Below are positions 1 through 64,000 of a stretch of DNA of 64,000 bases, one piece after another. Origin of the DNA: Acidimicrobiia bacterium (GTDB lineage: Bacteria; Actinomycetota; Acidimicrobiia; IMCC26256; JACDBD01); contig DASPXI010000046.1 in NCBI GenBank assembly GCA_035637335.1, positions 1,311-65,310 of the forward strand, in the 5' to 3' direction. A program made the translations under genes and the position numbers. Under the pieces are notes generated by a model that saw only the letters and a program-made list of their open reading frames with translations, did no database searches and was not told where the DNA came from. The number at the start of each line of letters is the position of its first letter. Position 1 is the stretch's first letter.

Positions 1-2
1 GC

Positions 3-197
3 CGGCTGGGATGGGCGAAGGTCGTGGCGGTGGGACCGACCGTCCGCAACGTCGAGGACGGCGACCTCGTGCTGTTCGCCCCGGACGCCGGCTTCGAGAT
101 CGACATTCGGGGCGAGGACTACCTGATACTCCGGGAACGTGACGTCCATGCGGTCGCGTCCAGTCGCACCGAAGGCCAGACGGGTCTGTATCTGTGA
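3..197 (+). CDS. GroES-family co-chaperonin-like protein, C-terminal fragment (5' end outside window)
   Basis: My translation of frame 3 gives ...VVAVGPTVRNVEDGDLVLFAPDAGFEIDIRGEDYLILRERDVHAVAS..., resembling the GroES C-terminus (EYLIL..DVLAV). The stop TGA at 195-197 overlaps the next gene's GTG. Confidence 0.5.
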   Translation, partial: RLGWAKVVAVGPTVRNVEDGDLVLFAPDAGFEIDIRGEDYLILRERDVHAVASSRTEGQTGLYL

Positions 198-964
198 TCG
201 ACCCGGTAACCGCGTTCCGCTTGGACGGCAAGGTCGCGCTGGTCACCGGAGCCACGCGCGGCATCGGACGTGCCATCGCCGAGGCGTACGCCGCCGCCGG
301 GGCCGACGTGTGCGTGCTCGCGCGCAAGAAGGACGAGCTCGACGAGACCCAGGTTGCGCTCGCGGCCGTGGGACCGCGCGTCGCCGTCTACGCCGGCTCG
401 GCCGGTGACCCCGAGGCCATCGAGGCGTCCGTTGCGCACTGTCTCGACGAGCTCGGCGCTCTCGACATCCTCGTGAACAACGCCGGCACGAACCCGACGT
501 TCGGGCCGATGATCGAGACGGAGACTCGCGCCGTGCGAAAGGTCCTCGAGGTGAACGTCGAGGGTCCGCTGCTGCTTTCGCAAGCAGCATGGCGTACGTG
601 GATGCGCGACCACGGTGGCGTGATCATCAACGTGGCGTCTCTCGGTGGTATCCGCCCCTCGCTGGGCATCGGCATGTACAACACGTCGAAAGCGGCGCTG
701 ATCCACATGACGCGCCAGCTCGCGGTCGAGCTTGCCCCCGGCGTTCGGGTGAACGGAATTGCACCCGGTCTCGTCAAGACCCACTTCGCTCGACCGCTCT
801 ACGAGCACGACGAGGAAGGCACGGCGGCGCGCTTCCCGATGAAGCGCCTCGGCATACCCGACGACGTCGCCGGCGCGGCGTTGTTTCTTGCATCCGACGC
901 GTCGTCGTGGATCACAGGCGAGCTGATCGTCGTCGACGGCGGCGGGCTGATCGGCGGCCCGTAA
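194..964 (+). CDS. SDR family oxidoreductase (3-oxoacyl-ACP reductase-like)
   Basis: Track ORF of 256 aa. It has the N-terminal TGATRGIGRAIA Rossmann motif, NNAG, and the YNTSKAA catalytic Y-x3-K. Confidence 0.85.
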   Translation: MIDPVTAFRLDGKVALVTGATRGIGRAIAEAYAAAGADVCVLARKKDELDETQVALAAVGPRVAVYAGSAGDPEAIEASVAHCLDELGALDILVNNAGTNPTFGPMIETETRAVRKVLEVNVEGPLLLSQAAWRTWMRDHGGVIINVASLGGIRPSLGIGMYNTSKAALIHMTRQLAVELAPGVRVNGIAPGLVKTHFARPLYEHDEEGTAARFPMKRLGIPDDVAGAALFLASDASSWITGELIVVDGGGLIGGP

Positions 965-988
965 GGCGTTCTCGGGGAGCGCGCCCCC

Positions 989-1747
989 TTATAGGAACGC
1001 GCGTGCAACCTCGAGTGCGGCGACGGCGCCCTCGCCCTCGGCGACCAGACCCCGCGCTTCGTCACGCGTCATCCGCTGCACGAACAGGCGGCAGAACTCG
1101 CCCGCCGGTCCCGTGATCCGGTTGGACGATCCTTCCGGCCCGTACTCCCACGTCTCGTCGCCGGACGGCGACGTGAGCTCGACCCGAATGTCACCCGGTG
1201 GCGGCTCGTGCCCCGCGAACGAGAACGCGTACGGGAGGGCGCGGTGGCTGAGCCAGGCGACGTGCCGGAGAGCGTCGGTATCGACGACGGGAAGGCCCAG
1301 CGCGGCGCGCACGTCGAGACCGTGCGCCCACGCCTCCATGAGGCGGGCTGTCACGAATGAGGGTGGGCGCATCCCGAGGCCCCACGGAACGCGCGTGGCG
1401 GCGTCGAGGCCGGCGAGCACGTTCCGCTCACGGGCCGACGTCTCCTCCCACCACGCCAGCACGTCGCGCCCGGAGCACCGGCGACCGCGCAGCACACCCC
1501 ACAAGGTCGTGTCCTCGGCGGACGCGAAGCGAGCCGCGAAGTCGTTGAGGGGACGTGGTCCCCCGGTGCAAGTGTCGATGGCGATCTCGTCGGTGTCGGC
1601 AAGGTGCGCGATCGTGTCGCGGACGTCCCAGCCCTTGGCCGGCGTCGGCCGGAACCAGTCGTCCGCGTTCAGGTCATGTAGCTCTGTCTGCAGGCTCGTC
1701 TGGTCGTGCTCGAGCGCCTCGAGCAGCGAACGGAAGTCAGTGTCCAC
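989..1747 (-). CDS. Maleylpyruvate isomerase-family, mycothiol-dependent (DinB-like, TIGR03084-type) protein
   Basis: The C-terminal 252 aa of track ORF 989..2071 has DinB-like sequence (WDVRDTIAHLADTD...). The N-terminal 108 aa of the track ORF is Arg/Ser-rich and overlaps the upstream gene. An in-frame GTG at 1747 gives an 11-nt overlap with the upstream stop. Confidence 0.7.
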   Translation of the reverse strand: MDTDFRSLLEALEHDQTSLQTELHDLNADDWFRPTPAKGWDVRDTIAHLADTDEIAIDTCTGGPRPLNDFAARFASAEDTTLWGVLRGRRCSGRDVLAWWEETSARERNVLAGLDAATRVPWGLGMRPPSFVTARLMEAWAHGLDVRAALGLPVVDTDALRHVAWLSHRALPYAFSFAGHEPPPGDIRVELTSPSGDETWEYGPEGSSNRITGPAGEFCRLFVQRMTRDEARGLVAEGEGAVAALEVARAFL

Positions 1748-2567
1748 TGCTCCAGCGGCGAGAGCCGTTCGTCGCGCGCGAAGCCGGACGCCGGCGCGTG
1801 AATTGCACCGGGACTTCGGAGGGATGCGGTGCCGGCGGAGGCTCCGCCCGCGTCCGGTCGTCGAGGTAGGCGACCACCTGCTTGTACAGCTCGTCGCCGA
1901 GCATCTTGCGCATCTCCTCGGCCATCGAACGGTAGACAGGCTCGGAGGCGGTGAAGGCCTCGGGAGCCTCGGTGCACCACCACGCGAACTCCCGACCGCC
2001 CTCGCCCCAACCGTCGCGACCGAACTCCGAGAACGTCGAGACGACCGAACCGTCCTCCTGCTCTTCGTCAACCGAGCGAAGCGGTAACTGCCAGCACACG
2101 TCGGGCTTCAGGTCGCTGTGATGCTGCCCGGTACGGATGGCGTGTTGGTGCAGCGCGCACCCCGGCCCGCCCGGGAATCCGGGTCGGTTCAAGAAGATGC
2201 AGGCGTCGTCGACGAGGCGGGTGCGCCATTCGATGCGTCCCTCCTCGTCCTTGCCGCTCTTCGCGTAAATGCCCTTGGCGCGTCCGGTCTTCGCGTACTG
2301 CCACTCATCATCGGAAAGTTCCTTTGCCGCGCGCACGACGCGATCGCGGTCCTTGCGGCTCGAGAAGTGCGCTCCATAGGAGCAGCAGCCCTGCACCATT
2401 TCCGCCGCGGGCTCGGTGAGCACACCCTGGCAGCCGTGCCCGAAGATGCACTGCCAGTGCGAAGTCAGGAACGTGACGTCGATCTGCCAGCGCCGGCCCT
2501 CTTCCTTCGGGTCGTCGAAGGTCACCCACTCACGGGTCGGCCCGGACCGGGTTCGCGGCGCGCTCAA
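1737..2567 (-). CDS. Conserved Cys-rich hypothetical protein
   Basis: Track ORF 1737..2618. Cys clusters HWQCIFGHGCQGV, GCCSYGAHF, GCALH and DVCWQLP. I place the start at TTG 2567, which is preceded by GGAAG 5 nt upstream. The 17 codons further upstream are the repeated three-box element, not protein. Confidence 0.65.
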   Translation of the reverse strand: MSAPRTRSGPTREWVTFDDPKEEGRRWQIDVTFLTSHWQCIFGHGCQGVLTEPAAEMVQGCCSYGAHFSSRKDRDRVVRAAKELSDDEWQYAKTGRAKGIYAKSGKDEEGRIEWRTRLVDDACIFLNRPGFPGGPGCALHQHAIRTGQHHSDLKPDVCWQLPLRSVDEEQEDGSVVSTFSEFGRDGWGEGGREFAWWCTEAPEAFTASEPVYRSMAEEMRKMLGDELYKQVVAYLDDRTRAEPPPAPHPSEVPVQFTRRRPASRATNGSRRWSSGH

Positions 2568-2574
2568 AATGCTT

Positions 2575-2632
2575 CCTTTCGCCGTCGCAAGCTCCGGCTG
2601 TGCAGCGACGGTCGGCAAAGCCGCCGTCGCTG
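2575..2632 (-). promoter_or_regulatory. Three-box leader element, copy A
   Basis: Minus-strand sequence GCGACGGCGGCTTTGCCGACCGTCGCTGCACAGCCGGAGCTTGCGACGGCGAAAGGAAG. It is near-identical to the copies at 31570, 38545 and 41106. Confidence 0.65.
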
Positions 2633-2638
2633 CCGCCG

Positions 2639-2644
2639 AGAGTA
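2639..2644 (-). promoter_or_regulatory. Candidate -10 box (TACTCT) for the Cys-rich gene
   Basis: TANNNT hexamer preceded by TGTG. It ends 8 nt before box 1 of copy A (10 nt before its GACGG core), close to the geometry upstream of pafA. Confidence 0.35.
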
Positions 2645-2659
2645 CACACCTCTCATCGG

Positions 2660-2665
2660 TAGGCT
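2660..2665 (+). promoter_or_regulatory. Candidate -10 box (TAGGCT) for glcD
   Basis: GGTAGGCT lies 6 nt upstream of the in-frame ATC at 2672. The same hexamer recurs at 22013, 33998, 36337 and 36563. Confidence 0.35.
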
Positions 2666-2809
2666 TTACATATCGACGGCAGTGGTGATGCCCACGCGCT
2701 CGTAGCCGACCTCGAGTCCAAGCTCGGCCCCGGCCGGGCGCGCGCCGAGCCGCTGGAGCTCGCGCTGTACCAGCGTGACGCCGGTGTCGATCGCGGCGAT
2801 GCCGCCGCC

Positions 2810-4108
2810 GTGTGCTTCCCGAACAGCGGCGTGGAGCTCGCCGCCGCCGTGCGCATCGCGGCGCAGCACGGTCGTCCGTTCGTGGCCCGCGGGAGCGGCA
2901 CCGGCCTCGCCGGGGGAGCGACCCCGGTGGGCGACCCGCTCGTGATCGTCACCACACATCTCAACCGGATCCTCGAGGTGAACGCCGAAGACAGGTACGC
3001 GTGGGTGGAGCCCGGAGTGCTCAACCTCGATCTGACTCGGGCGGTTCAGCACCTGAACCTGCACTACGCGCCGGATCCGTCGTCGCAGCAGGCGTGCACG
3101 ATCGGCGGCAACGTGGCGACGAACGCCGGGGGCCCGCATTGCCTCGCTGCCGGAGTCACTGCAATGCACGTGCTGGCGATCGAGGTCGTGCTGGCGGACG
3201 GTTCCACGACGATGCTCGGAGGCCTCGAGCCCGACCAGCCCGGCTACGACCTGCGCGGCTGTTTCGTCGGCAGCGAGGGCACGATGGGCATCGCGACCCG
3301 GATCGCGGTGCGGCTCGTGCCCGACCCGCCCGCGGTGCGCACGTTGCTGCTCGACTTCATGTCGATCGACGACGCCGCCGCGACCGTGAGCGCCATCATC
3401 GCCGACGGCATCGTTCCTGCCGCCCTCGAGATGATGGACGCCGAGATCACGCGGGCGGTCGAGGACTTCGTGGGGGCGGGATACCCACGGGACGCCGCCG
3501 CCGTCTTGCTCGTCGAGCTCGACGGGCTCCCGGCCGGAGTCGCCGCCCAGGTCGACGCGGTGCGTCGCATCGGGACGAAGCACAGCGCGCGCGCCGTGCG
3601 CGTGGCGGCCGACGAGGCCGAGCGCGCGCTGCTGTGGAAGGGACGCAAGTCGGCGTTCGGCGCCATCGCCCGTATCGCACCCGACTACTACCTCCACGAC
3701 GCCGTCGTGCCCCGCACCCGGCTCGTCGACGTGCTTCGGGACGTCTACCGGATCGCCGGCGAGTACGACCTGACGATGATGAACGTCTTCCACGCCGGCG
3801 ACGGCAACCTCCACCCGCTGATCGCGTTCGACCAGCGCCAGCCCGGCGTCTGGGAACGGGTGCATGCCGCCGGTGACGCCATCCTGCGTGTCTGCGTCGA
3901 CGCCGGTGGCGTGCTCTCGGGCGAGCACGGCATCGGGCTCGAGAAGCGGGAGGCGATGCCGCTGGTCTTCACGGCCGACGACCTCGATGCGCAGGCGAGG
4001 CTGCGGGACGCATTCGACCCTTCGGGCCGCGCCAATCCGCAAAAGATCCTGCCCCGCGGAAGCCGCTGCGGGGAGCTGCAGCGCATACCCGAAGGAGCTT
4101 GGGTCTGA
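2810..4108 (+). CDS. glcD: Glycolate oxidase subunit GlcD (FAD-linked oxidase). The true start is probably upstream, near 2672.
   Basis: Track ORF of 432 aa with an FAD-binding PCMH-type N-terminal region (RGSGTGLAGGA). The frame stays open and GlcD-like back to 2663 without any ATG/GTG/TTG. Confidence 0.85.
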   Translation: MCFPNSGVELAAAVRIAAQHGRPFVARGSGTGLAGGATPVGDPLVIVTTHLNRILEVNAEDRYAWVEPGVLNLDLTRAVQHLNLHYAPDPSSQQACTIGGNVATNAGGPHCLAAGVTAMHVLAIEVVLADGSTTMLGGLEPDQPGYDLRGCFVGSEGTMGIATRIAVRLVPDPPAVRTLLLDFMSIDDAAATVSAIIADGIVPAALEMMDAEITRAVEDFVGAGYPRDAAAVLLVELDGLPAGVAAQVDAVRRIGTKHSARAVRVAADEAERALLWKGRKSAFGAIARIAPDYYLHDAVVPRTRLVDVLRDVYRIAGEYDLTMMNVFHAGDGNLHPLIAFDQRQPGVWERVHAAGDAILRVCVDAGGVLSGEHGIGLEKREAMPLVFTADDLDAQARLRDAFDPSGRANPQKILPRGSRCGELQRIPEGAWV

Positions 4109-5148
4109 TGGCGACGCGTGTGGCGCTCGCGCTGGACGAGCTGCGGCAGACCATCGCGACCGCCGACGCCGTCCTGCCGACCGGCGCACGTACGCACTGG
4201 GAGGTCGGCAACCCGCCCGGCGACGGGGTCGTGGTGCGCGCCCCCGCCGGGGTCGTCGCGTACGACCCCGCCGAGCTGACGGTCACGGTCGGCGCCGGCA
4301 CGTCCGTGGGCGACCTTGCGGCAGTGCTGGCCGACGCCGGTCAGGAATGCCCGCTCGACCCGAGGTCAGCGGCGGCCACGGTGGGCGGCACGATCGCGAC
4401 CGGCTTGTCGGGGCCGCGCCGCCTCCGCCACGGGCCGCTGCGCGACCGCGTGCTCGAGGTCCGTTTCGTCACCGCTGACGGCCGGCTGGTGAAGGGAGGC
4501 GGGCCGACGGTCAAGAACGTGACCGGCTACGACATCCCCCGCCTACTCGTGGGGTCGTTCGGCACGATCGGCGTCCTCGTGCAGGTGACGCTGCGGTGCC
4601 AGCCGCGACCGCGGCACGCGCGCTGGGCCGTGACCGACGCCGATCCGTTCGAGACGCGCCGGCGTCTGTTCCGGCCGTCCTGCGTCGCCTGGGATGGTCG
4701 CACCACACGTGTGCTGCTCGAGGGAAACGACGACGACATCGCGGCTGAAGCCGCGGCTGCGGAACTCGAGCTCGGCGAGGCTGCCGAGCCCAGATGGCCG
4801 GACGGCGTGCACCGGGGACGAATGTCGGTGCGACCGAGCCGTCTCGGTGAGCTCGGTGCGGCGCTCGACGGCGTCGATGGTCCGCGGTGGCTGGCCGAAA
4901 TCGGCGTCGGCACGGTCCACGTCGCCGGCGATTCGCCCGATGCCCTCGTCGCCGCGCGTCAAGTGTCCGTCGCGCATGAAGGCTGGCTGCTCCGGGAATC
5001 CGGCGCCCCCGGTGTCGACGGCTACGGCGCGCCGCCGCCGAACCTCGCCATCCTCGAACGCATACGAGGCGCATTCGATCCCACCGGCAAGCTCGCACCC
5101 GGTCGGCTCCCGATCGCTCCCGCGCCATCGAGCTCGTCCGCGGCGTGA
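4108..5148 (+). CDS. glcE: Glycolate oxidase FAD-binding subunit GlcE
   Basis: Track ORF 4099..5148. ATG 4108 overlaps the glcD stop by 1 nt. The sequence is FAD_binding_4-like and the gene sits between glcD and glcF. Confidence 0.8.
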   Translation: MATRVALALDELRQTIATADAVLPTGARTHWEVGNPPGDGVVVRAPAGVVAYDPAELTVTVGAGTSVGDLAAVLADAGQECPLDPRSAAATVGGTIATGLSGPRRLRHGPLRDRVLEVRFVTADGRLVKGGGPTVKNVTGYDIPRLLVGSFGTIGVLVQVTLRCQPRPRHARWAVTDADPFETRRRLFRPSCVAWDGRTTRVLLEGNDDDIAAEAAAAELELGEAAEPRWPDGVHRGRMSVRPSRLGELGAALDGVDGPRWLAEIGVGTVHVAGDSPDALVAARQVSVAHEGWLLRESGAPGVDGYGAPPPNLAILERIRGAFDPTGKLAPGRLPIAPAPSSSSAA

Positions 5149-6347
5149 CCCAGCTCGCGCCGCTCGGGGTGCTCGACGTGGACGAGGACGAGCTCGTCGC
5201 GTGCGTGGCCTGCGGGCTGTGCCTCCCGCACTGCCCGACCTACCGCGTGACTGGTCTCGAGACCGCATCGCCCCGGGGCCGGATCGCGGCGATGCAGGCC
5301 GTGGAGCTCCACGGCGCGCCGCTCGACGCGACGTTCGAGCGCTACATGGAGGAATGCGTCCAGTGCCGCGGCTGCGAAGCGGCGTGCCCGTCGTCCGTGC
5401 CCTTCGGCCACCTCATGGAGGGCGCGCGCGACGCCTTGCACGAACACCGTCGGGCCGCGCGCCCACGGTGGCGACGGCTCGCGGAGTGGCTCGGTTACCG
5501 CGTGGTGCTGCCGCGCCACTGGCTGCTGCTCGGGCTGTCGTGGCTGCTCGCTTTCGCGCAGCGGCTGCGCCTCGTCCCCAAGAGGGTTCCGTTGCCGCGC
5601 ATCTCGATGCGCGCTCTGGCTCGGCCGCTGCATGCAGCAGCCGACCACAAAGTTGCCGATGCGTACCTGTTCCCGGGGTGCGTGATGGATGCGTGGCAGC
5701 GCGACACGCACCGGGCCGCACTGCGCGTGATGAACGCGGCGGGCGCGCAGCCTGGGCTGCCACGTCGCGGCGCCGACTGCTGCGGCGCGCTCCACGTCCA
5801 CGCCGGCCGCGTCGCCGACGCCCGCCGCCTCGCTCGCCGTGCCATGGCGTCGATGCCCGGCGACGCTCCAGTCGTGGTCGACAGCGCAGGGTGCGGTGCA
5901 GCGATGAAGGACTACGGCCGTCTCGTGGGCACCGAAGACGCGGTGGCGTTCGCGGCCCGGGTGCGGGACTTCTCCGAGTGGCTGACTGAACAGAGCCGGC
6001 TGCCACTGCGGTCGACCGGCCGGGTTGTGGTCGTGCAGGATCCCTGCCACCTGCGCCACGTGCAGCAGGCGGCGGGCGCGGTGCGCACGGTCCTCGCACC
6101 GGCGTACACGACCGTCGACACGGACGACGACGGGCTGTGCTGTGGCGCCGGGGGCGCGTACAACGCGCTACAGCCCGAGCTCGCGACCGAGATCCGCGAG
6201 CGAAAGGTCGCCGCCATCCGGCGAGCCGCCGGCCCCGGCGAGCCGCTGGTCGCGTCGGCGAACCCGGGCTGTGCCATGCACCTGGGTGCCGCCGGGCTCG
6301 ACGTTCGCCACCCCGCCGACCTGCTCGCCGAGGCGCTCGATGCCTGA
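5145..6347 (+). CDS. glcF: Glycolate oxidase iron-sulfur subunit GlcF
   Basis: Two 4Fe-4S motifs (CVACGLCLPHCP and CVQCRGCEAACP) plus Cys-rich CCG domains. GTGA overlap with glcE. Confidence 0.85.
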   Translation: MTQLAPLGVLDVDEDELVACVACGLCLPHCPTYRVTGLETASPRGRIAAMQAVELHGAPLDATFERYMEECVQCRGCEAACPSSVPFGHLMEGARDALHEHRRAARPRWRRLAEWLGYRVVLPRHWLLLGLSWLLAFAQRLRLVPKRVPLPRISMRALARPLHAAADHKVADAYLFPGCVMDAWQRDTHRAALRVMNAAGAQPGLPRRGADCCGALHVHAGRVADARRLARRAMASMPGDAPVVVDSAGCGAAMKDYGRLVGTEDAVAFAARVRDFSEWLTEQSRLPLRSTGRVVVVQDPCHLRHVQQAAGAVRTVLAPAYTTVDTDDDGLCCGAGGAYNALQPELATEIRERKVAAIRRAAGPGEPLVASANPGCAMHLGAAGLDVRHPADLLAEALDA

Positions 6348-6528
6348 GCGCGTCGACGAGCTCGTCGTGCAGCTCCGCGGCATCGAGGAGTCGCTGCGCG
6401 ACCTCGCCTACGACCGACTGAGTGCTGCCGTCGACGGCGACGAGGGCGCGGCGGCCGACGAGAAACGGCTCCAGCAGGCGCGCCGGGCGGTGGAGCGCGC
6501 CATCCACGTCCTCGGGGGTGAGCGTTAA
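6340..6528 (+). CDS. Small hypothetical protein (62 aa)
   Basis: ATG 6340 overlaps the end of glcF. MPERVDELVVQLRGIEESLRDLAYDRL... looks helical. No family recognised. Confidence 0.35.
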   Translation: MPERVDELVVQLRGIEESLRDLAYDRLSAAVDGDEGAAADEKRLQQARRAVERAIHVLGGER

Positions 6529-7580
6529 GCGCCTTCGACGCGACCCGGCTCGCGTCCGTTGAGCCGGTCGATGAGCTCACGCAGCCGGGCGTAGTTGTGG
6601 CGGTCGAAGCGAAAGGCGATGCGGTCCAGGTCGACATGATCGTCGTCGGCGCGTTCTGCCGGGGTTGCGTCGATACGTTCGATGCGTCCACGCGCCACGA
6701 TGTCGGCGAACTCCTCGTTCAGTGCGTCCAGCTCGGCGTCGTCGGGCGCCCGCTGCAGGCGAATGACGAGGATGCCCTCGATGTATCGCTGGGAGTGGTA
6801 GTTCGAGTAGAACCCGGTCACCTCGTCGACGGCACGCTCGACGTCGTCGGTGATCAGCATAAGGTTGAGGTCGTGCTTGCCGATGTAGCCCCCTCCGAGG
6901 AGTTCGCGGTCGATGAAGTCGCGCCAGGACTGCCAGAACGTCCCCCCGGGAACGTCGAGTAGGACGATCGGGGCCGGCTGCGTCTTTCCTGTCTGCACGA
7001 GCGTGAGGAGCTCGAAGGTCTCGTCCATCGTGCCGAAGCCGCCCGGCAGCATGACGAAGCCGTGGGCCTCCTTCACGAACAGGAGCTTCCGGGTGAAGAA
7101 GTACCGGAAGTTCATGAGCTTGGGATCGCCGGCGAGGAACTGGCTGGTGGCCGCCTCGAACGGCAGCCGGATGCTCACGCCGAACGCGTTGTCGGGACCG
7201 GCGCCCTCGACGCCGGCTTCCATGATCCCGGGACCGGCGCCCGTGATGACCATCCAGTCGTGCGCGGCCATTGCCATGGCGAGCCGGCGGGCCTGGTCGT
7301 AAAGCGGAGAGTCCGGCGCGGTGCGCGCCGATCCGAAGATGGCGAGCTTGCGCTCGCCCCGGTACGGCGCGAACACCTGGAAGGCGTAGCGCATCTCCTT
7401 GAGCGCGGCGTTGGCGATCTTGAGGTCGCCGCGGTCGGCGTGGTCGCGGGCCATACGGAGTGCCGAGACAACGAGCTCGAAGACCAGGTCGGCGTTCTCG
7501 GCGCCCGCCTGCTCGACCAGTGCCGCGATCTGAGCGTCGAGCTCGGGGTCACCGGTGCGATAACGGGGACGGCGTGCCAC
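6525..7580 (-). CDS. LOG family protein (TIGR00730 Rossmann fold, long form)
   Basis: Motifs GAGPGIMEA and PGGFGTMDETFE. Track ORF of 351 aa. Confidence 0.8.
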   Translation of the reverse strand: MARRPRYRTGDPELDAQIAALVEQAGAENADLVFELVVSALRMARDHADRGDLKIANAALKEMRYAFQVFAPYRGERKLAIFGSARTAPDSPLYDQARRLAMAMAAHDWMVITGAGPGIMEAGVEGAGPDNAFGVSIRLPFEAATSQFLAGDPKLMNFRYFFTRKLLFVKEAHGFVMLPGGFGTMDETFELLTLVQTGKTQPAPIVLLDVPGGTFWQSWRDFIDRELLGGGYIGKHDLNLMLITDDVERAVDEVTGFYSNYHSQRYIEGILVIRLQRAPDDAELDALNEEFADIVARGRIERIDATPAERADDDHVDLDRIAFRFDRHNYARLRELIDRLNGREPGRVEGA

Positions 7581-7607
7581 GTCGCGATCGTATGGCCTCG
7601 CCCCGCG

Positions 7608-8600
7608 CTATCGGACGACGGTCTCCGCCAGCTCGGCCAGTGACACCAACGGCCGCGCCCCGAAGTGCGAGATGACCTCGGCGGCCGCCGCCGCACCGAG
7701 GCGCCCGCACGTGGCGAGGTCGAGACCACGGGTGAGGCCGTAGAGGAAGCCGGCCGCGTACTGGTCGCCGGCGCCCGTCGTGTCGACGACACGGTCGATC
7801 GGATGCGCGTCGATGACATGAACTTCGTCGCCGGCAACGACCACCGACCCCCGCTCGCTGCGAGTCAACGCCGCGATCTGGCAGTGCCCCCGCACGCGCT
7901 GCAGCGCGGCGTCGAAGTCGTCGACCTCGTACAGCGAGCAGATCTCGGTCTCGTTCGCGAAGAGCACGTCGATCTCGTCCTCGACAAGGGCACGGAACTC
8001 CGAACGGTGCCGGTCGACGCAGAACGGGTCCGACAGTGTGAGCGCAACCCGCCGGCCGGCGTCTCGCGCTGCCGCCGCGGCTTTGCGGATGGCGTTCTTC
8101 GCCGGCGGCTGGTCCCACAGGTACCCCTCGAGGTACGTCACTTGGGCCCGGGCGACGACGGCGGGGTCCACGTCCTCGGGCCCGATGAACGTCGACGCGC
8201 CGAGATACGTGCACTGGGTGCGCTGCGCGTCAGGGGTCACCATCACGAGACAGCGGCCCGTCGCCGGTCCCGCGGTGGCAGGTGGGACGTCGAAGTGGAC
8301 GCCGAGGGAGCGAAGGTCGTGCGTATACACCTTGCCGAGCTGGTCGTCACGGACACGCCCGATGAACGCAACCGAAGCCCCGAAGGACGCCAGGCCCGCG
8401 ATCGTGTTCGCGCACGACCCACCCGAGATCTCCTGGGCCGGGGGCAGGTCGGCGTACACGGCCTCGGCGCGGTCGAGCTCGACCATCGTCGTCGCGCCGT
8501 GAGGGAAGTCGTGCGCCTCGATGAAGTCGTCGTCGACGGTGCTGATGACGTCGACGAGCGCGTTCCCGATCCCGACGACGTCGAAGTCCGCTTCGGTCAT
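7608..8600 (-). CDS. PfkB-family carbohydrate/adenosine kinase
   Basis: The C-terminal 330 aa of track ORF 7608..9203 (GIGNALVD..., DTTGAGD). ATG 8600 forms an ATGA overlap with the fbiC stop. The upstream extension is Arg/Pro-rich and overlaps fbiC. Confidence 0.8.
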   Translation of the reverse strand: MTEADFDVVGIGNALVDVISTVDDDFIEAHDFPHGATTMVELDRAEAVYADLPPAQEISGGSCANTIAGLASFGASVAFIGRVRDDQLGKVYTHDLRSLGVHFDVPPATAGPATGRCLVMVTPDAQRTQCTYLGASTFIGPEDVDPAVVARAQVTYLEGYLWDQPPAKNAIRKAAAAARDAGRRVALTLSDPFCVDRHRSEFRALVEDEIDVLFANETEICSLYEVDDFDAALQRVRGHCQIAALTRSERGSVVVAGDEVHVIDAHPIDRVVDTTGAGDQYAAGFLYGLTRGLDLATCGRLGAAAAAEVISHFGARPLVSLAELAETVVR

Positions 8601-10975
8601 CGAGGCGTGGCGGGAGCCGTCCCCACGAACGCGACGGGTGCGGCCTGATTGCCGTTGCCGTTCGCGTGCTCGCCCGCCGGCGGCCGGAGGCGCCGGCCCA
8701 GGGTTCGCGTGCGCCCGTACAGGGTCGTGCGCTGCTCGAGGGTGCGGCCCAGCGGCTCGACGATCTGGCGGAACTCGTGCTCGTCGAGCTCCTGGCCGTG
8801 GCTGGCGCCCGCCGCCCGGGAGATGTTCTCGTCCATGAGCGTCCCGCCGAGGTCGTTGGCACCGGCCTTCAGCGCCTGCTGCGCACCGTCGACGCCCATC
8901 TTCACCCACGACACCTGGATGTTGTCGATGCACCCGCGGTATGCGATGCGCGCCGCGGCATGGATGAGCACGGCTTCTCGGAACGTCGGACCGGGACGGG
9001 CGCGGTGCTGCAGGAAGATCGGGCTCGCCATGTGGACGAAGGGGAGCGGCACGAACTCGGTGAACCCGCCCGTCTCCTTCTGCAGCGCGCGCGTCCGCAC
9101 CATGTGACGAGCGACGTGGATCGGCTGCTCGACGTGCCCGAACATGATCGTGATGTTCGAGCGCAGGCCGATCGAATGGGCGATGCGGTGCGCTTCGAGC
9201 CACTCGTCAGTGGTGACCTTGTCGGGGCAGATCACGGCGCGCACGTCGTCGTCGAGAATCTCTGCCGCCGTGCCGGGCAGAGTCGACAACCCGGCATCCT
9301 TGGCGAGAAGCAGGTAGTCGCGCAGCGGCATGTCGAGGCGGCGCGCGCCCTCGGTGACCTCGAGCGCGGTGAACGCGTGGACGTGGATGTCGGGCGCCAC
9401 TTCTTTCACGGCGCGGGCGACCGACAGGTAATAGTCGCCGTCGAAGTCCGGGTGGATGCCGCCCTGGAGGCAGACCTCGGTCGCGCCGCAGTCAACCGCC
9501 TCTACGACGCGGCGCTGGATCTCCTCGTGGTCGAGGAGGTACGGGGTGCCGCGCAGGTTCAGCGAGAGCGGGCCCTTCGAGAACGCGCAGAAGCGGCACT
9601 TGAACGTGCAGACGTTCGTGTAGTTGATGTTGCGGTTACGGACGAACGTGACGACGTCCCCGACGGCGTGACGTCGCAGGTCGTCGGCCACCTCGCAGAC
9701 ACGAGCCAGCTCCGGCCCGCGCGCTGACAGCAGTGTGACGAGCTCCTCGATACCGACCTCGGCGCCGGTGACGACGCCGTCCAGCACCTCGCCGACGGGA
9801 CCGCCGGCGTGCGCGCGAGCGGGGATGAGCCGCGGTGGATGCTCGGTTCCGCCCGCCGACCACGCGTCCTCGCGCGCGAGGCCGTCGCCGTCGGATGCGA
9901 GCAGGACCGGGAAACGCACGTCGGGATGCTGCCAGTGCTCCGCGTCGCGCACGTACTCCGGGTACACCGTCAGGCGCGGCGCGAGCACCTTCCCGGCCGC
10001 CTCGGTAGCCGCGCGCAGTCGTTCGAGCGCCGGCCACGGACGCTCGGGGTTGACGTGGTCGATCGTGACCGGTGAGACGCCACCCCAGTCGTCGATACCG
10101 GCGGCGACGAGGACGCCGAGGTCGTCGCTCAGGTTGGGCGGTGCCTGCACGTGCATGTCGGGACCGAGCACGAGCCGGGCCGCGGCAACCGTCCACACGA
10201 ACTCGTCGCGATCGCACGCCGGGTGCTGGTGCATAGCTGTGCCCGGCTTGGGAAGGAAGTTCTGAACGATCACTTCCTGCACGTGCCCGTGGCGAGCATG
10301 GCTTTCGCGGATGGCGATCAGTGCGTCGATGCGCTCCGCGCGCGTCTCGCCGATGCCGACGAGGATGCCGGTTGTGAACGTCACCTGCGCCACCCCGGCC
10401 GCCTCCAGCGTGGCCAGCCGCCGCGCCGGTGTCTTGTCGGGGGCGCCGTGGTGCGGCCCGCCCGGCTCGCCCAGCCGGGCCGCCAGGGTCTCGATCATCA
10501 TTCCTTGGGACGGGCTGACGGCGCGCAGCCGCTCCAGCTCTTCCTGCGAGAGCGCGCCGGCGTTGGCGTGCGGCAGCAACCCCGTCTCTGCGAGCACGGC
10601 GCCGCACGCGGCGGCGAGGTAGTCGACGGTCGAGTCGTAGCCGTGGTCGCCGAGCCATTCGCGTGCGGTGGCGTAGCGGTCCTCGGGCGCCTCGCCCAAT
10701 GTGAAGAGGGCCTCGTGACAGCCGGCGGCGGTCCCCCGGCGTGCGACGTCGAGCACCTCGTCGAGCGAGAGGTACGGCGACTCCAGCCGCGCCGGCGGCT
10801 TGGCGAACGTGCAGTAGCCGCAGCGGTCGCGGCACAGCATCGTCAGCGGTATGAAGACCTTGGGCGAGAACGTGATCCGGTCGCCGTGACCGCGATCGCG
10901 AACCCGGCCGGCCTCCACGACGATCTCTTCGAGAGGAACGTCGACGAGATGCTGCGCCTCCGCCGCGCTGAGCAT
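8597..10975 (-). CDS. fbiC: Bifunctional FO synthase (CofG/CofH fusion) for coenzyme F420
   Basis: 792 aa with two radical-SAM CxxxCxxC motifs (CRDRCGYCTF and CTFKCRFCAF). Confidence 0.9.
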   Translation of the reverse strand: MLSAAEAQHLVDVPLEEIVVEAGRVRDRGHGDRITFSPKVFIPLTMLCRDRCGYCTFAKPPARLESPYLSLDEVLDVARRGTAAGCHEALFTLGEAPEDRYATAREWLGDHGYDSTVDYLAAACGAVLAETGLLPHANAGALSQEELERLRAVSPSQGMMIETLAARLGEPGGPHHGAPDKTPARRLATLEAAGVAQVTFTTGILVGIGETRAERIDALIAIRESHARHGHVQEVIVQNFLPKPGTAMHQHPACDRDEFVWTVAAARLVLGPDMHVQAPPNLSDDLGVLVAAGIDDWGGVSPVTIDHVNPERPWPALERLRAATEAAGKVLAPRLTVYPEYVRDAEHWQHPDVRFPVLLASDGDGLAREDAWSAGGTEHPPRLIPARAHAGGPVGEVLDGVVTGAEVGIEELVTLLSARGPELARVCEVADDLRRHAVGDVVTFVRNRNINYTNVCTFKCRFCAFSKGPLSLNLRGTPYLLDHEEIQRRVVEAVDCGATEVCLQGGIHPDFDGDYYLSVARAVKEVAPDIHVHAFTALEVTEGARRLDMPLRDYLLLAKDAGLSTLPGTAAEILDDDVRAVICPDKVTTDEWLEAHRIAHSIGLRSNITIMFGHVEQPIHVARHMVRTRALQKETGGFTEFVPLPFVHMASPIFLQHRARPGPTFREAVLIHAAARIAYRGCIDNIQVSWVKMGVDGAQQALKAGANDLGGTLMDENISRAAGASHGQELDEHEFRQIVEPLGRTLEQRTTLYGRTRTLGRRLRPPAGEHANGNGNQAAPVAFVGTAPATPR

Positions 10976-11024
10976 GCTCGCAGCCTAGGCGTCGATAGAG
11001 GCGGTTCCGACCGCTTGCTCCAAG

Positions 11025-11669
11025 TCAGCCGTTGGCGGCTTCGTCGACGAACCAGATGATGCGGGCGGCGGCAACCAGCGCTGCCGGCAGTTCTTCGCCG
11101 GCCTTGACCCGCTTGAGGGCGTCGCGCTTCTCCTCGCCCGCCACCGTGAACACGGCGAGCGGCGACCGGTTCAGCGCCGGGAACGTCCACGTGAGCCGGG
11201 GATGGGGATGGAGGTCGTCGCCGGTCGCGACGACGAGACGCTCCCGCTCCTCCAGCGCCGGGGAGCCGGGGAACAGCGACGCGGTGTGCCCGTCGGGTCC
11301 GAGCCCGAGGTGCACGAACTCGACGGGTGGGTGCTCCCGAAGCAGCTTGTCGTACGCGTCGGCGGCCTCCTCGATCGTCTCGCCGGCGCGGCGCATCGAG
11401 TACACCGCGGCCGGGAGCACCTGGTCGACGAACGCGTGGCGAGCCATGCCCTCGTTCGAGTCGGGGTCGTCGACCGGCACCCAGCGCTCGTCACCGAAGA
11501 AGATCTCGACCTCGCTCCAGTCGACGTCGGCGACGGCGAGCAGCTCGTAGCACTGACGGGCCGCTGTGCCCCCCGACAGCGCCATCGACGCCGGCGCCTC
11601 CTCCGCCACGAACGCGGCGAACGCCTGCGGTACGTGATCGACCACTCGCAGCTCGCCACGCACGCTCAC
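11025..11669 (-). CDS. pgl: 6-phosphogluconolactonase
   Basis: 214 aa, DevB/Pgl-like (LSGGTAAR, GLGPDGHTASLFP). GTGA overlap with the zwf stop. Confidence 0.85.
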   Translation of the reverse strand: MSVRGELRVVDHVPQAFAAFVAEEAPASMALSGGTAARQCYELLAVADVDWSEVEIFFGDERWVPVDDPDSNEGMARHAFVDQVLPAAVYSMRRAGETIEEAADAYDKLLREHPPVEFVHLGLGPDGHTASLFPGSPALEERERLVVATGDDLHPHPRLTWTFPALNRSPLAVFTVAGEEKRDALKRVKAGEELPAALVAAARIIWFVDEAANG

Positions 11670-13174
11670 GGTGCGCGCCAGACGTCGTCATGGCTCGCGA
11701 GTAGCTCCTCGGCCTCGGCCGGCCCCCAGCTGCCCGCGGGATAGAGGTGCAGCGGGACCCGCCCGGCTTCGAACGCGTCGATGAGCGGCTGCACGATCTG
11801 CCACGCCTGGTCGACCTCGTCGCTGCGGATGAACAGCGTCGCGTCGCCGATGAACGCGTCGCGCAGAACGCGCTCGTATGCCTCGGGGGCGTGCTCTGTG
11901 AACGCCTTCCCGTACCGGAACTCGAGCTCGACGCCACGCACGCGGAATGGCGGCCCCGGGACCTTCGCCGCGAAATGGAGCGTGACTCCCTCATCGGGCT
12001 GGATGTTGAGGACCATGACGTTCGGCTCGACAGAGCTGACCGCGCTCGGCGGCAGCGGGAGGAACGGCACGCGCTGGTACTGGAGCGCGACCTCAGTGAC
12101 GCGGTGGGGGAGGCGCTTTCCCGTTCGCAGGTAGAAGGGCACCCCGGCCCATCGCCAGTTGTCGATGTCGAGCTCGAGTGCGAGGTACGTCTCGACGTTG
12201 CTCTCGGGCGAGACGCCTTCCTCCTCGCGGTAGCCCGGAACCTCGACGCCACCGATCTCTCCACGCGTGTACTCGCCCCGCACCACGGAACGTGTGCGCT
12301 CGTCCGGCTGGAGCGGTCGGACCGACCGCAGCACCTTCACCTTTTCGTTGCGGATCGCGTCGGCTTCGAACGACGCCGGTGGTTCCATCGCAGTGAGCGC
12401 GAGGACCTGCAGGAGGTGGTTCTGGACGATGTCACGCAACGCCCCCGATTGCTCGTAGAAGGTGCCCCGGTGCTCGACGCCGAGGTCCTCCGCCACCGTG
12501 ATCTGCACGTGGTCGACGTACCGGCGATTCCAGATCGGCTCGAAGATCGTGTTCGTGAACCGCAGCGCCAAGATGTTCTGGACCGTCTCCTTCGCCAGGT
12601 AGTGGTCGATGCGGAAGATCTGGTGCTCGTGGAAGTAGCGGTGGAGCTCGGCGTCGAGCGCGCGCGAGCTTCCGAGGTCGCGACCGAACGGCTTCTCGAC
12701 CACGATCCGCCGGAACGCGCCGGGAGGCTCCTCGGCGAGGCCGGCCTCACCGAGCCCCACTGCGACCCGCCCGAACATCTGAGGGATCGTGGCCAGGTAG
12801 AAGAGCGCGTTGCCCGCGGTTCCGTACTGTGCTTCGCAGGCGGCGAGCTCGGCGCCGAGATCGCGGTACGTGGAGTCGTCGTCGAACGAGCCGGCGATGT
12901 ACCGGAACTTCACGCCCCGCTCGTCGAGCACGGTGCGCCCGCCAGGCTCGCCGCCGCCGGCCTTTGCGATCGAGTTGCGGATGTCCGTGGCGAAGTCCTC
13001 GTCGCCCATTTGGGTCCGGGCAACACCGATCACGACCAACCGGCGCGGCAGCTGGTCGGTCGCGGCCAGCGAGGCCAGGGCGGGATAGAGCTTTCGGTGG
13101 GCGAGGTCGCCGGTGGCGCCGAAGACGACGAAGACGGTCGCGGCCGGTACCGCCTCGCCGTTCGGCTCGGCCAT
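11666..13174 (-). CDS. zwf: Glucose-6-phosphate dehydrogenase
   Basis: 502 aa with GATGDLA and the RIDHYLAKE active-site motif. Confidence 0.9.
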   Translation of the reverse strand: MAEPNGEAVPAATVFVVFGATGDLAHRKLYPALASLAATDQLPRRLVVIGVARTQMGDEDFATDIRNSIAKAGGGEPGGRTVLDERGVKFRYIAGSFDDDSTYRDLGAELAACEAQYGTAGNALFYLATIPQMFGRVAVGLGEAGLAEEPPGAFRRIVVEKPFGRDLGSSRALDAELHRYFHEHQIFRIDHYLAKETVQNILALRFTNTIFEPIWNRRYVDHVQITVAEDLGVEHRGTFYEQSGALRDIVQNHLLQVLALTAMEPPASFEADAIRNEKVKVLRSVRPLQPDERTRSVVRGEYTRGEIGGVEVPGYREEEGVSPESNVETYLALELDIDNWRWAGVPFYLRTGKRLPHRVTEVALQYQRVPFLPLPPSAVSSVEPNVMVLNIQPDEGVTLHFAAKVPGPPFRVRGVELEFRYGKAFTEHAPEAYERVLRDAFIGDATLFIRSDEVDQAWQIVQPLIDAFEAGRVPLHLYPAGSWGPAEAEELLASHDDVWRAP

Positions 13175-13177
13175 CTC

Positions 13178-14281
13178 TCAGCCGGTGATCTCGGCGGCGC
13201 GCTTCTCGAGGCTGGCCAGGCAGTCGCGGTATGACCGCGTGAAGCTGCCGACCCCGTCGCGTTCGAGGGTGTCGGTGAGGTCGTCGTAGTCGATGCCCGC
13301 GGCAGGCAGCTCGTCGATGACGCGCCGGGCGCCGTCAAGGTCGCGGAGGATCGTGTCGGGCTGCGGGTTCCCGTGGTCGCGCAACGCGTCGATCGACGGC
13401 TGTGCGAGCGTGTTGACCGTGTCGCGTCCGACGAGCTCGTCGACGTACAGCGTGTTGGAGTACGCCGGGTTCTTGGTCGAGGTCGACGCCCATAGCGGTC
13501 GCTGCTTCCGCGCGCCCTGCGCCTCGAGCGCAGCCCAGCGATCGCCGGTGAACTTCTCGAGGAAGAGCTGGTACGCGAGCTTGGCGTTGGCGACTGCGAC
13601 CTTGCCCCGCAGCGGATGGCCTTCGGGGAGACGCCTGTCGGCTTCGGTGTCGACCCGGCTGACGAAGAACGACGCCACCGACGCGACGCGCGAGATGTCG
13701 CCGCCCTGCTCGGCGTGACGCTCGAGGCCGCGGAAGTACGCCTCGATGACCTGCGTGTACCTGACGAGCGAGAAGATCAGCGTGATGTTGATCGGGATGC
13801 CCTCGGCCAGGCACTGCTCGATGGCGGGGATCCCTGCCAGGGTCGCCGGGATCTTCACGAAGACGTTGGGGCGCGCCGCCTGACCGTGCAGCCAGTGGAC
13901 CTGGTCGATGGTGGCGGCGGTCTCGTCGGCGCGATCGGGCGCGACCTCCACCGACACGAATCCGTCGGCGCCGTCCAGCTCGTCATAGGTGGGGCGGAGC
14001 ACGTCGGCGGCGTGGCGGATGTCGTCGAGGACGAGGGCCCAGTAGGCGGTGTCGATGGGGGCGCCGGCGCGGGTGAGCTCGATGAGCTGCTCGTCGTAGC
14101 CTTCCCCGGCGGCCATGGCCTTCTCGAAGATCGTCGGGTTCGAGGTGACGCCCCGGATGCCGTCGTCGTCCATCATGCGGGCGAGCCCGCCCCCGGTGAT
14201 GAGCTGCCGGGTGAGGTTGTCGTACCAGGGGCTCTGCCCGTAGTCGATGAGGCGGGCGATGGGGGAGCGTGTCGGAGTCAT
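13178..14281 (-). CDS. tal: Transaldolase (actinobacterial long type)
   Basis: 367 aa with GVTSNPTIF and FVKIPAT motifs. Sits between tkt and zwf. Confidence 0.9.
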   Translation of the reverse strand: MTPTRSPIARLIDYGQSPWYDNLTRQLITGGGLARMMDDDGIRGVTSNPTIFEKAMAAGEGYDEQLIELTRAGAPIDTAYWALVLDDIRHAADVLRPTYDELDGADGFVSVEVAPDRADETAATIDQVHWLHGQAARPNVFVKIPATLAGIPAIEQCLAEGIPINITLIFSLVRYTQVIEAYFRGLERHAEQGGDISRVASVASFFVSRVDTEADRRLPEGHPLRGKVAVANAKLAYQLFLEKFTGDRWAALEAQGARKQRPLWASTSTKNPAYSNTLYVDELVGRDTVNTLAQPSIDALRDHGNPQPDTILRDLDGARRVIDELPAAGIDYDDLTDTLERDGVGSFTRSYRDCLASLEKRAAEITG

Positions 14282-16314
14282 CGGGCCCTCCCTCCGGTGG
14301 ATTCGCGTGCGAGCAGGGCGCGGGCGCGGGCAACGACGTTCTCCGGTGTGTACCCGAATTCGGCGAGCGCGACACTGCCGGGCGCGGACGCGCCGAAGTG
14401 GTCGATGGCGATGACGTCATCGGCGTAGCGCTCCCAGCCGTGGCTGGCGCCGGCCTCGACGGCGAGGGTCGGCACGCCCGGCGGCAGGATGCTCTCGCGG
14501 TAGGCGTCGGGCTGCTCGGCGAACAGCTCCCACGACGGCATCGAGACGACGCGCACGGCGAGCCCGTCGCCGGAGAGCTGTTCGCACGCGGCGACGCACA
14601 GCTGCACTTCCGAGCCCGTGCCGATCAGCACGAGGTTGAGGCCGTCGCCGCGCTCGTCGACGAGTGTGTACGCGCCCTTCGGGACGCCTTCCGGGGCGCG
14701 CTCTGCGGTCCCCTCGAGAACGGGCACGCCTTGACGGGTGAGCACGATCGCGGTCGGGCCCTCGCCGTCGATGTGGACGCGCCAAGCTTGCGGAACCTCG
14801 TTGGCGTCAGCGGGACGGATCACGCGCAGTTGCGGTATCGCCCGCAGCGACATGAGGTGCTCGATCGGCTGATGCGTGGGACCATCCTCGCCGAGGCCGA
14901 CCGAGTCGTGTGACCAGACGAACGCGACCTTCGCGTGCTGGAGCGCGGCGAGCCGCACCGCAGGGCGCTCGTAGTCGCTGAAGATTAGGAACGTCCCGCC
15001 GAATGGCAGCGCGCCGCCGGACACCGCCATCCCGTTCATGATCGAGCCCATGCCGTGCTCGCGCACGCCGAAGTGGAGTTGGCGGCCCGTGAAGTCGTCG
15101 CGCGTGATCGGCGACTGGCCCTTCAGCGACGTCCCTGTGTTGCCGGTGAGGTCGGCGCCGCCGCCGATGAGGCCGGGCACCACGTCGAGGATCGCGTCGA
15201 GCACAGTCGCGCACGCCCTGCGGGTCGCGATCTTCTCGCCCGGCTCCCAGGACGGGAGCTTCGCCTCCCATCCTTGGCGGCCGCGGGCGCTGATCATGAG
15301 GTCGTACTCCTCGGCCTTGTCGCCGTCGCGTTCCTTGAACGCGGTCACGCGCTCTCGCCACGCCTCGCGTTCGGGACGGCCGCGGGCGCCGGCCTGGCGG
15401 TAGAAGGCGAGGACGTCGTCGGGGACCCAGAAGTCCTCCCGGGGCATCCCGAGGATCTCCTTCACCTTGGCGACCTCGTCGTCGCCAAGGGGGTCGCCGT
15501 GCGCGTGCGCGGTGTCGGTGTACTTCGGCGACGGGTAGCCGATGTGGCTGCGCAGGATCAGCAACGTCGGGCGGTCCTCGACCGCGATGCCCTCGCGGAA
15601 TCCTCGCTCGAGCGCGTCGAGGTCCTCGGATACCTCGCCGAGCTGCACCACGTGCCAGTGGTAGCCCTCGAAACGCGAGCGCACGTCGTCGGAGTACGCG
15701 AGCTCGGTCGGACCGTCGATCGAGATGTGATTGTCGTCGTAGACGTACATGAGCTTGCCGAGCCCGAGGTGACCGGCGAGTGATGCCGACTCGTGGCTCA
15801 CGCCCTCTTCGAGGTCACCGTCGGAGCAGAACGCGAACACGTGGTGGTCGCACACGTCGGCGCCGAAGCGCTCACGCAGGTGGCGCTCGACGATCGCGAT
15901 GCCCACACCGTTGGCGAAGCCTTGCCCGAGCGGCCCGGTCGTGACCTCGACGCCGGGCGCGTGGCCGTGCTCGGGGTGACCCGGTGTGCGCGAGCCGAAC
16001 TGGCGGAACTGCTTGATGTCCTCGAGATCGAGGCCGTACCCGGTCAGGTACAGCAACGAGTACAAGAGCATCGACGCGTGGCCGTTGGAGAGCACGAACC
16101 GGTCGCGGTCGGGCCAGTCGGGGTCGGTGGCGTCGAACTTGAGGATGCGCGTGTACAGGACGTGGGCGAGGGGCGCGAGGGCCATCGGCGTGCCCGGGTG
16201 ACCCGAGTTGGCCTTCTGGACCGCGTCCATCGACAGCCCGCGGATGACGTTGATCGCGCGGCGCTCGAGCTCTTCTGAGACCGCAGGTGTGGTCGTGACC
16301 GGATCCGCCGTCAT
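14278..16314 (-). CDS. tkt: Transketolase
   Basis: 678 aa with GHPG, the thiamine-diphosphate motif GDGDLEEG, and typical C-terminal domains. Confidence 0.92.
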
Positions 16315-16387
16315 GCCCCTCCTCCGCTCCGCCGCTGCGCTCAGGGTATGTGGACACGGTCCTCAGGTGGCGTATTCCCGTTACGCA

Positions 16388-17530
16388 TCACTCGAATAAC
16401 GCGAGGCTGGCCGTGAAGCCGTGCAGGAAGTTGCGGCCGCCCACCGGCCCGATCTCGCCGGCGCAGAACGCCCCCGTCAGCGGGATCGGGCCGAGGAGCT
16501 TCTCGACCAGTCCCGCGTCGTGGTCGGGGACGCTGAACAGGTGCCGGCCCCGGCCGTTGCACGTGAAGAGGAGCGCAGCGTCGGCGTCGGCGTCGGCCAG
16601 CAGCTCCCGGAGGTCCTCGTCGGCGGCGTCGGCGTCACGGACGTGGAACTGCACCGTCTGACCGACTGCGACGCGCTCGCCGACGGCCAGGGCGCCCGAG
16701 CGTTCGTCGGCGCCCAGGAGGTTCCTGACGAGAAAGTCGCCACGGGTGAACTCGGCCTTGTGCTCGTCGACGACGAGCCCGACGTGGAGGCCGCGGCGCA
16801 GAAGGCCCCGCTCTTCCTCGGTCGCGGCGGCGGCGAGCTCCTTCAGCCTTTCGATGGCGGGCTTCCCGCCGAGCTCCTCGATGAGGTTCTGCTCGGCCTT
16901 CGTGACCACGTACGGGCGGCCGATGGGCCGGCAGCCCTGCGACACGAGGGTGCGGACCTCGATCCCGCCGTCGAGGAACACGCCCACCGCGCCCTGATCG
17001 ACCACGCGGTCGTCGAGGACGAGCCGGTTCCCGCCCGGGCTGCCCGCCGACGACGCCATACCACCGATGACACGCAGGTCGGGGAGATCCTGGTTGACCC
17101 GTTGGAGGAACGCGTCGGCCGGAAAGGTGAACGGGTCCGCGAACAGCAGCAGCATCCCGGGAGGACGCTCGAACGCCGGCCAGCCGGTGAGAGCCGCGCC
17201 GTCGGGCGTCTCCTCGACGTGCATCTCGATCGGGGTGACCGTCGTCGCATCCAGTCGGGCTGCGAACGCGGCGAACGCGGGCGTCTCCTCCACCTCGTGC
17301 GGCCCGCCGACGACCGCGACCGCGGTACCGCCGACGAGCTCGCGCGGCTCCAGGATGCTGCGCAACGCGGGCGCCATGTCCTCGAACGCGCCGACGTGAT
17401 GGGTCGACGCGAAGCACACGGCGAGATCGCATCCCTGGTCGCCGAGCTGGTCGATGAGCTCACCGGCGACTTCGCCCACGGCTTGGCTGGCAACCGGGTG
17501 TTGCGACAGCGCAGACGCGAACGTGCTCAC
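16388..17530 (-). CDS. FIST N/C domain signal-transduction protein
   Basis: Track ORF 16388..17590. The C-terminus GAFCAGEIGPVGGRNFLHGFTAS is typical of FIST_C. GTG 17530 forms a GTGA overlap with the upstream stop. Confidence 0.7.
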   Translation of the reverse strand: MSTFASALSQHPVASQAVGEVAGELIDQLGDQGCDLAVCFASTHHVGAFEDMAPALRSILEPRELVGGTAVAVVGGPHEVEETPAFAAFAARLDATTVTPIEMHVEETPDGAALTGWPAFERPPGMLLLFADPFTFPADAFLQRVNQDLPDLRVIGGMASSAGSPGGNRLVLDDRVVDQGAVGVFLDGGIEVRTLVSQGCRPIGRPYVVTKAEQNLIEELGGKPAIERLKELAAAATEEERGLLRRGLHVGLVVDEHKAEFTRGDFLVRNLLGADERSGALAVGERVAVGQTVQFHVRDADAADEDLRELLADADADAALLFTCNGRGRHLFSVPDHDAGLVEKLLGPIPLTGAFCAGEIGPVGGRNFLHGFTASLALFE

Positions 17531-17910
17531 GGGGCGGGAATCGCGGTCAGCGGCACCACCACGGTGGAGCCGGACTCGGTGATCGTACAATGGGCTTCGA
17601 TGGTGCCGGGCTCCGGGAACTCCAGCTCGGGGCGCACGAGCCGGTAGCCGAACTTGCCCGGTTCGACCGAGAACTGCTGCACGTTGCGCGCGATCTCGTC
17701 GCCGTCGCGGGTGAAGACGGCCTCGAACGTGCCGACGCCACTGTCGTCGGCGGGCGCGCGCACGAGCACGATGAGGTGCGGCGTGAGGTGGGCGGGGAAC
17801 TCGGCAACGGGCTCCGAGAAGAACGCGCCCGTGATGTCGATGCGGGTCGACGGGCCGGGAACCTGGCGGAAGTTGAGGTTCTCCACGAAGAGCGCCGCCA
17901 CGATGTCCAT
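17527..17910 (-). CDS. Hypothetical protein (127 aa)
   Basis: C-terminal part of track ORF 17527..18234, starting at ATG 17910 (MDIVAALFVENLNF...). Coupled to the FIST gene. No family recognised. Confidence 0.5.
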   Translation of the reverse strand: MDIVAALFVENLNFRQVPGPSTRIDITGAFFSEPVAEFPAHLTPHLIVLVRAPADDSGVGTFEAVFTRDGDEIARNVQQFSVEPGKFGYRLVRPELEFPEPGTIEAHCTITESGSTVVVPLTAIPAP

Positions 17911-17956
17911 CACTCTGAGGCTAGCGAGGTCGGTCGCCTGCGTAATCTGGCTCGCC

Positions 17957-18553
17957 GTGGGCAGTGCGGTCGACGAGCTCGTAGATGCAGTCTCGGGCGT
18001 GCTCGATCGGGACCTCCCCGAGGCGGACTCGATCGGGGCGATGTGGCCGGCGATGGAGCGGTTCCTCGGCCGGGCCGGCGAGCTGCCCCGCGAGGCATCG
18101 CAGCCGGACGCCGACGGCGGCGCGATCGGGCACCTGCTGTACGACGACCCGGCCGGGCGCTTCCACATCCTCTCCGTCGTCTTTCCGCCAGGAACGAGTA
18201 GCGGGACGCACGAGCACGGCTGCTGGGGGATCATCGGCTACATCGCCGGCCTCGACGAGGAGACGCGCTACCAGCGCGTCGACGGCGGCGCCGCCGACGA
18301 AGGCTGCGTGCTCGAGGAGGTCGAGCGGGTCATTCACGAGCCGGGCACGATCTCGCGGTTGCTCCCGCCCGACGAGATGCACCACCGCGTGCGCAACCCC
18401 GGCACCGAGAACGGCGTCTCCGTGCACGTGCTCTGCCGGCTCCCCGAGACGCACCCGCACAAGTTCTACGACCGCGAGCATCACCGGCTGCTGCCGTACC
18501 CGTTCCGCCGGCTCCCGGACGGGCTCGTCCGCGCCGACGTGGAGTTCAGCTAA
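17957..18553 (+). CDS. Cupin-fold protein (cysteine dioxygenase type I-like)
   Basis: C-terminal part of track ORF 17654..18553 (GTHEHGCWGIIGY...HHRVRNPG). The start is uncertain: GTG 17957 or ATG 17903. Confidence 0.55.
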   Translation: MGSAVDELVDAVSGVLDRDLPEADSIGAMWPAMERFLGRAGELPREASQPDADGGAIGHLLYDDPAGRFHILSVVFPPGTSSGTHEHGCWGIIGYIAGLDEETRYQRVDGGAADEGCVLEEVERVIHEPGTISRLLPPDEMHHRVRNPGTENGVSVHVLCRLPETHPHKFYDREHHRLLPYPFRRLPDGLVRADVEFS

Positions 18554-19659
18554 CTCTTCGCCGCGCCGGCGGCGAGCACGCCCGCCACCCACACGGCGCG
18601 CACCTCGAGCGAACCACGATCGAGAGCGACGAGATCGGCGCGGGCACCGGGCGCTATTCGGCCGCGATCCGTGAGTCCGAGCGCTTGGGCCGGGATCGTC
18701 GCCGCCATCTCGACCGCGCGTTCGACGGGCACGCCGAGCCCGACGATATTGCGCACCGCTTGGTCCATCGACAGCGTCGAACCGACGAGCGTGCCGTCGG
18801 CGAGCCGTGCCGCGCCGTCAGTGACGTGCGTCCCCGTGGTGGCGACGCGGTCAGTGACGAGCGCGACGTTCGGTTTCCGTTGAATCGCCAGGCGCAGCGC
18901 CGCGGGGTGGACGTGCACGAGATCGGCGATGAGCGTCGGTGTCAGCCGCTCGTCGTCGAGCGCGGCGCCGACAAGCCCCGGGGCGCGGTGGTGCAGCGGT
19001 CCCATGCCGTTGAACAAGTGGGTCACGAGCCGGGCGCCGGCGTCGGCAGCCCCGAGCGCGTCCTCGTACGTTGCCGTCGAATGACCCAGCGCCACTCTGA
19101 CGCCCCGCTCGTGCAGCAAGCGGGTGGCGGCGAAGTCGGGGTCGGCCTCGGGCGCCAGCGTCACCACGGTGACGAGATCAGGGAAGTCGTCGAGCACGTC
19201 GCGCAGCCATTCGCAGTCAGCGGTACGGAGCAACGACACGGGATGCGCGCCGGGGGCGCCACCGAGGAAGGGACCTTCGAGGTGGACGCCGATGATTGCA
19301 GGCAGCGGGCGGTCCCGGGCGTCGAGCTGCGCGTCACGCACGCGTTGCAGAGCGGGCGGATAGTCGTCGAGTGGTGCCGTCACGAGCGTGGGGCAGTAGG
19401 CGGTGACTCCGTGCTCGGCCTGGCCCCTCCCGGCGCGGCGCCACCCGTCGGGGTCCGCGGCGGCGAAGTGGAGGTCATCGACGCCGTTGACCTGCAGGTC
19501 GACGAATCCGGGCGCGAGCAGACCCGAGCCGAGGTCGAACGCGCCAGCCGGCCCACGTCCGAATCCGACGTCCAGGATCACGCCTTCGTCGATCGCCACC
19601 CATCCGGGCTGCGGCGGCCCGGGCGGGCAGAGGGCTGCGGTCGCGACGACTCGTGTCAC
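18550..19659 (-). CDS. nagA: N-acetylglucosamine-6-phosphate deacetylase
   Basis: Amidohydrolase motifs (PGFVDLQVNG, GVHLEGPF). GTG 19659 forms a GTGA overlap with the GT2 stop. The track N-terminal extension is rejected. Confidence 0.8.
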   Translation of the reverse strand: MTRVVATAALCPPGPPQPGWVAIDEGVILDVGFGRGPAGAFDLGSGLLAPGFVDLQVNGVDDLHFAAADPDGWRRAGRGQAEHGVTAYCPTLVTAPLDDYPPALQRVRDAQLDARDRPLPAIIGVHLEGPFLGGAPGAHPVSLLRTADCEWLRDVLDDFPDLVTVVTLAPEADPDFAATRLLHERGVRVALGHSTATYEDALGAADAGARLVTHLFNGMGPLHHRAPGLVGAALDDERLTPTLIADLVHVHPAALRLAIQRKPNVALVTDRVATTGTHVTDGAARLADGTLVGSTLSMDQAVRNIVGLGVPVERAVEMAATIPAQALGLTDRGRIAPGARADLVALDRGSLEVRAVWVAGVLAAGAAKS

Positions 19660-20369
19660 TTGCTGCGCCCCTCGCGCCCGAGCGTGATGCGCAGCGCCAC
19701 AAGCCCGAAAAGAGTCCGGGGTACTCGCCGCCAGATCGGGGTGCGCGACGGCCGGCGTTCCTGCGCCCGCGCGGGGAGCTCGGCGACCCGGAAACCGGCG
19801 CGCTCGGCTCGGATCACGAGCTCGGTGTCGAACAAGTCGGATGCGAACCGGCACCGCCGAACGAGCAGCTCGACGGGGGCGCGGCGCATCGCCTTCATCC
19901 CGTGCGTATCGGAGACCGACAGGGAGAACCCGGTCCGCAAGAGCCGGCTGAACACGGCAGTGACGAAACGCCGCGGCCACGGCCGCACGTCCTGCGATCC
20001 GGGCGCGCGTTTCGAAGCCACCACCATGACCGGCGCGTCGTCGCCCGACTCGAGCAGCGCCAGCGCCTGATCGACGAAGCCGAGCTCGTAATAGTCGACA
20101 TCGAACGTGATCACGAACTCACCTCGTGACGCCGTGAGCCCTTCACGCAAGGCAGCGCCATAGTTTGCGATCGCGCGTGACAACACACGCACACCCGGGT
20201 AGTCGGCCGCGAGCCGGCGCGCGATCTCTGGTGTGTCGTCGGTCGATCCGTTCTCGACGATGAGCACCTCGAACGCGAGTCCGCGCGCGCTCAAGCCGTC
20301 GTGGACGTCGCCCACAGCCGTCTCGAGGTATCCGGCCTCGTTGTGCGCGGGCATCACCACCGACAGCAC
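19656..20369 (-). CDS. Family 2 glycosyltransferase (Dpm1/polyprenol-phosphate sugar transferase-like)
   Basis: MLSVVMPAHNEAGYL...LIVENGSTDDT, a typical GT2 N-terminus. 237 aa. Confidence 0.8.
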   Translation of the reverse strand: MLSVVMPAHNEAGYLETAVGDVHDGLSARGLAFEVLIVENGSTDDTPEIARRLAADYPGVRVLSRAIANYGAALREGLTASRGEFVITFDVDYYELGFVDQALALLESGDDAPVMVVASKRAPGSQDVRPWPRRFVTAVFSRLLRTGFSLSVSDTHGMKAMRRAPVELLVRRCRFASDLFDTELVIRAERAGFRVAELPARAQERRPSRTPIWRRVPRTLFGLVALRITLGREGRSK

Positions 20370-20384
20370 GGGTGCGCGACGCAG

Positions 20385-22007
20385 TCAATCGAGCCGACTG
20401 TCGGGGAACGGCGGTCCCTGCGCAGGCGCTCGAAGTGCCGTCACGCCAGTCGCGTCTCGCACGAGCACCATGCGCCCACCGGGGGCATGAAATGTCGCGT
20501 CTGGCGCGAGTTGCAGCGGGGACCCGTCTACCGTGACCTTGAGTGGGGCCGGCTTTCGCTGGGTCCACTCCTGGTACCGATTCAGCGCCAGCCGGCAGAG
20601 CCGGTCGATTGCCGACCGGTCTTCCACCAGGGCCAGGTCCATGTCGAGTCCGGGCGCAGCGTCGTCGCGGTCGAGCTGTACGACGGCGGGATAGACCGCG
20701 AAGCGAGGCCCGAAGACGACATGTTCACCGCGCCGCGCCGCGCTCCAAGCGAACAGCACGGCGAAAGCGTGGAGCATGGCGGTTTCGGCGTTCGGTGCCG
20801 CGACCTTTCCGTGCCCGTCGTCGTCCTGGCGGGCGACGGGTCGAACATGCTGAATCAGTCGGAGCGACGCGAGTCCGGCTTCGGCTTCGACGGCAGCGCG
20901 CGTAAGCCAGGGCTCGATCTCGACGCCGAGCGGATCGGCGGGTGCGTCCGCCCACGCGCGTTGTGCCTTGCGCACCGCCGTAAGGTGGTTGCGCAGCGCG
21001 GTGACGGCGTCGGGCCAGTCAGGGCCGTCGGCGGCGTCGTCGAGGGCGGTGACGAGCGCGTGTGCTTCGAGGTGCTCGGGCGCGAGAAGCGGGCCGTCGG
21101 CGCACACACCCGCCAGCGCTCGGAGTGCCGGCGCGCGCGATCCGCCGACCGCGTTCAGGGCGGCATCCCATGACGCCTCGGGGTCGTAGCGCTCCGGCGC
21201 GCACAGGAAGTCAGCCGCCGTCGCCAGCGCGACCTGCGATGCGTGCGCTTGGAGCATGGGATTGCAGAGCACCCCGCCGAGCTCGTCGGTGAGCTCCGGC
21301 TCACGACCGCGGTAGGCACCGAGATGCAGGGAACGTTCCATCGTGCCGTCGTTGGCCGGGTAGTTGTCCCAGAGCACCGGGCGACGGCCTCCGAGCGCGG
21401 CCGTCCATGCACGCGCATCGTCGGCCCGGATGACGGGAGAGCAGACGGTGGGCCCTGTCCACATGACGTCGACATCGGACGGGAGGCCGGCGGCGAGGCT
21501 CCGAAGGTACGACGTCGGCCTGGTTCCCACGTACTCGGTCGGCACCAGCGTCATGTGCGTGGCAGGACGGCGGGCGCGCAACGCGTCGAGCAGCCAACCG
21601 GTCAGGTCGGCCTGCTCGCCGGCCAGGCCGGGACGGTTGGGGATGTCGTCCAGGGCGAGCACGATCCACTCGACGCCGACGTCGAGCAGCGGAGCCAGCT
21701 TCTCGATCAATGCGCCGCGATCAGGCTCGTCGCGGTAGTCGATGTCGAGGCCAGGCGACAGCGCAAAGCCGAACCGGACTCCAAGTCGGTTCGTGTGCTC
21801 GGCGAGTTCTGCAAAACGGGCCAACTCGTGGGCGTCGTACGCATCGCGCCAACGATCTCGGTGCTTCGGATCGCTCTTGGGCGCGTACAGATACGCGTTC
21901 ATGCCTCGCTCGGCGAGGAACTCGAGCACGGCGACTCGCGCCTCGTGCGACCAGGGCGGGCCGTAGAAGCCTTCGATGACGCCGCGTAAGGGGACCGGTC
22001 GAGGCAC
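20385..22007 (-). CDS. GH84 beta-N-acetylglucosaminidase (O-GlcNAcase-like), no signal peptide seen
   Basis: GVIEGFYGPPWSHE, YAPKSDPKHR and the catalytic ALDDIP pair are typical of GH84. Confidence 0.8.
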   Translation of the reverse strand: MPRPVPLRGVIEGFYGPPWSHEARVAVLEFLAERGMNAYLYAPKSDPKHRDRWRDAYDAHELARFAELAEHTNRLGVRFGFALSPGLDIDYRDEPDRGALIEKLAPLLDVGVEWIVLALDDIPNRPGLAGEQADLTGWLLDALRARRPATHMTLVPTEYVGTRPTSYLRSLAAGLPSDVDVMWTGPTVCSPVIRADDARAWTAALGGRRPVLWDNYPANDGTMERSLHLGAYRGREPELTDELGGVLCNPMLQAHASQVALATAADFLCAPERYDPEASWDAALNAVGGSRAPALRALAGVCADGPLLAPEHLEAHALVTALDDAADGPDWPDAVTALRNHLTAVRKAQRAWADAPADPLGVEIEPWLTRAAVEAEAGLASLRLIQHVRPVARQDDDGHGKVAAPNAETAMLHAFAVLFAWSAARRGEHVVFGPRFAVYPAVVQLDRDDAAPGLDMDLALVEDRSAIDRLCRLALNRYQEWTQRKPAPLKVTVDGSPLQLAPDATFHAPGGRMVLVRDATGVTALRAPAQGPPFPDSRLD

Positions 22008-22012
22008 TTCGG

Positions 22013-22018
22013 TAGGCT
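22013..22018 (+). promoter_or_regulatory. Candidate -10 box (TAGGCT) for the acyl-CoA ligase operon
   Basis: GGTAGGCT lies 25 nt upstream of ATG 22044, with GGGAG as a Shine-Dalgarno in between. Confidence 0.35.
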
Positions 22019-22043
22019 ACCGACCGCCTTACGGGAGACTTCG

Positions 22044-23615
22044 ATGAGCTCGACGCCGGATTTGTTGCGGTTGCACGCCGACGCCGGTGGTGACCGCGCC
22101 GCGGTGATCGTCGACAGTGCGGGTAGCGGGCGCCCGGCGGAGGTGTCGTTCGCCGAGCTCAACTCCATGGTGAACCGGCTGGCACACGCGTTCCGCACCC
22201 TGGGCATGCGGCGCGGCGAGCGGCTCATCTGGTGCGGGCCGAACTCGCTCGAGGTGATGGCGACGATCCACGCGGCGCGCAAGGCGGGGCAGATCGCCGT
22301 CCCGCTGTCGTACCGCTTCAACGCGGACGAAATGCAGTACGTGATCGACAACTCGGACGCCACGCTCGTGGTCGTTGACGCCGAGCAGGCGCCGCGCGTC
22401 GCCGAGATCCGCCACCGCATCCCCAAGGTGCGCGGGGTGGTCACCTACGGGGGTGACGTTCCACCCCGCTTCGAGGCATGGGACGACGTGATCGCCGCGG
22501 AGCCGGACACGGAGCCGGGCGACGAAGAGACCGACGTCGACGCCGACACCGTGGGCGCGCAGATGCTCTACACGTCGGGCACCACCGGGAAACCCAAGGG
22601 CGCGCTCCGAACGACGAGCGATCCGGTGATCGTGGGCTCGCTCCTTGGCGAGCTGGGGCTGCGACCGGGAGACGAGGTGCACATCACGACCGGTCCGCTC
22701 TACCACTCCGGTCCGCTCGCGTTCGCTGTGATCAGCCACACACTCGGCTGTCCCATCGTCATCCTGCGGAAGTTCGACCCGACCGCGTGGCTGCGCCTGG
22801 TGAGGGAGCACCGCGTGACGAACACGTTCTCGGCGCCTACGCAGCTCAAGCGGTTGGTCAGCCTCCCGCCCGGCAAGCTCGACCGCGCCGACCTGTCGTC
22901 CATGCGGTGCCTGATCGCCAACGCGGCCCCGGTGCCGTACGCGCTCAAGCAGGAGGTCGTCGAGAAGCTGGGCGACGGCTTTCTCTACGAGGTCTACGGG
23001 TCGACGGAGCTCGGGATCGTGACCGTGCTCAAGCCTTTCGACCAGCTGCGCAAGCCGGGTTCGTGCGGGAAGGTGTATGGCGGCATCGAGGTGAAGCTCG
23101 TGAAAGACGACGGCACCGACGCCGAGGTCGGTGAGCCCGGCGAGCTCTTCATCCGCACCGGGTTGGCGATGGACGGATACCACCGCACCGACGAGCAGCT
23201 TGCCGAGCTGTCCGACGGCGGATGGAAGTCCGTCGGCGACGTCGCGTACCGGGATGACGAGGACTACCTCTACATCTGCGACCGCAAGAAGGACATGATC
23301 ATCTCCGGCGGGGTGAACATCTACCCGGCGGAGGTGGAAGCCGTTCTCTACGCGCACCCACAGGTGCTCGACGCCGCTGTGTTCGGCATCCCCGACGACG
23401 AATGGGGCGAAAGCGTGTACGTGGTGATCCAGGGGAAGCCACACGAGTCGATCGACCTCGAGGAGCTGCGTGCCTTCGTCGAATCGCGCGTGGCGCGATA
23501 CAAGCGGCCCCGCCAGTACGAGCTCCGCGATGGTCTCCCGCGCACCGACGCCGGCAAACTCCTCAAACGGGTCCTGCGCGACGAGTTCTGGCAGGGTCGG
23601 GCCGCGGCGGTGTGA
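22044..23615 (+). CDS. AMP-dependent acyl-CoA synthetase/ligase (FadD-like)
   Basis: 523 aa with the AMP-binding motif YTSGTTGKPKG and the C-terminal GKLLKR. Confidence 0.85.
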   Translation: MSSTPDLLRLHADAGGDRAAVIVDSAGSGRPAEVSFAELNSMVNRLAHAFRTLGMRRGERLIWCGPNSLEVMATIHAARKAGQIAVPLSYRFNADEMQYVIDNSDATLVVVDAEQAPRVAEIRHRIPKVRGVVTYGGDVPPRFEAWDDVIAAEPDTEPGDEETDVDADTVGAQMLYTSGTTGKPKGALRTTSDPVIVGSLLGELGLRPGDEVHITTGPLYHSGPLAFAVISHTLGCPIVILRKFDPTAWLRLVREHRVTNTFSAPTQLKRLVSLPPGKLDRADLSSMRCLIANAAPVPYALKQEVVEKLGDGFLYEVYGSTELGIVTVLKPFDQLRKPGSCGKVYGGIEVKLVKDDGTDAEVGEPGELFIRTGLAMDGYHRTDEQLAELSDGGWKSVGDVAYRDDEDYLYICDRKKDMIISGGVNIYPAEVEAVLYAHPQVLDAAVFGIPDDEWGESVYVVIQGKPHESIDLEELRAFVESRVARYKRPRQYELRDGLPRTDAGKLLKRVLRDEFWQGRAAAV

Positions 23616-24280
23616 CCCACACGGCCACCCGCACCCTCTCGGAATACGACTCGAAGCACTTGCTCGCGTCAGTAGGCGTGCCGGTGCTCACCGAGCGCCT
23701 CGTCGCGAGGGCCGACGACGCCGTTACGGCCGCACACGAGCTCGGCGCGCCCGACCAGCCCGTGGTGCTGAAGCTGTGCGGAGAAGGCGTCGCGCACAAG
23801 ACCGAGCGCGGCCTCGTGCGCTTGGGGCTGCGTACCCACGACGACGTGCGAGAAGCGGCCGAGGCACTCCTCGCGGCGGCGAGACCCGACGACGGCGACG
23901 TCGGTGTGCTCGTCGCGCCCCTGGCGCGCGGCAGTCGCGAGCTCATCGCCGGTGTTCATCGCGACCCGCAGTTCGGACCGTGCGTCATGGTCGGCCTCGG
24001 CGGCGTGGTCGCCGAGGCGGTGGGCGACGTGGCGTTCCGGCTCGCGCCGGTCGACGCTGTCGACGCCGCCGAGATGCTCGACGACCTCGCGGGGCAGGTG
24101 CTGCTCGGGCCGTTCCGAGGCGAGCCTCCTGTCGACCGGAGCGCAGTGACCGAGATCGTGCTCGCGCTCTCTCGTCTCACCGACACCCGCGTCGAGATCG
24201 TCTCGGTCGACGTGAACCCGCTCGTCGTCGTGGAAGGGCAGCCTGTCGCCGTCGACGCGCTGGTCGAGGTCTCGGCGTGA
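23612..24280 (+). CDS. ADP-forming acyl-CoA synthetase, ATP-grasp (beta-like) subunit
   Basis: Starts at GTG 23612 with a GTGA overlap (LSEYDSKHLLASVGVPV...). The track N-terminal extension overlaps fadD and is rejected. Confidence 0.7.
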   Translation: MTHTATRTLSEYDSKHLLASVGVPVLTERLVARADDAVTAAHELGAPDQPVVLKLCGEGVAHKTERGLVRLGLRTHDDVREAAEALLAAARPDDGDVGVLVAPLARGSRELIAGVHRDPQFGPCVMVGLGGVVAEAVGDVAFRLAPVDAVDAAEMLDDLAGQVLLGPFRGEPPVDRSAVTEIVLALSRLTDTRVEIVSVDVNPLVVVEGQPVAVDALVEVSA

Positions 24281-25749
24281 GCGCACCCTCGCGGGAGCAA
24301 TGGCGGGCGCTGTTCGAGCCGCGCGGCGTCGTCGTCGCCGGCGCTTCGAGCCATCCGGGCAAGTTCGGGTTCGTCGCGCTGCACAACATCCTCCGCCACG
24401 ACTATCCGGGCGCGGTCTTCGCGACGAACCCCGAAGGCGGCGAGATCCTCGGCCAGCGTGTTCTGACGTCGATCGACGAGCTCCCCGAAGGCGCCGCGGA
24501 CCTCGTGTTCGTGTGCACGCCGGCCTCGGTGAACCTCGACCTGCTGAAAGCGTGCGCGTCGAAGGGTGTGCGCGCTGCGTTCGTGACGTCGGCGGGGTAC
24601 GGCGAGGCCGGGGAGGACGGCCGCACCGCCGAACGCGAGCTCGTGGCGACGGCGCGCGATCTCGGCCTCCTGCTCGTGGGGCCGAACGGGCAGGGCGTCG
24701 TCTCGACACCGGCGTCGCTGTGCGCGCAGATCGTCGCGCCGTACCCACCGGCGGGGCGGATCGCCATCGTCAGTCAGTCAGGGAACTTCGTCTCGTCGTT
24801 CCAGAACTACGCCGGGGTCACCGGCGTCGGTGTCAGCCGCGCCGTCTCGGCCGGGAACGCGGCGGCAGTGACGGTGCCGGACTTCCTCGAGTACTACGGC
24901 GACGATGACGAAACCGCGGTCGCGCTCGCCTACGTCGAGGGCGTCACCGACGGTCGCGTCTTCTTCGACCGGATCCGGGCCGTCGCCCGGCGCAAGCCGC
25001 TGGTCCTGCTGAAGGGGGGCACGACGACCGGGGGCCAGCGCGCGGCCGCGTCACACACGGGCGCCCTCGCCTCCGACGAGCGCATCTTCGACGGCATGTG
25101 CCGCCAGGCGGGCGCCACGCGTCCGGCCACGGTCGAGGAGGCGTTCGAGGCTGCCGCCACTTTCGCGACGCAGCCGCTGCCGCGCGGCCCGCGCGTCGCA
25201 GTGCTCACGACTGCAGGCGGCTGGGGGGTGGTCACGGCCGACGCGATCGCCCGAGCCGGCCTCGAGCTGCTGGCGCTGCCCGAGGACCTGCGCGCCGCCA
25301 TCGATGCCAAGCTCCCGCCCCGCTGGAGCCGCAACAACCCGGTCGACCTCGCCGGCGCCGAGACGCGTGACACGATTCCAGAGGTCATGGAGCTCATGGC
25401 CACCGAGGACGCCGTCGACGCGATCGTCTACCTCGGACTGGGCATCCAGTCGAACCAGGCCCGCCTGCTCCGCACCGGCCGCTTCTATCCCGAGCACGGG
25501 CTCGACCGCATCGTCGCTTACCACGAGCGCCAGGACGAGCGGTTCGCGCGCGCCGCCGCCGACATCTCGGACGCCACCGGCAAGCCGATCCTCACGGCCA
25601 CCGAGCTCGCCGTCGCATACCCGGACAACCCGGGCCCGCGCACGGTGCGTGCCACAGGCAGGCTTTGCTACCCGTCGTCACATCGTGCCGTGGCCGCGCT
25701 TGCACACCTTTGGCGCTATGCGAGGTACCGGCAGCGGAGAGGCCTGTGA
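24277..25749 (+). CDS. ADP-forming acyl-CoA synthetase, CoA-binding/ligase-CoA (alpha-like) subunit
   Basis: Starts at GTG 24277 with a GTGA overlap. GVVVAGASSHPGKFG is a CoA-binding Rossmann motif, followed by a succinyl-CoA synthetase-like domain. Confidence 0.75.
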   Translation: MSAPSREQWRALFEPRGVVVAGASSHPGKFGFVALHNILRHDYPGAVFATNPEGGEILGQRVLTSIDELPEGAADLVFVCTPASVNLDLLKACASKGVRAAFVTSAGYGEAGEDGRTAERELVATARDLGLLLVGPNGQGVVSTPASLCAQIVAPYPPAGRIAIVSQSGNFVSSFQNYAGVTGVGVSRAVSAGNAAAVTVPDFLEYYGDDDETAVALAYVEGVTDGRVFFDRIRAVARRKPLVLLKGGTTTGGQRAAASHTGALASDERIFDGMCRQAGATRPATVEEAFEAAATFATQPLPRGPRVAVLTTAGGWGVVTADAIARAGLELLALPEDLRAAIDAKLPPRWSRNNPVDLAGAETRDTIPEVMELMATEDAVDAIVYLGLGIQSNQARLLRTGRFYPEHGLDRIVAYHERQDERFARAAADISDATGKPILTATELAVAYPDNPGPRTVRATGRLCYPSSHRAVAALAHLWRYARYRQRRGL

Positions 25750-27170
25750 GCTCCGGAGCCGTCGCGGGCCGGCGGGTACTCGCGCTCCTTCTCGTCGCTG
25801 CGGCCGCTGGATGCGCGTACTTCGGTCTGCGCGAGGACGACGCGCCCGCCGCGACGCCGTCGTCACGCCTTGCCACGCCGCTGTGGTCGCCGCGGCGAAT
25901 TCCGCAGCCGCTCGTCGACGCCGTCGGCTCGCAACATCTCCAGGCGCGCCTCGACGGAGAGATGGGTAGCAACCAAAGCTGCATCGCGGTGACCACCGGT
26001 GCGGGCGTGATCGCCGCCCGCAACTCCGACGCGGCCATGGCGCCGGCATCGACGGAGAAGGTCGCGACTGCTCTCGCCGCGCTGAGCACGCTCGGACCCG
26101 ACTTCAAGTACGAGACGAAGGCCGTCGCGCCCGCGGCCCCCGCCAACGGCAGCGTCCAACGCCTGTGGCTTGTCGGCTCGGGCGATCCCGGGCTCGCCAC
26201 ACCCGAGTTCCAGGCGCTCTTGGCATCGGACCCCAGGACGAGGGACGCGGTGACGACCTCGCTGGTGGGGCTGGCCGACTCGATCGTCGCCGCGGGAGTA
26301 CGGAACATCCCCGGTGGCATCCAGGGCGACGACTCGCGCTACGAGACCTTGCGGTATATCCCGACGTGGAAAGACTCCTACCGCACCGACGGGCAGGTCG
26401 GTCCGTTGGGTGCGCTCACGGTCAACCATGGGTTCAGCGCGTTCAGGCCCAAGCCCGTGCCCGTCGACGACCCGGCGGTGTTCGCCGCCGGCGAGCTCAC
26501 CCGGCTGCTGAAGGACCGCGGCGTCGCCGTCGGGGGGCTGCCCGGCCACTCGAACGCGCCCGGTCAGGTGACGGCGGTCGCGGCGGTGCAGTCCGCGCCA
26601 CTGTCACAGCTCGTCGCATCGATGCTTCGCATCAGCGACAACCTCGCGGCCGAGCTCATCACACGGGAACTCGGCGTCAAGGTCGCGGGTCAAGGCGCGA
26701 CAGCAGCGGGCACGAAGGTCACCGGCGACAAGTTGCGCGAGCTCGGTATCCCCGTCGAAGGGCTCGCGCTCGTCGACGGTTCGGGCCTCGATCACGGTGA
26801 CCGCATGTCGTGCACGACGCTGCTGTCCGCGTTCACGTTCGGGGCGCGACCGGAGTTCCGGGCCCTCTGGGACGGCCTTGCCGTCGCCGGGCAGACCGGC
26901 ACGCTGGATGACGAGCTGCGGGGATCCAGACTGGTCGGGAAGCTACGGGGGAAGACCGGCTCGCTGCAAGGCGTCACGGGGTTGGCGGCGGTCATCGATC
27001 TCGGCCGCTCCGTCCGATTCGCGTTCATTGCCAACGGGAACTTCAGCGAAGGCAATGGGATCGCGTACCGGTCGCGTGTCGCCGAGATCGTCGGCACGTT
27101 CCCCGACGCGCCACCCGCCGACCAACTCGTCCCCATGCCCACACCGCCGTCGCCGGGAGCCGGCCGTTGA
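25746..27170 (+). CDS. dacB: D-alanyl-D-alanine carboxypeptidase/endopeptidase (PBP4, peptidase S13)
   Basis: ASTEKV (SxxK), SDN and KTGS motifs. Has an N-terminal signal/lipobox-like segment (LLLVAAAAGC). GTG 25746 overlaps the upstream stop. Confidence 0.8.
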   Translation: MSSGAVAGRRVLALLLVAAAAGCAYFGLREDDAPAATPSSRLATPLWSPRRIPQPLVDAVGSQHLQARLDGEMGSNQSCIAVTTGAGVIAARNSDAAMAPASTEKVATALAALSTLGPDFKYETKAVAPAAPANGSVQRLWLVGSGDPGLATPEFQALLASDPRTRDAVTTSLVGLADSIVAAGVRNIPGGIQGDDSRYETLRYIPTWKDSYRTDGQVGPLGALTVNHGFSAFRPKPVPVDDPAVFAAGELTRLLKDRGVAVGGLPGHSNAPGQVTAVAAVQSAPLSQLVASMLRISDNLAAELITRELGVKVAGQGATAAGTKVTGDKLRELGIPVEGLALVDGSGLDHGDRMSCTTLLSAFTFGARPEFRALWDGLAVAGQTGTLDDELRGSRLVGKLRGKTGSLQGVTGLAAVIDLGRSVRFAFIANGNFSEGNGIAYRSRVAEIVGTFPDAPPADQLVPMPTPPSPGAGR

Positions 27171-27230
27171 CTGGTGACCACGGCGGCGGGGACAATCCGC
27201 CCCCAGTCGAGGCGAACCGGAGGAGCCACC

Positions 27231-27590
27231 GTGAACGATCGGGCGTCGCGCCCGACTGATGAGACTGCGCCGCTCCCGCAGGTCGTGCGGGAGTTGTGGG
27301 AGCTGATCGTCGCGTACTTCCGGCAGGAGACGGTCATCCCGCTCCAGCAGTTGGGTCGGTACATCGTGTTCGGGTTGCTCGGGGCGTTGCTGCTCGGGGT
27401 CGGAGTGCTGCTCCTGGCGACGTCGGCTTTGCGCGCGCTCCAGGACGAGACCGGCACGACCTTCAGCGGTAACTGGTCGTGGGCGCCCTATGGCATCGTG
27501 TTCGTCGCGCTCCTCATCGGCGCCGGAATCACGTGGCAGGCACGCAGTGCCGGGCGCGACCGGCGTGAACGAAGGGGTTCCGACCGATGA
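27231..27590 (+). CDS. Small membrane protein (holin-X/DUF1469-like)
   Basis: Two predicted TM helices. GTG 27231 is preceded by GGAGGAG 5 nt upstream. Confidence 0.55.
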   Translation: MNDRASRPTDETAPLPQVVRELWELIVAYFRQETVIPLQQLGRYIVFGLLGALLLGVGVLLLATSALRALQDETGTTFSGNWSWAPYGIVFVALLIGAGITWQARSAGRDRRERRGSDR

Positions 27591-27823
27591 GCGATGCTCG
27601 TGCGCAAACCCGCCCCGGGGTGGACAGGCCGGTCACGCGTGCCGACCTCGAAGCGAAGTTCCAGGAGTTGCGCGGCGCGACGGAACCCGGAGCACAGAAG
27701 GCCCGGGGCGTAGGGATCGGCGCGATCGTCGTCGGCGCTGTGCTTCTCGTCCTGGTTGCCTACCGGCTCGGCCGGCGCAAGGGACGCAAGCGCCGCACGA
27801 TCGTCGAGGTGCGGCGCGTATGA
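27587..27823 (+). CDS. Small membrane-anchored protein (78 aa, DUF3618-like)
   Basis: ATGA overlap with the preceding gene. One C-terminal TM helix followed by a basic tail. Confidence 0.5.
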   Translation: MSDARAQTRPGVDRPVTRADLEAKFQELRGATEPGAQKARGVGIGAIVVGAVLLVLVAYRLGRRKGRKRRTIVEVRRV

Positions 27824-28047
27824 GCGTGCTCGTGCGCATCGCGCGCACCGGCCTGCGCCGCGGGCTGCGCGAAGGCTCACGACCCTGGCTGCTGGCCGGC
27901 ATCAGCGCCGGCGCGCTCGTGCTCGTCCGCCGCGCGCTGACCGAGCAACCGGAGCTCGTGTACCAGGCGGAGCTGCAACCGGGGGAGCGCCTCGAGATTC
28001 GCACGATCCCTGCGGAGGCCGAGCAGAACGCGGAGCCTGCACAGTAA
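27820..28047 (+). CDS. Small hypothetical protein (75 aa)
   Basis: ATGA overlap with the preceding gene. Has one hydrophobic segment (WLLAGISAGALVLV). Confidence 0.45.
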   Translation: MSVLVRIARTGLRRGLREGSRPWLLAGISAGALVLVRRALTEQPELVYQAELQPGERLEIRTIPAEAEQNAEPAQ

Positions 28048-28071
28048 GCACCCTCAGTAGCCTGGGAGGCT

Positions 28072-28272
28072 GTGAAGGTGGTGCTGCGCAACCCGCGGCG
28101 CGAACTCGAGGTGCCGGGACCGCTCACTGTGTCCGCGCTCCTCGAGCGGCTGCAGCTGAATCCCGAGTCGGTCCTGGTGATCCAGGGGGACACCCTCGTC
28201 ACACGCGACGCGCGCCTGGCCAACGCCGACGTCGTGGAGATCCGACCGGTGACCTCGGGGGGCGCGACATGA
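28072..28272 (+). CDS. ThiS/MoaD-family beta-grasp sulfur-carrier protein (TtuB-like) ending in GGAT
   Basis: 66 aa ending ...VVEIRPVTSGGAT. GGGAGG lies upstream. The start could be GTG 28072 or GTG 28078. The stop overlaps the ttuA ATG. Confidence 0.65.
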   Translation: MKVVLRNPRRELEVPGPLTVSALLERLQLNPESVLVIQGDTLVTRDARLANADVVEIRPVTSGGAT

Positions 28273-29210
28273 AATGCCGCGTCTGCCGAGGCCCGGCGGT
28301 GATCGACATCCGGCGTCACAACGCCGCCTTTTGCCGCTCGCATTTCCTGCACCACTGCCGCGAGCAGGTTCGCCGGGCGGTCGACGAGCACGACATGATC
28401 CACGCCGGCGATCGGCTCCTCGTGGCTGTCTCCGGCGGCAAGGACTCGCTGGCGCTGTGGGACCTCCTCGTCGACCTCGGCTATCGCGCCGACGGTCTCT
28501 ACCTGGGCCTCGGCATCGGCGAGTACTCTCAGGACTCGGGAAACGCGGCGCGGTCGTTCGCCCACGACCGTGGCTTCGAGCTCCACGAGGTCGACCTGGC
28601 GGGCGACTACGGGTACGACGTTCCGGGAGCGGCGGCCGCAACCCACCGAGCGCCGTGCGGGGCCTGCGGCTTGTCGAAACGTCACCTCTTCAACGCGGTG
28701 GCGGTCGAGCGTGGTTACGACGTCGTGGCGACGGGTCACAACCTCGACGACGAGGCGGCGGTGCTGCTCGGGAACGTCCTGCGCTGGGAGGCCGGCTATC
28801 TCGGTCGGCAGCATCCGGTTCTGCCGGAGGCGCCCGGCTTCGTACGGAAGGTCAAGCCGCTCTACCGGCTGGCAGAACGAGAGACGGCCGCGTATTGCGT
28901 GCTGCGAGGCATCGATTACCAAGTCGAAGAGTGTCCGATGGCCGAAGGGAACCGGCACCTCGGATACAAAGACGTGCTGAACGCGCTCGAGGACCGCTCG
29001 CCCGGCGCCAAGGCCTCGTTCCTGTTCGGATTCATCGACCGAGCGCACGACCGCTTCGTCGACGAGGCCGACGAAGAACGAGCGTCCCTGCAGCCGTGCG
29101 CGAGATGTGGTTCACCGACGACGGGCGACGTCTGCGCGTTCTGCCGGCTGCGTGACCGCGTCGGCGCGGTCGGCGAGTCGGTCGACGTCATGCCGCGCGA
29201 GCGGGGATAG
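28269..29210 (+). CDS. ttuA: tRNA 2-thiolation PP-loop ATPase (TtuA/NcsA family)
   Basis: N-terminal CxxC...CxxH zinc finger, SGGKDS PP-loop, CGACG Fe-S ligands and a C-terminal CARCG...CAFC finger. Confidence 0.8.
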   Translation: MKCRVCRGPAVIDIRRHNAAFCRSHFLHHCREQVRRAVDEHDMIHAGDRLLVAVSGGKDSLALWDLLVDLGYRADGLYLGLGIGEYSQDSGNAARSFAHDRGFELHEVDLAGDYGYDVPGAAAATHRAPCGACGLSKRHLFNAVAVERGYDVVATGHNLDDEAAVLLGNVLRWEAGYLGRQHPVLPEAPGFVRKVKPLYRLAERETAAYCVLRGIDYQVEECPMAEGNRHLGYKDVLNALEDRSPGAKASFLFGFIDRAHDRFVDEADEERASLQPCARCGSPTTGDVCAFCRLRDRVGAVGESVDVMPRERG

Positions 29211-29214
29211 CGCC

Positions 29215-29997
29215 ATGCGTCGTCCGTTCACTGTCGGCGATCGTGTGCTGCTGGTCGACTCGAAGCGCCGCCGGCACCTCGTCACCTTGACCGAGGAGGG
29301 CAGCTTCCACTCGCACGCGGGAGTCGTGCCGCACTCGGCGATCATCGGGCACGAGGAAGGCGTCACCGTGCGCACGTCGCTGGGCAAAAAGCTCATCGCG
29401 GTGCGCCCCACGCTGGCGGAGTACGTCCTGAAGATGCCGCGGGGTGCGCAGGTGATCTATCCGAAGGATCTTGGCCCGATTCTCATCCTCGCCGACCTGT
29501 TCGCAGGCGCACGGGTCTTCGAATCCGGCATCGGTTCCGGCGGCCTGACCATGACCGTCTTGCGCGCGATCGGTCCCACCGGCCACTTGACCGGCTACGA
29601 GATCCGCGGCGATTTCGCCGACCGCGCCCGACGGAACATCGAGGGCTTCCTGGGGGCGGACCTGCCGCTCGACATCGAGGTCTGCGACACCTACGGGGGG
29701 ATCGAGGTCGACGATCTCGACCGGGTCCTGCTCGACCTTCCCGAACCGTGGCGCGCGGTCAAGCACGCCCAGGCCGCGCTGCGGCCGGGCGGCATCCTGC
29801 TTTCGTACCTCCCGACGATCGGCCAGGTCGCGCGCCTGCGCGAGGAGCTGGCTTCGTCGGCGTTCGGCATGATCGACACGCTCGAGGTGCTCGAGCGTCA
29901 CTGGCACGTCGACGGCCAATCGGTCCGACCTGAGCACCGGATGGTCGCCCACACCGGGTTCCTCACCCACGCGCGCCTGCTCGTTCCTGGCGAGTGA
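29215..29997 (+). CDS. trmI: tRNA (adenine58-N1)-methyltransferase TrmI
   Basis: Gcd14/TrmI-like sequence starting at ATG 29215, with the SAM motif VFESGIGSGGLT. Confidence 0.85.
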   Translation: MRRPFTVGDRVLLVDSKRRRHLVTLTEEGSFHSHAGVVPHSAIIGHEEGVTVRTSLGKKLIAVRPTLAEYVLKMPRGAQVIYPKDLGPILILADLFAGARVFESGIGSGGLTMTVLRAIGPTGHLTGYEIRGDFADRARRNIEGFLGADLPLDIEVCDTYGGIEVDDLDRVLLDLPEPWRAVKHAQAALRPGGILLSYLPTIGQVARLREELASSAFGMIDTLEVLERHWHVDGQSVRPEHRMVAHTGFLTHARLLVPGE

Positions 29998-31172
29998 ACG
30001 TCCTCGACGTCGTGATCGTGGCCGCGGCGGGCGCGGCCGGCTACTTCGGGTACCGGCTCGGGTTCGTGGCACGCGTCGCGTCGTGGGTCGGGCTCGCGAT
30101 CGGTGTCACGCTCGCCGTCGCCTTCGTCGACGACGTGCTCGACCCGTTGAGCTCGCAGCCGTCCCAGACGCGGCTTCTCATCGCGCTCGCGTTCTTCCTG
30201 GTCCTCGCCAGCGCCGGCCAAGCGTTGGGCTTTGCGGTGGGCATCGCGCTCCGTCGCCGTCTTCCCGCACGCGCCGGGGTCCATCGCAGCGATCGCATCG
30301 GTGGCGCCGTCGTCGGCGTGATCGGAGTGCTCGTTGCGGTGTGGTTGCTCGTACCGGCCTTGACGAGCGCGTCAGGTTGGCCGGCACGCGCCGCCCGCGA
30401 CTCGCAGATCGTCCGCGCAATCAATCGCTACGCCCCCGACCCACCTCCACAGGCCGAGCGGCTGGGCCGAAGGGTCGCCGAAGGACCGTTCCCGGAGGTC
30501 TTCTCCCGGCTCAATGGTCCCGGCGATGTCGGCGCGCCGCCGACGAAGGCCCTCGCTCCCGACGTTGCCGCGCGCGTCGCGTCTTCGACGGTCCGAGTCG
30601 AAGGCGAAGCGTGCGACCAGATCCAAGCCGGCAGCGGGTGGGTGGCGGGCTCGGACCTCGTCGTCACCAACGCGCACGTCGTCTCGGGGGAGCGCAACAC
30701 GCACGTCGAAACGAACGACGGCCGGCGCCTCGCCGCAACCGTCGTCGCGTTCGATCCGGGCCGCGATGTCGCGGTGCTGCGCATCCGCAACCTCCGTCTC
30801 TTCGCGCTGCCGCGGGCCGACGGGAGGGACGGCATGGCGGGCGGGGTCTTCGGCTATCCGGGCGGTGGGCCTCTCGTGATCTCGCCGGCGCGGATCGCCG
30901 AGACCGTGAACGCCGCCGGCACCGACATCTACCGCACGGGGCGGACGAGGCGGCAAGTGTTCGTGATTGCCGCCGAGCTCCGCCCCGGAGACTCGGGCGG
31001 TCCGCTGGTAGATCAATCGGGTCGCGTGGTGGGGGTGGCGTTCGCGATCGACCCCGGCCAGGACGCCACTGCGTACGCGCTCACACGCGCCGAGTTCGAC
31101 GCCGTGCTCGGACCCGTTTTGAACGGCGGCGGGCAGTCGGCCGTCGGCGCGGGCCCATGCCTGGTCGGCTAG
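29994..31172 (+). CDS. MarP-like membrane serine protease (CvpA N-domain plus trypsin-like S1 domain)
   Basis: Four N-terminal TM segments. Catalytic-type motifs VVTNAHVV and GDSGGPLV. Confidence 0.8.
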   Translation: MNVLDVVIVAAAGAAGYFGYRLGFVARVASWVGLAIGVTLAVAFVDDVLDPLSSQPSQTRLLIALAFFLVLASAGQALGFAVGIALRRRLPARAGVHRSDRIGGAVVGVIGVLVAVWLLVPALTSASGWPARAARDSQIVRAINRYAPDPPPQAERLGRRVAEGPFPEVFSRLNGPGDVGAPPTKALAPDVAARVASSTVRVEGEACDQIQAGSGWVAGSDLVVTNAHVVSGERNTHVETNDGRRLAATVVAFDPGRDVAVLRIRNLRLFALPRADGRDGMAGGVFGYPGGGPLVISPARIAETVNAAGTDIYRTGRTRRQVFVIAAELRPGDSGGPLVDQSGRVVGVAFAIDPGQDATAYALTRAEFDAVLGPVLNGGGQSAVGAGPCLVG

Positions 31173-31352
31173 CGAGGACGAGTGAGGATTTGAGTAGTCG
31201 TTACTCAGGACCGCGACCGCGCGGTGGAGTGCGATGCGGGCATGAGCCGGAAGATCTGGGGCGCAGTGCTCGTACTTGGTGTCGTGATGATTCCCATCGG
31301 GGTCGTTTGGATGGCCTAAGCGATCACGCAGTCCGACTCGTCCGCGAGCGGC

Positions 31353-31565
31353 ATGTCCGGCAGCGATGCTGTGTGGCCGATCGTCGCGTTCTTTGTGGCT
31401 TTCATCGGCGGAACCCTGGTCACGGTCGGAAGCCTCGGGTTCATCTTCCGGTGGATGAACAGCGACGACGATGACAGCAGGTTCGACCTGTCTCCGTCGG
31501 AGACGATCGCCCAGGCCGTGCCGAAGACGAGGGCCGGTTGGGGCGGCGACGCTACCGAGGGCTGA
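31353..31565 (+). CDS. Small membrane protein (70 aa), hypothetical
   Basis: Track ORF with one clear TM helix (WPIVAFFVAFIGGTLVTVGSLGFIF). The stop lies 4 nt before three-box copy B. Confidence 0.35.
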   Translation: MSGSDAVWPIVAFFVAFIGGTLVTVGSLGFIFRWMNSDDDDSRFDLSPSETIAQAVPKTRAGWGGDATEG

Positions 31566-31569
31566 CGCG

Positions 31570-31660
31570 GCGACGGCGGCTTTGCCGACTGCCGTTGCAA
31601 AGCCCGAGCATGCGAGGGCGACAGAGAAGCAGAGCCGGAGCTTGCGACGGCGCCAGACAG
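31570..31660 (+). promoter_or_regulatory. Three-box element, copy B (orphan, with a tandemly duplicated 3' half)
   Basis: GCGACGGCGGCTTTGCCGACTGCCGTTGCAAAGCCCGAGCATGCGAGGGCGACAGAGAAGCAGAGCCGGAGCTTGCGACGGCGCCAGACAG. Confidence 0.6.
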
Positions 31661-31668
31661 ACGCGACG

Positions 31669-31691
31669 GGCCCCGGGCAGGGGTCCGGGCC
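31669..31691. terminator. GC-rich hairpin between copy B and the 3' end of fdx
   Basis: GGCCCCGG-GCAGGGG-TCCGGGCC. It could terminate fdx (minus strand) and/or a plus-strand transcript carrying copy B. No clear U-tract. Confidence 0.35.
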
Positions 31692-31721
31692 TCGTGAACT
31701 TCGTGTTGCGGGGCGCGAGTC

Positions 31722-31958
31722 CTAGTCGACCTCGATGAAGATGCACTCACCGGGGCATTCCTCGGCCGACTCGATGACCGCCTCCTCCATCCCACCGGGC
31801 ACGTTGGCGAGCCCCTCGGCACCGCCCGGCTTCTCGAAGACCTTGTCGCCCTCTTTGACGTAGGCGAGGCCGTCGTCGAGCAGCGTGAACACGTCGGGTG
31901 CGATCTCCTCGCAGAGGCCGTCGCCGGTGCAGAGGTCCTGATCGATCCAGACCTTCAT
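31722..31958 (-). CDS. Ferredoxin (small single-cluster type)
   Basis: 78 aa with CTGDGLC...ECPGEC cluster ligands. Confidence 0.85.
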   Translation of the reverse strand: MKVWIDQDLCTGDGLCEEIAPDVFTLLDDGLAYVKEGDKVFEKPGGAEGLANVPGGMEEAVIESAEECPGECIFIEVD

Positions 31959-32101
31959 CGTGACGTCCGTCTCCTTGTCTCGGTCGTCTCGAGCGTTCAG
32001 GTTCGGGGGTTCCGGTCCCGCCGCGCTCTGATGAGCGTTCCAGGACCAGAGTACGGAACCGAGGTTATCCCGTCAATTTGTCAAGCGCAGATAGGGTAAA
32101 T

Positions 32102-32115
32102 TTTGAGGCCTCAAA
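32102..32115. promoter_or_regulatory. Perfect 14-bp palindrome TTTGAGGCCTCAAA in the fdx/arc divergent region (candidate operator)
   Basis: Seen directly. It sits in the only AT-rich patch of this intergenic region, 72 nt upstream of the arc start. Confidence 0.4.
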
Positions 32116-32186
32116 GTGCCCCGGGATCGTAAGAACCCGGGTGTAGGGTGCGCGGCGAGTGCCCGTCCGCAGTGGGAGGTGGTCAC

Positions 32187-33941
32187 GTGGCCTCCGAGCA
32201 CGAGCGACGCCTCGGAGAATACGAACGCCAGGTTGGTGAGCTCCAGCAGCAGGTGAAGGCGCTGGAGGAGGAAGTCGTCGTCCTGCGGCGTCGGCTGCAG
32301 GACGCTCCGAAGCGGGTGCGGACGCTCGAGGAGCGGCTGCTCGAGACGAAGGGCCAGCTGGCGCAGGCCGTCTCCCAGAACGAGAAGCTCTCGGCCACCT
32401 TGCGCGAGGCGCGCGAGCACATCGGCGCGCTGCGCGAAGAGGTCGAGAAGCTGACGATGCCGCCGTCGGCTTACGGGACGTTCCTCACCTCCAACGACGA
32501 CGGCACCGTCGACGTGTTCACGGCCGGCCGCAAGATGCGCGTCGCCTTGCATCCCGAGCTCGACGTCGACGAGCTCCAGCGGGGCCAGGAGGTCGTGCTC
32601 AACGAATCGCTCAACGTCGTGCTCGCGCGCGGCCACGACGTCGCCGGTGAGGTCGTCACGCTGAAGGAGCTGCTCGAAGACGGCCGACGCGCGCTCGTGG
32701 TCGGGCGGGCCGACGAGGAGCGCGTCTGCGAGCTCGGCACCGGCCTGTTCGGCGAGCGACTCCGCGCCGGCGACCACCTGCTGATGGAGACCCGATCGGG
32801 TGTGCTGGTCGAGCGGCTGCCACGTCCCGAAGTCGACGAGCTCATCCTCGAAGAAGTGCCCGACATCACGTACGGCGATGTCGGTGGGCTCGACGACCAG
32901 ATCGAGCAGATCCAGGACGCCGTCGAGCTTCCGTATCTGTATGCAGATCTCTTCCAGGAGCACCAGCTGCAGCCGCCCAAGGGGATCCTGCTCTACGGCC
33001 CGCCCGGCTGTGGCAAGACGCTCATCGCGAAGGCGGTCGCCAACTCGCTCGCGAAGCGCGTGGCGGAGAAGACGGGCGACAGCACGACGCGCTCGTACTT
33101 CCTCAACATCAAAGGCCCGGAGCTGCTCAACAAGTACGTGGGCGAGACCGAGCGCCAGATCCGGCTCATCTTCCAGCGGGCTCGGGAGAAGTCGGAGGAA
33201 GGCGTGCCCGTGATCGTCTTCTTCGACGAGATGGATTCGCTGTTCCGCACGCGCGGGTCAGGCATCTCCTCCGACATCGAGAGCACGATCGTCCCGCAGC
33301 TGCTCGCCGAGATCGACGGCGTCGAGAGCCTCAAGAACGTCATCGTGATCGGCGCCTCGAACCGAGAAGACCTCATCGACCCCGCGATCCTTCGGCCCGG
33401 CCGGCTCGACGTGAAGATCAAGATCGAGCGTCCCGACCGAGAGGCAGCGCGCCAGATCTTCAGTCGCTACCTGCGCGACGAGCTGCCGATCGCCGACGAG
33501 GAGAGCACGGAGCACGGCGGGAGGCGGCAGGCGGTTGCGTCGATGATCGAAGCCGCGGTCGACAGGATGTACGCCGACGACGAGGACAACCGGTTCCTCG
33601 AGGTCACCTACCAGAACGGCGACAAGCAAGTCCTGTACTTCAAGGACTTCGCCTCCGGCGCCATGATCGAGAACGTCGTGCGGCGGTCGAAGAAGATGTC
33701 GATCAAGCGGCAGATCGCCGGGGGCGAGAAGGGCATCTCGAGCGCCGACCTCATCGACGCGATCCGGCAGGAGTACCGCGAGCACGAGGACCTGCCGAAC
33801 ACGACGAATCCCGACGACTGGGCGAAGATCTCGGGGAAGAAGGGCGAGCGCATCGTCTTCGTGCGCACGCTGCTCGCCGACGACGAGGGCACCGGTGGCG
33901 GCCGGCAGATCGAGCGCGTCACCACCGGGCAATACCTCTGA
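32187..33941 (+). CDS. arc: Proteasome-associated AAA ATPase ARC/Mpa
   Basis: N-terminal coiled coil, Walker A GPPGCGKT, and the C-terminal GQYL 20S-docking motif. GTG 32187 is preceded by GGGAGGTGG. Confidence 0.92.
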
Positions 33942-33997
33942 CCTGCGGCGACCAAGCAACGCTGTGCGAGGGCGCAAGGGAAGTAAGGGCGTACGGG

Positions 33998-34003
33998 TAG
34001 GCT
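33998..34003 (+). promoter_or_regulatory. Candidate -10 box (TAGGCT), 7 nt upstream of the dop GTG (leaderless geometry)
   Basis: GGGTAGGCTGAACGCC-GTG, with no Shine-Dalgarno between them. Confidence 0.4.
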
Positions 34004-34010
34004 GAACGCC

Positions 34011-35498
34011 GTGGCCGTGCCCAAGGTCTGTGGGATCGAGACCGAATACGGCGTCGCGCTTCGCGGAGCAACCGACGCCAACCCGGTGCTGGCCTCGTCG
34101 ATGCTCATCAACGCCTACGTCGAGCACCGCAAGGTGGGCTGGGACTTCGAGGACGAATCACCGGGCCGCGACGCCCGCGGCTTCGCCCGTGAGGGTGCGT
34201 CGCCGCCGGAGATCGAGACCCACCTCGTCAACACCGTGCTCACCAACGGTGCGCGCTACTACGTCGATCATGCGCATCCGGAGTATTCGACGCCGGAGTG
34301 CGCCGACGTGCTCGAGCTCGTCTGCGCCGACAAGGCGGGGGAGCGGATCCTCGCCCGTTCGATGAAGGCGGCCAGACACCTCCTCGGCTCGGGGCAGGAG
34401 ATCGTCGTCTACAAGAACAACACCGACGGGAAGGGCAACTCGTACGGCTGCCACGAGAACTACCTGGTCGACCGGGCGGTGCCCTTCGCCACGCTGGTTC
34501 GGCACCTGCTGCCGTGGTTCGTCACCCGGCAGGTGTTCACCGGCGCGGGCAAGGTCGGGGGGGAGAACGGCACCGGGCACACCGGCTACCAGCTGAGCCA
34601 GCGCGCAGACTTCTTCGAGGAAGAGGTCGGCCTCGAGACCACGCTGAAGCGCCCGATTGTCAACACCCGCGACGAGCCGCACGCCGACCCGCAGAAGTAC
34701 CGGCGGCTGCACGTGATCGTCGGTGACGCCAACCTGTGTGAAGTCGCGACGTTCCTGAAAGTCGGAACGACCGCCGTTCTGCTGGCGATGATCGAAGACG
34801 ACTTCATCGACAAGGACTACTCGATTGTTTCGCCCGTTCCCGCGATGCGCGCCGTCTCCCACGATCCTGAGCTGCGGGCGACTGTCGAGCTCGTCGACGG
34901 AGGGACGATTTCCGCGGTCGACCTGCAGTGGGAGTTCCTTCGCCTCGCTCAGAAGTACGCCGACGATGTCGGCCTCGAAGCGTGTGGTGGCGAGGAGCTC
35001 GGGCAGCAGGTGCTCGCCCGGTGGGAGTCGACGCTCGCAGGGCTCGAGCGCGACCCGATGACGCTCAACGGACAGCTGGACTGGGTCACGAAGCTGGAGC
35101 TGCTCGACGCGTACCGCGAGCGTGACGGCATCGATTGGGAGGACCCGAAGCTGGCGCTGCTCGACCTCCAATACCATGACGTGCGCCCTGAGAAGTCGTT
35201 GTTCGAACGGCTGGTGCGGGCGGGTAAGGTCGAGCGGTTGGTCGAGGAACCCGACGTGACGACCGCCATGACCGAACCGCCTGCGAACACCCGTGCATAC
35301 TTCCGAGGCCAGTGCCTGGCCAAGTGGGCCGACGCGGTCGTGGCCGCCAACTGGGACAGCCTCATCCTCGACGTGGGCAGCGATCCACTGCGACGCATCC
35401 CGATGATGGAGCCGCTGCGGGGAACGCAGGCCCACGTCGCGTCGTTGTTCGAGGAGTGCACGACCCCGGCCGAGCTGGTGGCTCGGCTGGCGTCGTAG
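34011..35498 (+). CDS. dop: Pup deamidase/depupylase Dop
   Basis: 495 aa, GIETEYG N-terminus, Pup-ligase/carboxylate-amine ligase fold with the extra Dop-type insertion relative to PafA. Lies next to pup. Confidence 0.9.
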
Positions 35499-35511
35499 GA
35501 GGTCACCCCCC

Positions 35512-35706
35512 ATGCCCGAACGAGAGCGCAAGCAGCGCCCGGCACCGAAGGAACGCGTCGAAGAAGAAGTCGAAGACCTCGCGCCCCCGAAGCAGGGCGA
35601 GAAGATCAAGGAAGAGCTCGACGATCTTCTCGACGAGATCGACAGCGTGCTCGAGGAGAATGCGGAGGACTTCGTAAAAAGCTATGTTCAGAAGGGCGGA
35701 GAATAG
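35512..35706 (+). CDS. pup: Prokaryotic ubiquitin-like protein Pup, C-terminus GGE
   Basis: 64 aa, acidic helix ...[31 protein letters not shown] Shine-Dalgarno upstream. Confidence 0.92.
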
Positions 35707-35762
35707 AGCGCTGCTCGTCCGCTGATTTAAGCTCTATAGACATAGCTGTCATACCTGCTTCG

Positions 35763-35768
35763 TACAAT
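35763..35768 (+). promoter_or_regulatory. Candidate -10 box (TACAAT), 7 nt upstream of the endonuclease VII ATG
   Basis: Near-consensus hexamer in a locally AT-rich 70-nt stretch. Leaderless geometry. Confidence 0.45.
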
Positions 35769-35775
35769 TCCGAGC

Positions 35776-36339
35776 ATGAAGCGTTGCAAGAAGTGCGGTG
35801 CGTTGAAGCGCATCGACGACTTCTACCGGAACGGGGCACGCGACAGTCGTAGGCCTGAGTGCAAAGCGTGCACAAACGCACTGCGACTGAAGCGATATCG
35901 GCTCAATCGGGAAAAGGAGATTGCGCGCGTTCGAGCATGGCAGCGCGCAAATCCTGATCGAGTGAAAGCGTGGCGCGAGAAGAACCGTGACCGTCGCCTT
36001 GAGCAGCTGCGCGAGATTCATCTGCGCAACAAGTTCGGCCTCACGGTTGACGAATACAACCGCATTCTCGAAGCGCAGGGCGGTGTGTGTGCGATCTGCG
36101 AGAGCCCTCCCACCCCGGGGATCTCGCTGCATGTCGACCATGACCACGGCACGGGCGAGATCCGCGGTCTGCTGTGTGTGCGCTGCAACAACGCGCTCGG
36201 ACTGTTCCGGGAAGACACCGATCTGCTCAAGCGCGCTGCTCGCTATGTCAGCGCCGACGCCAAGCACCGGTCGCAGCGCACCAAATGGGAGCGGCTTGCC
36301 CGCGGACGGGCGCTCGCGTTGCGGGGGAGTGCGGCGTAG
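35776..36339 (+). CDS. Recombination endonuclease VII family protein (free-standing, low-GC)
   Basis: CAICE-x11-HVDHDHGTGEIRGLLCVRCNNALG matches the endonuclease VII zinc/His-Me finger core. Codon usage is visibly less GC-biased than in the neighbours. Confidence 0.8.
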   Translation: MKRCKKCGALKRIDDFYRNGARDSRRPECKACTNALRLKRYRLNREKEIARVRAWQRANPDRVKAWREKNRDRRLEQLREIHLRNKFGLTVDEYNRILEAQGGVCAICESPPTPGISLHVDHDHGTGEIRGLLCVRCNNALGLFREDTDLLKRAARYVSADAKHRSQRTKWERLARGRALALRGSAA

Positions 36340-36348
36340 GCTGCGCGT

Positions 36349-36549
36349 ATGGCGTATCCCGGGATCTCCGGTGGCGGAGTTCCACCAGGGCCGGTGGCGG
36401 GGGAGTACGCCCGGGCCCACGCTCAGGCTGCAGCGGCGCAGAACCGGTTGCCGTCGGCCGAAGTGCTGCAAGGCATGGACGACGAGCGACGCGTTCGACG
36501 ACTTCGGCGTGTGCTGCGGTTCTGGCGACTGTTCGGCCGCGTTCGCTGA
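36349..36549 (+). CDS. Small hypothetical protein (66 aa)
   Basis: Track ORF. TAGGCT at 36337-36342 lies 6 nt upstream of its ATG. No family recognised. Confidence 0.3.
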   Translation: MAYPGISGGGVPPGPVAGEYARAHAQAAAAQNRLPSAEVLQGMDDERRVRRLRRVLRFWRLFGRVR

Positions 36550-36562
36550 GACAACGCCCGTG

Positions 36563-36568
36563 TAGGCT
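36563..36568 (+). promoter_or_regulatory. Candidate -10 box (TAGGCT), 9 nt upstream of the prcB ATG
   Basis: GTGTAGGCTCGCTCGGCG-ATG, with no Shine-Dalgarno. Confidence 0.35.
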
Positions 36569-36577
36569 CGCTCGGCG

Positions 36578-37402
36578 ATGAACGAGCGCCCGCTTCCTGT
36601 GTTCGGGCCCGAATTCGACCCGGGACCGTCGTTCGTCGAGTTGCTGCGCCGGCTCGGTCCGTCCGAAGCAGTCGCTGCCGCATCGACCCAGGGACCAGGA
36701 AGCCAAGCACCTCAGCTCGAGCTGACGCACGGCACCACGGTCGTGGCCATTCGGTACGCGGACGGTGTCGTGCTCGCAGGCGACCGGCGCGCAACCGCGG
36801 GCACCCAAATCGCCAGCCGGCGCATCGAGAAGGTGTTCCGCGCCGATCGCCACTCCGGTGTCGCGATCGCAGGTGTTGCCGGACCCGGCGCCGAGATGGT
36901 GCGGCTGTTCCAGACCCAGCTCGAGCACTACGAGAAGATCGAAGGCGAGCCTCTCTCGCTCGAAGGCAAGGCGAACCAGCTCTCGCAGATGGTTCGGGCG
37001 AACTTCCCCGCTGCGCTCCAGGGGCTCGTCGTCGTACCGCTGTTCGCCGGGTACGACGAGCGGCGGGGCAACGGCCGCGTGTTCAGCTTCGACCCCACCG
37101 GCGGCAAGTACGAAGAGGCGGACTTCCAGGCCAACGGCTCCGGTGGCGTCCACGCCAAGAACTGGATCAAGGCACAGTGGCGCGAAGGTCTCAGTGCGGA
37201 CGAAGCCACCGACCTCGCGGTACGTGCGCTGTTCGCGGCCGCCGACGAGGACATCGCGACCGGCGGCCCCGACCTCGTGCGACGCATCTTTCCGACCGTC
37301 GCCGTGATCAACCCCGACGGGTATCGGGGTCTGACCGACGACGAGGTCGGCCAGCGCGCCCAAACGCTCCTCGGCGGGCGAGAGGAGGGCGCGGGACTAT
37401 GA
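36578..37402 (+). CDS. prcB: 20S proteasome beta subunit with propeptide
   Basis: 274 aa. Processing site ...LTHG/TTVVAIRY, with catalytic Thr1 after the propeptide. Confidence 0.92.
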   Translation: MNERPLPVFGPEFDPGPSFVELLRRLGPSEAVAAASTQGPGSQAPQLELTHGTTVVAIRYADGVVLAGDRRATAGTQIASRRIEKVFRADRHSGVAIAGVAGPGAEMVRLFQTQLEHYEKIEGEPLSLEGKANQLSQMVRANFPAALQGLVVVPLFAGYDERRGNGRVFSFDPTGGKYEEADFQANGSGGVHAKNWIKAQWREGLSADEATDLAVRALFAAADEDIATGGPDLVRRIFPTVAVINPDGYRGLTDDEVGQRAQTLLGGREEGAGL

Positions 37403-38082
37403 CGATGCCCTTCTACGTGTCGCCCGAGCAGGTCATGAAGGACCGCGCCGACTACGCGCGCAAAGGCATCGCGCGCGGCCGCAGCCTCATTGCCCTCGAA
37501 GCGACAGACGGCATCGTCATCGTCGCCGAAAATCCTTCGCGCACGCTCTATAAGACCAGCGAGATCTACGACCGCATCGCGTTCGCCGGCGTCGGCAAGT
37601 ACAACGAGTTCGAGATGCTCAAGATCGCGGGCGTCCGGCAGGCGGACCTCAGGGGGTACTCGTACTCACGCGAGGACGTCAACGCCCGCTCGCTCGCCAA
37701 CGCATACGCGCAGACGCTCGGGCAGGTGTTCACCCACGAGATGAAGCCGTACGAGGTCGAGATCCTCGTCGCCCAGGTCGGCGACACCCAAGCGGATGAT
37801 GAGTTCTTCCACATCCTGTACGACGGCACCGTGCAGGACGAAGAGGGGTACACGGTTCTCGGCGGGCAGGCCGAGAGCATCGCCGAGATGCTCGAGGCTC
37901 GGTACGAGACAGGGCTGTCGGCGTCCGACGCCATCAAGCTCGGCGCGTCCGTGCTCGGGGAGAGCGACGGGCAGCCGCTCACTCCCGAGCAGCTCGAGGT
38001 TGCCGTGCTCCAGCGTGGCTTGCCAGGACGTTCGTTTCGGCGGATCAAAGGCGACGAACTGGCACGCACGCTCGCCGCCTAG
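37399..38082 (+). CDS. prcA: 20S proteasome alpha subunit
   Basis: MTMPFYVSPEQVMKDRADYARKGIARGRS... ATGA overlap with prcB. Confidence 0.92.
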   Translation: MTMPFYVSPEQVMKDRADYARKGIARGRSLIALEATDGIVIVAENPSRTLYKTSEIYDRIAFAGVGKYNEFEMLKIAGVRQADLRGYSYSREDVNARSLANAYAQTLGQVFTHEMKPYEVEILVAQVGDTQADDEFFHILYDGTVQDEEGYTVLGGQAESIAEMLEARYETGLSASDAIKLGASVLGESDGQPLTPEQLEVAVLQRGLPGRSFRRIKGDELARTLAA

Positions 38083-38104
38083 GGCGCGGTCGACCCGCGC
38101 CGCC

Positions 38105-38449
38105 TCAGACGAAGCGGGCGTAGAGGATCAGCGGCGCGGCCACGGCCGCGGCGAGCGACGCCAGCGCCGCACCCCGAGCCCAGGGGCCGGGTGTCGTCCT
38201 GGTGCCACCCCATTCGCGCGGAGCCGCGAGAGCGGCATCCACCTCATCGACGAGCAGCACGAGACGCGCGTCCTCCATCTGATCCGAAGGGACGTACACC
38301 TCGACCCGGGCCATGTCACCGACGGTCAGTAGGTACGGCCCGTCGACGGGGCCTCGTAGCTCGGCCTCGATGCCTTCGGAGCGCAGACGGGCCCGTAGCA
38401 CATGGGCCGAGAACGACCCACTGACCCAGGTGAGGCGCTGCATCGGCAT
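38105..38449 (-). CDS. Hypothetical protein with a C-terminal TM helix (DUF2007-like N-domain)
   Basis: Track ORF of 114 aa. Convergent with prcA and divergent from pafA. Confidence 0.5.
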   Translation of the reverse strand: MPMQRLTWVSGSFSAHVLRARLRSEGIEAELRGPVDGPYLLTVGDMARVEVYVPSDQMEDARLVLLVDEVDAALAAPREWGGTRTTPGPWARGAALASLAAAVAAPLILYARFV

Positions 38450-38531
38450 GGATTCTCCCTTGCCGCGGTCCGCGGACGCGATCCTACGGCGTACGGGGGC
38501 GAACCGGCGCGGAAAGTGGCCCCGGTGCCAG

Positions 38532-38537
38532 TACGCT
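38532..38537 (+). promoter_or_regulatory. Candidate -10 box (TACGCT) for pafA
   Basis: TANNNT hexamer ending 7 nt before box 1 of copy C (10 nt before its GACGG core). Confidence 0.35.
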
Positions 38538-38544
38538 CCGCGCG

Positions 38545-38598
38545 GGGACGGCGGCTTTGCTGACCGTCACCGCAAAGCCGGAGCTTGCGACGGCGACA
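38545..38598 (+). promoter_or_regulatory. Three-box leader element, copy C
   Basis: GGGACGGCGGCTTTGCTGACCGTCACCGCAAAGCCGGAGCTTGCGACGGCGACA. It is followed by GGAGGAA and the pafA GTG. Confidence 0.65.
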
Positions 38599-38608
38599 AT
38601 GGAGGAAC

Positions 38609-39967
38609 GTGGAGCGCCGAATCTTCGGTCTCGAGAACGAGTACGGGGTCACGTGCACGCTTCGCGGCCAGCGTCGCCTGAGCCCCGACGAGGTGGCGCG
38701 CTATCTGTTCCGCCGCGTCGTCTCGTGGGGTCGGTCCAGCAACGTGTTCCTGGAGAACGGCGCCCGGCTCTACCTGGACGTGGGCAGCCACCCCGAGTAC
38801 GCCACGCCCGAGTGCGATTCGATCGACGACCTCGTCGTGCACGACAAAGCGGGCGAGCGAATCCTCGAAGGTCTCGTACGCAGCGCGGAGCAGCGCCTGC
38901 GCGAAGAAGGCATCCGAGGCGAGGTGTTCCTGTTCAAGAACAACACCGACTCGGCCGGCAACTCCTACGGCTGCCATGAGAACTACCTCGTCGAGCGCGA
39001 CGGCGACTTCGCCAAGTTCACCGACGTGCTCATCCCGTTCCTGGTGACCCGGCAGGTCTATGCGGGCGCAGGAAAGGTTCTCCAGACCGCCCGTGGGGCC
39101 ATGTATTGCGTCAGCCAGCGGGCCGAGCACATCTGGGAGGGCGTGTCCAGCGCCACGACCCGGTCCCGACCGATCATCAACACGCGTGACGAGCCTCATG
39201 CCGACGCCGAGCGCTTCCGGCGACTGCACGTGATCGTCGGCGACTCGAACATGAGCGAGTACACGACGTTCCTGAAGATCGGCGCGACCTCGGTGGTCCT
39301 GAGGATGCTCGAAGAGGACGCCAGCCCTTGGCGTGATCTCACGCTCGAGAACCCGATCCGCGCCATCCGCGAGATCAGCCACGACCTGACCTGCCGCCGC
39401 CGGGTGCGTCTCGCCAACGGCCGCGAGCTGTCGGCGATCGAGATCCAGGCCGAGTACCTCAACCGCGCGCTGCGCTTCGCCAAGCGCCGCGGGCTCGCGC
39501 CGCTCGAGGAGCAGGCGTTGCGTATGTGGGAGCAGGCCATGGTCCGCCTGCAGGACGACCCGCTGTCCCTCGACACCGAGGTCGACTGGGTCATCAAGTA
39601 CCACCTCATCGAGGCGTACCGGAAGCGACACGACCTTCCGCTGACGCACCCGCGTATCGCCTTGCTCGACCTCTCGTATCACGACGTGACGCGCGCGCGT
39701 TCGCTCTACTACCTCCTCGAGCGACGCGGACAGCTCCAGCGCACCGTTCGGGACAGGGACATCGAGAATGCGGTGACGACCCCTCCCCAGACCACCCGAG
39801 CCCGACTTCGGGGCGCGTTCATCAAGCGGGCCAAGGAGCGCAAGCGTGACTACACGGTCGACTGGGTCCACCTGAAGCTGAACGACCAGGCCCAGCGCAC
39901 CGTCCTCTGCAAGGACCCGTTCAAAGCGCGCGACGACCGCGTCGAGCGGCTCATCTCTTCGCTGTAG
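38609..39967 (+). CDS. pafA: Pup--protein ligase PafA
   Basis: [16 protein letters not shown]...[47 protein letters not shown] closely matches my recollection of mycobacterial PafA. GTG 38609 is chosen over the track TTG 38585, which lies inside the leader element. Confidence 0.92.
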
Positions 39968-39974
39968 CCGCGTT

Positions 39975-40008
39975 GGCGGACACGGGCGGGCTGCCACCGG
40001 TGTCCGCC
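39975..40008 (+). terminator. Stem-loop downstream of pafA
   Basis: GGCGGACAC-N16-GTGTCCGCC, a 9-bp perfect stem. It is followed by CCTCCTGCGGGTTTCC. Confidence 0.4.
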
Positions 40009-40029
40009 CCTCCTGCGGGTTTCCGCCCC

Positions 40030-40035
40030 TAACCT
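40030..40035 (+). promoter_or_regulatory. Candidate -10 box (TAACCT), 6 nt upstream of the DUF3866 ATG (leaderless geometry)
   Basis: CTAACCTCCAGTC-ATG, with no Shine-Dalgarno. Confidence 0.35.
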
Positions 40036-40041
40036 CCAGTC

Positions 40042-41109
40042 ATGCCGTCGTTTCGGTCGGGGAAGGTGACGCGGCTGCTCGTCGAGCGGCCGGGGTTGCA
40101 GCGCGTCGAAGTCGATCTCGGCGAGGGCCCCGAGCCGGCGTATGTGCTGACGCAGCTGACCGGGACCGTGGCAGTGGGTGATCGGATCGTCGTCAACACC
40201 ACCGCCGTCGAGCTCGGGCTCGGCACGGGCGGCTGGCACGTCGTGCACTGGAACCTCGAACGCGAGTCGTGGGCGGAGCGGGGACCGGGGCACATCATCA
40301 AGGGCCGCTACACGAGCCTCCAAGCCGACGTCGGCAGCACCGAAGAGCACCTCGAAGAGCTGGCCGCGGTCGAGTCGGTCGACGGTATGCCGGTCGTGGC
40401 CGCAGCGCTGCACAGTCAGCTCGCGGCGGCGGCCGTCGCGTTCAAGGAGCGCGCGCCTGACGCGCGGCTGGTGTACGTGATGACCGATGGCGCCGGGCTA
40501 CCGCTCGCGCTGTCGGACCTGGTGTTCGCGCTTCGAGAACGCGGGCTCGTCGACGCCACCGTGACGTGCGGTCACGCCTTCGGCGGTGACTTCGAAGCCG
40601 TGTCGATCTTCTCCGCACTCGCAGTCGCCAGACACGCCGCTGGCGCCGACGCAGTGGTCGTCGCGATGGGACCGGGCATCGTGGGTACGAACAGCCGGCT
40701 CGGATTCTCGGGTATGGAGGTGGGTTCGATCCTCGACGCCGCCGTCGCCCTCGGTGGACAGCCCATCGCTTGCTTGCGGGTCTCGTTCGCCGATCCTCGG
40801 GCGCGCCACGTCGGGCTCTCGCACCACTCCCGTACGGCGCTGCGGCTCGCGTGTCGCGAGCGAGTGGCGGTGGCCGTTCCGAACCTCGCCGGCGATCACG
40901 GCACCCGCCTCCGGGCCGACCTCGAGGACGCGGGCATCGAGCAGCGCCACGATCTGATCGAAGTGACGCCGCCGGACGTGCTCGACCTGTTCGAGCGCCA
41001 CGCCCTCGAGGTCACCTCGATGGGCCGAGCGGCCGCCGACGACCCCGCCCTGTTCCTCGCGGCGGCCGCGGCCGGAGTGCTGGCCGCCGATCGTGCGCGC
41101 CCGCGATGA
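40042..41109 (+). CDS. DUF3866 family protein
   Basis: 355 aa. The N-terminus MPSFRSGKVTRLL...VNTTAVELGLGTGGWHVV matches my recollection of the DUF3866 family. It sits between pafA and pafBC. Confidence 0.7.
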   Translation: MPSFRSGKVTRLLVERPGLQRVEVDLGEGPEPAYVLTQLTGTVAVGDRIVVNTTAVELGLGTGGWHVVHWNLERESWAERGPGHIIKGRYTSLQADVGSTEEHLEELAAVESVDGMPVVAAALHSQLAAAAVAFKERAPDARLVYVMTDGAGLPLALSDLVFALRERGLVDATVTCGHAFGGDFEAVSIFSALAVARHAAGADAVVVAMGPGIVGTNSRLGFSGMEVGSILDAAVALGGQPIACLRVSFADPRARHVGLSHHSRTALRLACRERVAVAVPNLAGDHGTRLRADLEDAGIEQRHDLIEVTPPDVLDLFERHALEVTSMGRAAADDPALFLAAAAAGVLAADRARPR

Positions 41110-41160
41110 CGGCGGCTTTGCCGACCGTCATCGCAGGAGCCGGAGCTCGCGACGGCGACA
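41106..41160 (+). promoter_or_regulatory. Three-box leader element, copy D
   Basis: ATGACGGCGGCTTTGCCGACCGTCATCGCAGGAGCCGGAGCTCGCGACGGCGACA. Box 1 contains the DUF3866 stop codon. The element ends 8 nt before the pafB ATG. Confidence 0.65.
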
Positions 41161-41168
41161 GGTAGCGC

Positions 41169-42098
41169 ATGATCGACCGGCTCGAGCGGCTCACCAATCT
41201 CGTCGCCACGCTGCTCGACACGCGGCGGCCGCTCACGCTGGACGAGATCGTCGAGCTCGTGCCCGGCTACCCGGACGACAAGCTCGCGCATCGCCGTCAG
41301 TTCGAGCGCGACAAGGAGACACTGCGGGGCATCGGAATCCCGGTCCGGCTCGAGCCGGTCGACGACCTCGGTCCGGAGCAGGGATATCGCATCCCGCCCG
41401 ACGAGTACTACCTGCCACCACTGGACCTCACGCCGGATGAGCAGGCGGCGCTGCACGTCGCGGTGACTGCGGTGCGCCTCGAGGGAGGGCCCGCGCCGGC
41501 AGAGGCGCTGTGGAAGCTCGGCGGCCGGGAAGGTGAAGCCGCGAACGCCCTGGCCGCGTTGCCGACCGTGTCGGCGCTGCCCGCGCTGTTCGACGCGTAC
41601 CGCTCGCGGGCGGCGGTGACGTTCACGTATCGGGGCGAGCTGCGGCGCGTCGACCCGTGGGGGATCCTGTTCCGGCGCGGGCACTGGTACGTCGTCGGCC
41701 ACGACCACGACCGCGGCGATCGCCGGTCGTTTCGCGTGGACCGCATCGAAGGGGATGTCGAGACGGGTCCGGCCCGGGCATTCGAGCCGCCGGCCCACCT
41801 CGAGCCGGCGGCGCTGCTCGGCGACGAACCCTGGCGTTACGGCGACGAGGAGGTCGTCTCCGCCCGCGTTGCAGTCGACGCCGCGCAAGCCGCGGCGATC
41901 GTGGAGCAGGTCGGTGAGGATGCGGTCGTCGAACGTCGAGACGACGGGAGCGTCGTGGTGGAGCTCTCGGTCACGAACACCGCTGCTTTCAGATCGTTCG
42001 TCCTCGGGCTCCTGGACGCCGCGGAGGTCATCTCCCCCCCGGAGCTCCGCGACGAGATGCGCGCCTGGCTCGACGCGCTCGCTCGGAGCGACACGTGA
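41169..42098 (+). CDS. pafB: HTH-WYL transcriptional regulator PafB
   Basis: 309 aa with an N-terminal wHTH (LTLDEIVELVPGY) and a WYL domain (RRGHWYVVGHD). Position is right after pafA. Confidence 0.85.
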   Translation: MIDRLERLTNLVATLLDTRRPLTLDEIVELVPGYPDDKLAHRRQFERDKETLRGIGIPVRLEPVDDLGPEQGYRIPPDEYYLPPLDLTPDEQAALHVAVTAVRLEGGPAPAEALWKLGGREGEAANALAALPTVSALPALFDAYRSRAAVTFTYRGELRRVDPWGILFRRGHWYVVGHDHDRGDRRSFRVDRIEGDVETGPARAFEPPAHLEPAALLGDEPWRYGDEEVVSARVAVDAAQAAAIVEQVGEDAVVERRDDGSVVVELSVTNTAAFRSFVLGLLDAAEVISPPELRDEMRAWLDALARSDT

Positions 42099-43039
42099 GC
42101 CCGCGGCCGCTGCCCGGCCCCCGGCTCCGGCGCGTGCTCGCGCTCGTGCCCTGGATCGCCGAGCACCCCGGCGCCGCCCTCACCGACATCGCGGCGCGCT
42201 TCGGGGTGTCGGAGGTAGGCCTCGAACACGACCTCGGGCTCTTGCCGATGTGCGGACTCCCGCCCTACACACCCGATCGGCTCATCGAGGTCGAGATCGT
42301 CGACGGCCACGTGTGGATCCGGTTCGCCGAGTACTTCGAACGTCCGCTGCGGCTGTCGGCTGAGGAAGGCCTCGCCCTGCTCGCAGCGGGCCGCGCGTTG
42401 CTGGCAGTTCCGGGATCCGACGAGCACGGCGCGCTCGCCACTGCGCTCGAAAAGCTCGCTCGAGTCGTCGGCGCTGCCGACGGGCTCGCGGTCGAGGTGG
42501 GGGAGCCGCCGTTCCTCGATGCCTTGCGTCGGGCCACCGATGCGAACGAGCGCGTCGAGATCGACTACTACTCGTTCGGACGCGACGCCACGACGACCCG
42601 CCAGATCGACCCGCAGTCGGTGTTCCACGCCTTCGGCCACTGGTACGCGGCTGCCTACTGCCATCAGGCGGCCGACGAGCGTCTGTTCCGTTTGGATCGC
42701 ATCCGCGCCGTTCGACCGACCGGGAGCCACTTCGAGCCGCCGGCCCGTGAGGACGCGGCCCATTTCGCGAACACCGTGTATCACCCACGCGCCGAGGACC
42801 CACGAGTCACGCTCGAGCTCGCTTCGGAGGCGGCGTGGGTGGTGGAGAGCTACCCGTCCGAGGAGGCGCAAGAGAGGCCCGACGGCTCGTGGCGGGTCGT
42901 CCTTGCGGTCAGCGAACGAGCGTGGCTGGAACGGCTGCTCCTCCAGCTGGGGCCGGCGGCCCGGGTGATGGCGCCCCCCGGGCTACGAGCAGTCGGGGCG
43001 GAAGCCGCGAAAAGGCTCCTCACCCGCTACCGCCGGTGA
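42095..43039 (+). CDS. pafC: HTH-WYL transcriptional regulator PafC
   Basis: 314 aa with a GTGA overlap with pafB. WYL-type motif FGHWYAAAYC. Confidence 0.85.
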   Translation: MSPRPLPGPRLRRVLALVPWIAEHPGAALTDIAARFGVSEVGLEHDLGLLPMCGLPPYTPDRLIEVEIVDGHVWIRFAEYFERPLRLSAEEGLALLAAGRALLAVPGSDEHGALATALEKLARVVGAADGLAVEVGEPPFLDALRRATDANERVEIDYYSFGRDATTTRQIDPQSVFHAFGHWYAAAYCHQAADERLFRLDRIRAVRPTGSHFEPPAREDAAHFANTVYHPRAEDPRVTLELASEAAWVVESYPSEEAQERPDGSWRVVLAVSERAWLERLLLQLGPAARVMAPPGLRAVGAEAAKRLLTRYRR

Positions 43040-43080
43040 TCCCGCCGCGTGCGAGGATGGGCGCCCGTGAAGTTGGCTCC

Positions 43081-43755
43081 ATGACCGAGCTCGACCAGGG
43101 CGTCGACGCGTCCACGTCTCCACCCAGAGCCGAGACGATCGAGACCCCTTCGCGCCCGCAGACCGGGCAGCCGGCGAAGCCGGCGCCCGCCAAACGCAAG
43201 ACGCGTCGAGCGATCATCGAGTGGGCGATCCTGATCGGAAGCGCGCTGCTCATCGCGCTCCTGATCAAGACGTTCCTGTTCCAGGCGTTCTACATCCCAT
43301 CAGAGTCGATGAAGCCGACCCTGAACGTCGGTGATCGGGTCCTCGTCAACAAGTTGAGTTACCGCGTGCACGACGTGAATCGCGGCGACATCGTCGTGTT
43401 CGAGACGCCTCCGAAGGCGAAGGACGCGAACGGCAAGATCAAGGACCTCGTGAAGCGCGTGGTCGGGCTGCCGGGGGAGACGCTGGAGGCGCACAACGGC
43501 GTCGTGTTCGTCAACGGCCGCCAGCTCGACGAGCCCTACTTGCAGAATGGTGTCAAGACGTGTGCACTCAACTCGAGCCCTGGGACCTGTGGCGATCTCC
43601 CGGCGACGACGGTTCCCTCTGATGACGTGTTCGTGATGGGTGACAACCGCACCGCGTCGAAGGACTCGCGAGCCTTCGGTGCGATCACGGAATCGTCGAT
43701 CGTGGGCCGCGTGTTCGTGCGGATCTGGCCGGTCACGGACCTCGGTTTTCTCTAG
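43081..43755 (+). CDS. lepB: Signal peptidase I
   Basis: SESMKPTL (catalytic Ser box) and GDNRTASKDSR (Lys box). ATG 43057 is an alternative start. Confidence 0.85.
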   Translation: MTELDQGVDASTSPPRAETIETPSRPQTGQPAKPAPAKRKTRRAIIEWAILIGSALLIALLIKTFLFQAFYIPSESMKPTLNVGDRVLVNKLSYRVHDVNRGDIVVFETPPKAKDANGKIKDLVKRVVGLPGETLEAHNGVVFVNGRQLDEPYLQNGVKTCALNSSPGTCGDLPATTVPSDDVFVMGDNRTASKDSRAFGAITESSIVGRVFVRIWPVTDLGFL

Positions 43756-44483
43756 CGGTCCCGGTCGGGGTCGCGCGACCCGGCCCAGTCGGCGACGGTC
43801 GCCACCATGCGAGCGACGTCATCGCAATAGACCGCGTCGACATCCATGCCCAGCATCGCTCTCAGGTGGCGAACTTGCTGCACGTCCCACGCGAAGGCGC
43901 GCACCTCGAAGCGGTGGAACAGCGCGACGAGGCCCGCGGTCCACTCCGTGTAGTGGAGGTTGATCGCGTCGATGCCTGACTCGGCGAGGGTCGCGGCGTG
44001 ACGTTCGAGCGAGGCCTCGATGTGCCGGCGCCGGCGCGAGTGCACGAGCTTCACGTCGGGCATGGTCCGGCGAAGCTCGGCGAGGAAGCGGACGCTCGGA
44101 TGGCAGAGCCACAGCCGGCCCGGCGCGCCGTCGCCCGCCGCCCTCGCCAGCTGGACGATGGGCTCGGCTGCGGCCCGATCCTTCACGTCGATCGACAGCT
44201 CGAAGTCCGAACCGAGCTCGGCGTAGAGGTCGGCCAATCGCGGTACGTCGAATCGGGCGAGCTCCTCGGCGCCCGTCCGGGTGACGTTGCGACGACGCAG
44301 GCCCCGGCGGATCACGCGGTCGTGCGCCAACACGACCTCGCGGTCACCGGACAGCCAGGCGTCGGTCTCGAGGCCTCGAGCGCCCTGCTCGAGCGCACGT
44401 CGGAACGCGGGCAGCGTGTTCTCAGGCGCCTCGGTCCGGGCGCCGCGGTGGGCGAAGGTGATCGGTGGCACGACTGACGGCAT
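43752..44483 (-). CDS. Glycerophosphodiester phosphodiesterase family protein
   Basis: FAHRGARTEAPENTLPAF and ETDAWLS motifs. ATG 44483 is chosen. The track N-terminal extension lies antisense to tatA. Confidence 0.8.
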   Translation of the reverse strand: MPSVVPPITFAHRGARTEAPENTLPAFRRALEQGARGLETDAWLSGDREVVLAHDRVIRRGLRRRNVTRTGAEELARFDVPRLADLYAELGSDFELSIDVKDRAAAEPIVQLARAAGDGAPGRLWLCHPSVRFLAELRRTMPDVKLVHSRRRRHIEASLERHAATLAESGIDAINLHYTEWTAGLVALFHRFEVRAFAWDVQQVRHLRAMLGMDVDAVYCDDVARMVATVADWAGSRDPDRDR

Positions 44484-44618
44484 TATCGGGCGAGATCGAT
44501 GTGCACGTCTGCCACGGCGGCGAAAACACGCGAGGCCCCTATCACGCCCCGCGATCGGGTCGGCGAGACCCTCAGGGCTACGATCCATGCCGAGCGACCG
44601 GCCGCGAAAGGAGCCCGA

Positions 44619-44963
44619 TTGCCGCAAATCGGCCCGCTCGAGATCCTCGTGGTCTTCATCGTGGCGCTGATCGTGTTCGGCCCGAGCAAGCTGCCCCAGA
44701 TCGGCCGCCAAGTCGGCCGCGGCTTCCGCGAGTTCCGCAAGTTCCAGGCGACCCTGCACGACGACATCCAGGACGCCTTCCGTGACGACGACGAAGAGCC
44801 CGAGGAAGCGCACATCGAGAGCCACGAGCCGAAGCCGCTCGAAACCGGGACTTACGATCCCGGGAAGCCCGAAGCCGGTAAACACGATCCCGGCATGTCC
44901 GATTCTGCAAAGCCCGATCCCGGAAAGCCCACCGAGCCTCCGCCGGCTGACACCACTGCATAG
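44619..44963 (+). CDS. tatA: Sec-independent translocase TatA/E with a repeat-containing acidic/Pro-rich tail
   Basis: TTG 44619 lies 5 nt after GAAAGGAG. LEILVVFIVALIVFGPSKLP is the canonical TatA TM-hinge. Confidence 0.8.
   Translation: MPQIGPLEILVVFIVALIVFGPSKLPQIGRQVGRGFREFRKFQATLHDDIQDAFRDDDEEPEEAHIESHEPKPLETGTYDPGKPEAGKHDPGMSDSAKPDPGKPTEPPPADTTA
44856..44945 (+). repeat. Three imperfect 30-nt tandem repeats inside the tatA tail (DPGKPEAGKH / DPGMSDSAKP / DPGKPTEPPP)
   Basis: GATCCCGG recurs at 44856, 44886 and 44916, an exact 30-nt period. Confidence 0.6.
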
Positions 44964-44971
44964 CGAGCTCC

Positions 44972-45700
44972 GTGGCCTCCTCCGAGCGCGACGGCCGCAT
45001 GACGGTCGTCGAGCACCTGACCGAACTTCGTCGCCGCATCATCATCTCCCTCATTGCCGTCACGTTGGCTGCGATCGTCTGCTTCATCTTCTCCGAGTCG
45101 ATCATCAAGTTCTTCGTCCAGTACTACAAGGACGCGACGAACGGCGAGAAGACACAGTTGATCTTCCTCGGTCCGCTCGACGCGTTCATCACGCGCCTCA
45201 AGGTCGCCACGTACGGCGGCATCGTCCTCGCCCTCCCTATCTGGCTGTGGGAGTTGTGGCGCTTCATCACGCCCGGCCTCAACCCCAACGAGAAGCGCTA
45301 CGCGATTCCGTTCGTGCTCACCTCGATCGTCCTGTTCGCCATGGGAGCTGCGGTCGCGCTCCTCACGCTGCCGAAGGCGTTGGAGTTCCTGCTCGACATC
45401 GGAGGCTCCGAGCTGAGGCCAGAGCTGACTGCCGACAAATACCTGTCGCTCGTCTCGCTGATGATCGTGGCGTTCGGGTTTGCGTTCGAGTTTCCCGTCG
45501 TGTTGGTGTTCCTGCTCCTGGCGCGGGTGCTGACGACGCGGCAACTCCGCAGGTGGCGACGGCCCGCGATCCTGATCATCGTGATCTTCGCGGCTGTCAT
45601 CACCCCCAGCCAGGATCCATACTCACTATTCGCCATGGCGGTACCCATGTACATCTTCTACGAAGGGTCCATCATCATCGGTAGGGTGCTGAAGCGGTGA
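44972..45700 (+). CDS. tatC: Sec-independent translocase TatC
   Basis: 242 aa, multi-TM, with an N-terminal HLTELRRR motif. Confidence 0.9.
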   Translation: MASSERDGRMTVVEHLTELRRRIIISLIAVTLAAIVCFIFSESIIKFFVQYYKDATNGEKTQLIFLGPLDAFITRLKVATYGGIVLALPIWLWELWRFITPGLNPNEKRYAIPFVLTSIVLFAMGAAVALLTLPKALEFLLDIGGSELRPELTADKYLSLVSLMIVAFGFAFEFPVVLVFLLLARVLTTRQLRRWRRPAILIIVIFAAVITPSQDPYSLFAMAVPMYIFYEGSIIIGRVLKR

Positions 45701-45936
45701 CCACGAGTCGTCGTCGACCCCGCGGGACGTACCGGCCGCCCCGGAATCGGAGCGAGGTACTCACGGCCGTTGCCGCCGTCATCGGGGTGCTCGTCGTGAC
45801 AGCGGCGCTCATCTGGTTCCTCCAGCCCGGCGACTCGAGCCCGAGCTCACCGGGCACCCCCGCACCCGTCTCTGTGCCGAACACACCCAGCGCGCCGGCG
45901 GAGTCGGCACCACCGGCGCAGCCGGGCACGCCGTGA
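45697..45936 (+). CDS. Small membrane-anchored Pro/Ser-rich protein (79 aa)
   Basis: Track ORF with a GTGA overlap with tatC. One TM helix. Confidence 0.4.
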   Translation: MTTSRRRPRGTYRPPRNRSEVLTAVAAVIGVLVVTAALIWFLQPGDSSPSSPGTPAPVSVPNTPSAPAESAPPAQPGTP

Positions 45937-45940
45937 GGTC

Positions 45941-48607
45941 GTGACCACCGCCCCGACCGCAACCGACGAGCGTCGGAGTCGGCGCGAAGCGTTCGAAGCA
46001 AGCCGGCCCTTCCCCCTCGATCCGTTCCAGTCCCGCGCTCTGGACTCGCTCGACAACGGACGATCCGTGGTCGTCGCCGCGCCAACGGGGTCCGGCAAGA
46101 CCGTGGTCGCGGAGTACGCCATCGAGCTCGCACTCGCCCAGGGCGGCAAAGCCTTCTACACGACTCCACTCAAGGCGCTCTCCAACCAGAAGTTCGGTGA
46201 CCTCATCCGCCAACACGGCGCCGATCGGGTCGGCCTCCTGACCGGCGACAACTCGATCAACGGCGACGCGCCGATCATCGTGATGACCACCGAGGTGCTG
46301 CGCAACATGGTCTACGCCGCATCTCCCGCGCTCTCCGGCCTCCGTTACGTGATCCTCGACGAGGTCCACTACCTCCAGGATCCTTACCGTGGCGCGGTCT
46401 GGGAGGAAGTCATCATCCACCTTCCGCGCGAGGTGGATGTCGTGTGCCTGTCGGCGACGGTGTCGAACGCGGAAGAGTTCGCGGCGTGGGTCGAGACCGT
46501 CCGGGGCGATACCGACGCGGTCATCGAGGAACGCCGTCCGGTCCGCCTCGAGCACCTGTACCTGGTGGGGGAGCGGGGCAGCGATCGGCTCCATCTCCTT
46601 CCCACCTTCGTCGAGACGAACGGCGAGCTCCGGCCGAACCCGGAGGCCTCACGGCTCGACGCTCGCTCGGACCGGGGCGGCGGGTGGCGTGGACGTTCGC
46701 GGAGCCGACTTCGAACGCCGCAGCGCGTCGAGGTCGTCGAGCTGCTCGCGGAACGGCAGATGCTGCCCGCGATCACGTTCGTGTTCAGCCGCGCCGGCTG
46801 CGACCAGGCGGTCCAGCACTGCGTTTCGGGAGGCCTCCGCCTGACGACCGCCGAGGAGCGCACCGCGATCCGTCGCATCGCCGAAGCGCATACCGACACG
46901 CTCTCCGACGACGACCTCGCCGTGCTGCGCTACGGCGAGTGGGTCACCGGCCTCGAAGCCGGCTTCGCCGCCCACCACGCCGGCAAGGTCCCGCCGATGA
47001 AGGAAGCCGTCGAAGAAGCATTCTCGGCCGGGCTCGTGAAGGTCGTGTTCGCCACCGAGACGCTGTCGCTCGGGATCAACATGCCGGCGCGGTCGGTGGT
47101 GATCGAGAAGCTCTCGAAGTTCACCGGCGAGAGGCACGAGTTCCTGACGCCCGGCGAATACACGCAGCTCACAGGGCGAGCAGGACGGCGGGGTATCGAC
47201 GAGGTCGGATACGCGATCGTGTGCTGGAGCCCGTTCGTGCCGTTCGATCAGGTTGCCGCTCTCGCGTCACGACGAACCTACGCGCTGCGGTCCTCGTTCC
47301 GGCCGACGTACAACATGGCAGCGAACCTGGTCCGTCGGTACCGCGCCGATGTCGCGCACCACCTGCTGAACCTCTCGTTCGCGCAGTTCCAGGCCGACCG
47401 TGACGTCGTGTCGCTCGAGCGTCAACTCGAGCGACACCGCGAGGAGCTGGTTCGCCGGCGCGAAGTGGCGCGGAGTGGACCGGGTGACGTCGACGAGTAC
47501 CGCCGCCTGGCTGACGCGCTTGACGCCGAGCGACGTGACCACGGTGCCGCCCGCCGCATCGCCGATGCGTTGGAGCGCCTCCGGCCCGGCGACGTGCTGG
47601 TACGGGACGGACGCCACGGTCGGTTGGTCGTGCTCGCGTTCGAGCGAAGCCGTCGCGGCGTCCCGCGACTGCTGGCGCTGAGCGAGTCAGGCGAGCTGAT
47701 CCGGCTGGGCGCGGACGACTTCGAGCGACCGCCTGCACCGGTGGCTCGCATCGATCTCCCCGAGCCATACGCGCCGCGCAGCAGCGCGTTCCGGCGGCAG
47801 GCAGCGGACCGGCTGCGTCGTACCCGACCGCGGAAGGGCGAGACGGCTCCGTCGGGGACTTCTCGGCGCGTCGCCGAGCTCGAGGCACAGCTCGACTCGC
47901 ATCCGGTCGGCTCCGATCCCAAGCGGGACGCGCGGCTGCGCGCCGCGAAGGCGGCCGAGCGCCTCGAACGCGACATCGCCCGCCTCGAGCGTCGTATCCG
48001 CGGTCGCACCGAGAGCGTCGCCCGTCAGTTCGACCGTGTGCTGCGTGTGCTCGAAGCCTGGGAGTTCGTCGGAGGCTGGTCGTTGACCGAATGGGGCGAG
48101 CTTCTCGCGCGCCTGTACACCGAAGGCGACCTGATCGTCGCCGAGTCGCTGCGCGAGGGGCTGTTCGACGACCTCAGCGCGGCCGAGATCGCCGCGCTCG
48201 CGTCCTGCTTCACCTACGAGCGGCGCGGTCCCGAGGGCGCCGGGCCGTTGCCACCCTCGCGCTCGCCCACGCGCGAGCTCGCCGAACGATGGCGGAAGAT
48301 CCATCGGATTGCCAACGAGCTCAATCACAACGAGGACGACGCCGGTCTTCCGGAGACCCGCGCTCCTGACCCCGGCTTCGTCCCGTACGTGCACGACTGG
48401 GTTTCGGGTCACGATCTCGCCGACATCCTCGAGGGCCACGACGAGATGACCGGGGGCGACTTCGTGCGCCACGTCAAACAATGCATCGACCTGTTGCGCC
48501 AGGTCGGTGAGGTGGCACCGAAGCCGGCGACTGCCGAGACGGCGCGTGCGGCCGCCGACGCGTGCTTCCGCGGAGTCATCGCCGCCTCGAGCGCCGTCGG
48601 ACAGTGA
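45941..48607 (+). CDS. helY: Ski2-like DEAD/DEAH-box helicase HelY
   Basis: 888 aa with AAPTGSGKT, DEVHY and a DSHCT-like C-terminal region. Position after tatC is as I recall it in mycobacteria. Confidence 0.9.
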   Translation: MTTAPTATDERRSRREAFEASRPFPLDPFQSRALDSLDNGRSVVVAAPTGSGKTVVAEYAIELALAQGGKAFYTTPLKALSNQKFGDLIRQHGADRVGLLTGDNSINGDAPIIVMTTEVLRNMVYAASPALSGLRYVILDEVHYLQDPYRGAVWEEVIIHLPREVDVVCLSATVSNAEEFAAWVETVRGDTDAVIEERRPVRLEHLYLVGERGSDRLHLLPTFVETNGELRPNPEASRLDARSDRGGGWRGRSRSRLRTPQRVEVVELLAERQMLPAITFVFSRAGCDQAVQHCVSGGLRLTTAEERTAIRRIAEAHTDTLSDDDLAVLRYGEWVTGLEAGFAAHHAGKVPPMKEAVEEAFSAGLVKVVFATETLSLGINMPARSVVIEKLSKFTGERHEFLTPGEYTQLTGRAGRRGIDEVGYAIVCWSPFVPFDQVAALASRRTYALRSSFRPTYNMAANLVRRYRADVAHHLLNLSFAQFQADRDVVSLERQLERHREELVRRREVARSGPGDVDEYRRLADALDAERRDHGAARRIADALERLRPGDVLVRDGRHGRLVVLAFERSRRGVPRLLALSESGELIRLGADDFERPPAPVARIDLPEPYAPRSSAFRRQAADRLRRTRPRKGETAPSGTSRRVAELEAQLDSHPVGSDPKRDARLRAAKAAERLERDIARLERRIRGRTESVARQFDRVLRVLEAWEFVGGWSLTEWGELLARLYTEGDLIVAESLREGLFDDLSAAEIAALASCFTYERRGPEGAGPLPPSRSPTRELAERWRKIHRIANELNHNEDDAGLPETRAPDPGFVPYVHDWVSGHDLADILEGHDEMTGGDFVRHVKQCIDLLRQVGEVAPKPATAETARAAADACFRGVIAASSAVGQ

Positions 48608-49278
48608 CCGGTCCCATTCGCCACGGCCAGCCGTGGGGACATCCGGCGACGAGCCCGCCCGACATCGAGGTCGTCGGGGACGACGCCGACCTCGCCGCGG
48701 CGATGACGCGCCATCCAGGCGTGCTCGCGCGTTTCCGTCCTTCACCGGAATCCGACCTCGCGCGGGCGCTCGGCCTCGATGCCGAAGCCGCCGGCGCCAC
48801 CGAGGTCGCACTCGACGCGCTGGAGGTCGACCTGCCCTCCGATCGCGCTCGCACCACCGCGGTGAACGCCGTCGTCGTGGGTCGCCCCCCGGACCGGCTG
48901 CGCCGGTCGACTCGGAGCGCTTCGATCAGAGTCAGGATCGACGGACGGCCCTGGTTCGGGGGTCGCGGCACGACCGTCGTCGTGGCGAGCGGCCAGTTCC
49001 TCCGCGGGGCTGACCTCGTCCCGCGAGGCCACCCCGGCGACGGCTGGCTCGAGGTCCAGGTGTACGCGTTGCCTCGCCGCGAGCGACGCCCGATGCGCCG
49101 CCACCTTCTGACGGGCACGCACGTTCCGCACCCCTCCATCCAGACGACACGGGCGCGGCACGTCGAGATCGAGGTCGCCGGTCGCGCCTTGCCGCTCGAG
49201 GTCGACGGCCGACCGCATGGCCGGACTGCCCGGCTCTCGGCGACGCTCGTGCCCGAGGCCATTCGCCTGCTCGTCTGA
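48604..49278 (+). CDS. Hypothetical protein (resembles only the C-terminal beta-domain of YegS/DAG-kinase-like lipid kinases)
   Basis: GTG 48604 forms a GTGA overlap with helY. I saw no GGDG catalytic motif. Confidence 0.45.
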   Translation: MTGPIRHGQPWGHPATSPPDIEVVGDDADLAAAMTRHPGVLARFRPSPESDLARALGLDAEAAGATEVALDALEVDLPSDRARTTAVNAVVVGRPPDRLRRSTRSASIRVRIDGRPWFGGRGTTVVVASGQFLRGADLVPRGHPGDGWLEVQVYALPRRERRPMRRHLLTGTHVPHPSIQTTRARHVEIEVAGRALPLEVDGRPHGRTARLSATLVPEAIRLLV

Positions 49279-49355
49279 TCACGGACGGCATCCGCCGGGT
49301 CGGCGGGGGGCGCCGGTACGATCGGCTTCCCGTCCGACGAGCCGGAACCGCCCTC

Positions 49356-50981
49356 ATGCCGTACGTCCCGGAGCGCTTTACCGAGCAGGAACAGGCAGTG
49401 CTGCGCCCGTACTTCACGAACCCGGACGGGCCTGTGTTCGCCCTCGTGAACCTGCCCGAGGTCGTCAAGGGCGCCCTGTTCGCGCGGTACTCGCGGTCGC
49501 GCAAGAGCCTGCGTCGCCTGTTTCTCGACGAGTTCGTCGGCGACCTGGACCTGACCGGCGACGTCACCGTCGACGCCACGGTCGGGCTGCGCCGGGCGGA
49601 GGAGCTCTACGACCGGGTGTTCCTCGAATACGGCGACGACTCCGTCGCGCAACTCGGCGGCGTGCACCTCGCCTGCGAGCAGGCGTCCAACCTGCTGACC
49701 AAGGTGCTCGAGTGGGGCCGGCTCATGGCGTACCTCGAGCAGTCGACTCGCTACATCCCGTACGACACGCGACTCGGCGGGCGCTACCGGTACTGGCGCG
49801 ACCCGGAGATCGGGCGCTCGTCGCTAGGGGCCCGTTACATCGGAGACCTGGACGCGCTCTTTGACGCCTACGCCCAGATGCTGCCCGAGCTCATGGAGTG
49901 GGCGCGGGCCCGCTATCCGAAGGAGTCCGACGACTCGGACTTCGTCTACAAGCAGACGATCAAAGCCAAGGCGTGTGACGCCGCCCGCGGCATCTTGCCG
50001 GCGGCGACGCTGTCGAACGTGGGCATCTACGGGACGGGGCAGGCGTTCGAGGGGCTGCTGCTCCGAATGCGGGTGCACCCGCTCCCCGAGGCGCGGCAGT
50101 ACGCGGCGATGATGCTGCCCGAGTTGCGCAAGGTGATCCCTTCGTTCCTGACGCGCGTCGATCGGCCCGAGCGCGGCGGCGCGTGGTCGGAGTACTTCGA
50201 CGAGACGCGCCGCGCGACGGCCGGCGTCGTCCATCGTGTCTTCGACGGTGAGGAGCCTGAGCCACGCCCGGCGGTGATGCTCACCGACTACGACCCCGAG
50301 GGCGAGGACAAGCTGCTCGCCGCCGTCTGCTACCCGCACACGAACCTGCCCGAGGACCAGGTCCTGGCGCGGATCCGGCGCCTGTCGGCGGACGAGCGGG
50401 TCGCGATCCTGCGCGCCTACGTCGGGGAACGGGACAACCGCCGCCACCGACCCGGGCGGGGCTTCGAGCGCACCGGCTACCGCTTTGACGTCCTCTGCGA
50501 TTACGGCGCCTTCCGTGACCTCCAGCGGCACCGCATGCTGACGATTGAGTGGCAGCCGCTGTCGCCCCTCCATGGCTACGACGTCCCCGAGGCTGTTTTG
50601 GAGGCCGGGCTCGCCGCCGGCTTCGACGACGCGATGGCCCGGTCGGCGGGCCTCTATGACGCCCTGGTCCCGAGGTTCCCGGAGCAGGCGCCGTACGCAG
50701 TGTCGCTTGCATACCGCGTGCGCTTCGTGATGCAGATGAATGCTCGTGAAGCGATGCACATGCTCGAGCTGCGGACCTCACCCCAAGGACATCCGACGTA
50801 CCGGCGTGTTTGTCAGGAGATGCACCGGCTGATCGCGGAGGAAGCCGGCCACCGTGCGGTTGCCGAAGCCATGCGCCATGTCGACCACACGACCTACGAG
50901 CTCGAGCGTTTAGCCGCCGAGCGCGCGGCCGAGTATCGCCGTACCGGGCCGCGTTCGGAAAAAAAGTCGGCGCCGCGCTGA
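49356..50981 (+). CDS. ThyX-like FAD-dependent thymidylate synthase family protein, long (tandem-domain) form
   Basis: 541 aa. The RHRMLT signature (the ThyX RHRxxS-like motif) is in the C-terminal half. Confidence 0.7.
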   Translation: MPYVPERFTEQEQAVLRPYFTNPDGPVFALVNLPEVVKGALFARYSRSRKSLRRLFLDEFVGDLDLTGDVTVDATVGLRRAEELYDRVFLEYGDDSVAQLGGVHLACEQASNLLTKVLEWGRLMAYLEQSTRYIPYDTRLGGRYRYWRDPEIGRSSLGARYIGDLDALFDAYAQMLPELMEWARARYPKESDDSDFVYKQTIKAKACDAARGILPAATLSNVGIYGTGQAFEGLLLRMRVHPLPEARQYAAMMLPELRKVIPSFLTRVDRPERGGAWSEYFDETRRATAGVVHRVFDGEEPEPRPAVMLTDYDPEGEDKLLAAVCYPHTNLPEDQVLARIRRLSADERVAILRAYVGERDNRRHRPGRGFERTGYRFDVLCDYGAFRDLQRHRMLTIEWQPLSPLHGYDVPEAVLEAGLAAGFDDAMARSAGLYDALVPRFPEQAPYAVSLAYRVRFVMQMNAREAMHMLELRTSPQGHPTYRRVCQEMHRLIAEEAGHRAVAEAMRHVDHTTYELERLAAERAAEYRRTGPRSEKKSAPR

Positions 50982-51444
50982 GCAGCATCGACGCGCGACG
51001 GTGCTGGTCACAAGACCGGTGCCAAAGTGAACGGCTCTTGACAGGAGCCCTAATTCTCGGGCGTACTACTTCTCGCCCCTGTGCCGTGAAGCCGGTCGTG
51101 GGTCTTCCGGTGTCGATGCCGCGGAGCTCGTTCGGAAGGGACGGAGAGGGGTGTAGGGGGTTCAGGAGGCCAAGTAGAGAACGCTGGAATAACCCCGCCG
51201 CTCGAGCGGCGCGGGCCAAACAGTGGCCCCAACGGTCTCCTGGACCCCTCCGTCAACCGGCCCCGCCCGCGCTGACGGTCCGGTGACGCCCGAGCGGGGG
51301 AATGCGCGAGCCGGGCGCCTCGTTGACCAGCACCTCAGGGACGCGGCGTTATACTCCGCGGCCCCACAGCCCCGGGAACCCGTCCCGTAGCGAGGCGCAG
51401 CGGGCTCCATCCCGGTGGGCTGGCGCCTCGCGGAGCAGAGACCC

Positions 51445-51951
51445 ATGAAAGACGACGACTTCGATGAAGAGGAGGAGGAGCCCGAACTCGACGAGGCTTC
51501 CCTCGACGAGGAGGACCTCGAGGCCGACGAGCTCGACGACGACGACGACGAGGAGCTCGACGGCGACGTCGCGCTCGAAGACGAGGACGAAGACGTCGAC
51601 GAGGGCGGCGAGGAGAACGAGGTTGTCGTAGCCGAGCCCGCCGCCGCGAAGACGAAGGCCGCGACCGGCGAGGAGGACGAGGACGTCCTCGACCTCGACG
51701 AGGAGCTGCATCCCGACGACGTGGAGGAACCGTTGGACGTGCTGCTCCAGGAGCGCACGGCCGCAGCGACGCTCGAGGACGAGGAAGAAGAGGCTGAGGA
51801 AGAGGAACCGGACGTCGACGAGCGCGGCGACGGCCCGACCAGGATCATGCCCCGACGTCCCGGCGAGTTCCTCTGTGCCTCCTGCTTCCTCGTGCTGCCA
51901 CGGAGCCAGCTCGCCGACGCCAAGCGGATGCTCTGTCGCGACTGCGCGTGA
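51445..51951 (+). CDS. DUF4193 family protein (acidic N-region plus C-terminal Cys4 domain)
   Basis: C-terminus RRPGEFLCASCFLVLPRSQLADAKRMLCRDCA. ATG 51445 lies 9 nt after GGAG. Confidence 0.7.
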   Translation: MKDDDFDEEEEEPELDEASLDEEDLEADELDDDDDEELDGDVALEDEDEDVDEGGEENEVVVAEPAAAKTKAATGEEDEDVLDLDEELHPDDVEEPLDVLLQERTAAATLEDEEEEAEEEEPDVDERGDGPTRIMPRRPGEFLCASCFLVLPRSQLADAKRMLCRDCA

Positions 51952-52004
51952 TTCGGCCCATCGTCTGACATCACGGCGAGGGCAGGGAATGCGAGCATGA
52001 CGCC

Positions 52005-53600
52005 GTGATCCGAGCGATCCGAAGGCTCTGGGGCGCTGTCGTGCGGCTCTTGCGCGATCCGGCGGCGCGGCTGCGGCTCGGCGCCGCCGTGGCGTCGGGG
52101 ATCCTGCTGGCGCTCGCGTTCCCGGCGATCGATCTGGGCCCACTGGCGCTCGTGGCGCTCGTGCCGCTCCTGTGGGCGTGGCGGGGCGCCACGCCCGGAC
52201 GCGCCGCGTTGTACGGGTTCGTGTTCGGATGCGTCTTCTTCTCGATCGTCCTGTACTGGCTGTGGTACTTCGGTCTCATCGCGATCGTGCCGCTGGTCGC
52301 GGGATGCGCGGCGTACACGGCCGTAACCGGTGCGCTGGTCGGTTACCTCACACGCGCCGGCTTCAGTTCCCCGTGGCTCATCGGCGCGGCGTGGGTGCTG
52401 CCCGAGACCCTGCGCGGCCGCTGGCCGTTCGGCGGGTTGCCGTGGGGAGACCTCGGCATCACCCTGCACGACTTTCCGCCGGCTCGCGCGCTGGCGAGCT
52501 GGGGCGGGGTCGCACTCGTCTCGTTTCTCATCGTGGTGTTCAACGCGTACCTCGTCGAAGTCGTGCTCGCCGTTCGGGCGCACGCGTCGCGCGCGCTCGC
52601 GGTCGCGGCCGTCGGGGCTGTGGGGGTCATGGTCATCGTCGCGATCGCTGACGTGGCCCGCTTCGAGCCCCGCCGCACGGGGGAACTACGCGTCGCCATG
52701 CTGCAGGGCAACGATCAGAACCGAGAGCTCACGCAGGCTGAGAAGAGCCGGGGGTTGCTCACCGGGAAGCACCTGGCGCTGGCGTCGCGCCTCCGCGGCC
52801 CGTACGACCTCATCGTTTTCCCGGAGTCCTCGCTCGACCAATTCAACCCGGAGACCAATCGAGCGCTGCGGAACCAGCTGGTCGCCGTGGGAGCGGCGCA
52901 CGGGGCCGACGTGCTCGCGAACGCGGCGGTCCCGGCGCCTGATGGGCGCGACTTCAACACCAATCTCCTGTACACGCCGGCCGGGCGCCTCGTGGGGTCG
53001 TATGCGAAGCAGCACCTGGTGCCGTTCGGCGAGTACGTGCCGCACCGGTCGTTGATCGACTGGACCGGGGTCGTCGACCGGATCCCCAACGACTACTCAC
53101 CGGGGGAGAAGCGCACGAGTTTCCGGGTGAAGGGGCACCGACTCGCCACCGTGATCTGTTTCGAGTCGGCGTTCGGCCCGCTCGTGCGCGACTTCGTGCG
53201 CGACGGAGCCGAGGTGGTCGTCGTGAGCACGAACAACCGCTCATACCGCCGTTCGGGGAACAGCGCTCAACATATTGCGCACACCCAGATGCGCGCCGCC
53301 GAGACGGCTCGACCGTTCCTGCAAGCGTCGATCTCGGGGATTACGGCAGCCATCGACGCCGACGGCGACGTCCACGACAAGACGCACCTGTTCCGCAACA
53401 CGGTGGTCACCGAGACCGTCGCGACCGCGACCGGCGAGACACCGTACGTTCGTTTCGGTGACTGGGTCGTGGCCGCCAGCGCGGCGCTGCTGCTCGGGGC
53501 GGCGGTGGCAGCGCGGCTGCGTCGACGCCCGGCGGCGTTCCCTAGACTCGGCAAGGCGGAAGGAAAGAAGACGAAGGAACCGGTCGGGAGGATGTCGTGA
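52005..53600 (+). CDS. lnt: Apolipoprotein N-acyltransferase
   Basis: 531 aa with a multi-TM N-terminal half and a CN-hydrolase domain (ICFESAF). Confidence 0.85.
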   Translation: MIRAIRRLWGAVVRLLRDPAARLRLGAAVASGILLALAFPAIDLGPLALVALVPLLWAWRGATPGRAALYGFVFGCVFFSIVLYWLWYFGLIAIVPLVAGCAAYTAVTGALVGYLTRAGFSSPWLIGAAWVLPETLRGRWPFGGLPWGDLGITLHDFPPARALASWGGVALVSFLIVVFNAYLVEVVLAVRAHASRALAVAAVGAVGVMVIVAIADVARFEPRRTGELRVAMLQGNDQNRELTQAEKSRGLLTGKHLALASRLRGPYDLIVFPESSLDQFNPETNRALRNQLVAVGAAHGADVLANAAVPAPDGRDFNTNLLYTPAGRLVGSYAKQHLVPFGEYVPHRSLIDWTGVVDRIPNDYSPGEKRTSFRVKGHRLATVICFESAFGPLVRDFVRDGAEVVVVSTNNRSYRRSGNSAQHIAHTQMRAAETARPFLQASISGITAAIDADGDVHDKTHLFRNTVVTETVATATGETPYVRFGDWVVAASAALLLGAAVAARLRRRPAAFPRLGKAEGKKTKEPVGRMS

Positions 53601-54172
53601 GCAACGACGGACAGAAGGCGGCCGAGCGAGCGCTCGAGGTCCTCGTGTACGCGCCCGTCGGGTTGGCGATGTACTTGCGCGACACGGTGCCGACGTTCCT
53701 CAACCTGTTCGTGTCACGGGGCCGCTCCGAGCTCAGCCAGCGGAAGCACCAGGCGGAGGGTCAGGTGACGCAGGCGAAGGCTCTCGGCGAGTACGCGATC
53801 GGCTTCGGCGCGCCGAAGGTCCGTGAACAGGTCGAGAAGGGCATCGCAGTCGCGCTCAAGAGCGCCGAGGCCGTGCTCGGCGGAGTAGGGGAGGGCGGCG
53901 GTCCGGGCCCCCAGCCGGCGGCCTCCCCGACCACCCCGCCGAGCGAGCCGACGGTCCGATCCGTCGCCAAGGAGACGGGCGGGGCCGAAGAGGACGTGAA
54001 GCCTTCGGCGACGACGCTCGGGATCACGGATTACGACGAGCTGTCCGCCTCCCAGGTCGTCGAGCGGCTCGAGGGTCTTCAGCCGTCCGAGCTCGAAGCC
54101 GTACGCGACTACGAGGAAGCGCACCGAGCGCGTCGCACGATCCTGTTCAAGATCGAACAGCTCAACAACTGA
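53597..54172 (+). CDS. Hypothetical protein (191 aa)
   Basis: GTGA overlap with lnt. Conserved-looking C-terminal helix-rich domain (ITDYDELSASQVVERLEGL...). No family named with confidence. Confidence 0.5.
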   Translation: MSNDGQKAAERALEVLVYAPVGLAMYLRDTVPTFLNLFVSRGRSELSQRKHQAEGQVTQAKALGEYAIGFGAPKVREQVEKGIAVALKSAEAVLGGVGEGGGPGPQPAASPTTPPSEPTVRSVAKETGGAEEDVKPSATTLGITDYDELSASQVVERLEGLQPSELEAVRDYEEAHRARRTILFKIEQLNN

Positions 54173-54180
54173 GAGGGCGC

Positions 54181-54666
54181 GTGGAGGGCAGCCGTCCCGC
54201 CACCGTCGACGATCTTCCACGAATCGTCGAGCTGGCTGAGCTCTTACGCCACGAGCTCGTCCCGATGAAGGGCGGTGTCCTGTGGTCGAATCGCGAGGCG
54301 CGGGGCGAACCGCTCACCGAAGCGTACGCAGAGCTGCTCGATCGCGACGATGCGCTCGTCGTCGTCGGTACCGTCGACGAAACGGTCGTCGGCTTCGGTG
54401 TGGTGACACTGGAACGGTTGCGGACGGGGGAGACGCTCGGCGTCATCAGCGACTTGTTCGTAGAACCGGAGGCCCGTGCCGTCGGCGTGGGGGAGTCGAT
54501 TGCCGACGAGCTCGTGGCGTTCTGCACCGCGCACGATTGCATCGGTATCGACACCCTCGCGCTGCCGGGACACCGGGCGGCCAAGAACTTCTTCGAGGAG
54601 TCAGGCTTTACCGCGCGCGCGATCGTGATGCACCGGCTGCTCGATCGCGGCGGCGACGCGGGTTGA
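54181..54666 (+). CDS. GNAT family N-acetyltransferase
   Basis: 161 aa with an acetyl-CoA-binding-like segment (EPEARAVGVGESIADELV). Confidence 0.75.
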   Translation: MEGSRPATVDDLPRIVELAELLRHELVPMKGGVLWSNREARGEPLTEAYAELLDRDDALVVVGTVDETVVGFGVVTLERLRTGETLGVISDLFVEPEARAVGVGESIADELVAFCTAHDCIGIDTLALPGHRAAKNFFEESGFTARAIVMHRLLDRGGDAG

Positions 54667-55112
54667 GCGACAAGCCCGAGGTCGCCGTCGGCGCGGTGGT
54701 GCTGCGTGACGGCGAGCTCCTCCTGGTACGCCGCGGGCACGGCCCTGCCGCCGGCGAGTGGTCGCTCCCCGGCGGCCGCGTTCGCTTCGGTGAGGCGCTG
54801 CGCGAGGCAACCGTGCGCGAAACCCGCGAGGAGACCGGCATCGACGTACTCGTCGAACGCTTCCTCGGCTGGGTGGAGCGCATGGGCGCCGAGCCCGCGC
54901 CGTACCACTTCGTGATCCTCGATTTCGCCTGCGTCCCCCTCGACCCCCGGCAGGCGCCCGTCGCCGGCGACGACGCCGTCGAAGCCCGCTGGGTGCACCT
55001 CGACGAGCTCGACCGTCTCCCCCTGGTCCCCGGCCTGCTCGACTTCCTCGTCGAGGTCGGCGTGATGCACGGGGCCGCATCCATCGACCCCAGTGTCGAA
55101 CCGCCGGTATGA
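54663..55112 (+). CDS. NUDIX hydrolase
   Basis: Nudix box GGRVRFGEALREATVRETREETG. TTG 54663 overlaps the GNAT stop. Confidence 0.8.
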   Translation: MSDKPEVAVGAVVLRDGELLLVRRGHGPAAGEWSLPGGRVRFGEALREATVRETREETGIDVLVERFLGWVERMGAEPAPYHFVILDFACVPLDPRQAPVAGDDAVEARWVHLDELDRLPLVPGLLDFLVEVGVMHGAASIDPSVEPPV

Positions 55113-55906
55113 AGCACGCGCTCTTCCTGCCGCCATTCGGCTCGTTCGGGGACGCGGTGGAGCTTGTCGCGCTGGCTGTCGCGGCCGAAGAGGCGGGCTG
55201 GGACGGTTTCTTTCTCTGGGATCACGTCCTCCATCGCGTCGACGGTCCCTACCTCGACGCGTGGATCGCGCTCGCTGGCATCGCGGCGCGTACGGAGCGC
55301 ATCCGCATCGGGCCGATGGTGACACCGGTGCCACGCCGCCGGCCGTGGAAATTGGCGCGTGAGGCGGTCACTCTCGACCACATCTCACGCGGCCGCCTCG
55401 TGGTCGGCGTCGGGATCGGTACCGACCACTCGCGCGAATTCAGTGCGTTCGGGGAGCCGAGCGATGACCGCACCCACGCCGAGCTCCTGGACGAGGGCCT
55501 CGAGATCATCACCCGGTTGTGGAGCGAAAAGACGGTCGACCACCGCGGCCGGCATTTCAAGGTCGACGGCGTGCGCTTCCTCCCCGGCCCTCTCCAGCAG
55601 CCGCGGATCCCCATCTGGTGCGGGGCCCACTGGCCCCACCGCCGCCCATTCCGGCGAGCTGCCCGCTACGACGGCGTGATCCCCGTGGGCGACCTCACTC
55701 CCGCCGACCTCAGCGCCCTGATAGGGGAGATCACCACCCATCGGACCAGCGACGGCCCGTTCGACGTTGCGATCCCCTCCTGGACCGCCAACGCGCCGAG
55801 CGCCGAGTACGAATCTGTTGGCGCCACCTGGTGGCTGCAAGCCTTCCAGCCCGATACGCAGCCGAAGCAGGCGCAACAAGTCGTAGACGGGGGCCCACAG
55901 CGCTGA
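55109..55906 (+). CDS. LLM-class (luciferase-like) flavin/F420-dependent oxidoreductase
   Basis: 265 aa with a typical LLM N-terminus. ATGA overlap with the NUDIX gene. Confidence 0.75.
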   Translation: MKHALFLPPFGSFGDAVELVALAVAAEEAGWDGFFLWDHVLHRVDGPYLDAWIALAGIAARTERIRIGPMVTPVPRRRPWKLAREAVTLDHISRGRLVVGVGIGTDHSREFSAFGEPSDDRTHAELLDEGLEIITRLWSEKTVDHRGRHFKVDGVRFLPGPLQQPRIPIWCGAHWPHRRPFRRAARYDGVIPVGDLTPADLSALIGEITTHRTSDGPFDVAIPSWTANAPSAEYESVGATWWLQAFQPDTQPKQAQQVVDGGPQR

Positions 55907-55921
55907 CGGCCAGGGCGTACA

Positions 55922-55984
55922 GATGATTATGGGCGAAGCCGCCACACGGCCGAATGCCGTTCTCTTGCGCCGCCCATAATCATC
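55922..55984. repeat. AT-rich perfect 14-bp inverted repeat (GATGATTATGGGCG / CGCCCATAATCATC) enclosing a 35-nt loop with an inner hairpin
   Basis: Seen directly, between two convergent genes. Confidence 0.85.
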
Positions 55985-56034
55985 GTTATGTCACTTTGGC
56001 CTGATCCAAAGGCACGGCGCTGATCGGCACCTGA

Positions 56035-56403
56035 TCAGGCCCGCTCCTCCAGGGCCTTCAGCATCCGCTTCAGGGCGACCTGGCGGTAGGAGCCCTCCAT
56101 AAGCTCGCCGACCTCGGTCCAGTCGACCTTCTTGCGAACGGTGAAGTCGAGGGCGAGCCAGCCGCCGGGTCCGAAGTACAGCGGCACGTAGATGCGGCGG
56201 TCCTGCACCAGGGCCGGGTACTCGTCGGGCTCGGGCTTGAAGATCACGCCGTAGGGACGGTCGTCGTCGCCCGAGAAGACGGCGAAGATCTTCTTGCCGG
56301 CGCGAAAGGTGGGCCTCCCCCACGCTTCGACTTCGCATGCCTCGGGAAAGCCGAGGCACACCTGACGCAGCTCGGTGAGGTACGGGTCGTCGTCGCTGTA
56401 CAT
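56035..56403 (-). CDS. MmcQ/YjbR family DNA-binding protein
   Basis: 122 aa starting at ATG 56403 (LRQVCLGFPEA...WGRPTFRAGKKIFA). Confidence 0.7.
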   Translation of the reverse strand: MYSDDDPYLTELRQVCLGFPEACEVEAWGRPTFRAGKKIFAVFSGDDDRPYGVIFKPEPDEYPALVQDRRIYVPLYFGPGGWLALDFTVRKKVDWTEVGELMEGSYRQVALKRMLKALEERA

Positions 56404-56473
56404 CCGCGGGTGCGCCACAGCGAGCGACCCTACGCTACGAGCGGTCCCGCGACCGGCGGAGCGAGGAGGCCGC

Positions 56474-56872
56474 ATGGTCGAGCGCACGGCAGTCAACCCC
56501 TGGACGTGGTCGCTGCAGTTCGGGTTCAACCAAGGCGAGATCGTCGAGGGCGCGACGCGGGTCCTGTTCTGTGCCGGTCAGACCTCGGTCGACGGTGACG
56601 GCAACCCGCAGCATCCCGGCGACATGGCGGCGCAAATCGCATTGGCGGCCGACAACCTCGAGGCCGTGCTCCGCGAGGCGGGGATGAGCCTGTCGAACGT
56701 CGTGCGGATGAACTTCTACACCACCGACATCGACGCGTTCTTCGAGCACGCGGGAGTGCTCGCGGAGCGAACTAGCGCCGCCGGAGTGGCGCCCGTCGGC
56801 ACGCTCCTCGGTGTGGCGCGCCTCGCGTTCCCCGAGCTCATGATCGAGCTGGAGGCGACTGCCGTCGCGTGA
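56474..56872 (+). CDS. RidA/YjgF family protein
   Basis: ATG 56474 lies 4 nt after GAGGAGG. The sequence is YjgF-like. Confidence 0.8.
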   Translation: MVERTAVNPWTWSLQFGFNQGEIVEGATRVLFCAGQTSVDGDGNPQHPGDMAAQIALAADNLEAVLREAGMSLSNVVRMNFYTTDIDAFFEHAGVLAERTSAAGVAPVGTLLGVARLAFPELMIELEATAVA

Positions 56873-56875
56873 GGG

Positions 56876-59755
56876 TCAGTCTTCCGCGTACGCGCTCACG
56901 GGCGGGCACACACACATGACGTTGCGGTCGCCGTAGGCGTTGTCGATCCGGCTCACGGGAGACCAGTACTTGTCCGTGCGCAACGACTCCACCGGAAACG
57001 CAGCCTCGTCACGCGCGTACGGATGGCTCCAGTCGTCGTTGGCGACATCAGCGGCGGGGTGGGGTGCGTGGCGCACAGGGCTGTCCTCGACCCGCCACTC
57101 CCCCCGCTCGACCCGGCGGATCTCGTCGCGAATGGCGATCATGGCGTCGCAGTACCGGTCGAGCTCGTGCAGATCCTCCGACTCGGTCGGTTCGATCATC
57201 AGCGTGCCCGCGACCGGGAACGACATCGTCGGCGCGTGGAAGCCGAAATCGATGAGCCGCTTGGCGACGTCCTCGACCGTGACGCCCGTTGTGTGCGTGA
57301 TGGGCCGCAGGTCGACGATGCACTCGTGCGCGACGAATCCTCCGGGGCCGGTGTAGAGCACCGGATAGTGCGACGCGAGCCGGCGGGCCACATAGTTTGC
57401 GTTGAGGATCGCCATCTGCGTCGCTCGCAGCAGACCGGTGGGGCCCATCATCGCGATGTACGCCCACGAGATCGGCAGGATCCCGGCCGAGCCCCAGGGC
57501 GCCGCCGAGATCACCCCCAGGCCCGTCTCGGGGCCGGCCTCGGCCACCTGGCCATGGCGGGGCAGGAACGGCGCCAGGTGCTCACGCACGCCGATCGGGC
57601 CGACGCCCGGCCCTCCCCCACCGTGCGGGATGCAGAACGTCTTGTGCAGGTTCAGATGCGACACGTCAGCGCCGAACTCGCCCGGCTTGGCCACCCCCAC
57701 CAGGGCGTTGAGGTTGGCGCCGTCGAGATAGACCTGGCCACCGAACTCGTGCACGACGGCACAGATGTCGACGATGCGATGCTCGAACACGCCGTGCGTC
57801 GACGGGTACGTGACCATGAGCGCGGCGAGCCGGTCGGCATGCTCGTTCGCCTTCTTCTTCAGGTCGTCGAAGTCGACGTTCCCGTCCTCGTCGCACTCGA
57901 CGACGACGACATCGAGGCCCGCCATCGCGGCGCTGGCCGCGTTCGTGCCGTGCGCCGACGCCGGGATGAGGCACACGTTCCGGCCGGGCTCGCTGCGGCT
58001 CTCGTGGTACTTCCGGATCGCGAGCAGCCCGGCGAACTCGCCCTGTGATCCTGCGTTCGGTTGCAGCGACACGGCGTCGTATCCGGTGATCTCGCACAGC
58101 CACGCCTCGAGCTCGGCGAACAGCTGCAGATATCCCTGGGCTTGCTCCAGAGGCGCGAACGGATGCAGGCGCGAGAACTCCGGCCACGTCACCGCCAACA
58201 TCTCGCTGGTCGCGTTGAGCTTCATCGTGCACGACCCGAGCGGGATCATCGTGCGGTCGAGGGCGAGGTCCCGATCGGCGAGGCGCCGGAGGTAGCGCAG
58301 CATCTCGGTCTCGGAGTGATACCGGTGAAAGACCGGATGGACCAGGAAGTCCGTTGTTCGGTCGAGCGTGTCCGGGATTGCCCGCGGCGCGCGCCGGTCG
58401 AGCGCGGCGACCGACGCCTGCACACCGAAGGCGTCCCACACCCGCTCGACGACATCGCGGTCCGTGACCTCGTCGAGGGCGACGCCGAGCGTGTCGGCGT
58501 CGACCAACCGGAGGTTGATGCGGCGGTCCCGAGCCCGCGACGCGATCTGGGCGGCACGCCCGGGCACGGGGACGGTGATCGTGTCGAAGAACTGATCGGT
58601 CACGACGCTCACGCCCGCTCCCCGGAGCCCTTCGGCGAGGATCGCCGTCAGCCGGTGGACGCGCCGGGCGATGCGGCGCAGGCCGTCAGGCCCGTGGTAC
58701 GTCGCGTACAAGCCCGCCATCACCGCCAGCAGCACCTGGGCGGTGCAGATGTTGCTCGTCGCCCGCTCCCGCCGGATGTGCTGCTCGCGGGTCTGGAGGG
58801 CAAGGCGAAGCGCCGGGCGCCCTGAAGCGTCGACCGACACTCCGACGAGGCGTCCCGGTATCGATCGTTTGTGTGCGTCGCGTGTCGCGAAGAACGCGGC
58901 GTGCGGACCGCCGAAACCCATCGGCACTCCGAACCGCTGCGACGAGCCCACCACCACGTCGGCGCCCATCTCCCCCGGCGGCGTCAGCAGGACGAGCGCG
59001 AGCAGGTCACTCGCCACCGCGACGAGCGCGTCCTGCGTGTGGAGCTGTTCGATCACCGCGCGAAGGTCGCGAACCGTGCCGCTGCTCCCCGGGTACTGGA
59101 GCAAGGCGCCGAACACGCCGTCCGTAGGGATGTCAGCGGCATCGATGTCGGTGACCACCACGTCGACTCCGATCGGTTCGGCGCGCGTCCGCACGACGTC
59201 GATCGTCTGCGGATGAGAGTCGGCGTCGACGAGGAACGTCGCTCCTGCGTTCGGGTTCAGGCGATGGCACATCGCCATGGCCTCGGCGGCCGCGGTGGCC
59301 TCGTCGAGCAACGAGGCGTTGGCGATCTCCATGCCGGTGAGGTCGCTCACCATCGTCTGGAAGTTGAGCAACGCCTCGAGGCGCCCCTGGGAGATCTCCG
59401 GCTGGTACGGCGTATACGCGGTGTACCAGGCGGGGTTCTCGAGCACGTTTCGCAGGATGACGGGCGGGGTGAGCGTGTCGGAGTAGCCCATGCCGATCAG
59501 CGACGTGAACACCTCGTTGCGCTCGGCCAGCTCCCGCAGTCGCGTCAGCGCCTCCGGCTCCGGGCGAGCGGGAGGCAGCCGCAGTGGATCGCGCGTGCGG
59601 ATGCTGTCGGGGACCGCGCGGTCGATGAGCTCCTCGAGGGACGACAGCCCGAGCGCGTCGAGCATGCGGGATTGTTCGTCGGCGTCCGGACCAATGTGCC
59701 GGCCGACGAACTCGTCGGGTGCCTCCAACTCAGGGAGTGACTGCTCGGCTGCCAT
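56876..59755 (-). CDS. gcvP: Glycine dehydrogenase (decarboxylating), single-chain P protein
   Basis: The C-terminal 959 aa of track ORF 56876..60994 (FVGRHIGP..., PLP-site region [16 protein letters not shown]). ATG 59755 is preceded by AAGAGGAG. Confidence 0.92.
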
Positions 59756-59804
59756 CGGCTCCTCTTTCGATCGACGTCCCGGGGCCACGAACTGGTGGCC
59801 CGCT

Positions 59805-60003
59805 CCCCGCTCTGTCCCGGGACCTGAGAGATTCACCGGCCGCCGGCGGCCGGCTTTCCCCGTCGGTGAGACCCCGGCCGTGACCGGTGCCCGCTCTCCA
59901 GAGGTGCCTCGCCCGGGCGGTCCATTCGCCTGAGAGTTTCCGGGGAGGGGTTGCTCCTTCGGCTCCCCCGGCCGAGAACGGTCGGGGGGCTCTCCCGCTC
60001 GGG
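59805..60003 (-). ncRNA. Tandem glycine riboswitch (two aptamers) in the gcvP leader
   Basis: Minus-strand aptamer 1: GGGAGAG...GCCGAAGGAGCAA...CTCTCAGGC..GGAC. Aptamer 2: CTCTGGAGAG...CACCGACGGGGAAAG...CTCTCAGG..GGACAGAG. A GGGCCAC/GTGGCCC hairpin follows, then the Shine-Dalgarno. Confidence 0.85.
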
Positions 60004-60024
60004 TTCGACGGCTTTCCCGCGAGG

Positions 60025-61131
60025 TTAGTTGCGGTGCGGGACGAAGGGTGGCCTGGTGACGGTCGCGGGCGCCGGTCGCCCTCGGATGTCGACGAGGGCC
60101 GCAGCACCGTCTTCGACGTCGGGGCGTAGGAACGCGAGTGCAATGCCTCGTTCCAGGCACGGCGAGAAGTTCCCGCTCGTCACCTCGCCGACCCGCTCCT
60201 CCGCCACCGACACGGGATACCCGCTCCGGGGAATCTGGCGGCCCGCGAGCACGAGGCCGCGCAACCGCCGTGTCACCCCGCGCTCGCGTTCGGCGAGCAG
60301 CGGGCCACGACCGCGGAACTCGCCCTTGTCGAAGCGGACGACCCACGACAGCCCTGCTTGGAGGGGCGTGATCCCCAGGCCGAGCTCGTGGCCGTGCAGC
60401 GGGAGCCCGGCTTCGAGTCGCAGCGTGTCGCGGGCGCCCAGCCCGGCGGGCTGGACACCGGCACCGAGCAGCTTCTGCCAGCAGGCGGGCGCGACCGCCG
60501 CCGGCACGTGCAGCTCGACGCCGTCTTCGCCCGTGTACCCGGTCCCCGCCATCCAACCGGGCGCACCCTCGAAGACCGCGGGCTGCACGCCGAAGCGCGG
60601 CACCTCGGCCCACGAGGTGTCGAGGGCGCGCAGCCGCTCCCTGGCCTGGGGGCCCTGCACGGCCAGGACGGCCCGTGACGCCGTCACGTCCTCGACGGTG
60701 CACGCGCCGTCGGCGTGGCTGCGGGCTGCGTCCTCGAGGGCGGCAACGAGCGGTCCCGTGTTCGAGGCGTTCGGCATGACAAGGAACTCGCGCTCCCCCA
60801 CCCACCACACGATGATGTCGTCGACGACGTGCGCGTCGTCGGGGTCGAGGAGGTGGGTGTACTGGGCGCGGCCGGGCTCGATGCGGCCGAGGTCGTTCGT
60901 GAGCGCCCACTGGAGCATGCCGAACGCGCCGGGGCCCGCCACCCGCACCGACCCGAGATGCGACACGTCGAAGACGACCGCGCGCTCCCTGCACGCTCGG
61001 TGCTCCTCGATCACGCTCGAGAACTGGATCGGCATGTCCCAGCCTCCGAATGCGGCCATGCGCGCGCCGACCGCGCGGTGCTCCGCGTTGAGCGGGCTGT
61101 GACGCAGCGGCGAGCTCGTAGGTTCGGCCAC
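60025..61131 (-). CDS. gcvT: Glycine cleavage system aminomethyltransferase T protein
   Basis: 368 aa ([20 protein letters not shown]...). Confidence 0.9.
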
Positions 61132-61160
61132 CGGGGCAGCGTATGCCGCCGCGGTCGGGC

Positions 61161-61628
61161 TCAGGCCGACTCGGCCTCCGAGCCGGCGCGGCGCGACGAA
61201 CGGCGCGCGTGACCGGCGGCGGGATCGACGTCCAGGCGCAACGGACCTCCCTCGCCGAGTTGCTCGCTCAGCTGGGACGGCGGTTCGAGCCCATACTTCA
61301 CGAGCAGGTGCAGGTAGTCGCGCTGGTAGATGAGCTTGATACGCACGTCGGGGTGGAGCTCCTGGAGCCGGCGTGCCTTGCGGTTCTTCTTCGTGACGAG
61401 CTTCTGGTTGAGCGTCGTGACCTCGATGTACAGGTCGTACGCGGGGAGATAGAAGTCAGGGGTGAAAGCCTGCGCAGGGCGCCCGTCACGGTCACGCTCG
61501 AGCGTGAACGTACGCGGCTCGTACTGCCACTCGATGCCGTAGAAGTCGAGGAGCTTCGCGAACTGGCGCTCGGAGTTGTGGGCGAAGCGCACACGCTCGT
61601 GAGGCAGCGTCGCTTCGCTCGTGGCCAC
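61161..61628 (-). CDS. Hypothetical protein with a PD-(D/E)xK-like core
   Basis: 155 aa. [17 protein letters not shown]...KLVTKK resembles a restriction-endonuclease-like fold. This is my inference only. Confidence 0.5.
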
Positions 61629-61634
61629 GTGCGG

Positions 61635-62222
61635 TCAGCCGCCCTCGGCTGCGGTGGGCCCGCCGGCGCGCGACGGCACCCGATCCGTCGCGTCCTCCGA
61701 CGCGGCGTCGGCCAACGTGTGGATGCTCGCCTGCAGCTCCTCGACCACTTGACCCAGCGACACGATGTTGAGCACACCCTGGCCGTGACGCAGGACGTCG
61801 ACGAGGTCGTCGCCGCTGCGCACGAGCACGGAGTTGCCGCCGTTGAGGACGAGGCTCGCCGACGACCAGTCGTCGCCGAGGTCGCCGCGGATGTACTCGA
61901 TCGCCTTCCGAGCCGTCTGCAGTTTCACGCCCGCGTCGAGCAGGTTCTTGATCACCTTGAGGCGCACGAGGTCGCGATACGAGTACCGGCGCTGGGTGCC
62001 GCTGCCGTGCGCGTCGGCGAGCGATGGACGCACGAGGTCGGTCCGGGCCCAGTAGTCGAGTTGCCGGTACGAGATACCGACGATCTTGCACACCTGAGGG
62101 CCGCGGAACCCTTCGCCCTGCTCGCCGTTCCCGGCGCTCAGGCTCGCGAGCGCGGCGTCCAGCGAGTCCTGTTCGACCTTCGCCCTGGTCGTGCTCTCAC
62201 CCATCTCACCAGTCGCAGCCAT
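61635..62222 (-). CDS. MerR family transcriptional regulator
   Basis: HTH sequence VCKIVGISYRQLDYWARTDLV...RRYSYRDLVRLKVIKNLLDAGV. Confidence 0.8.
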   Translation of the reverse strand: MAATGEMGESTTRAKVEQDSLDAALASLSAGNGEQGEGFRGPQVCKIVGISYRQLDYWARTDLVRPSLADAHGSGTQRRYSYRDLVRLKVIKNLLDAGVKLQTARKAIEYIRGDLGDDWSSASLVLNGGNSVLVRSGDDLVDVLRHGQGVLNIVSLGQVVEELQASIHTLADAASEDATDRVPSRAGGPTAAEGG

Positions 62223-62289
62223 CGGAACGCTCCGGTCTGCGGGCCCGGCGGCCGCCCGCGAGTGACATACCCGTAGTTACGCCCGTGTG

Positions 62290-62318
62290 ACGCTACCCCC
62301 CGCCGAGAGGCGGGTCAA
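62290..62318 (-). promoter_or_regulatory. Candidate sigma-A-type promoter for the MerR gene (TTGACC-N17-TAGCGT)
   Basis: On the minus strand, -35 TTGACC is at 62318-62313 and -10 TAGCGT at 62295-62290, with an exact 17-nt spacer. Confidence 0.5.
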
Positions 62319-62340
62319 CGTTCGGGGCCCCGCCCCGGCC

Positions 62341-62844
62341 TCAGCCCCCGGTCGAACCCCCGCCCTGGGCGAAGTCCTCTGGGCGGACCTGGTCGAGGAA
62401 CTCCCGGAACTGCTCGATCTGCTCTTCTTCCTCGTCGTTCTCGAAGAGCACGCCGGCCTCGTCGAGGACGGCTTCGTCGGCGAAGATCGGCACGGAGTCC
62501 TCGTACCGGACGGCAAGCGCGATGGCGTCGGAGGGCCGGGACGAGATCCGGTAGGCGTTGCCGTTGTTGGACAGCTCGATCTCTGCGTAGAAGGTGCCGT
62601 CGTGGAGCTCGGTGATGACAACCTGCTGGAGCCGGATCGACATGTCGTCGAGGACGTTCTTGAACAGGTCGTGGGTCATGGGCCGGGGGGTCTCCATGCC
62701 CTGGAGGGCGTAGACGATCGCGGTCGCCTCCGGCGGCCCGATGAAGATCGGCAGGTACCGCTGCCCGTCGTCTTCCCGCAGGAGCACGATCGGCTGGTTC
62801 GTCGGAACCTCGACTCGAACGCCGACCAGCGACAGGCGGATCAC
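62341..62844 (-). CDS. Bifunctional nuclease family protein (DUF151)
   Basis: 167 aa (PIVLLREDDGQRYLPIFIGPPEATAI...THDLF). Confidence 0.8.
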   Translation of the reverse strand: MIRLSLVGVRVEVPTNQPIVLLREDDGQRYLPIFIGPPEATAIVYALQGMETPRPMTHDLFKNVLDDMSIRLQQVVITELHDGTFYAEIELSNNGNAYRISSRPSDAIALAVRYEDSVPIFADEAVLDEAGVLFENDEEEEQIEQFREFLDQVRPEDFAQGGGSTGG

Positions 62845-62872
62845 GCACTTCCTCCGTAGATCCGGGGAGCCC

Positions 62873-63532
62873 TCAATCTACCACCGGCCTTCCGGAGTGG
62901 AGTGACCGCTGGGACCCGCCGATCGTCTCGCTCTCACCGGCGTAGAGGGCGTCCACGTAGGCCTCGGGCCGTTCGAGCACGACTCGCCGGTCGACCTCCA
63001 CGATGTACGGCACGTTGCGGTACAGGTCGGCGTAGTGGAGGCCGTACCCGAGCACGAACACGTCATCGATCTGCTGTCCGACGTAGCGGACAGTCTGCGG
63101 GACGATCCGTCGTTCGGGTCGATCGAGCAGCGTGCACACGTCGAGCGAGCGTGGGGCCCGCTCCTGCACGTGCGACAGCAGATAGGCGATCGTGAGGCCG
63201 GTGTCGACCAGGTCCTCGACGATGACCACGTCGCGTCCCTCGACGTCCACTTCGAGGTCCTTCAGGATGCGGACGCGGCCGGAGTCAGGCGCGTACCGTG
63301 AGATGGCGAGGAAATCGACGGTCACGTCGACATCCGTGATGGCCCGGGCCAGGTCGGCGAGGAAGATCAACGCGCCTTTGAGAACTCCGACGAGCACGAC
63401 CCGTTCCGGGTGATCGGCGGTGATCTCTCCCGCGATGCGCTCCACGTGGCGCGCGAGCGATTCCCGGTCGATGAGAACCCTGGGAGGTGGTTCGCCGCGA
63501 GCTGTGCCCTCCCGACGCCTCGGCGGGCTCAC
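62873..63532 (-). CDS. hpt: Hypoxanthine phosphoribosyltransferase
   Basis: PRPP motif VVIVEDLVDTGLT. GTG 63532 forms a GTGA overlap with the upstream stop. Has a C-terminal tail of about 35 aa. Confidence 0.8.
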   Translation of the reverse strand: MSPPRRREGTARGEPPPRVLIDRESLARHVERIAGEITADHPERVVLVGVLKGALIFLADLARAITDVDVTVDFLAISRYAPDSGRVRILKDLEVDVEGRDVVIVEDLVDTGLTIAYLLSHVQERAPRSLDVCTLLDRPERRIVPQTVRYVGQQIDDVFVLGYGLHYADLYRNVPYIVEVDRRVVLERPEAYVDALYAGESETIGGSQRSLHSGRPVVD

Positions 63533-64000
63533 CCGCTCAGCGAGTCGCGTATCGCCCGAACGAGGAGCGCGGCGCGCAGCGCGCGGCCGAGCCGGGACAA
63601 CGTCGCAAGCTCCTCTTGCGCCATTACGCGCGCCTGAGGATTCCGCTGGCGCAGGTACTGGATCGACACTTGTTCGAACAAGGCCGCCTCGCGCTCGGCG
63701 AAGTGCTTGTACATCCGAAGGTGGCGGGCACCGATCCCGTGCGAGTAGAAGCCGGCCGCAGCCTTCGCGATCGCCTGCTCTTCCTCGTTGAAGAACGCGC
63801 TGTCGTCGTCGCTGACCTGTGTGATCAGCCCGAACGATTCCAGCTCGGAGAGCTGCCACTCTTCGAGGCCGGCGGCAGCGGCGAGCTCTTCGCGCGTGAG
63901 ACCCGGCTTCTCTCGAGGCGGGGGCTCGGGCGCAGGTTCCGTCTTCTCGAAACCCGCGACGTTCTCGGTACGCGCCGCGTTCTCGCGAGGCAGAGCGTCC
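63529..64000 (-). CDS. MerR-family-associated regulator, C-terminal part only (5' end outside window)
   Basis: My translation stays open from the window edge: ...EELAAAAGLEEWQLSELESFGLITQVSDDDSAFFNEEEQAIAKAAAGFYSHGIGARHLRMYKHFAEREAALFEQV... The track lists only the last 61 aa. Confidence 0.55.
   Translation of the reverse strand, partial: DALPRENAARTENVAGFEKTEPAPEPPPREKPGLTREELAAAAGLEEWQLSELESFGLITQVSDDDSAFFNEEEQAIAKAAAGFYSHGIGARHLRMYKHFAEREAALFEQVSIQYLRQRNPQARVMAQEELATLSRLGRALRAALLVRAIRDSLSG

What the first reader, a model, noticed from the sequence alone, without database searches (positions are those of the whole stretch)
2565..2665. Copy A of the three-box element ties an uncharacterised Cys-rich gene to the Paf genes and corrects its start codon
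- The track ORF 1737..2618 begins MPTVAAQPELATAKGSIL. Those codons are simply the three-box element read in frame.
- A TTG at 2567 lies 5 nt after GGAAG, and the recognisable protein begins there.
- The gene encodes a Cys-rich protein (HWQCIFGHGCQGV, GCCSYGAHF, GCALH).
- It lies 36 kb from pafA but has the same leader and the same promoter-to-element spacing (TACTCT at 2644-2639).
- If the element defines a regulon, this protein is a candidate new partner of the Pup-proteasome/PafBC pathway.
- The region is also a back-to-back promoter zone shared with glcD (TAGGCT at 2660).
Basis: partly seen in the sequence, partly recalled or inferred. Interest (0 to 1): 0.65.

Follow-up and report, generated by a model that had tools for sequence, protein, structure and literature searches.

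The report
Dispersed structured leader repeat, not Paf-specific
The shared "leader" in front of the Cys-rich gene and the paf genes is one copy of a roughly 70-base structured repeat scattered through some Acidimicrobiia genomes; it sits between promoter and start codon of many unrelated housekeeping genes, so it does not link this gene to the Pup-proteasome pathway.

Summary
**Observation: confirmed.**
- A 55-nt core plus a purine-rich tail lies at 2568-2633 (-).
- It fills the first 17 codons of the track ORF.
- TTG 2567 is the real start.
- The window holds exactly four copies.

- At least 15 species-level Acidimicrobiia/Actinomycetota MAGs carry the element, several copies each.
- It precedes SRP54, TrmD, ScpA, ProRS, RpiB, chorismate mutase, Der, ArfB-like and other unrelated genes.
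- None of 80 pafA loci (74-97% identical PafA) has it before pafA.
- None of three Rv0495c-family loci has it.
- In near-identical relatives, pafA and the Cys-rich gene are leaderless (-10, 6-7 nt, GTG), and pafB overlaps the upstream stop (ATGA).
- So copies A, C and D are recent insertions.

**What the element is.**
- It has a covarying 14-bp hairpin, a 4-bp hairpin and its own Shine-Dalgarno tail.
- 18 of 41 copies start 3-12 nt after a TANNNT hexamer.
- 20 of 41 end 10-16 nt before a start codon.
- The most likely reading is a REP/MITE-like "portable 5' leader" that turns leaderless genes into SD-led ones.
- It matches nothing in Rfam, and I found no paper containing its sequence.
- How it moves, and what factor recognises it, are unknown.

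**The protein.** It belongs to the Rv0495c family (PF11307).

The parts
2639..2644 (-). -10-like hexamer TACTCT of the Cys-rich gene's promoter. It belongs to the host, not the element.
   Evidence: The same hexamer is present in the element-free relative L001, followed 7 nt later by the GTG start.
2602..2633 (-). Copy A, hairpin P1: 14 bp, one bulged A (2612), UUU loop (2619-2617).
   Evidence: Folds at -41.8 kcal/mol, z = -3.1. The lower stem covaries across 41 copies.
2581..2598 (-). Copy A, hairpin P2: GCCG/CGGC stem with a nearly invariant loop GAGCUUGCGA.
   Evidence: Compensated variants GCCC/GGGC and GCUC/GAGC occur in other copies.
2568..2580 (-). Copy A, purine-rich tail carrying the Shine-Dalgarno sequence (GGAAG, 2576-2572).
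   Evidence: Tail columns 65-69 are at least 80% purine across the 41 copies. The tail is part of the inserted DNA in the empty/filled site comparisons.
1737..2567 (-). Corrected CDS of the Cys-rich Rv0495c-family (PF11307) protein: TTG start, 276 aa plus stop.
2660..2665 (+). -10-like TAGGCT of the divergent glcD-like gene.
   Evidence: Conserved in L001, L002 and L003.
31567..31653 (+). Copy B: a full but weakened copy (31567-31621) plus a duplicated second half (31629-31653). It lies between convergent genes and is not a leader.
38542..38608 (+). Copy C: core plus tail (SD GGAGGA), between -10 TACGCT (38532-38537) and the pafA GTG at 38609.
   Evidence: The empty site in L121 and L120 has no insert: L121 reads TACGCTccgcgtGTGGAG and L120 has the same -10-to-GTG spacing.
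41103..41168 (+). Copy D: core plus tail between DUF3866 and the pafB ATG at 41169. The DUF3866 stop codon (TGA, 41107-41109) now lies inside the P1 5' strand.
   Evidence: The empty site in L120 reads gcgATGAccgacc, with the stop overlapping the start.

Best explanation
Copy A is one member of a dispersed, structured repeat of about 70 nt that is restricted to certain Acidimicrobiia lineages. I call it a portable 5' leader.

**Shown:**
- The element has three parts: a 14-bp G+C-rich hairpin with a bulged A and a UUU loop; a 4-bp hairpin with a conserved 10-nt loop; and a purine-rich tail containing a Shine-Dalgarno sequence.
- In this genome it was inserted recently between the -10 hexamer and the start codon of genes that are leaderless in close relatives (the Rv0495c-family gene and pafA).
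- It was also inserted into a stop/start overlap (DUF3866-pafB).
- It has no specific relation to the Pup-proteasome/PafBC genes.

**Inferred:**
- Transcription from the host promoter starts at or within the first bases of P1.
- The mRNA therefore gains a 5'-terminal stem-loop followed by an accessible SD.
- A gene translated in the leaderless (or coupled) mode becomes an SD-dependent one, and the 5' hairpin probably protects the mRNA from 5'-end-dependent decay.
- The paired apex of P1 and the P2 loop are almost invariant. This implies a sequence-specific partner, either a mobilising enzyme or an RNA-binding factor, which is not identified.
- Any co-regulation the element confers would be shared with many other genes (on the order of 100 per genome, by extrapolation), not with paf alone.
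For: **Widespread, in front of unrelated genes**
- Seven of those 8-kb loci hold two or three copies.
- Downstream genes are unrelated: SRP54/Ffh, TrmD, ScpA, histidine phosphatase, ProRS, GYD, RpiB, two MDMPI, chorismate mutase, PALP+CBS, a nucleotidyl transferase, a polyketide-cyclase-like protein, an RF-1 domain protein and Der.

**Position and orientation**
- 18 of 41 copies have TANNNT 3-12 nt upstream; the background rate is 0.4%.
- 20 of 41 have an SD and start codon 10-16 nt downstream in the sense direction. The figure is 1 of 41 antisense and 3% at random positions.

**Structure**
- 93.6% of cells pair and 7 pairs show changes on both sides; 0 of 500 shuffles reach this.
- G.U pairs number 14 against 6 A.C, as expected if the sense strand folds.

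**Recent insertion (empty versus filled sites)**
- pafA: L121 reads TACGCTccgcgtGTGGAG; the window has a 61-62-nt insert at that point.
- pafB: L120 reads gcgATGAccgacc; the window has the insert.
- Cys-rich gene: L001 reads TACTCTgcgcgacGTGAGC; the window has the insert.
- scpA and aroH in L029/L078 show reciprocal empty and filled states.
- In L120 the element sits on the opposite strand, in the leader of the gene divergent from pafA.

**Absent from relatives**
- The covariance model finds 4 copies in the 64-kb window and 1 in 549 kb of relatives' loci.
Against: - There are no expression data. The TSS position, the stabilising role of P1 and the effect on translation are all inferred.
- No mobilising gene was found in the 1.4 Mb of DNA held, though that test used query sequences recalled from memory and is weak.
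- There are no target-site duplications and no terminal inverted repeats, so the mechanism of spread is open.
- The core is strongly conserved across 15 species. This would also fit a true cis-regulatory RNA bound by a conserved factor.
- Three of the four window copies lie within 10 kb, in the Pup-proteasome cluster. I attribute this to local clustering, which other loci also show, but cannot prove it.
- The genome-wide copy number is extrapolated, not counted.
Confidence: 0.75

Rival explanations
1. One reading: the element is a cis-regulatory leader that defines a Pup-proteasome/PafBC regulon, and the Cys-rich gene is a new member of it.
For: In this window, three copies lie immediately before pafA, pafB and the Cys-rich gene, with matching spacing to the -10 hexamer and to the start codon.
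Against: - 0 of 80 pafA loci and 0 of 3 Rv0495c-family loci in relatives have the element at those positions.
- Relatives with 97% identical PafA lack it before pafA and pafB.
- In other genomes it precedes unrelated housekeeping genes.
- mpa, dop and pup-prcBA in the window have no copy, and copy B is not a leader.
- The mycobacterial PafBC-type promoter motif TGTCRGTG-N8-TANNNT is absent from the window even at 1 mismatch.
Confidence: 0.03
2. The element is a true trans-regulated leader RNA, the target of an RNA-binding protein, a small RNA or a ligand. It defines a large, fast-changing post-transcriptional regulon in these Acidimicrobiia. New members are recruited by copying the leader, and mobility is secondary.
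For: - 22 invariant and 23 nearly invariant columns across copies from 15 species, including paired positions and the P2 loop.
- Covariation in both helices.
- Strict sense orientation and fixed spacing to start codons.
- The tail carries an SD sequence.
Against: - Among the 17 typed downstream genes only MDMPI recurs across species (two loci that may be paralogues), and there is no functional theme.
- Presence or absence differs between near-identical genomes.
- Some copies sit between convergent genes, in tandem, or with no gene following.
- P1 is so stable (about -30 kcal/mol) that a ligand- or factor-driven alternative fold is not evident.
Confidence: 0.17
3. The element is a DNA operator: a palindromic site, with repeated GCGACGGCG motifs, for a transcription factor acting just downstream of the -10.
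For: - The core GACGGCGGCTTTGCCGACCGTC is an imperfect palindrome.
- GCGACGGCG recurs in box 3.
- The element sits where a repressor would block RNA polymerase.
Against: - Compensatory double changes keep the pairing while changing the sequence, in the lower P1 stem and in P2; the P2 changes alter box 3 itself.
- G.U pairs outnumber A.C.
- Orientation is strictly tied to the downstream gene, and the element includes an SD.
- Copies also occur in 3' regions and between cistrons.
Confidence: 0.04

Closest known systems
REP/BIME elements with RAYT (Y1 HUH) transposases, and IS200/IS605-derived palindrome-associated elements (from my own knowledge)
   Same: - Short, dispersed intergenic repeats built around an imperfect hairpin.
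- The sequence is conserved across copies.
- No target-site duplication; presence or absence at a site is precise.
- A hairpin-recognising enzyme is the expected partner.
   Different: - REPs are 20-40 nt, carry a 5' GTAG and sit mostly at 3' ends of genes, in both orientations.
- This element is about 70 nt and has two hairpins plus an SD tail.
- It is strongly sense-oriented and sits at the transcription start, just before start codons.
- No RAYT or TnpA gene was found in the DNA held (a weak test).
Correia elements (CREE/NEMIS) of Neisseria, and ERIC/IRU of enterobacteria (from my own knowledge)
   Same: - Dispersed repeats that are co-transcribed with neighbouring genes.
- They fold into hairpins in mRNA and change the expression or stability of adjacent genes.
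- Strains differ in which sites are occupied.
   Different: - Those are true MITEs of 100-155 nt with terminal inverted repeats and TA duplications.
- Here no terminal inverted repeats or duplications are seen.
- Here the element supplies an SD and occupies the whole 5' UTR.
MIRU (mycobacterial interspersed repetitive units) (from my own knowledge)
   Same: - An actinobacterial repeat of 40-100 bp found between genes of an operon.
- It has a single orientation relative to transcription.
- It overlaps stop and start codons, as copy D does at DUF3866-pafB.
   Different: - MIRUs are tandem VNTR-type units with small in-frame ORFs and no prominent conserved hairpin.
- This element is mostly single-copy at each site; tandem copies occur only in L098.
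- Nearly half the copies lie directly behind a promoter -10.
5'-terminal stabiliser stem-loops (the ompA type in E. coli; 5' hairpins that block RNase J or RNase E entry) (from my own knowledge)
   Same: A stable hairpin within a few nucleotides of the mRNA 5' end, followed by an accessible ribosome-binding site.
   Different: - Those are individual leaders specific to one gene, with no need for sequence conservation.
- Here one conserved sequence is reused at many genes, and it is polymorphic between strains.
PafBC / RecA-NDp promoter regulon of mycobacteria (from my own knowledge of Müller et al. 2018)
   Same: Only that pafB and pafC are encoded here.
   Different: - The RecA-NDp motif lies upstream of and overlapping the -10, and acts at the DNA level.
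- It is absent from the window.
- The element lies downstream of the -10 and is not specific to paf.

Membership tests
PafBC/RecA-NDp regulon | Promoter motif TGTCRGTG-N8-TANNNT upstream of member genes | tested here: not met
   0 matches in the window at up to 1 mismatch. The sequence upstream of TACTCT is gatgagaggtgtg.
PafBC/RecA-NDp regulon | The same cis element is conserved at orthologous genes in related genomes | tested here: not met
   0 of 80 pafA loci and 0 of 3 Rv0495c-family loci carry the element at the orthologous site.
Cis-regulatory RNA / riboswitch class | A conserved, covarying secondary structure | tested here: met
   P1 and P2 together: 93.6% of cells paired, 7 pairs with double changes, 0 of 500 shuffles reach this. 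Caveat: the copies are related to one another.
Cis-regulatory RNA / riboswitch class | Recurrent association with a coherent gene set across species | tested here: not met
   The 17 downstream genes fall into 16 different Pfam families; only MDMPI recurs.
Cis-regulatory RNA / riboswitch class | Match to a curated Rfam family | tested here: not met
   No match at gathering score. Nothing better than E = 6 in the permissive scan.
MITE (including Correia/ERIC type) | Terminal inverted repeats at both ends and a target-site duplication | tested here: not met
   P1 is internal to the 5' half, and the 3' tail has no inverted partner. The best flank match is 5.41 of 8 nt against 5.28 in controls, and three pairs from genomes with 97% identical PafA show no consistent duplication.
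MITE / mobile repeat in general | Presence/absence polymorphism at orthologous sites in closely related genomes | tested here: met
   Six empty/filled pairs: pafA, pafB, the Cys-rich gene, the DUF2007 gene in L120, and scpA and aroH in L029/L078.
REP/RAYT or IS200/IS605-derived element | A cognate Y1 (HUH) transposase gene in the same genome | tested here: inconclusive
   tblastn with IS200 TnpA and E. coli RAYT sequences recalled from memory found nothing below E = 0.18 in 1.4 Mb of fragments. Whole genomes were not available.
REP/RAYT or IS200/IS605-derived element | A conserved tetranucleotide or pentanucleotide 5' of the insertion point | tested here: inconclusive
   Left flanks are G+C-rich and usually end in C before GCGG, but no fixed motif emerges.
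MIRU | Tandem arrays of variable copy number in intercistronic regions | tested here: not met
   Only L098 has two tandem units, and window B has a partial duplication. All other sites hold a single copy.
Rv0495c family (PF11307) for the Cys-rich protein | Significant match to the family model | tested here: inconclusive
   All 120 listed homologues (68-89% identical) carry precomputed PF11307, named Rv0495c. The local Pfam copy returns nothing, even for those homologues, so it appears to lack the model.

The most novel reading that the evidence does not exclude
The element is a previously undescribed mobile '5' UTR cassette'. It is aimed at the few bases between the -10 hexamer and the +1 start codon of leaderless genes, for example by an enzyme that acts on the single-stranded DNA of open promoter complexes. 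There it installs a 5' hairpin and a Shine-Dalgarno sequence. This would rewire leaderless genes to SD-dependent translation and place dozens to hundreds of genes under one hairpin-binding factor.
Probability: 0.25. Interest if true: 0.7.

Novelty: new variant of a known kind. Interest (0 to 1): 0.42.

Why it matters
**For annotation**
- Gene callers read the element as N-terminal coding sequence, as in ORF 1737..2618. The same risk applies to any gene that follows a copy.

**For the question asked**
- The result removes a tempting but false regulon link between an Rv0495c-family redox protein and the Pup-proteasome system.

**For biology**
- The element is an unusual kind of bacterial repeat. 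Nearly half of its copies occupy exactly the space between a promoter -10 and a start codon.
- Empty-site comparisons show it converting leaderless or translationally coupled genes into SD-led ones.
- If confirmed by transcript mapping, it would be a natural system for studying how leaderless and SD-dependent initiation interconvert, and how a selfish or domesticated repeat can change expression of core genes between near-identical strains.

Tried and rejected
- **Rfam:** nothing for the element at gathering score or in the permissive E-value scan.
- **Literature:** full-text searches for the element's exact sequence, and for Acidimicrobiia repeats or MITEs, found nothing relevant.
- **Target-site duplication:** no signal. 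The long flanking repeat in L098 is simply a tandem duplication.
- **Lower stem copied from the target flank:** I considered that the lower P1 stem is an inverted copy of the target flank. GCGATGA pre-exists at the empty pafB site, and GCGCGAC at the empty site of the Cys-rich gene. I rejected this as a general rule because most copies share GCGGCGAC/GUCGCCGC and the L120 insertion does not fit.
- **Transposase partner:** tblastn with recalled IS200 TnpA and RAYT sequences gave no hits.
- **PafBC-type promoter motif:** none in the window.
- **Sigma-70 consensus and terminator scan of 2400-2900:** nothing. This is expected, because actinobacterial promoters lack a strong -35.
- **Protein searches for the Cys-rich protein:** nothing from Pfam, NCBIfam or PDB sequence searches. 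The local Pfam copy lacks PF11307.
- **Alternative pairing:** the P1 apex GGCUUUGC could pair with the linker GCARAGCC or the tail CAAAGG. I noted this but did not pursue it, because P1 is far more stable.

Full report
**1. What is at 2565-2665**

On the minus strand the region reads as follows:
- TACTCT (2644-2639), then a 5-nt spacer.
- GCAGCGACGGCGGC-TTT-GCCG-A-CCGTCGCTGC (2633-2602).
- CA, then AGCCGGAGCTTGCGACGGCGA (2599-2579).
- AAGGAAGCATT (2578-2568), then TTG (2567-2565).

The mechanically listed ORF 1737..2618 starts at a TTG inside this stretch and reads through it. Box 1 occurs 4 times in the window and box 2 occurs 5 times, against 0 in shuffles. A covariance model run without filters finds exactly four full copies:
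- A: 2562-2638 (-)
- B: 31562-31638 (+)
- C: 38537-38613 (+)
- D: 41098-41175 (+)

**2. Gene context**

The window carries a Pup-proteasome cluster:
- mpa: 32148-33941
- dop: 34011-35498
- pafA: GTG 38609 to 39967
- DUF3866 gene: 40042-41109
- pafB: 41169-42098
- pafC: 42095-43039

Copy C ends 12 nt before the pafA GTG. Copy D ends 10 nt before the pafB ATG and contains the DUF3866 stop codon. Copy B is not a leader: it lies between the stop of a 70-aa ORF and the 3' end of a convergent ferredoxin gene, and independent gene calls on the same organism's contigs agree. The closest named relatives of the Cys-rich protein are Acidimicrobiia MAG proteins.

**3. The start codon**

L001 encodes a protein 89% identical to the Cys-rich protein. 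It has the same upstream sequence...gatatgtgaagcctaccgacgaggggtgtgTACTCT, followed by gcgcgacGTGAGCGCG, with no element. That GTG aligns with TTG 2567. Homologue N-termini vary, conservation begins at SGPTREW, and P0008 starts MSARQTRSGP.

All 120 listed homologues carry PF11307, named 'Rv0495c'. The local Pfam copy lacks that model. A preprint links Rv0495c to redox homeostasis in M. tuberculosis.

**4. Is the element paf-specific?**

No.

*It is widespread.*
- About two thirds of the hits are box-1-only chance matches in other phyla.
- Thirty loci from 15 Acidimicrobiia/Actinomycetota MAGs carry the complete element.
- A profile search finds further copies in the same 8-kb loci: three in L026; two each in L013, L051, L058 and L087; a tandem pair in L098; and one and a half in L046.

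*It precedes unrelated genes.* The genes that follow are SRP54/Ffh, TrmD, ScpA, a histidine phosphatase, ProRS, a GYD protein, RpiB, two MDMPI/DinB proteins, chorismate mutase, a PALP+CBS enzyme, a nucleotidyl transferase, a polyketide-cyclase-like protein, an RF-1-domain protein and Der.

*It is absent from relatives' paf loci.*
- I fetched 80 metagenomic pafA loci whose PafA is 74-97% identical to the window's.
- None has the element before pafA, by profile search or covariance model.
- L001, L002 and L003 also lack it before the Rv0495c-family gene.
- In 549 kb of relatives' DNA there is one copy, against four in the 64-kb window.

**5. Empty and filled sites**

- **pafA.** L121 (PafA 97% identical) reads TACGCTccgcgtGTGGAGCG, so pafA is leaderless. 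L120 has the same arrangement, with cccctt in place of ccgcgt. The window reads TACGCTccgcg[61-62 nt]GTGGAGCG. Nearly all 80 pafA loci show TAnnnT, 6-7 nt, then ATG or GTG.
- **pafB.** L120 reads gcgATGAccgaccgg, with the DUF3866 stop overlapping the pafB start. The window has the insert, with ATGA at both ends.
- **The gene divergent from pafA.** L120 has a copy on the opposite strand, in the leader of the DUF2007 gene. L121 has none there.
- **scpA and aroH.** In two MAGs about 85% identical, L029 has the element before scpA and L078 does not, while L078 has it before aroH and L029 does not. Both empty sites are again -10, 8 nt, then ATG or GTG.
- **L037 versus L117.** The element lies on opposite sides of a shared divergent promoter region.

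The inserted DNA always includes the purine-rich SD tail. I found no consistent target-site duplication.

**6. Anatomy and constraints**

An alignment of 41 copies has 22 invariant and 23 nearly invariant columns.

*Structure.*
- For P1 (14 bp, bulged A, UUU loop) plus P2 (4 bp), 93.6% of cells pair.
- Seven pairs change on both sides, and 0 of 500 shuffles reach the observed values. The usual caveat applies: the copies are related.
- Covariation is concentrated in the lower P1 stem (GCGGC/GCCGC, GCGAU/AUCGC, GCAGC/GCUGC, GCGAAG/CUUCGC) and in P2 (GCCC/GGGC three times, GCUC/GAGC once).
- The apex of P1 and the P2 loop do not vary.
- G.U pairs outnumber A.C by 14 to 6.

*Position.*
- 18 of 41 copies have a TANNNT hexamer ending 3-12 nt before the first base; the background rate is 0.4%.
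- 20 of 41 have an SD and a start codon opening an ORF of at least 60 aa 10-16 nt after the core. The figure is 1 of 41 in antisense and 3% at random positions.
- The hexamers belong to the host: they are present in the empty sites.

**7. Interpretation**

*Shown.* This is a dispersed, oriented, structured repeat that varies between strains. It occupies the 5' UTR and carries its own SD. Copies A, C and D are recent insertions into leaderless or overlapping starts.

*Inferred.*
- With a -10 hexamer 3-5 nt upstream, transcription should begin in the first bases of P1. That gives a 5'-terminal stem-loop, a known protector against 5'-end-dependent decay in other bacteria (my own knowledge), followed by an unpaired SD.
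- The invariant paired apex and P2 loop imply a sequence-specific partner. I cannot tell whether it is a mobilising enzyme or an RNA-binding regulator.
- Nearly half the copies sit in a window of about 7 nt behind promoters, rather than in neutral 3' spacers. This suggests targeting or positive selection rather than tolerance alone.

*Copy number (extrapolated).* Roughly 10 extra copies occur in about 225 kb of element-positive loci, and 4 in the 64-kb window. That gives one copy per 16-25 kb, or on the order of 100 or more per genome. This was not counted directly.

**8. Comparison with known systems**

- There is no Rfam family, and no paper in the searchable library contains the sequence.
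- The element works like REP, Correia, ERIC or MIRU-type repeats that are co-transcribed with genes.
- It fails the MITE criteria: no terminal inverted repeats and no target-site duplication.
- It is not a VNTR-type MIRU.
- Its position and built-in SD differ from REPs.
- It is not the PafBC/RecA-NDp promoter.

**9. Verdict**

The start-codon correction stands. The Paf link does not. The element itself is an apparently undescribed repeat of moderate interest.

Noticed in passing
window 2660-2812 (+); also L001, L002, L003: The glcD-like FAD oxidase seems to start 46 codons upstream of the first canonical start (GTG 2810).
- TAGGCT, 6 nt, then ATC GA(C/G) is conserved in all four genomes.
- The TAG of the hexamer is the in-frame stop.
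- The 46 codons are conserved as protein (…LVADLE..LG…RARAEPLELALYQRDAG).
- This suggests a leaderless mRNA with a non-canonical ATC start.
   Followed up: partly
window 35776-36339 (+): A 187-aa Endonuclease_7 (PF02945) gene sits between pup and prcB inside the proteasome operon. This is an unusual insertion into pup-prcBA.
   Followed up: no
window 59810-60007 (-): A tandem glycine riboswitch: two aptamers scoring 62.8 and 41.6 bits.
   Followed up: no
window about 38450-38486 (leader of the DUF2007 gene divergent from pafA): The leader...cgcgTCCGCGGACCGCGGCAAGGGAGAATCC-ATG, resembles the 3' part and SD tail of the element that L120 carries at this site. L121 has only a short leader. It may be the scar of an internally deleted copy.
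   Followed up: partly
element-led genes in the window (2567), L026, L030, L078, L081: - TTG start codons are frequent behind the element: about 5 of 20 copies.
- In two empty/filled pairs the start codon is GTG in the empty (leaderless) site and TTG in the filled site: L001 versus the window, and L029 versus L078.
- This fits relaxed start-codon requirements once an SD is supplied, or a junction that falls at +1.
   Followed up: partly
L098 3948-4067; window 31567-31653; L046 1767-1854: Tandem or partial internal duplications of the element occur: two full units in L098, a duplicated second half in window copy B, and one and a half units in L046.
   Followed up: partly
L201 (ENA ERZ14695916, record DNA_vOTU_2240, 301,680 bp): The contig with the same sequence as the window is labelled a viral OTU. 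Yet it carries the proteasome, tat, thyX and lnt housekeeping genes, so the label looks wrong.
   Followed up: no

Follow-up and report, generated by a model that had tools for sequence, protein, structure and literature searches.

Why should the element leading pafA and pafB have a further copy right behind the stop codon of a small gene for a membrane protein, with its 3´ half doubled and no gene to lead? The original prediction, made from the DNA letters of this locus, offered three answers: a small RNA (sRNA) titrating a factor common to the paf leaders, a 3´ UTR or terminator module, or a sign of duplication in the manner of MIRU and REP repeats. We followed this copy, here called copy B, through the window (the whole 64,000-nt stretch of Acidimicrobiia DNA under analysis) and through related genomes.

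Copy B and its neighborhood

Copy B occupies positions 31566-31661 of the plus strand and is a genuine fourth copy of the window's element. Its 18-nt 5´ box GACGGCGGCTTTGCCGAC is matched exactly at 31572-31589 and recurs at 2611-2628 (minus strand), 38547-38564 and 41108-41125. When up to 3 mismatches are allowed, there are 5 matches in the window versus 0.42 expected, a number reached by 0 of 100 shuffles. The 3´ box AGCCGGAGCTTGCGACGGCG, with an expectation of 0.06, is present once in each of the other three copies and twice in copy B (31601-31620 with 3 mismatches, 31633-31652 exactly). The covariance model R1, trained on 80 copies that all come from other genomes, assigns 73 bits (E=6e-13) to copy B and 84-85 bits to the three leader copies; the remainder of the 64 kb scores 18.5 bits at most. 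Box matches above expectation and the covariance score thus bear out the extra copy and its doubled 3´ box. The features around copy B are as follows:

31234-31565, plus strand: gene of a membrane protein with two TM segments (orthologues of 107-108 aa), stop codon TGA at 31563-31565
31567-31598, plus strand: copy B hairpin P1, apex CGGC-UUU-GCCG exact, bulged A (31588) intact
31602-31619, plus strand: copy B hairpin P2b, GCCC-GAGCAUGCGA-GGGC, a compensated P2 variant
31620-31633, plus strand: copy B spacer GACAGAGAAGCAGA, purine-rich, the tail of the inner unit
31634-31651, plus strand: copy B hairpin P2a, canonical GCCG-GAGCUUGCGA-CGGC
31652-31661, plus strand: copy B tail GCCAGACAGA, without SD, downstream start codon or ORF
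31662-31696, no strand assigned: GC-rich hairpin with an 8-bp core (31667-31687), between the small gene and convergent fdx
31722-31958, minus strand: fdx, 4Fe-4S ferredoxin gene, convergent
32187-33941, plus strand: arc/mpa, proteasomal AAA ATPase, no element copy directly upstream

Several details of the earlier description change. The element does not begin 4 nt after the stop codon; it abuts the TGA directly, with P1 pairing from 31567. The 70-aa ORF ahead of it (31353-31565) does encode a membrane protein, but it is not a full gene. It is the C-terminal remainder of the two-TM gene, interrupted in the window strain by an in-frame TAA (31309-31311) where a 99.3% identical relative has TAC. 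The first 3´ box, previously called degenerate, is a compensated variant: GCCC...GGGC takes the place of GCCG...CGGC and the helix is kept. A 4-bp stem around GAGCNNGCGA, which defines a P2 hairpin, is accordingly found twice in copy B, at 31602-31619 and 31634-31651. The outer stem of P1 combines the consensus 5´ strand with a "b-type" 3´ strand, CUGCCGUUGC, and pairs at 9 of 10 positions, including 3 G.U, plus one A.C mismatch. The compensated P2b and the P1 kept through G.U could mean that constraint at the RNA level persists in copy B; in an orphan, they are easier to reconcile with a function than with decay alone.

The rest of the neighborhood is as foreseen. The trailing GC hairpin is there, fdx is convergent, no ORF is led by copy B, and the start of arc lies 527 nt downstream on the same strand (about 500 nt had been stated). 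No TAnnnT -10 box was found within 30 nt upstream of copy B and no SD, start codon or ORF downstream of it. Copy B thus stands outside the leader context and falls into a minority class of copies, "after stop codon, no ORF downstream". Every relative, even one that has no element, retains the GC hairpin, which is therefore probably a terminator common to the small gene and fdx. A simple scan for T-runs found no U-run after it; in the relatives, the hairpin is followed on the minus-strand side by TTCTTC or TTCATT. The other three copies in the window are arranged differently:

38532-38608, plus strand: copy A, simple-type pafA leader; -10 box TACGCT at 38532-38537, P1 38542-38573, P2 38577-38594, SD GGAGGA, pafA GTG start at 38609
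41103-41168, plus strand: copy C, intercistronic between DUF3866 and pafB; P1 41103-41134 (overlapping the DUF3866 stop, 41107-41109), P2 41139-41156, ATG at 41169
2568-2644, minus strand: copy D, leader of an unknown 276-aa gene; -10 box TACTCT at 2644-2639, P1 2633-2602, P2 2598-2581, SD AGGAAG, TTG start at 2567

The Pup locus thus harbors 4 copies in 64 kb, whereas ~1.7 would be expected by an estimate from the density in flanking sequence, and this enrichment is not significant.

The repeat family and its known counterparts

The element represents a large, previously undescribed family of structured RNA repeats of ~60 nt. It is present in at least 18 species of soil Acidimicrobiia/Actinomycetota MAGs, at roughly one copy per 16-40 kb; sequence from other genomes was taken as 8-kb blocks around family matches. 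Rfam 15 contains no match to the copies, neither in the window at gathering thresholds nor in 31300-32200 at E<=10; within the 64 kb, the sole Rfam matches are to two glycine riboswitch aptamers. Nor did any Rfam family at E<=1 match locus L136 of a relative, where simple copies occur alongside nested ones. A literature search with the core sequence and for Acidimicrobiia repeats returned no description.

Hairpin P1 consists of a variable, covarying 10-bp outer stem, an invariant CGGC-UUU-GCCG apex and a bulged A. After a linker of 3-4 nt comes P2, whose 4-bp stem covaries; it has two conserved G/A oppositions and a CNNG loop that is closed by a G-C pair. The purine-rich tail at the 3´ end is usually the Shine-Dalgarno sequence itself. 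Compensatory changes affect 7 pairs of P1 in the genome set (0 of 500 shuffles had as many) and 10 pairs in an independent metagenome set, among them 3 of the 4 in P2; pair 49-60 of the latter set is GC 76 times, CG 15 times and UA once. RNAalifold recovers both hairpins, including the G-C pair closing the CUUG loop. The alignment contains 39 G.U cells versus 11 A.C cells, and so the sense-strand RNA is favored as the paired molecule. In orthologous leaders across species, the element is 98-100% identical versus 77-89% at third codon positions, which argues for constraint stronger than that on synonymous sites.

Single-sequence folding of copy B is no better than that of shuffles (z = -1.3 and -1.5). 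In its minimum free energy structure, the 3´ strand of P1 pairs with the P2a region and the three hairpins are not formed; P2 hairpins are not reproduced in nested leaders either. It is possible that copy B, as an orphan, misfolds or that the consensus structure does not extend to it. Because thermodynamic folding is uninformative here, we argue the structure from covariation.

The typical layout has a -10 box 4-6 nt upstream of P1 and SD and start codon 12-14 nt downstream. An SD, a start codon and an ORF of high GC3 follow within 6-22 nt in 37 of 75 copies on the sense strand versus 3 of 75 in the antisense control. The metagenome replicate gave 33 of 90 versus 2 of 90, with start-codon distance peaking at 12-14 nt. 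TAnnnT stands at the fixed distance in 31 of 41 leader copies and in 6 of 45 others; in the metagenome set, the respective counts are 18 of 20 and 20 of 70. In most copies the unit is in sense orientation and fills the space from a -10 box, or from the stop codon of the preceding cistron, to the start codon, so it would form the 5´ end of an mRNA or an intercistronic segment. We infer that transcription of leader copies starts at the base of P1. The genes behind the element (ffh, trmD, proS, scpA, rpiB, methylmalonyl-CoA mutase, P450 and others) have no common function. The class to which copy B belongs, after the end of a same-strand ORF with no ORF downstream, comprises 12 of 75 and 8 of 90 copies (about 10-15%), and the order of stop codon, element and hairpin recurs elsewhere, for example at loci L020 and L128.

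How does the family relate to known repeats? Mycobacterial interspersed repetitive units (MIRUs), reportedly described by Supply and colleagues in 1997, resemble it in being actinobacterial, intergenic or intercistronic units of 40-100 bp, co-oriented with flanking genes and present in strain-variable tandem number. The element, however, has no reading frame (there are 1-nt indels, and the linker has 3 or 4 nt), and the upstream stop codon lies outside P1 or at its edge. Two covarying hairpins are further features of the element, which is often the presumed 5´ end of a primary transcript. MIRUs are defined by small ORFs overlapping the flanking stop and start codons and are without conserved covarying hairpins. 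Their sequence is apparently unrelated to the element, which we set apart from them by description.

Proteobacterial REPs, BIMEs and REPINs are likewise short, GC-rich imperfect palindromes, extragenic, co-transcribed and lineage-specific, in tens to hundreds of copies, and REPs can stabilize mRNA. Most of them are placed 3´ of genes, either way round or as inverted doublets, with a GTAG-type 5´ signature and a link to RAYT transposases. In contrast, the element has a strand bias of about 12:1, lies mostly 5´ of genes with fixed spacing to -10 box and start codon, and has P2 as a second, unlike hairpin. Neither a GTAG signature nor inverted doublets were found in its copies.

MITE-like repeats (Correia elements of Neisseria, ERIC, BOX, RUP, bcr1) measure 100-200 bp, have terminal inverted repeats and defined target duplications, and can alter promoter, processing or stability. 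The element shares with them dispersal, adjacency to genes, co-transcription and presence/absence polymorphism, but it is ~60 nt long and asymmetric (P1 is unlike P2), has no terminal inverted repeats and often makes up the entire 5´ UTR including the SD. The action proposed for P1, a stable hairpin at the 5´ end or within a few nucleotides of it and an accessible SD thereafter, is that of the 5´ stabilizers in the ompA 5´ UTR, the aprE leader and ermC. These are stem-loops of single genes with no sequence conservation across genes, whereas one conserved element sequence serves very many genes and is found in 3´ UTRs as well. A mere stabilizer role leaves the extreme conservation of primary sequence in the hairpin apices unexplained. 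Covarying hairpins with invariant loops between promoter and SD are reminiscent of riboswitches and structured leaders, but the element has no Rfam match, no common gene function and no conserved alternative structure sequestering the SD, and it also occurs in intercistronic and 3´ UTR copies.

Some narrower readings were rejected. The heterogeneous gene set and the 3´ UTR and intercistronic copies speak against a riboswitch. A regulon of the PafBC or RecA-NDp type would not comprise unrelated housekeeping genes, and the element is found past the -10 box and not in the -26/-35 region. There is no start codon in the unit, and 1-nt indels separate its copies, which excludes a leader peptide or MIRU-like ORF. 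Nor does the element contain a -35/-10 promoter, as no -10 lies at the right distance from TTGCGA taken as -35. The notion that GGAG in P2 mimics an SD is weakened: in ~15% of copies the sequence is CGAG and the opposite strand has changed to match, which means that the pairing is kept and not the GGAG sequence. A switch between the 3´ strand of P1 and the 3´ half of P2 is unsupported, since the former varies and the latter is invariant. Finally, the copy at locus L011 does not lead a pafB orthologue, because the protein downstream is unrelated to PafB.

Variation among relatives and nested units

We compared the copy-B site among relatives that encode an identical Fdx protein. The composite is present, with a 3-nt difference, in the 99.3% relative. 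The site is empty in the 97.0% relative, carries one simple copy in an 88.1% relative and is empty again in relatives at 87-90%. The copy number that the original prediction wished to see checked among strains thus does vary, the site holding zero, one simple or one composite copy. Absence from close relatives, which together with unchanged arc/fdx expression had been named as a refutation, was found at 97.0% and 87-90% but not at 99.3%. Short direct repeats flank the copy-B alleles, GACGCG..ACGG in the window and AAACGCA(G/A)TGA at L128; they are ambiguous.

The pafA leader varies in a similar way, a 64-nt inner unit being present in some strains and absent from others. Tandem arrays are found at L056 and L063 and partial units in other genomes too. 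A recurrent nested (N-type) order is P1a-P1b-P2b-P2a. Copy B, the pafA leaders of sister strains and three unrelated loci have in common P1b (GCAACGGCAG/CUGCCGUUGC) and a P2b-spacer-P2a span of 50-51 nt. The stems of P2b are GCCC/GGGC or GCGG/CCGC and differ from P2a in every nested case. Copy B has all three N-type features: the b-type strand CUGCCGUUGC, a P2b different from P2a, and the span of 50-51 nt. Its spacer GACAGAGAAGCAGA, moreover, is homologous to the spacer of the nested pafA leaders in sister strains. Only P1a is missing, which makes copy B a truncated N-type member. The "tandem 3´ half" is P2b and P2a of the nested architecture and not the outcome of a local slip.

Origin and possible roles of copy B

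We propose that copy B is a promoter-less, 5´-truncated orphan of the nested type, a dispensable copy of a lineage-specific structured repeat within a 3´ UTR, and we consider this account rather probable. Of the three original readings, duplication like that of MIRU or REP is the best supported, by site polymorphism, the composite in pafA leaders, arrays and high copy number. In leaders, the hairpins would act in RNA as a generic module. They might shield the 5´ end from 5´-end-dependent RNases or keep the SD free of upstream structure, and their similar loops, CUUUG and CUUG, could be offered to a common RNA-binding factor. Duplication or recombination would then spread and rearrange the units into tandem arrays, partial units and the nested order. 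Copy B would be the P1b-P2b-spacer-P2a portion of a nested unit, landed or left where the small gene's stop codon is followed by the probable terminator hairpin that it shares with fdx. Judged by its position, it is probably co-transcribed with the membrane-protein gene as its 3´ UTR, where it would at most add 3´-end structure.

Could copy B instead be a functional sRNA, stand-alone or released from the 3´ UTR, and serve as sponge or decoy for a leader-binding factor? It presents three family hairpins in series and then a terminator-like hairpin, with a compensated P2b stem and P1 pairing retained through G.U. Two strains, 99.3% identical, retain the composite, and copies between a stop codon and a hairpin exist in other genomes. 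However, of the promoter, terminator and conservation expected from an independent sRNA gene, we find no promoter-like site where leader copies have a -10 box at fixed distance, no U-run, and no copy in the 97% and 87-90% relatives, with a single simple unit in another. Its folding does not surpass shuffles, and the gene upstream has a premature stop in the window strain. Copy B is probably not an sRNA gene, and an sRNA function of any kind seems unlikely to us. The particular proposal that it titrates a paf-leader factor is not supported, given the missing -10 box, the copy's absence in the 97% relative and boxes that are not specific to paf genes.

It is similarly improbable that the unit works at the DNA level, as a REP-like hairpin for a tyrosine transposase (RAYT or IS200-IS605 type) or another DNA-binding protein, its leader position being a by-product of insertion tolerance. 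The strand bias toward the downstream gene (37:3 and 33:2), the fixed spacing to -10 box and start codon, the excess of G.U over A.C, orthologous leaders conserved beyond synonymous sites and the absence of GTAG-type signature and inverted doublets all speak against it. Still, the unit is REP-like in being imperfectly palindromic, with one base bulged out and an outer stem that covaries, and high copy number per genome, presence/absence polymorphism, nested and tandem copies and the short direct repeats flanking copy-B alleles would suit such a mechanism.

Another option is a terminator or 3´-end module of the small membrane-protein gene that aids termination or blocks 3´ exonucleases. The 3´ UTR position foreseen by the original prediction stands, since copy B reaches from the stop codon to the terminator-like hairpin, and the 12 of 75 and 8 of 90 copies in its class are placed comparably. 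The terminator role does not, because the hairpin is conserved in relatives without the element. No U-run follows P1 or P2, and the same module is a 5´ leader elsewhere; we give this option little chance.

Hardly credible is a far-upstream leader or regulatory element of arc with transcription antisense through fdx: although copy B lies on the same strand 527 nt upstream, and pafA and pafB of the Pup system carry the element, there is no promoter at copy B, the conserved hairpin and a convergent gene intervene, family leaders stop 12-14 nt short of their start codon, copy-less relatives keep the same fdx-arc region, and the family is not Pup-specific. Copy B is not tied specifically to arc, fdx or paf genes.

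Returning to the orphan-repeat account, copy B alone is of little weight, an expendable 3´ UTR copy, and the interest lies in the family. In an uncultured clade of soil Acidimicrobiia, the element supplies many unrelated housekeeping genes with their entire 5´ UTR, from the presumed transcription start to the SD. Rearrangement within species gives it simple and nested as well as tandem and orphan arrangements. For annotation this is a warning: the copies are neither gene-specific "paf leaders" nor sRNA genes. Length polymorphisms of the B site and the pafA leader within species could serve as strain markers. A bolder and, in our opinion, doubtful idea is that P1 and P2, given their invariant apices, their similar loops and their conserved G/A oppositions, are bound as a pair, either by a global RNA-binding regulator peculiar to the lineage or by the translation or degradation machinery. 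It would place ~100 housekeeping mRNAs per genome under one post-transcriptional control point, with nested copies doubling the sites and orphans like copy B acting as decoys. If this idea is true, then the family would represent a "common leader" regulon in bacteria, one that has spread through an RNA module able to duplicate itself. In any case, the family offers a natural system for studying the effect of a portable leader cassette on the stability and translation of mRNAs, and the way in which such a cassette spreads.

The family of copy B

Copy B (31566-31661, plus strand) is an ordinary orphan of a family of repeats of about 60 nt, each consisting of hairpin P1, a linker, hairpin P2 and a purine-rich tail. 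On re-reading the window, we found the sequence at 31566-31700 to be as the original prediction described it. The 5´ box GACGGCGGCTTTGCCGAC lies at 31572, 38547, 41108 and 2611 (minus strand), with 5 matches at up to 3 mismatches in the window against 0.42 expected, and the 3´ box AGCCGGAGCTTGCGACGGCG occurs twice in copy B and once in each of the three other window copies, against 0.06 expected. The shared boxes of copy B are therefore real and far beyond chance, and its 3´ half is indeed present twice, with boxes at 31601-31620 (3 mismatches) and 31633-31652 (exact). Some details had to be corrected: the element does not start 4 nt past the stop codon, it abuts the TGA at 31563-31565; the first 3´ box, taken as degenerate, is a compensated variant with P2b stem GCCC/GGGC; and the preceding "70-aa ORF" is the tail of a two-TM gene of 107-108 aa, not a complete gene.

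This small membrane gene (31234-31565) has an in-frame TAA at 31309-31311, which is TAC in a 99.3%-identical relative, and its orthologues measure 107-108 aa; either the gene is split or a pseudogene in the window strain, or the TAA is an assembly error.

Across 185,579 species-representative genomes, the pattern GGCTTTGCYGAC-N8-22-GCCGGAGC gave at least 116 loci. About 80 of the matches listed are true copies (31-33-nt spacing, expected flanks), all of them in about 18 soil MAGs labelled Acidimicrobiia, Actinomycetota or uncultured Actinomycetes, several per MAG. Matches from other phyla were treated as chance because they have different spacings and flanks without similarity. A scan of metagenome contigs with the P2 stem left free gave at least 117 loci, on soil contigs nearly throughout among the matches listed. 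The covariance model built on 80 genome copies finds exactly four copies in the window (85.4, 84.5, 83.6 and 73.0 bits) and no other window sequence above 18.5 bits, and in the loci fetched from elsewhere it adds copies beyond those matching the scan pattern. The flanks of ascertained copies hold about one further copy per 35-42 kb, the window one per 16 kb, and we infer a copy number per genome on the order of 10^2. Rfam 15 contains no family matching the element, and full-text literature searches gave no match.

Hairpins and leader position

P1 is a 14-bp hairpin whose outer 10 bp vary and covary (for example GCGAUGACGG/CCGUCAUCGC, GCAGCGACGG/CCGUCGCUGC and GCGGGAGCGG/CCGCUCCCGC); its inner CGGC-UUU-GCCG with a bulged A is invariant. 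P2 (GCCG-GA-G-CUUG-C-GA-CGGC) combines a stem of 4 bp with two conserved G/A oppositions, interpreted here as tandem sheared pairs, and a G-C pair closing a CNNG loop. Both hairpins are supported by covariation, and RNAalifold recovered both unaided. In the genome set 94% of cells are paired, with both-side changes in 7 pairs; none of 500 shuffles reached the observed values, except 1 of the 500 for the count of pairs with both-side changes, and the pairing signal collapses in slid controls. The metagenome set, chosen independently of P2-stem sequence, has 95% of cells paired and double changes in 10 pairs, including three of the four P2 pairs; here the innermost P2 pair is GC in 76, CG in 15 and UA in 1. 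The P2 stems seen are GCCG/CGGC, GCCC/GGGC, GCGG/CCGC, ACCG/CGGU, GCCU/AGGC and GUCG/CGAC. The excess of G.U over A.C cells (39 versus 11) speaks for pairing in the RNA of the sense strand, and the invariance of the apices argues for a specific partner. Copy B folded as a single sequence is no better than its shuffles, and its MFE structure differs from the three-hairpin form.

By Pfam assignments, the window, a stretch of uncultured actinobacterial chromosome, carries a Pup-proteasome locus:

32187-33941: arc
34011-35498: dop
35512-35706, plus strand: pup
within the same locus: prcB/A
38609-39967: pafA
40042-41109: DUF3866
41169-42098: pafB
42095-43039: pafC

Pup ends in GGE, not GGQ, although the dop gene is adjacent. 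Between pup and prcB lies an ORF of 187 aa with Endonuclease_7 (PF02945; 35776-36339, plus strand); in relatives it has 237 aa or 122-125 aa or is missing, so it looks like a variable mobile-endonuclease insertion within the proteasome operon. Elsewhere in the window, a tandem glycine riboswitch (59810-60007, minus strand) comprises two RF00504 aptamers (62.8 and 41.6 bits), the only Rfam matches there, and a strongly repetitive GAC/GAG-rich stretch at 51444-51830, an Asp/Glu-rich low-complexity region if coding, dominates direct-repeat families D1/D2 of the repeat scan. The exact window region is also held by ena:ERZ14695916:DNA_vOTU_2240 (301,680 bp; L001/L127/L134), labelled a viral OTU; since it carries the Pup-proteasome locus, tRNA-modification and other cellular genes and looks chromosomal, this label is probably wrong.

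Copies of the element show a strong sense-strand bias and typically stand at fixed distances from expression signals. An SD, a start codon and a high-GC3 ORF follow 6-22 nt downstream in 37 of the 75 genome copies listed, against 3 of 75 in a mirror-image antisense control; among the metagenome copies listed the counts are 33/90 versus 2/90, with the start codon 12-14 nt past ...GACGGCG. TAnnnT lies 4-6 nt upstream of P1 in 31 of 41 listed genome copies without a preceding same-strand ORF end versus 6 of 45 others (18/20 versus 20/70 in listed metagenome copies). The distance from a -10 box to the transcription start is usually 6-8 nt, which would put the transcript start at the base of P1.

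Intercistronic copies, in which 0-16 nt separate a stop codon from P1, make up 16/75 genome and 20/90 metagenome copies listed; copy C, before pafB, overlaps the DUF3866 stop and belongs here. Copy B falls among those that follow a stop codon and lack a downstream ORF (12/75 and 8/90 listed); none was found downstream of it, a consensus scan found no promoter-like site, and in place of TAnnnT there is only TACCGA. Neither description applies to 21/75 and 31/90 copies listed.

The genes that follow the element sample the genome broadly: ffh, trmD, proS, scpA, rpiB and chorismate mutase, further a PLP-dependent enzyme with CBS domains, methylmalonyl-CoA mutase, enoyl-CoA hydratase, P450, MDMPI/DinB proteins and glyoxalase. 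In the window the element leads pafA, pafB and the gene (1737-2567, minus strand) behind copy D. The latter encodes a 276-aa Cys-rich protein with motifs such as WQCIFGHGCQG and CCSYGAHF and without Pfam or NCBIfam match. Between orthologous leaders of different species, the element is 98-100% identical and third codon positions of the adjacent gene 77-89%, with 87-99% over the 80 nt upstream. In the pairs tested, conservation is thus higher in the leader copies than at synonymous sites.

In two species, an orphan element (L039 ~4860-4929 and L084 ~215-284, both minus strand) points at the 3´ end of a tRNA-like sequence (GGTTCGAATCC complement) that converges on it, and the two share a conserved upstream stretch, AGAGCAAGCATTTCG. 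These may represent a non-leader copy that is conserved, or a small gene that lacks annotation.

Nested copies and the copy B site

The pafA leader of sister strains (one 99.3%, another 97.0% identical over fdx-arc) exceeds that of the window by 64 nt and reads P1a - P1b - P2b - spacer - P2a - SD - start, where a and b denote outer and inner unit, P1b is GCAACGGCAG...CUGCCGUUGC and P2b is GCGG...CCGC. This leader is polymorphic within the species, since the window has simple P1-P2 at 38542-38608 and the 97-99% relatives have the nested form:

L136, 10040-10169: nested pafA leader, 64-nt inner unit P1b-P2b between P1 and P2
L135, 9575-9703: nested pafA leader, same inner unit

The nested form with the same P1b sequence recurs at three unrelated loci (L240, with an uncharacterised ORF downstream, L217 and L241). 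There P2b is GCCC/GGGC or GCGG/CCGC, its stem never equal to P2a. Other genomes also contain arrays that are tandem or partial (L056, L063, L040).

In copy B, the P1 3´ strand is b-type, P2b has the stem GCCC/GGGC, the spacer is homologous and P2a stands at the same span of 50 nt; P1a is missing. Judged by this shared layout, its doubled 3´ half is the P2b+P2a pair of a recurrent family architecture that was inherited or copied as a block, and not the result of a slip at the site. Its P1 combines a 5´ strand of the family consensus with the b-type 3´ strand (9/10 pairs, three of them G.U), and a deletion between identical P1a and P1b loops would produce exactly this chimera.

Where a relative's contig encodes the identical ferredoxin, the genes follow each other as in the window (cvpA-protease, small membrane gene, convergent fdx, arc), and presence of the element varies even within the species.

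Copy B site in relatives, with identity over fdx-arc
L124, L127: 100%; composite
L129, L131: 99.3%; composite, 3-nt deletion in P1
L130: 97.0%; no recognisable copy
L125, L126, L132: 89.6%; none
L128: 88.1%; one simple canonical copy, 84 bits
L123: 87.3%; none, hairpin almost directly after the stop codon

The GC hairpin (GCCCGGG...CCCGGGC) with flanking CTTCGTGA is kept in all listed relatives whatever the state of the site. It is therefore a feature of the convergent gene pair and not of the element.

The copy-B alleles of the window (GACGCG(GC)GACGG / GACGCGACGG; 31563-31580 and 31657-31670) and of L128 (AAACGCAGTGA / AAACGCAATGA; ~2795-2885, minus strand) lie between short direct repeats, which reach into the first bases of P1. 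These repeats could represent target duplications or microhomology, or else another partial unit beginning there.

A repeat and its proposed role as a leader

Among the roles first proposed for copy B, a duplicating repeat of MIRU/REP type is best supported. A 3´-UTR or terminator module agrees with its position and with little else, the hairpin being a feature of the gene pair. Neither a small RNA titrating a factor common to the paf leaders nor a link to arc is supported. We suggest that, as RNA, the hairpins form a generic leader module, which might protect the 5´ end, insulate the SD and/or offer a common protein-binding site. Copy B would be co-transcribed as a 3´ UTR, and the family may have spread via duplication or recombination.

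Among known kinds of element, dispersed repeats (structured or intergenic) and 5´ stabiliser hairpins come closest. MIRUs resemble the element in actinobacterial host, sense orientation and variable number, but have no hairpins, and their defining ORF feature is absent from the element. REP/BIMEs are likewise palindromic; the element does not have their orientation and signature features. Correia/ERIC/BOX-type MITEs are co-transcribed, yet larger and with terminal inverted repeats. None of these fits the element as a family. We class it as a structured, lineage-specific repeat that also serves as a common 5´ leader.

Follow-up and report, generated by a model that had tools for sequence, protein, structure and literature searches.

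Background

The 5' untranslated region (UTR) of ompA is an mRNA stabiliser with a 5'-terminal stem-loop. MIRUs carry a small open reading frame that touches the upstream gene's stop codon at one end and the downstream gene's start codon at the other, and they have been proposed to modulate translation within polycistronic operons. In Mycobacterium, a passage of PMC2734929 that cites Supply et al. 1997 describes them as units of 40-100 bp in the intergenic regions of operons. The small interspersed repeats BOX, RUP and SPRITE of Streptococcus pneumoniae, together with ERIC, REP/BIME and Correia, have been reviewed (PMC3049150).

The locus considered here lies in a stretch of 64 kb from an Acidimicrobiia bacterium, referred to as the window. 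A sequence-only reading of the window had singled out a three-box element that bridges the end of a DUF3866 gene and the start of pafB, and had proposed it as a regulatory RNA linked to PafBC. The present analysis supports, with good confidence, a different assignment: the element, designated copy D, belongs to a dispersed repeat of about 60 nt whose copies typically serve as leaders, and is an atypical member of that family, transcribed by read-through and not a PafBC site.

The element at the DUF3866/pafB junction

The DUF3866 gene (40042..41109, forward strand; Pfam PF12982, E = 8e-112) ends with TGA at 41107-41109, and pafB (41169..42098, forward strand), whose product contains WYL and WCX domains according to Pfam, starts with ATG at 41169. 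Copy D is placed on the same strand at 41101-41162 by the covariance model, the unit proper occupying 41103-41160. Its first hairpin, P1 (41103..41134), is apparent in the sequence, in the minimum-free-energy fold and in the covariation of the family. The arms, GCGATGACGG at 41103-41112 on the 5' side and CCGTCATCGC at 41125-41134 on the 3' side, form a perfect 10-bp stem. Inside it, CGGC (41113-41116) pairs with GCCG (41120-41123) around a UUU loop, and the A at 41124 is bulged. The second hairpin, P3 (41139..41156), has the form GCCG-GA-G(CUCG)C-GA-CGGC and is likewise found by folding and by family covariation; its predicted parts are an outer stem of 4 bp, an internal loop of tandem G.A/A.G, a G-C closing pair and a tetraloop. 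For the 62-nt unit the minimum free energy is -36.2 kcal/mol (z = -4.65), with the P1/P3 structure making up 71% of the ensemble; in the minimum-free-energy fold the tail and the Shine-Dalgarno sequence are unpaired and there is no U-tract. The tail of copy D, GACAGGTAGCGC (41157..41168, forward strand), is a degenerate form of the Shine-Dalgarno tail of the family, GACAGGAG, and keeps a weak AGGU at 41160-41163.

Several statements of the sequence-only reading are borne out at this level. Box 1, ATGACGG at 41106-41112, contains the DUF3866 stop codon, box 2 is CCGTCAT at 41125-41131, and the element ends 8 nt upstream of the pafB ATG, counted from the last nucleotide of the unit at 41160. Both arms differ from those of copy A (GCAGCGACGG/CCGTCGCTGC), the changes affecting three positions on each arm. 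The claim that the junction possesses neither a -10 box nor a Shine-Dalgarno sequence is right for the former and nearly right for the latter, of which AGGU remains. Inspection of copy D revealed no -10 box and no terminator, and a scan for promoters of the E. coli type, a consensus that is uninformative for this phylum, gave no hits there. Expression of pafB by read-through, as had been suggested, is thus plausible, since copy D brings no promoter of its own.

Copies in the window and in other genomes

When up to 2 mismatches are allowed, the 22-mer GACGGCGGCTTTGCCGACCGTC is found four times in the window and in none of 100 shuffles, and a 27-mer from the second half of the element also occurs four times, against none by shuffling. 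When the whole 64 kb was searched with the covariance model, exactly four full copies (A to D) and one half copy were found. Copy A (2575-2635, reverse strand) is located in the 5' UTR of a gene with a TTG start at 2567 that encodes a 276-aa protein without Pfam or NCBIfam match; a -10-like TACTCT stands 5 nt upstream of the copy, and the Shine-Dalgarno sequence AAGGAAG follows it. Copy B, on the forward strand, comprises a full unit at 31565-31625 and a half copy at 31627-31657, which is a duplicated module containing P3 only. It lies directly 3' of the TGA of a 70-aa gene, with a convergent ferredoxin gene opposite, and the orthologous site in the sister lineage, L005, has one simple unit only. 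Copy C (forward strand, 38540-38600 by the covariance model, also delimited as 38542..38598) makes up the whole 5' UTR of pafA: a -10-like TACGCT at 38532-38537 stands 4 nt upstream, and the copy is followed by the Shine-Dalgarno sequence GGAGGA at 38601-38606 and the pafA GTG at 38609.

A scan of a genome collection identified at least 111 stretches with the repeat; among the matches listed, all but four are in 19 Acidimicrobiia/Actinomycetota MAGs, each with 1-11 loci. Searching the fetched loci with nhmmer recovered at least 148 full-length copies of the unit of about 60 nt and about 8 partial ones. No match to the repeat was found in the plasmid and phage collections or, at the gathering threshold over the whole window, in Rfam, and a permissive Rfam scan of copy C gave a best E of 5.6. 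Two glycine aptamers elsewhere in the window are its sole Rfam matches at the gathering threshold. Literature searches found no earlier description. The repeat is a previously undescribed one, scattered through the genomes of an uncultured soil clade of Acidimicrobiia. The genes downstream of its copies are unrelated, with 84 Pfam families represented among 79 proteins and at most four proteins per family.

Both ends of the repeat carry GCGACGGCG in direct orientation. P1, an inverted repeat, lies within the left half, and no terminal inverted repeats were found at the ends. Subfamily markers are linked across the copies, linker type going with tail type, and both tandem and half-unit duplications occur. 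Presence of individual copies differs between close relatives, giving many filled/empty pairs of sites. In 16 such pairs, repeats of 3-10 nt are seen at some junctions (GCGACGCTGG in L061/L058) and none at others, and no target motif is conserved on the 5' side of the unit. The junctions in copy D, L087, L037 and L061 had suggested that the variable arm on the 5' side of P1 might be copied from the target site, that is, from the start-codon region. A permutation test comparing this arm with the gene start in 56 independent leaders gave p = 0.07 in the best register, with no single register significant, and such copying is not claimed.

Secondary structure and covariation

The unit may be described as a variable but paired 10-bp P1 whose cap, CGGC-UUU-GCCG plus a bulged A, is invariant; a short linker; a P3 of the form GCCG-GA-G(CUUG)C-GA-CGGC; and a GAC(A/C) tail. 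The tail, in the family form ACAGGAG, normally leads into AGGAG, a spacer of 5-8 nt and a start codon.

Over 123 copies, 95.6% of the P1 cells are paired, as against 19-66% in slid controls. Cells with a change on both sides number 78, against 15.5 +/- 3.3 in shuffled data, and 0 of 500 shuffles reached 78. G.U (72) far outnumbers A.C (16). The excess of G.U is present in both gene-context classes, which were assigned by a crude GC3-based gene caller that misclassified several real leaders, copy A included, and whose counts are qualitative only. P3 covaries too: at pair 45-57 of alignment A5, 110 copies have G-C and 11 have C-G; L108 and L119 show compensation at pair 44-58; and among orthologous pafA copies the pair 45-57 appears as G-C, C-G and U-A. 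The minimum-free-energy fold agrees with the covariation model. Loop and linker sequences are near-invariant, and P1 conserves pairing only. Orthologous copies are about 91% identical, compared with 84-88% for their flanks.

Covariation in P1 together with the G.U excess is a pattern not predicted by a dimeric operator that is read as sequence, and the first stem most plausibly acts as a structure read on one strand, that is, as RNA. The same preference had been drawn in part from the paired substitution in copy D. That substitution did not evolve at this locus: the arm pair GCGATGACGG/CCGTCATCGC is found at unrelated loci as well (L058 twice, L089).

The second hairpin that had been proposed, CGGCUUUGC : GCAGGAGCCG, is complementary on paper and is neither predicted by folding nor covarying; it is the GCCG..CGGC hairpin that covaries instead. 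Pairing of loop 1, CGGCUUUGC, with the linker, GCAAAGCCG, whether as a hairpin or as a pseudoknot, was also rejected. The loop variants UUC, UCG, UGU and AUU leave the linker unchanged, the change of G45 to C is compensated in P3, and the pairing is missing from the minimum-free-energy fold; a pseudoknot is, by reasoning, sterically implausible, as it would need a loop-free junction across a 10-bp stem. A switch in which box 2 pairs alternatively with box 3 was discarded as well, box 3 being invariant and box 2 variable.

The repeat as a probable 5' leader

A Shine-Dalgarno sequence and a start codon lie at most 70 nt away in 82 of 127 copies (about 65%), and start codons peak 11-15 nt downstream of box 3. 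The motif TAnnnT, ending 0-9 nt upstream (mode 3-5), accompanies 38.6% of copies and 0.42% of random positions, and the orientation of the copies is biased toward co-directional downstream genes. By the crude caller, about 17% of copies adjoin convergent gene ends, and about a third have no adjacent start codon, so a leader role does not cover the whole family. Since most copies of the unit would begin 3-5 nt past a -10 hexamer, the unit would in such cases form the entire 5' UTR, with transcription presumed to start there. The transcript would then carry a hairpin at or near its 5' end and, after it, a ribosome-binding site that is exposed, and the hairpins appear to be maintained by selection on the transcribed strand. 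From this arrangement we infer that the role of the family is likely that of a generic mRNA-stabilising, translation-initiation leader and not of a signal-specific switch.

Comparison of relatives adds a further aspect. The pafA copy is present in the window, L005, L121 and L123, with compensatory changes among them, and absent in L122, L124 and L007-L009, where TACGCT (TAGCGT in L007) is followed after 6-7 nt by the start codon. Empty alleles with a -10 box, 6-8 nt and a start codon are seen for pafA in these five lineages and at L094, L113 and L022, and sites of the same type also exist in the window at 17898-17925 and 10963-10990. Relatives without the unit are thus often of the leaderless type, which suggests that by gaining the unit a leaderless gene becomes leadered and Shine-Dalgarno-dependent, with pafA as the polarised example.

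A more far-reaching reading, offered tentatively, is that of a portable, RNA-structured 5'-UTR cassette, made up of a terminal hairpin, a G.A/tetraloop hairpin and a Shine-Dalgarno sequence of its own. It would spread through these genomes by insertion into the 6-8 nt between -10 box and start codon of leaderless genes, as polarised for pafA, switching them to Shine-Dalgarno-dependent initiation, and its invariant loops would be read by a shared trans-acting factor, creating a genome-wide post-transcriptional regulon. If true, the repeat would have built such a regulon in an uncultured actinobacterial clade.

It is unlikely that the element is instead a cis-regulatory RNA for one dedicated trans-acting factor (protein, small RNA or metabolite) that governs a global regulon including pafA and pafB. 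Such a role would account for the almost invariant loops and linker beside a P1 that keeps pairing only, for the better conservation of orthologous copies than of their flanks, for the compensatory changes in the orthologous pafA leaders and for the fixed position between -10 box and Shine-Dalgarno sequence. It sits poorly with downstream genes that have no common function, a Shine-Dalgarno sequence that is not sequestered, the lack of a conserved terminator or alternative fold, and a box 3 that does not covary with box 2. Copies are moreover gained and lost between close relatives, copy D decaying without replacement, and the linked subfamily markers and the tandem and half-unit duplications are typical of repeats that copy and spread; nor does Rfam contain a match. 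A riboswitch or gene-specific leader RNA or regulon was rejected along the same lines: covariation was found, and with it heterogeneous genes, no Rfam match, no expression platform and an unconserved copy D.

The strand-specific hairpin signal could also reflect single-stranded DNA. The hairpins would then be DNA features, either ssDNA hairpins of an HUH/Y1 transposase in the style of IS200/IS605 or REP-RAYT or quasi-palindromes of templated repair, with incidental effects on RNA. The two hairpins, one at each end of the unit, would suit this explanation, as would the lack of terminal inverted repeats and of a regular target-site duplication, the frequent gain and loss and the existence of subfamilies. 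The strand-specific bias is also compatible with it, G.T being the best-tolerated mismatch in DNA too, and so is the G.U excess in both of the crude context classes. However, no transposase has been linked to the repeat, no target motif is conserved 5' of the unit, and the co-directional bias and a Shine-Dalgarno sequence at exact spacing are expected of a transcribed leader and not of a transposon end. A tandem G.A with a CUUG-type tetraloop, as in P3, is a typical RNA motif, and orthologous copies retain their structure long after insertion. A DNA origin of the signal is accordingly regarded as doubtful, and the structured leader RNA is preferred.

Copy D within the operon

At the orthologous junction, copy D is absent or decayed in all eight related lineages examined. 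Six of them lack it, namely the sister lineage L005 and L122, L124, L007, L008 and L009; in L121 half of the copy remains, in L123 a footprint. The lack of conservation at orthologous loci, which the sequence-only reading had named as counting against its model, is thus observed for copy D. The junction of L009 carries an unrelated duplication. In relatives without the element the DUF3866 stop codon overlaps the pafB start as GTGA, pafB starting with GTG, and the N-terminus of PafB in the window aligns with those of the relatives. Junction comparison and the tree show that the window and L121 have common junctions while L005 is empty, a pattern that calls for allele exchange or else for a second insertion of high site specificity. 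A simple recent insertion of copy D in this species is therefore too simple a view, given the half copy in L121 and the footprint in L123 at the same junctions; the history of the copy involves loss, allele exchange or re-insertion.

Copy D was inserted precisely at the point where DUF3866 and pafB share a 4-nt stop/start overlap (ctG|TGA). Reinitiation requires overlaps or very short spacers (PMC10666635), and an insertion at this place would disrupt termination-reinitiation coupling. The copy itself, however, supplies a new in-frame TGA for DUF3866, an overlapping ATG, a frame of 19 codons through both hairpins, a TAG and a new ATG for pafB. This mini-ORF (41106..41165, forward strand; 19 codons, translated as MTAALPTVIAGAGARDGDR and a stop) starts with the ATG at 41106, which overlaps the DUF3866 stop codon as ATGA, and ends with TAG at 41163-41165, in frame with pafB and 3 nt before its ATG. 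The truncated copy of L121 keeps a similar ORF of 9 codons, with 1 nt between its end and the pafB ATG. Among the arm variants, only GATGAC provides this ORF. With the new TGA, the ATGA overlap, the open frame and the TAG, ribosomes could be relayed from DUF3866 to pafB, and the mini-ORF probably preserves translational coupling. It might also be fortuitous, as an open frame of 19 codons is not improbable in DNA of 70% G+C. The RNA structure at this site is probably neutral or mildly inhibitory.

The motif of PafBC is TGTCRGTG-N8-TAnnnT (RecA-NDp-like), and a search of the 64-kb window for TGTCRGTG-N7-9-TAnnnT returned no site. The protein is described as constitutively present and as acting by sigma adaptation on promoter DNA at -26 (PMC10693628), not on the transcribed stretch 3' of the -10 box. 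Copies A and C of the repeat lie downstream of the -10 box and copy D lies within the operon, and an association with DNA-damage genes was not found (84 Pfam families for 79 copies); as a PafBC operator it fails on both counts. No evidence was found that copy D is a PafBC autoregulatory site, and the result for the paf locus is negative. That copy D serves as a regulatory or processing RNA between the two cistrons, shared with pafA and forming an autoregulatory node of PafBC, is very improbable. Copies do precede both pafA and pafB, the hairpin of copy D is real and stable, and copy D, having no promoter or terminator, would lie inside an operon transcript. Yet the element is a genome-wide repeat not specific to paf, the pafB copy is absent or decayed and the pafA copy absent in relatives as listed above, PafBC is described as acting at -26 while the element lies downstream of the -10 box, the window has no PafBC motif, and the second hairpin proposed for the element fails on covariation.

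Comparison with known systems

The repeat combines unusually clean covariation for a dispersed repeat with the provision of complete leaders for dozens of unrelated genes. As the same genes are leaderless in some relatives and leadered in others, it offers a natural experiment on the evolution of translation-initiation mode in Actinomycetota, and copy D is a concrete, testable case in which an element inserted at a 4-nt stop/start overlap may be tolerated thanks to the relay ORF that it brings. In annotation, copies of the repeat may be taken for regulatory motifs of single genes, as they were in the sequence-only reading.

With PafBC-dependent promoters the element has only the neighbourhood of pafA, pafB and pafC in common; it is located downstream of the -10 box or within an operon, is read from a single strand and is found next to unrelated genes. 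MIRUs resemble copy D in their actinobacterial host, comparable size, position between operon genes and occurrence in tandem. A small ORF overlapping or abutting the flanking stop and start codons is seen in copy D and the L121 remnant only, whereas most copies of the repeat are monocistronic 5' leaders with strong covarying hairpins. Stabilisers of the ompA type would share with the repeat a stable hairpin a few nucleotides from the predicted 5' end of the transcript and an accessible ribosome-binding site after it; they are leaders of single genes, whereas this is a repeated and portable unit. Multicopy occurrence and presence/absence polymorphism are shared with MITEs, terminal inverted repeats are not. 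REP/BIME elements, short RAYT-associated extragenic palindromes that are enriched at 3' ends or between convergent genes, do not match the repeat, of which about 65% of copies are 5' leaders and about 17% lie at convergent ends. The repeat also resembles BOX, RUP, SPRITE, ERIC, REP/BIME and Correia taken together, which like it are shorter than 200 bp, multicopy, intergenic, strongly folded and confined to a narrow clade, have modules that are duplicated independently (cf. boxA/B/C), are present or absent between close relatives, and are expected to affect co-transcribed genes. The repeat differs from them in being G+C-rich and not A+T-rich, and in ending in direct repeats of GCGACGGCG without terminal inverted repeats or a clear target-site duplication. 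It also differs in carrying its own Shine-Dalgarno sequence at a fixed distance and in that most copies fit exactly into the gap that separates the -10 box from the start codon.

Copies of the element in the window

The covariance model finds four full copies of the roughly 60-nt element, one half copy and nothing further in the 64-kb window. The 22-mer and 27-mer cores of the element each occur 4 times in the window and 0 times in shuffles, so the repetition is not due to chance. Copy A (2575-2635, minus strand) lies upstream of an unannotatable 276-aa gene, copy B (31565-31657) lies 3' of a 70-aa gene, with a convergent ferredoxin gene opposite it, copy C (38540-38600) lies upstream of pafA, and copy D forms a bridge between DUF3866 and pafB. 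An extra module containing only P3, the second hairpin of the unit, is duplicated behind copy B (31627-31657) and is without counterpart in L005, the locus of the sister lineage. The region of copy D reads ...gcgcgccc GCGATGACGG CGGCTTTGCCGA CCGTCATCGC AGGA GCCGGAGCTCGCGACGGC GACA ggtagcgc ATG... As the sequence-only reading had stated, the TGA at 41107-41109 inside D is the stop codon of the DUF3866 ORF. The ATG at 41169 is the start of a WYL/WCX protein, which is followed by a PafC-type protein. The stem of D is perfect (10 bp), and three of its base pairs do differ from those formed by the arms of copy A, GCAGCGACGG/CCGTCGCTGC. The window also contains a tandem glycine riboswitch (59810-60007, minus strand) with two aptamers of 62.8 and 41.6 bits.

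Secondary structure and covariation

An alignment of 123 distinct copies was tested against a model comprising P1 (the first hairpin), its inner CGGC/GCCG extension and P3. Under this model 95.6% of cells are paired, and 78 cells are changed on both sides, as against 15.5 +/- 3.3 in shuffles. Control registers slid by 1-3 columns give only 19-66% pairing, and mutual information singles out the same pairs as the model. G.U or U.G pairs outnumber A.C pairs by 72 to 16, an excess indicating that the constraint acts on the element strand. At pair 45-57 of P3, 110 copies have G-C and 11 have C-G, and pair 44-58 is compensated in loci L108 and L119. Among the pafA leaders of four orthologues, one P3 pair is G-C (window and L005), C-G (L121) or U-A (L123), and P1 also shows an A-U to G-C change. 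The thermodynamic folds of D, C and A give the same structure as the covariation model (for D, -36.2 kcal/mol, z = -4.65). P3 reads GCCG-GA-G(CUUG)C-GA-CGGC, containing a tandem G.A internal loop and a CUUG-type tetraloop, both of which we take to be RNA-typical motifs. Covariation and the G.U excess thus uphold the earlier proposal of an RNA helix to the extent that the helix is strand-specific and probably RNA. A live rival is that the strand-specific hairpins stem from a single-stranded-DNA transposon origin.

The other hairpin first proposed, between loop 1 and the linker, is not borne out, as the loop variants UUC, UCG, UGU and AUU retain an unchanged linker; the constancy of box 3 while box 2 varies also counts against it. 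Linker type (A, G, GG; columns 39-40) is strongly linked to tail type (ACA, CCA, ACC; columns 62-64), the three main combinations accounting for 27, 24 and 14 copies. This linkage resembles that of subfamily markers, and the G39-C64 association may reflect an additional base pair or simply mark subfamilies.

Distribution among genomes

A species-representative genome collection was scanned with a pattern demanding both halves of the unit, and at least 111 stretches matched. Among the matches listed, all except four chance ones belong to a set of 19 MAGs of uncultured Acidimicrobiia/Actinomycetota, each of which has between 1 and 11 loci. Searching the fetched DNA with nhmmer yielded 148 full-length and about 8 partial copies. 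No copy is found in three relatives with 76-80% DUF3866 identity (21 kb searched in each), and neither Rfam nor the plasmid and phage collections contain a match to the element. The window sequence is identical to soil-metagenome contigs annotated as Acidimicrobiia. It has also been deposited under a 'viral OTU' name (ENA record DNA_vOTU_2240, 301,680 bp); this record carries the complete Pup-proteasome, Tat and helicase neighbourhood, and is therefore probably a misclassified bacterial contig. Within the Pup-proteasome cluster, between pup and prcB, the window has an Endonuclease_7 (PF02945) gene (35776-36339, plus strand) that is present in L008 and L009 and absent in L005 and L007, so that it is a variably inserted gene in an operon that is conserved in other respects.

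Position relative to genes

In 82 of 127 copies, a Shine-Dalgarno-like motif is found within 70 nt together with the start codon of an ORF no shorter than 60 aa; these start codons show a sharp peak 11-15 nt after box 3. TAnnnT, of the actinobacterial TAG/TAC type, ends 0-9 nt upstream (mode 3-5) in 38.6% of copies, as against 0.42% of random positions. From this placement the typical copy is predicted to form the whole 5' UTR, reaching from around the transcription start as far as the ribosome-binding site. Visual inspection places a minority of about 17% next to a tRNA or to a convergent gene's stop codon. Tandem copies, with two or more units and the spacer repeated, occur at L058:3947-4100, L053:484-595 and L092:3671-3798; the L058 array has a periodicity of about 77 nt and the GATGAC arm of copy D. 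Extra P1-only or P3-only modules are found at several loci, including copy B, whose arrangement of a full unit plus an extra half unit recurs in L119, L108, L078 and L049. The recurrence suggests independent duplication of the two hairpin modules.

Gain and loss at putatively leaderless genes

When the sequences flanking each copy were joined and compared with the other loci, at least 16 pairs of filled and empty sites emerged. Several of these have an empty allele in which the start codon comes 6-8 nt after a -10 hexamer, a spacing that is the sequence signature of leaderless genes (L094 against L022, L113 against L037, L022 against L094/L043). Two empty sites of this type lie in the window on the minus strand, at 17898-17925 (filled in L038) and 10963-10990 (filled in L118); a further empty site, at 8582-8605 (minus strand), carries the repeat in L087. 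In L122 (1590-1615), L124 (1580-1606) and the outgroups L007-L009, pafA has TACGCT (TAGCGT in L007), 6-7 nt and then the start codon, while in the clade of the window (38532-38611), L005, L121 and L123 the element is inserted there and GGAGGA precedes GTG. The outgroups give the polarity of the change: judged from these start regions, pafA appears to be leaderless in the relatives and to have been made leadered by insertion of copy C in the window species and three related lineages. The short gap between -10 and start in leaderless genes would explain why copies begin so near the -10, and only a unit bringing its own Shine-Dalgarno would be tolerated in such gaps. Orthologous copies are about 91% identical and their flanks 84-88%, indicating constraint or homogenisation among copies.

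Copy D at the DUF3866/pafB junction

The element is not conserved at this junction among relatives, and it decays where it occurs, an outcome that the sequence-only reading had itself named as counting against its model. The junction is empty in L005 (cgc CTG TGA tcg), where the GTG start overlaps the TGA stop, and likewise in L122, L124, L007 and L008, which have overlaps of the same type; L009 (11060-11120) is without the element and has the 5' end of pafB tandemly duplicated (ATGAGCGAGCGGCTGGAGCGG twice). The window has a full copy (cgc CCG CGA TGA cgg ... gcgc A TGA tcg), L121 has the same left junction followed by the 5' arm and loop only, and L123 retains a footprint (...cgcGGATGAAATGatc). 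The window and L121 share junctions, yet the sister lineage L005 is empty. The arm pair of D, GCGATGACGG/CCGTCATCGC, is also found at unrelated loci (L058 twice, L089), so it was already part of the incoming copy and is not a product of compensation at this site.

Reinitiation after termination depends on an overlap or on a very short spacer; with about 14 nt between the genes it falls by 40-80%, and with about 20-40 nt it is abolished (PMC10666635). By these limits the 59-nt structured spacer of D should uncouple pafB. However, an ATG at 41106 overlaps the DUF3866 stop as ATGA and opens a 19-codon frame through both hairpins. Its TAG (41163-41165), in frame with pafB, ends 3 nt before the ATG at 41169 and sits where the tail of D is GGTAG and that of the family is normally GGAG (Shine-Dalgarno). 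In the truncated L121 copy, from which P3 and the 3' arm are missing, an ATGA-started frame of 9 codons persists and terminates 1 nt short of the pafB ATG. Given these two frames, terminating ribosomes may be relayed from DUF3866 via the mini-ORF toward pafB, the hairpins being incidental at this site, although DNA with 70% G+C not infrequently contains open frames of this length.

Downstream genes and PafBC

The genes directly downstream of 79 copies represent 84 different Pfam families with at most four members each, among them methylmalonyl-CoA mutase, PRPP synthetase, chorismate mutase, transketolase, Lgt, UppS and P450. PafBC is reported to be constitutively present and to act on promoter DNA at -26 (PMC10693628). 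The element is located 3' of the -10 or within the operon, and no TGTCRGTG-N7-9-TAnnnT site is found in the window. The suggested PafBC autoregulatory node is not supported, and the copies do not make up a paf regulon.

The octamer TGTCGGTG occurs 12 times in the window (for example at 4823, 13270, 32879 and 42181) against 4.35 expected; no site among the 12 has a TAnnnT at the spacing of PafBC promoters, and all lie away from the repeat copies.

Comparison with known repeats

Copy D belongs, as an atypical and non-conserved member, to a new dispersed repeat that forms leaders. MITEs require terminal inverted repeats, which the element lacks, and a regular target-site duplication is not demonstrable in the filled/empty junctions. 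Nor does it favour 3' ends as REP sequences do. In the way it works the element resembles BOX, RUP, SPRITE, ERIC, BIME and Correia, small interspersed repeats of other bacteria that are co-transcribed with genes (PMC3049150), and copy D resembles a MIRU (PMC2734929).
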